From positions 1 to 6,299 of IMG/VR virus record IMGVR_UViG_3300045988_067657: a DNA stretch of 6,299 bases; one strand, written 5' to 3'. Positions 1-6,299 of the stretch are shown in pieces. How positions within the stretch are numbered: position 1 is the first letter of the stretch; every line of letters begins with the position of its first letter. Origin of the DNA: a virus. The translations under genes and the position numbers were made by a program. The notes beneath the pieces were generated by a model. The model was not told where the DNA came from, did not search any database, and saw only the letters and a list, made by a program, of their open reading frames with translations.

Positions 1-99
1 CCATATGAGCCATTACCACTCTGTTGTTGCAAACGATACAGTTTATCCAACGCAAAAGCGGCACGAATATTATGTACAGGAATAGCCATGGGTCCATTA
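1..99. repeat. Terminal direct repeat from the assembly overlap of a circular genome; exact copy of 6201..6299
   Basis: Base-by-base comparison shows 1..99 (ccatatgagccattaccact...ggtccatta) is identical to 6201..6299. The capsid reading frame runs without a stop across the implied junction. Confidence 0.95.
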
Positions 100-1019
100 G
101 TAGTAATATTGGCACCAATCGTAGCACCCTTAGAAACACTATTATTGGTAACAGATAAACCAGAAGCCGTTAAATCATCAGTTTTGGCATTAAAAGTATA
201 AGCAGAACCAACAACAGATCGATTAAATGAAGAGAAATTAACTGATTGCGTTACAAAGGGAGCACCTTGAAACGAAGGTTTTACAGATGTAAAAAAATCC
301 TGTGCCCAATTACGATAGCGTAATTGGAAAAGAGAATTTAATCTCTTACTATCACTTGCCGCAGTAATAATAGTATTAAATTTATCGTCAAAGTTAAAAG
401 CAGAAACATCTACAGGCTCCCAATAAGGGTTTCGATAAAAATCCTGATAAACTTTCTGATAAGCCGCAAAACGGAAAGGGTTCAAATAAGGAGATTTCTG
501 AACGTCAGTTCCTGTGCCGTATTCATCAGGATAATTCTCTTTATCAACAGGACGAACAGTAGAGAAGCCATAACCGAGCAAATCAAAAAGACGAAGAGCA
601 CCGAAAGTTCGCTTACAACCAAGACCATCAGTTCCGAAAGCAGTAGAATACCAATTACGCAAAGACGCAAGAGACAATTTAGGTAAACTTCCGGAAAAGG
701 CGTTGATAGTATCAAGAGAAGATGAAGGATATTTTGTACCAACAACAAACTGATTAAATTGACGGCACAAAGTCCTCATAGGCACAAAGAAAAATTCGAC
801 GTGCTGACGCATACGAACAAAAGCAGCAGAATTAAGCGGCATTGTACGTAAGAAAATCTGAGGATTGATTTCATAATGCTCGTTTGGCAAAACCTCAGTA
901 CAAGAAATGGGCAACAACATACCAGGCGCACAGCTGAAAACATCATTGTGCGACAAATCAAAGGCATTCCGTTCAGGATGAGCCTTTAAAACGTTTAAAT
1001 TAAATACACTTTGTTTCAT
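1..1019 (-). CDS. VP1: Microviridae major capsid protein VP1 (F-like), N-terminal part; continues across the circular junction into 5474..6200
   Basis: Hand translation from the ATG at 1019..1017 gives MKQSVFNLNVLKAHPERNAFDLSHNDVFSCAPGMLLPISCTEVLPNEHYEINPQIFLRTMPLNSAAFVRMRQHVEFFFVPMR...RLFDLLGYG...NPFRFAAYQKVYQDFYRNPYW...TIGANITTNGPMAIPVHNIR. There is no stop codon down to position 1. It is in frame with the 5474..6289 ORF ((1019-89) is divisible by 3). The RNxFDLSH, GxLxP and AYQKxYxDxYR blocks are typical of microvirus capsid proteins. It is missing from the ORF track only because it runs off the window edge. The full CDS is 1746 nt, 581 aa. Confidence 0.9.
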   Translation of the reverse strand, partial: MKQSVFNLNVLKAHPERNAFDLSHNDVFSCAPGMLLPISCTEVLPNEHYEINPQIFLRTMPLNSAAFVRMRQHVEFFFVPMRTLCRQFNQFVVGTKYPSSSLDTINAFSGSLPKLSLASLRNWYSTAFGTDGLGCKRTFGALRLFDLLGYGFSTVRPVDKENYPDEYGTGTDVQKSPYLNPFRFAAYQKVYQDFYRNPYWEPVDVSAFNFDDKFNTIITAASDSKRLNSLFQLRYRNWAQDFFTSVKPSFQGAPFVTQSVNFSSFNRSVVGSAYTFNAKTDDLTASGLSVTNNSVSKGATIGANITTNGPMAIPVHNIRAAFALDKLYRLQQQSGNGSY

Positions 1020-1024
1020 AATCA

Positions 1025-2614
1025 CTAAAATTTATATAAATCATTAAACTTTTTCTTATAATCAAATTTTTGAATCTGAGATAACAACTTATCTTGATTA
1101 CTCCTTACGAAAGGCGTATCAATAATAGAATTATAAACGTCGGTACGTAGAAAGCAACTATTATAAACAGACGAAAAATCAATATTCAACTGTCTAAAAA
1201 CCTTAGAAAGAGATAAACCACCATAAACAGGCTTTGAATAAAAATCAAACTTACTACAAGTTAAAGGCAAAGTCTTCCAAACATAAGGATAAAAAGCCAA
1301 CGTTTCAAAGGGGCTAACCTTACGAGAAGATAAAACCTCTTGAGAGCGATAATAAGAATTAAGCAAATATAAAGAATAATTGTTATACATATTACGCATA
1401 TTATTTAAAATATCAACAAGTGTAAAAGTAACATTCTTATACATGCCAACTACATAACCGAATTCATTTCGTTTCGGAAACGAAAAAGAACCATGTAACA
1501 ACCGACGAACACATTTAAACCAAAGATAATCCCGATACCTGAAAGAACCTTTGAAATTCAGGTAAGCATCACCACGCAAATGGCACTCAATATAACGATG
1601 TTCTACTGAATCATAGACTTTTTGATAGTCTCCTGATGCATACTTTTTATATAACCGTAATTCATAATCAAAATTACCTTCGCCATATCCGCAATATTTG
1701 CGGAAGTATCTAGATAAAACTTTGTGGGGAAACAGGCTAAAGGAAACTTCACCTGTTTTAGCATCAACCGAAGGTCGTTCGAAATTGTTGTTAACGAAGC
1801 AGTCGAATATTTCCTTTTCGTTAATTTTGAAAGAGCCCAAAGCTGGGTTTTTACTTGCCAAATGGAACGGGCGGGTAAATTCAGTTGACAAAACTTTAGG
1901 CAGACGTGCAAAGCCATTAACATATTTCGCAACGTACTGTGGAGCGGAACTGCTGACGAGTTGAACATCGCATCGCTCAGGACTACACATCGCCCAAGCC
2001 TCAAATATAAGCTTTGGCAAGTCTCCGGCAATTCGGTCGTCATCACAGAAGAGGATGCCGTGATAATGTGGGCGGTAAGTGGCTGGACCGTACTCAGCTG
2101 CGACAAAGTAACGGATTTTAGATGAGGGAACATTTCCATATTTTCTTACAAGTTTAATTCTTAAACGTTTAATAAATTTCTGAATATCAGGCTTATAGCA
2201 AAAGCCAAAACCAGTCGAATAGGGATTATGCTGAGGTTCAGCGTACCAAGAATCCTCCAAATCAAAATCTAATTCTGGTAATTCTAATCCATGAGCATCA
2301 AGCAAAGGCTTATTACCTCGAAAAGCACGAAAATAAACACCACTTTCAGATGGATAAGCATAATACATGGGCATATGCTCATTATCATAAGTAAGAGTGA
2401 CGAAAAAATTATACTTATGAGCTCTACACTCATCTTCAATACGATTCTGCAAATCTCGAGCATAAGAAGAACGACAAGCCGCACAGACACGACAAGGCGC
2501 CAATACATAATCACCTAAATATGGGTTGTAAACCAAATTCGGGCTAAAACAAGATACAGGACTCTTAACATCCGCAACTGTTCGCTGAGAATATACGGAA
2601 TCTTGAATAAACAT
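1025..2614 (-). CDS. VP4: Rolling-circle replication initiator, Microviridae VP4 / phiX174 gpA-like HUH endonuclease (529 aa)
   Basis: ATG at 2614..2612 and TAG at 1027..1025. HUH superfamily motifs are visible: motif I FFVTLTY (aa 70-76), motif II HYHGILF (aa 183-189; cattatcac on the minus strand at 2068..2060), and motif III with two tyrosines, QYVAKYV (aa 226-232), matching the YxxKY pattern of phiX174 A. There is a Cys cluster, PCRVCAAC, near the N-terminus. Confidence 0.92.
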   Translation of the reverse strand: MFIQDSVYSQRTVADVKSPVSCFSPNLVYNPYLGDYVLAPCRVCAACRSSYARDLQNRIEDECRAHKYNFFVTLTYDNEHMPMYYAYPSESGVYFRAFRGNKPLLDAHGLELPELDFDLEDSWYAEPQHNPYSTGFGFCYKPDIQKFIKRLRIKLVRKYGNVPSSKIRYFVAAEYGPATYRPHYHGILFCDDDRIAGDLPKLIFEAWAMCSPERCDVQLVSSSAPQYVAKYVNGFARLPKVLSTEFTRPFHLASKNPALGSFKINEKEIFDCFVNNNFERPSVDAKTGEVSFSLFPHKVLSRYFRKYCGYGEGNFDYELRLYKKYASGDYQKVYDSVEHRYIECHLRGDAYLNFKGSFRYRDYLWFKCVRRLLHGSFSFPKRNEFGYVVGMYKNVTFTLVDILNNMRNMYNNYSLYLLNSYYRSQEVLSSRKVSPFETLAFYPYVWKTLPLTCSKFDFYSKPVYGGLSLSKVFRQLNIDFSSVYNSCFLRTDVYNSIIDTPFVRSNQDKLLSQIQKFDYKKKFNDLYKF

Positions 2615-2615
2615 A

Positions 2616-2813
2616 CTACTTTGTTTTTAAAACGCCATTATGGTAAATATAAGTTGTATCTGTCGTAACAATGGTTGTTTTACCAGAACCATCAACGTTA
2701 TGAGAAACTGAACAACTAGTAAGAGTAAAAATACCCAAAGCTGAACCAATCAAACCAAGTGCATAAATAAGCACCTTAATAATAATTTTAATAATTTCTT
2801 TCTCCATAAACAT
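2616..2813 (-). CDS. Small membrane or lipoprotein-like protein (65 aa from the ATG at 2813; 63 aa if 2807), function unknown
   Basis: The track start at 2822 is a TTG. The first ATGs are at 2813 and 2807. The sequence is MFMEKEIIKIIIKVLIYALGLIGSALGIFTLTSCSVSHNVDGSGKTTIVTTDTTYIYHNGVLKTK: a charged n-region, a ~19-aa hydrophobic core, then L-T-S-C, which fits the lipobox pattern [LVI][ASTVI][GAS]C. Its stop (TAG at 2618..2616) is 1 nt from the Rep ATG, which suggests coupled expression. Confidence 0.6.
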   Translation of the reverse strand: MFMEKEIIKIIIKVLIYALGLIGSALGIFTLTSCSVSHNVDGSGKTTIVTTDTTYIYHNGVLKTK

Positions 2814-2818
2814 GTAAT

Positions 2819-3025
2819 TCAAACTAATTGAAAAAATACACGATTATCATACGAATAAATAATATCCGTAAAAGATATTTGAGGATGAACAAATGTATCT
2901 TTAATCAAACACACAAAATCATCAATATTATCAACAGAAACCGCATAATGTAAAACACGAGTTGTAGTAACATCAGTATAGGATATCACACAACGAAGAT
3001 ACTGAGATAACTTTTTCTTTTCCAT
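2819..3025 (-). CDS. Hypothetical protein (68 aa), first gene after the long noncoding region
   Basis: ATG at 3025..3023 and TGA at 2821..2819. It is on the same strand as all other genes and tightly packed against them. It shares the gene-start context AATTTTTGGCTTATG with VP2 and the 145-aa gene. I recognise no motif. Confidence 0.5.
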   Translation of the reverse strand: MEKKKLSQYLRCVISYTDVTTTRVLHYAVSVDNIDDFVCLIKDTFVHPQISFTDIIYSYDNRVFFQLV

Positions 3026-3091
3026 AAGCCAAAAATTTTATTTTTACATAAAAAATCTATATCAGAAACCTTAAGTAACTGATTTCGAAAG

Positions 3092-3099
3092 CAAAGATA
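3092..3099 (-). promoter_or_regulatory. Candidate Bacteroidota-type -7 promoter box TATCTTTG (TAnnTTTG) for the minus-strand transcription unit
   Basis: It is the only exact TAnnTTTG I found on the minus strand within the noncoding gap, 67 nt upstream of the ATG at 3025. There is no matching TTTG -33 element at the expected spacing. Confidence 0.2.
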
Positions 3100-3156
3100 A
3101 ACAATATTTATTTATAACCGGTATTATGTAAACGATTTTTAATTTACTTTTACAAT

Positions 3157-3170
3157 ATTTCACGTGAAAT
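3157..3170. promoter_or_regulatory. Perfect 14-bp palindrome ATTTCACGTGAAAT (candidate dimeric protein-binding site)
   Basis: The sequence equals its own reverse complement and is centred on CACGTG. It is flanked by imperfect extensions: ttac (3150..3153) and gtaa (3171..3174). Confidence 0.35.
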
Positions 3171-3272
3171 GTAAAGTTAGAGTTTACAAAAAGGGAGCGA
3201 ATGCCTTATACGTTGCGTCTAACGACCCTATTTTTACATAGTGTGTCAGTAATCGGATATGAGACAAGAGAT

Positions 3273-3298
3273 GGAGTGTTTGACGGAAGCAAACACCC
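3273..3298. other. Stem-loop gg(a)gtgtttg-acggaag-caaacacc(c)
   Basis: A 7-bp perfect stem (3276..3282 pairing with 3290..3296) with a 7-nt loop. It extends by two G-C pairs across a 1-nt bulge. Confidence 0.7.
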
Positions 3299-3317
3299 TT
3301 ACAGGGATTACGACCTT

Positions 3318-3352
3318 TCCGAGTTCCTATTAGTGTATGCTTGCGAGCCTAT
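3318..3352. repeat. Direct repeat copy 1 (35 nt): tccgagttcctattagtgtatgcttgcgagcctat
   Basis: Matches 3554..3588 at 33 of 35 positions. The mismatches are at 3320 (c versus t) and 3330 (t versus c). Spacing is 236 bp. Confidence 0.9.
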
Positions 3353-3365
3353 TGTTACTAGCGAT

Positions 3366-3411
3366 TAGGGGCGTTGCCCCTATAACCCCAGTTCCGCCTA
3401 GCGCGCGGAAC
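3366..3411. other. Two adjacent GC-rich stem-loops
   Basis: The first is ttaggggc-gtt-gcccctaa (3366..3382; 7 bp with a triloop). The second is gttccgc-ctagcgc-gcggaac (3391..3411; 7 bp with a 7-nt loop). Confidence 0.75.
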
Positions 3412-3436
3412 CGAGCGCGTTGTGCCTACCGGCGGT

Positions 3437-3464
3437 CTTCCTTTTGGCATTGCCCAAAAGGAAG
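3437..3464. other. Strong stem-loop (11-bp stem, 6-nt loop)
   Basis: cttccttttgg (3437..3447) pairs perfectly with ccaaaaggaag (3454..3464); the loop is cattgc. No U-tract follows on either strand. Confidence 0.85.
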
Positions 3465-3529
3465 CGAAAAGGCTAGTGTTTTTCATAGTATTGGAGCCTA
3501 ACGGGTTGAGTTTCCACGGCTGGGTTGAC

Positions 3530-3547
3530 GCATCCTTTTACGGATGC
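3530..3547. other. Stem-loop gcatcc-ttttac-ggatgc
   Basis: A 6-bp perfect stem with a 6-nt loop, lying just upstream of direct repeat copy 2. Confidence 0.7.
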
Positions 3548-3553
3548 TCACAC

Positions 3554-3588
3554 TCTGAGTTCCTACTAGTGTATGCTTGCGAGCCTAT
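3554..3588. repeat. Direct repeat copy 2 (35 nt): tctgagttcctactagtgtatgcttgcgagcctat
   Basis: See copy 1. Sequence identity stops abruptly on both sides. Confidence 0.9.
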
Positions 3589-3599
3589 GAGTGTATGCT
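3584..3599. repeat. Third copy of the 16-mer core CCTAYKAGTGTATGCT
   Basis: The three copies are cctattagtgtatgct (3326..3341), cctactagtgtatgct (3562..3577) and cctatgagtgtatgct (3584..3599). The last two are tandem with a 22-bp period. Confidence 0.8.
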
Positions 3600-3730
3600 A
3601 ATAGAGACAGGTCTAAAATTTAAAAATTCACGATTTAACAAATAATACAATTGAAAATAGTATAATGAAAATAAGAATAATGAATAAAGATAAAAGGATA
3701 GCTTTCTATTTTGTCAAGAAGAAAGCAACA

Positions 3731-3763
3731 AATAAAAAATGCGTCTACTGTAATAGTAGGCGC
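3731..3763 (-). terminator. Rho-independent terminator immediately downstream of VP2
   Basis: The minus strand reads GCGCCTACT-ATTAC-AGTAGACGC followed by ATTTTTTATTTGTTGC. This is a 9-bp stem (3741..3749 pairing with 3755..3763, one G-U pair) with a 5-nt loop and a T-run. It begins 8 nt after the VP2 stop codon. Confidence 0.7.
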
Positions 3764-3770
3764 ATAAGAA

Positions 3771-4970
3771 CTATTTAAAAGAACCTAACTTGAGAGGGTT
3801 AACCTGATTAAAAGTTTCACCAAGATTCCACATAAATCGACCTAAATAACCAGTACCAAACCATAATTTTTCACGATTATAGTTAAAATGCTGCTGAGTT
3901 TCCAACTGCTGGACACCTACTCTAATAGAACGCTCAAGATATTTGCTTTCAATACCAAAACGAGTTGATTCACGAGAATTCTGCTGAGTACGATACCAAT
4001 TTTGACTTTCAACAGAAGAAGCATTTGATAAAGATGTATTCCAAGAAGCCTTAGAACTAAGCCATGAAGCGTTAGCTGAAAGCATAGCAGCAGCCGCATA
4101 CTTAGCAGCAAGAGCTGTCTGTTTTTCTGTCCAATGTTGTTGCGCCTTCTGGTACGCAATTTCGGCAGTCATTTTGCCAATCGTCAACTGGGCAATATCA
4201 CGCTGAGCAGGCAAAATGAATTTGTTTGTAAAAGCCTTAGTAGCAACGTCATACTGAGAACCTACAGTCTGCAGATTTGCTTGAGCAACACGGGCATAAC
4301 TTTCTCGCTCTTGATTTTTGGTAATATTTATCAAAGATTGCATATTAGCATTATATAACTCATTAGCCATCTTTTTAGCTTGATTATCATATTCAAGACC
4401 TTGCACACGCTTAGTCATTGACAAAAGATTTTCTGTATTTTGTATCTGCAAAGCTTTAGTCTGTTCCAACTGATACAAATTACCGACAAATTGATTAGAT
4501 GCATTAGAAATCGCAGAGCCAAACTGCTGCGCACCTTGAGCCTTCATATTATACGCTTCCGCACCACTCTGTTGACGAGCCATATCAGTAGACATAAGTG
4601 ATTCGGCTTGACCAGAGTTGATATTACCTAACGCAAAATAAGGATTAATACCAGCTTCCTCATAGCGAGCACGCTGAGCGGCAGGCGAATTATAAGCATT
4701 CTGACGATTCCACTGTGCCAAATTCCAATCATTCTGATATTGAGCAAGTTTAAGATTAGCGGCATTTGTTTCGCGGGTAGCTTGTAAAGCAGCTTTCGCA
4801 GCAGCATCAGAACCCTGTTTTGCGGCAGAACCACCAAGTATTGAACCTGCAGCAGAAACGACAGGACCAATAATCGGAGCAGCTGAAATCAATGAACCGA
4901 GAAAACTATTTTTAAATTGATGAGGTAAAAACTCCGTATTACCAACATCCCGAAATCTAATATGTAACAT
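3771..4970 (-). CDS. VP2: Minor capsid / DNA pilot protein VP2 (phiX174 H-like), 399 aa from the ATG at 4970
   Basis: The track start at 4976 is a TTG; the ATG is at 4970..4968. The N-terminus has a Gly/Ala-rich hydrophobic segment (FLGSLISAAPIIGPVVSAAGSILGGSAA). This is followed by the conserved-looking block NAYNSPAAQRARYEEAGINPYFALGN and a long Q/A/N-rich region that looks like a coiled coil, as in microvirus pilot proteins. Stop is TAG at 3773..3771. Confidence 0.8.
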   Translation of the reverse strand: MLHIRFRDVGNTEFLPHQFKNSFLGSLISAAPIIGPVVSAAGSILGGSAAKQGSDAAAKAALQATRETNAANLKLAQYQNDWNLAQWNRQNAYNSPAAQRARYEEAGINPYFALGNINSGQAESLMSTDMARQQSGAEAYNMKAQGAQQFGSAISNASNQFVGNLYQLEQTKALQIQNTENLLSMTKRVQGLEYDNQAKKMANELYNANMQSLINITKNQERESYARVAQANLQTVGSQYDVATKAFTNKFILPAQRDIAQLTIGKMTAEIAYQKAQQHWTEKQTALAAKYAAAAMLSANASWLSSKASWNTSLSNASSVESQNWYRTQQNSRESTRFGIESKYLERSIRVGVQQLETQQHFNYNREKLWFGTGYLGRFMWNLGETFNQVNPLKLGSFK

Positions 4971-4973
4971 AAG

Positions 4974-5008
4974 CAAAAATTAAATAGTGCAGAGAAAACT
5001 CTGCACTA
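4974..5008 (-). terminator. Hairpin plus T-rich tract between the 145-aa gene and VP2; candidate partial (attenuating) terminator or mRNA-stabilising hairpin
   Basis: There is a perfect 9-bp stem: agtgcagag (4986..4994) pairs with ctctgcact (4999..5007), with a 4-nt loop. On the minus strand it is followed by ATTTAATTTTTGCTT, which leads straight into the VP2 ATG. Confidence 0.45.
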
Positions 5009-5017
5009 AATTAATAA

Positions 5018-5455
5018 CTAAGATTCAGAAACTGGCTCCGGCTCAGACTCAGACTCTGGCTCTGGGTCTGGGTCAACCTGATTAGAGTCAACATTAAGTT
5101 GCTCCAAAGCTTTAGAGACATATTCAGTAAATTCAGCCATTTCAGAAAGTGACTGCAAATTACGAGGTTTAAGCAACTGCAACTTTATAGCATCATCAAC
5201 ACCTTGGAGAGCAGAAGAAGAAGATGGCAAAGTTTCAAGCTTAGACATCAAAGAGTCACGCAACAAAGGGCTCTCAGTATGCAAAATCTGAGATAACAAA
5301 TCAGAAAGTTGACCCGACGTAGGGTCTTGAGGAAACAAATTAGCAGCTTCCTCAACATCAAGAGGAGAAGGAACAGCAAGAATGTCCTTATCACTTGGTA
5401 AAATAGAAACATCTACAGAATAGAGTTTATTATAATATATAGCACGATTAAACAT
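5018..5455 (-). CDS. Acidic 145-aa protein between VP1 and VP2; possible internal scaffolding (VP3-like) protein, assignment tentative
   Basis: ATG at 5455..5453 and TAG at 5020..5018. The protein is strongly acidic and Ser/Leu-rich, with a C-terminal low-complexity tail DPDPEPESESEPEPVSES. The scaffold call rests on position and charge, not on a recognised motif. Confidence 0.6.
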   Translation of the reverse strand: MFNRAIYYNKLYSVDVSILPSDKDILAVPSPLDVEEAANLFPQDPTSGQLSDLLSQILHTESPLLRDSLMSKLETLPSSSSALQGVDDAIKLQLLKPRNLQSLSEMAEFTEYVSKALEQLNVDSNQVDPDPEPESESEPEPVSES

Positions 5456-5473
5456 AAGCGTAAAATTAAAAAG

Positions 5474-6299
5474 TTAAAGTAAAGGCTCATCAGAAACCGA
5501 CATAGGGCGAATAGCTTTAATACCAATATGAGAATCTACCAAAATAGGGTCAGTGTTGTCTTCACCATTAAAAGCAACCGAACAAATAGAGTTAAGAATA
5601 CATGGAGACACCTTTAAACTATACACATTAAAAGGCGACTCGCCTGTATCAAAAAGAATACCCGTATTACGTGGAGCAGTCCAAGCACTCAAAGAGCCAC
5701 CTGTACAAAACTGTCCATGAACTCTATCAATACCTGTTTTATACTCCAAATAACGGTTTTGGTAGCCGTAAACTCGCTGCTTCCAATCAGTAGAAGAAGT
5801 GTCATTCAAAGGGTTTAAACAAGAAAGAAAATAAGTATTAACGGGTTGGTGACCTAAACGGTCAAATTCAGGCTGATAAAACTGCTCAAAACTTAACTTA
5901 AAATTGTGAGGGTCAATACCAAAAGAATTATAATCGGCATCAGGAGTGACAGAAAATATTCCTATAATAATTCCGTGCTCTTTTGTATCAAACACAATAT
6001 GAGAATCATTAACAGAAGAAGCCTTGCCATAAACATCACCTGTTTGACCAAGAACCGTATTGTCTGCTTCCGTTCCTGACTGAGTATTAGCTGTAGTAAT
6101 GACTTCACCAATAGAAACAGGAGAAGAAGAACCACCAATATAAGTAGATTTCCAATCATCGTGAACACCACCAAAACCAAAACGATTACGTATCTGTTCG
6201 CCATATGAGCCATTACCACTCTGTTGTTGCAAACGATACAGTTTATCCAACGCAAAAGCGGCACGAATATTATGTACAGGAATAGCCATGGGTCCATTA
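5474..6299 (-). CDS. VP1: Major capsid protein VP1, C-terminal part (same gene as 1..1019; 6201..6299 duplicates 1..99)
   Basis: The track ORF 5474..6289 (MAIPVHNIRAAFALDKLYRLQQQSGNGSYGEQIRNRFGFGG...) is the in-frame continuation of the 1..1019 frame. The Met at 6289 is internal (equivalent to position 89). The stop is TAA at 5476..5474. Confidence 0.9.
   Translation of the reverse strand, partial: NGPMAIPVHNIRAAFALDKLYRLQQQSGNGSYGEQIRNRFGFGGVHDDWKSTYIGGSSSPVSIGEVITTANTQSGTEADNTVLGQTGDVYGKASSVNDSHIVFDTKEHGIIIGIFSVTPDADYNSFGIDPHNFKLSFEQFYQPEFDRLGHQPVNTYFLSCLNPLNDTSSTDWKQRVYGYQNRYLEYKTGIDRVHGQFCTGGSLSAWTAPRNTGILFDTGESPFNVYSLKVSPCILNSICSVAFNGEDNTDPILVDSHIGIKAIRPMSVSDEPLL
6201..6299. repeat. Second copy of the terminal overlap; the unit genome is 6200 bp
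   Basis: Identical to 1..99 with offset 6200. Confidence 0.95.

Follow-up and report, generated by a model that had tools for sequence, protein, structure and literature searches.

Organization of the noncoding region

The window, that is, the whole 6,299-nt stretch of DNA analysed here, is a microvirus, in which a Phage_F capsid protein and Rep were found. The genome is circular and 6200 nt long, and the window carries a 99-nt terminal redundancy. Its sole long noncoding stretch (745 nt, 3026–3770) contains, as the first-pass annotation of this DNA had stated, no ORF of 60 aa or more, the longest being 59, 55, 54 and 42 aa. A search of the ORFs of 3026–3770 against Pfam and PHROGs gave no match. 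Protein coding was rejected, because an ORF with a conserved ATG (MKNTSL...) crosses the hairpin H3 (listed below) in three different frames, and the coding reading is also undone by stops in close relatives and by 2- and 4-nt indels.

Within this stretch lies an island (3190–3602) with 48.9% G+C, compared with 37.3% for the whole genome. The GC-rich composition reported earlier is real, with 66.7% G+C over 3361–3420, and so are the AT-rich flanks (22.0% G+C over 3026–3189 and 25.0% over 3603–3770). The island lies outside the gene transcription unit, 3' of the VP2 terminator and 5' of the gene promoter, as had been proposed, and all five stem-loops named in the first-pass annotation are present. 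The features of the region are as follows.

3092–3099, minus strand: Bacteroides-type -7 box TATCTTTG of the gene operon, found by pattern scan, outside the cassette
3105–3134, plus strand: dif-like attP, TATTTATTTATAA-CCGGTA-TTATGTAAACG, a neighbour of the island, 55 nt away
3143–3171, plus strand: conserved box TTTACTTTTACAATATTTCACGTGAAATG with palindrome TTTCACGTGAAA, between attP and the island, kept in L002, L078, L092, L098, L055 and L152
3245–3314, minus strand: module A, a three-way junction with outer stem GTCAGTAATC/GATTACGAC, containing the conserved tract GAGACAAGAG
3318–3352, plus strand: iteron R copy 1, TCCGAGTTCCTATTAGTGTATGCTTGCGAGCCTAT, of a direct-repeat family
3359–3365, minus strand: possible closing helix P0, TAGCGAT with CTCACAC at 3547–3553, predicted by RNAalifold on both strands
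3366–3382, minus strand: hairpin P1, TAGGGGC-GTT-GCCCCTA, followed by the conserved tract TAACCCC
3391–3411, minus strand: hairpin P2, GTTCCGC-CTAGCGC-GCGGAAC, the gene-sense loop of which includes C-GCTA-G
3424–3433, minus strand: mini-hairpin GCC-TACC-GGC, in gene sense GCC-GGTA-GGC, a GNNA loop closed by C-G
3437–3464, minus strand: hairpin H3, CTTCCTTTTGG-CATTGC-CCAAAAGGAAG, with the loop and first two pairs invariant
3465–3475, minus strand: spacer CGAAAAGGCTA, between H3 and the invariant tract
3476–3493, minus strand: invariant tract GTGTTTTTCATAGTATTG, in gene sense CAATACTATGAAAAACAC, predicted to be unpaired between hairpins
3496–3504, minus strand: mini-hairpin GCCTAACGG, in gene sense CC-GTTA-GG, a GNNA loop closed by C-G
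3530–3547, minus strand: hairpin H5, GCATCC-TTTTAC-GGATGC, with a G....A loop in gene sense
3554–3588 and 3584–3599, plus strand: iteron R copies 2 and 3 of the direct-repeat family
3739–3765, minus strand: intrinsic terminator of VP2, a hairpin with a minus-strand T-run after it, marking the limit of the noncoding region

Module A also contains a hairpin at 3276–3296 (GTGTTTG/CAAACAC) and a mini-hairpin at 3296–3306, which reads CCCT-GTA-AGGG on the gene-sense strand. Its stems covary in L001, L002, L004, L005, L081, L098 and L100, and in other clades a different module takes its place. R repeats with a 22-nt period likewise flank the core in L080, L082 and L088, and L012-type genomes carry a related single copy, CTATTATGTTGC, at the offset of iteron R. 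The -7 box of the gene operon is found at an identical offset in L080, L001 and L082.

Homologues of the window's dif-like site mark the provirus/host junctions of large Bacteroidales-like contigs, and alignments between genomes break at 3132. Junctions were taken only from contigs >20 kb; the 9–14 kb contigs L170 and L101, considered as proviruses, turned out to be phage mosaics and were rejected. A dif-like attachment model for Alpavirinae proviruses was described by Krupovic and Forterre (PMC3091885). The phages bearing the cassette are temperate, and their hosts are Bacteroidales. The first-pass annotation mentioned neither the dif-like site, nor the 22-nt iterons on either side of the core, nor the temperate lifestyle.

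Distribution of the cassette

At least 117 distinct sequences, of pig and human gut origin, carry the cassette. Its position and orientation were identical in all 23 genomes first examined, and in the microviruses it lies between the VP2 terminator and the dif-like attachment site. Approximately 45 nt are near-invariant, consisting of a hairpin (CTTTTGG-CATTGC-CCAAAAG), a spacer and then GTGTTTTTCAT. This 11-nt core is present in every member retrieved; it formed part of every scan pattern, and independent confirmation comes only from the GenBank relatives found by BLAST (L001–L006 and L100).

The near-invariant core persists among microviruses in which VP4 (Rep) is 25–40% and VP1 (capsid) ~27–47% identical. 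It is also present in an integrase-bearing replicon of ~10 kb, the initiator of which has no BLASTP similarity to VP4 and could be assigned to no class by comparison with Pfam, NCBIfam and PDB sequences. In this replicon, the cassette is located ~0.8 kb upstream of a tyrosine recombinase gene, and its orientation relative to the genes is opposite to that in the microviruses. The replicon sometimes carries the cassette as two tandem copies, and such pairs are present in L110 and L184.

A search of 185,579 species-representative genomes for the core hairpin-plus-motif pattern returned a single genome, with the match on a microvirus-bearing MAG contig, and no host copy was found in these genomes outside that contig. 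None of the relatives found lacks the invariant tract, which is present in MT135373 too. The match in L173 was a chance match inside a coding region and was discarded. The island is conserved in relatives, being present in >100 other genomes with compensatory changes in the stems, and it is not the vector or assembly artefact that the first-pass annotation had considered.

Folding, covariation and strand asymmetry

Folded as DNA, the region was more stable than every one of 100 dinucleotide-shuffled versions, and this held for both strands (z = -3.06 and -3.09); comparison of the minimum free energies showed no preference, both strands folding equally well. In P1, P2, H3 and H5, all but three of ~975 stem cells are Watson–Crick, with at most 4 pair types per position. 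This near-absence of wobble pairs in the stems is as predicted for DNA hairpins.

The individual hairpins show the same pattern. P1 exhibits up to 4 Watson–Crick pair types per position with wobble almost absent (37 sequences), and H5 exhibits 4 with zero wobble (29 sequences). The stem of H3 occurs in 22 distinct variants among 117 elements, every one of them perfectly Watson–Crick. Compensatory changes in P2 are G-C/C-G and C-G/T-A; its stem on the gene-sense strand reaches 11 pairs, two of them G-T, and a conserved A.C (G.T in gene sense) is present in 21 of 24 sequences. The mini-hairpin at 3424–3433 covaries in relatives (CTC-TACC-GAG and GTC-TGCC-GAC), as does that at 3496–3504 (variants GCCTAGCGG and GGCTAGCGC). 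P0 is weakly supported, with C-A or G-A mismatches in some clades.

A further correlation involves H3 and the spacer. Scanning yielded 107 strings running from H3 to the motif, of which 106 were genuine after removal of one chance match. The lengths of the H3 T-run, H3 A-run and spacer A-run are 3/3/3, 4/4/4 or 5/5/5 in 94 of the 106 strings, and are off by one in only 3. Since the length of the spacer A-run tracks that of the H3 runs, the spacer can pair with one arm of H3 to form an alternative helix.

The hairpin loops differ between the two strands. Triloops on stems of at least 5 bp are TNC on the plus strand, corresponding to GNA in gene sense, in 22 cases, with 0 reversed (binomial test, 5e-7; Fisher test, 4e-10, against the remainder of the same genomes). 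Hexaloops on the plus strand are T....C in 21 cases and G....A in 3. The gene-sense tetraloops GGTA, GGCA, GCTA, GTTA and GATA, with C-G closing pairs, conform to d(GNNA) and not to the RNA motif GNRA. This asymmetry points to the gene-sense strand. Loops closed by G...A occur in RNA too, so the loop data alone leave a gene-sense RNA possible. T-G pairs on the other strand occur in some helices of the L003 and L078 types. A strand test based on 1x1 mismatches (no-GU fold) was set aside, as one homologous site dominated it and the count by distinct contexts was roughly balanced.

Search for RNA features

The invariant tract is identical to positions 1–17 of the FopS consensus, comprising its conserved 5' seed R1' (GUGUUUUUCAUAGUAUU, identical over 17 nt), and positions 1–11 are present in all members. 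The FopS seed pairs with translation-initiation regions of susC, and FopS binds RbpB (PMC11697453). Resistance of B. fragilis to the sole isolated Bacteroides microvirus involves phase variation of susC/susD (PMC13064476).

The Rfam covariance search that the first-pass annotation had proposed, carried out with permissive E-values on 3000–3800 and with gathering thresholds on 10 sources, detected no family in the element at threshold; FopS (RF04319) scored 19.6 bits against a gathering threshold of 56 (E = 2.3). ARAGORN found no tRNA or tmRNA, in agreement with the earlier failure to match either by eye. No conserved Bacteroides -7 box or terminator was found to bracket the cassette, there is no TAnnTTTG box upstream of the tract, and the next hairpin is not followed by a T-run. 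A plus-strand scan for Bacteroides promoters gave nothing in the window clade; the L012 clade alone has a -7 box, at about -299, and there, inside a palindrome, it mirrors the gene promoter. IMG/VR matches to the 18-mer in tRNA arrays and FopS-like loci were rejected as support for an RNA, ~11 independent lineages being the chance expectation; the match in L018 is a high-GC tRNA-Glu spacer.

A candidate complementary-strand origin

Microviruses are some of the commonest phages in human and animal guts, and Microviridae package the mRNA-sense strand. To our knowledge, nothing is known of how this single strand is first copied in microviruses outside the phiX174/G4 group. On balance, we think that the island is probably a host-recognised complementary-strand (single-strand) origin cassette on the packaged viral ssDNA. 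Its location on the packaged strand is noncoding, its hairpins form a cluster under selection, and it contains GNA and GNNA mini-hairpins. Only GNA and GNNA loops yield DNA mini-hairpins, which are present at the complementary-strand initiation sites of G4, St-1 and alpha3 and at RSF1010 ssiA (PMC13037366). The cassette is exchanged among replicons with unrelated initiators, all of them from gut samples, and such Rep-independent exchange is, by analogy, the behaviour of exchangeable, host-specific sso cassettes.

A complementary-strand origin or primosome-assembly site was one of three hypotheses in the first-pass annotation. It is favoured by the Watson–Crick-only covariation, the gene-sense GNA, GNNA and G...A loops, the exchange among replicons with unrelated initiators and the absence of a conserved promoter. 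The conservation, structure, strand asymmetry, modular exchange and context of the cassette are established; it is the priming function, the enzyme and the start site that we infer.

In the mechanism that we propose, viral ssDNA would be coated by SSB after entry or after release from rolling-circle replication, except at stable hairpins. Many of the hairpins left free of SSB would be capped by GNA, GNNA or G...A loops, and the fold would display the invariant unpaired tract 5'-CAATACTATGAAAAACACTAGCC-3' beside the invariant H3. A host primase, primosome or RNA polymerase may then recognise the fold and lay the primer for conversion of ssDNA to the replicative form. The core would be constant across divergent phages, and yet swappable, because its partner would be an enzyme of the host rather than the phage Rep.

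Several observations count against an origin. At ~400 nt and with 8–10 hairpins, the cassette is larger than characterised single-strand origins, and on the ~10-kb replicon the strand proposed as template would run antisense to the genes. The equal folding of both strands and the T-G pairs in the L003 and L078 types also tell against it. A complementary-strand origin further makes it a coincidence that the tract matches the FopS/GibS seed exactly, and the adjacent iterons and nearby attP allow for other DNA-level roles.

Alternative explanations

The structured phage ncRNA hypothesised in the first-pass annotation found no support, given the lack of an Rfam family and of a conserved promoter or terminator, the near-absence of G-U pairs and an orientation that flips relative to the genes among replicon types; room for it is left by the exact match to the FopS/GibS seed. 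RNA-level mimicry of the host FopS/GibS network, which we consider improbable, could take two forms. A plus-strand transcript (GUGUUUUUCAU...) would be a phage FopS-like sRNA repressing SusC-type transporters, or a gene-sense transcript (AUGAAAAACAC...) would be a decoy soaking up FopS/GibS or RbpB. The shared 17 nt, the pairing of the FopS seed with susC start regions and binding of RbpB by FopS, the Bacteroidales hosts, the role of susC/susD phase variation in resistance to a Bacteroides microvirus and the predicted unpaired state of the tract between hairpins are all consistent with mimicry, and by a rough estimate an 11–17-mer would coincide by chance with any of the few Bacteroides seeds known with a probability of <1e-3. 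However, the Rfam score is far from threshold, there is no TAnnTTTG box that would set the start at G, no terminator and no conserved promoter on either strand, and the stems are almost without G-U. The gene-sense GNA and GNNA loops disfavour a plus-strand RNA, the gene-sense sequence ATGAAAAA... is a typical Bacteroidetes start region, and the number of remaining IMG/VR 18-mer matches is about that expected by chance. Because the orientation is opposite in the two replicon types, read-through transcripts would contain the seed in one type but the decoy in the other type. Should mimicry nevertheless operate, which we doubt, it could reprogram SusC-type transporters (receptor control, superinfection exclusion) or titrate host sRNAs or RbpB; a functional seed identity would, for the first time, connect a gut ssDNA phage with the sRNA network of polysaccharide utilisation.

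Among DNA-level roles, a viral-strand (double-strand) origin, with the tract and H3 as the recognition and nick site of VP4 and the iterons as Rep-binding sites, seems unlikely. It would account for the invariant H3 loop and for lineage-variable tandem repeats beside an invariant core, an arrangement also seen in the origins of geminiviruses, circoviruses and pMV158; the repeats are the 22-nt R in the window clade, 18 nt in L001, the 11-nt CTACGAGCAAT in nine copies in MT135373 and 22 nt in five copies in L162. Gene-sense TATGAAAAACACTA also matches TATTAATAACACTA of the phiX174 origin at 12 of 14 positions, a by-eye, post hoc match that covers the AT-rich spacer only. Against this, there is no CTTG/ATA-type nick motif or CAACTTG/ATA-like motif, the spacing upstream of the ATG varies by 0–2 nt, and one core serves initiators unrelated by BLASTP as well as microviruses with VP4 only 25% identical. 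The R iterons ignore VP4 relatedness, L088 having window-type R repeats and a VP4 that is 27% identical, and the tandem cassettes of L110 and L184 count against a nick site because rolling-circle termination would delete tandem nick sites. That the hairpin block instead controls Xer integration or excision, as a cer/psi-like accessory or a CTXphi-style folded ssDNA substrate, is suggested by the 55 nt that separate it from the dif-like site, by its position in proviruses as the terminal block just inside the attachment site, by its proximity to the tyrosine recombinase gene in the ~10-kb replicon and by a by-eye resemblance of the R element (CTATTATGTT...) to a XerD-arm half-site. We nonetheless regard this as very unlikely, as the provirus junctions map to the dif-like site outside the island, the inverted second dif-like sites needed for CTX-type folding occur in 5 of 72 genomes, and Xer accessory sequences predict neither GNA-capped hairpins nor an invariant unpaired tract. 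Least probable of all is that the island arrived as a selfish, mobile MITE- or PATE-like insertion, or that it is captured host DNA without phage function. The composition is foreign, 35-nt direct repeats flank the island in the window, and the cassette is modular, found in unrelated replicons and sometimes tandemly duplicated, but the single genome hit lay on a microvirus-bearing MAG contig, position and orientation are fixed in every microvirus examined, strong purifying selection with compensatory changes is apparent, and the invariant tract is present in every relative found. What survives of the captured host or mobile segment in the first-pass annotation is modularity and movement between replicons, and not a host copy.

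The cassette is a concrete and testable candidate for a host-recognised origin in Bacteroidales. Its sequence can serve to mark this phage group and its proviruses, and it is a possible handle toward Bacteroides ssDNA vectors. In these temperate phages, the dif-like attP, conserved box, candidate origin cassette and iterons make up a noncoding mosaic, which recombines independently of the genes. By analogy with the intergenic regions of filamentous phages, we propose that the whole 745-nt region may be a combined control region for replication and integration.

Comparison with known systems

The origins of G4, St-1, phiK and alpha3 and the n' site of phiX174 are likewise noncoding intergenic hairpin clusters on the packaged microvirus strand. 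G4 contains the mini-hairpin GCGAAAGC, and St-1 and alpha3 contain GCGTTAGC; the counterparts in the cassette are CC-GTTA-GG, GCC-GGTA-GGC and C-GCTA-G, beside an unpaired conserved tract. Sequence similarity to the G4-type origins is not evident by eye, and the cassette differs from them in being 3–4 times longer, with 8–10 hairpins and interchangeable modules, in having Bacteroidales as hosts, and in being common to very divergent phages and a second replicon type.

FopS/GibS (RF04319) and prophage anti-sRNAs (AgvB) offer an RNA-level comparison, in the 17-nt identity with the seed R1' and in a complement that resembles a susC-type start, as a decoy would. In contrast to FopS/GibS, the cassette falls below the Rfam threshold and has no sigma-ABfr promoter or terminator, and its tract is embedded in a 400-nt hairpin block with stems that avoid G-U.

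The dif-like attachment sites of the Alpavirinae proviruses BMV1–7 (Krupovic and Forterre 2011) belong to the same phage group and lie in the corresponding noncoding region, and the site at 3105–3134 of the window is of this kind; the island itself is not the crossover site. In M13/f1 IG and CTXphi ig-1, one noncoding region likewise combines the functions of a hairpin minus-strand origin with repeats, and ig-1 also holds an Xer/dif attachment site. These filamentous phages are of another virus family; the attP described here is contiguous and dif-like rather than a folded inverted pair, and promoter-mimicking hairpins were not identified in the cassette.

The plasmid elements ssoA, ssoU, ssoT and ssoW, together with ssiA and ssiB of RSF1010, are likewise structured noncoding cassettes read by host enzymes, and ssiA contains the mini-hairpin CCGAAGG. 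The carriers of the present cassette are phages rather than plasmids, and it is larger. Inspection of the proposed template strand did not reveal the RSB and CS-6 (TAGCGT) of ssoA; TAGCG does occur, for instance within CTAGCGC of the P2 loop, but it lies on the plus strand. The likeness to the sso elements lies in host specificity, exchangeability across unrelated Reps and the occasional presence of two copies. The cassette is new, and most likely belongs to an already known kind of element.

A GC-rich island in the noncoding region of the genome

The window, a circular microvirus genome, carries a 99-nt terminal redundancy (1-99 = 6201-6299), and the genome unit is 6200 nt. A similar assembly redundancy of about 77 nt is present in the GenBank relative L005 (MT135455.1), where it duplicates the conserved tract (3476-3493 in the window). 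All genes of the window lie on the minus strand:

2614-1025, minus strand, Rep (VP4)
minus strand, Phage_F capsid protein
4976-3771, minus strand, VP2

An ORF scan confirmed the noncoding gap reported in the first-pass annotation, as no ORF of at least 60 aa was found within the 745 nt separating the VP2 stop from the next ORF (3025). The G+C contents given there for the island (3190-3602) and its flanks were reproduced (66.7% in 3361-3420, 22.0% and 25.0% in the flanks), with 48.9% for 3190-3602 and 37.3% for the whole genome. All five stem-loops that it named were found. DNA folding of the region was better than 100 of 100 dinucleotide shuffles on both strands (z about −3.1).

Distribution and architecture of the cassette

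Pieces of the island are common to six GenBank microviruses from pig faeces, and pattern scans of IMG/VR and metagenome assemblies led to 131 elements in all (117 distinct), mostly from human gut. Both collection scans demanded GTGTTTTTCAT, and one also demanded the loop of hairpin H3, so that the scan sets themselves are no proof of the invariance of these blocks. Invariance is supported independently by the unconstrained flanking columns and by relatives to which BLAST or an accession number led in GenBank (L001-L006, L100), all of which keep the 11-nt core. In every microvirus examined, the cassette has the same place, 3′ of the VP2 terminator and ahead of the small ORFs and VP4, and does not vary in orientation: GTGTTTTTCAT is always antisense to the genes. 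In plus-strand order it contains:

1, variable upstream module (three-way junction at 3245-3314 in the window, long hairpin in other clades)
2, R element, iterons of 22-nt period (CCTATTAGTGTATGCTTG...), at 3318-3352 upstream of the core and at 3554-3588 and 3584-3599 downstream
3, hairpin P1 (3366-3382)
4, hairpin P2 (3391-3411)
5, short three-pair hairpins
6, hairpin H3 (3437-3464), invariant loop CATTGC
7, A-rich spacer (3465-3475)
8, unpaired tract GTGTTTTTCAT(A/G)(G)GTATTG (3476-3493)
9, further mini-hairpin
10, hairpin H5 (3530-3547)

The stretch of about 45 nt from H3 through the tract is essentially invariant. Carrier phages outside the clade of the window are 25-40% identical to it in VP4 and about 27-47% in VP1. 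R repeats flank the core on both sides in the window clade, and window-type iterons also occur in the related sequences L080, L082 and L088, the last despite a VP4 identity of just 27%; in other lineages, repeats of other kinds take this position. In the interval from VP2 to the invariant tract of L100 (MT135373.1), an 11-nt tandem repeat (CTACGAGCAAT ×9; 2407-2460, 2518-2560) surrounds a GC-rich palindrome, and a different hairpin replaces H3. An 11.3-kb MAG contig (L099, CAVBFV010000077.1, binned as Lachnospiraceae) holds one full microvirus and part of a second, different one, and was either mis-binned or assembled as a tandem or mosaic.

Base pairing and loop polarity of the hairpins

The stems of P1, P2, H3 and H5 comprise about 975 cells, all Watson–Crick but three, with up to four Watson–Crick pair types at one stem position. 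H3 has 22 distinct stem variants, with perfect complementarity in all. Compensatory changes are thus many, and wobble intermediates are almost never seen. Comparison with relatives had been proposed as one test of the island, and across the 117 distinct elements both the segment and compensatory stem changes are present. The feature is real and under strong selection.

The loops show a marked strand asymmetry. Among triloops on stems of 5 bp or more, 22 distinct cases were TNC on the plus strand (GNA in gene sense) and none the reverse (binomial 5e-7); TNC makes up 8% of triloops elsewhere in the same genomes (Fisher 4e-10). For hexaloops, T....C versus G....A was 21 versus 3. The recurrent three-pair hairpins, in gene sense GCC-GGTA-GGC, CTC-GGTA-GAG, GTC-GGCA-GAC, CC-GTTA-GG and CCC-GCTA-GGG, have C-G-closed GNNA loops in which the third position is usually a pyrimidine. 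These fit the DNA mini-hairpin rule, unlike the RNA GNRA rule. According to a review, extraordinarily stable DNA mini-hairpins have only GNA and GNNA loops, and such motifs occur at the complementary-strand initiation sites of G4 (GCGAAAGC) and of St-1 and alpha3 (GCGTTAGC), as well as at RSF1010 ssiA and the N4 hairpin promoters (PMC13037366). The cassette hairpins are real, and behave as DNA hairpins on the gene-sense strand. Because Microviridae package the mRNA-sense strand, the folded strand is the ssDNA strand of the virion.

In 94 of 106 genuine strings (window 3437-3475 and relatives), the H3 T-run, H3 A-run and spacer A-run have equal lengths (3/3/3, 4/4/4 or 5/5/5), so that the spacer could displace one H3 arm in a two-state hairpin. 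The equality implies that an alternative helix forms, or that the runs mutate in concert by templating. This two-state detail may be of importance, and recalls the switch from G4 hairpin I to a mini-hairpin proposed in the review (PMC13037366).

A dif-like attachment site beside the island

Two further features precede the island in the window:

3105-3134, dif-like site TATTTATTTATAA-CCGGTA-TTATGTAAACG (…ATAA-CCGGTA-TTATGTAAACG), homologous to provirus/host junction sites
3143-3171, conserved box TTTACTTTTACAATATTTCACGTGAAATG with palindrome TTTCACGTGAAA, between attP and the island, kept in distant relatives

In contigs of 20-128 kb, the phage is integrated amid Bacteroidales-type genes (GH27-like glycosidase, alanine/sodium symporter, RND efflux components). 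The provirus/host junctions map to the dif-like site, in agreement with the model of Krupovic and Forterre (PMC3091885); the attP of L098 is ACATAAGGGACGTTATGTTAAC, and in L121 AAGGGACGTTATG is common to attL and attR. The crossover thus does not take place in the island, which forms the terminal provirus block just inside the attachment site. The homology of these sites indicates that this microvirus group is temperate. The dif-like sites fall into two families, ATAACCGGTATTATGGTAAC and ACATAAGGGACGTTATGTTAAC, which presumably suit different hosts; their orientation is constant, and they are placed at −280 to −680 relative to the tract. Many alignments between otherwise different microviruses end exactly at 3132, on the XerD-arm side of the site. 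The two parts of the noncoding region, one towards the genes and one towards the island, therefore recombine independently. The conserved box could be an operator or protein-binding site.

In some "circular" IMG/VR microvirus genomes, two direct dif-like sites enclose 100-200 nt of host DNA, at −683 to −551 relative to the tract in L012 and at about −640 to −440 in L061. The L061 segment comprises the 3′ ends of an alanine/sodium symporter gene and of a GH27 gene, the latter together with its terminator. Such genomes point to Xer excision that is imprecise or alternative, or to assemblies of circularised proviruses.

Coding potential, known RNAs and the FopS seed

Protein coding of the island was considered and rejected: the ORF from a conserved ATG on the gene strand shifts frame three ways through H3, and stop codons interrupt it in close relatives. 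Relatives differ in the element by indels of 2 and 4 nt, and no island ORF matched a Pfam or PHROG family. The suggestion of a structured ncRNA gained no support. Rfam gave no match at curated thresholds and weak chance-level matches only at permissive settings; no tRNA or tmRNA was found, nor, on either strand, a conserved Bacteroides-type −7 box (TAnnTTTG) upstream of the element. The promoter of the genes (3099-3092) sits beyond the element, and the hairpin following the tract is not followed by a T-run.

The tract is identical at 17/17 nt to the 5′ seed of the Bacteroides FopS sRNA family (RF04319), and all members have the 11-nt core. The seed pairs with susC mRNA start regions and FopS is bound by RbpB (PMC11697453); phase variation at susC/susD is involved in resistance to the sole Bacteroides microvirus yet isolated (PMC13064476). 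The tract complement resembles a susC-type translation start, and the gene-sense likeness to a generic Bacteroidetes start site (ATGAAAAACAC) explains the identity only partly. The 18-mer GTGTTTTTCATAGTATTG matched about 11 independent lineages, roughly the chance expectation. These matches include large IMG/VR phages (L008, L010, L015 and others), with a site between tRNA-like genes in a large gut phage, and a high-GC tRNA-Glu spacer in L018.

Occurrence of the cassette in a second replicon

Six metagenome contigs with the cassette (L104, L124, L127, L184, L110, L162) are not microviruses but represent a replicon of about 10 kb, to our knowledge an undescribed family. Its genes include:

tyrosine recombinase, 265 aa, PF00589
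M15 peptidase
Ig-domain structural protein
putative initiator, 496 aa, sole match a PHROG replication-initiation family

The putative initiator showed no similarity to VP4 by BLASTP. Relative to the genes, the tract runs in the same direction in this replicon and in the opposite direction in microviruses; L110 and L184 carry two tandem copies of the cassette, and L162 has five 22-nt repeats downstream of it. The cassette depends neither on the replication protein of the phage nor on transcription. When one genome from each bacterial species was screened for the core hairpin-plus-motif pattern, there was a single match, on a microvirus-bearing MAG contig, and hence no detectable host copy of the core. 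Of the idea of a captured host or mobile segment, movement between replicons stands, and a host source gained no support from this screen.

A candidate complementary-strand origin

We lean towards the island being a host-recognised single-strand (complementary-strand) origin cassette, and of the three initial hypotheses this is the best supported, by island position, Watson–Crick covariation, loop polarity and transfer between replicons. Such an origin would account for the noncoding nature of the island, the GNA/GNNA/G...A loops on the packaged strand, tandem copies, indifference to gene orientation and exchange between replicons with unrelated initiators; invariance across divergent phages would follow from the partner being a host enzyme. 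The hairpins may keep SSB off, and priming may occur within or beside the invariant unpaired tract. Speculatively, 5′-CTA-3′ in ...AACACTAGCC... could be the primase start, giving a primer beginning AGUGUUUUUCAU. The FopS seed identity does not fit this model, under which it is a coincidence.

That identity is what an RNA mimic or decoy would explain, a reading we consider unlikely in view of the missing promoter and terminator, the sub-threshold Rfam scores, the avoidance of G-U in stems, the polarity of the loops and the opposite orientation relative to the genes in the second replicon. Lineage-variable tandem repeats adjoining an invariant core would point to a site nicked by Rep and accompanied by iterons, but this is equally doubtful, as replicons with unrelated initiators have the core in common and the cassette can be duplicated in tandem. 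An accessory element for Xer recombination is less probable still, and a selfish insertion would be the most surprising outcome.

The cassette is probably part of a composite replication and integration control region. It is most likely an unusually large, modular variant of the complementary-strand origins of ssDNA phages, analogous to those of G4, St-1 and alpha3 and to what rolling-circle plasmids have in their exchangeable sso cassettes.
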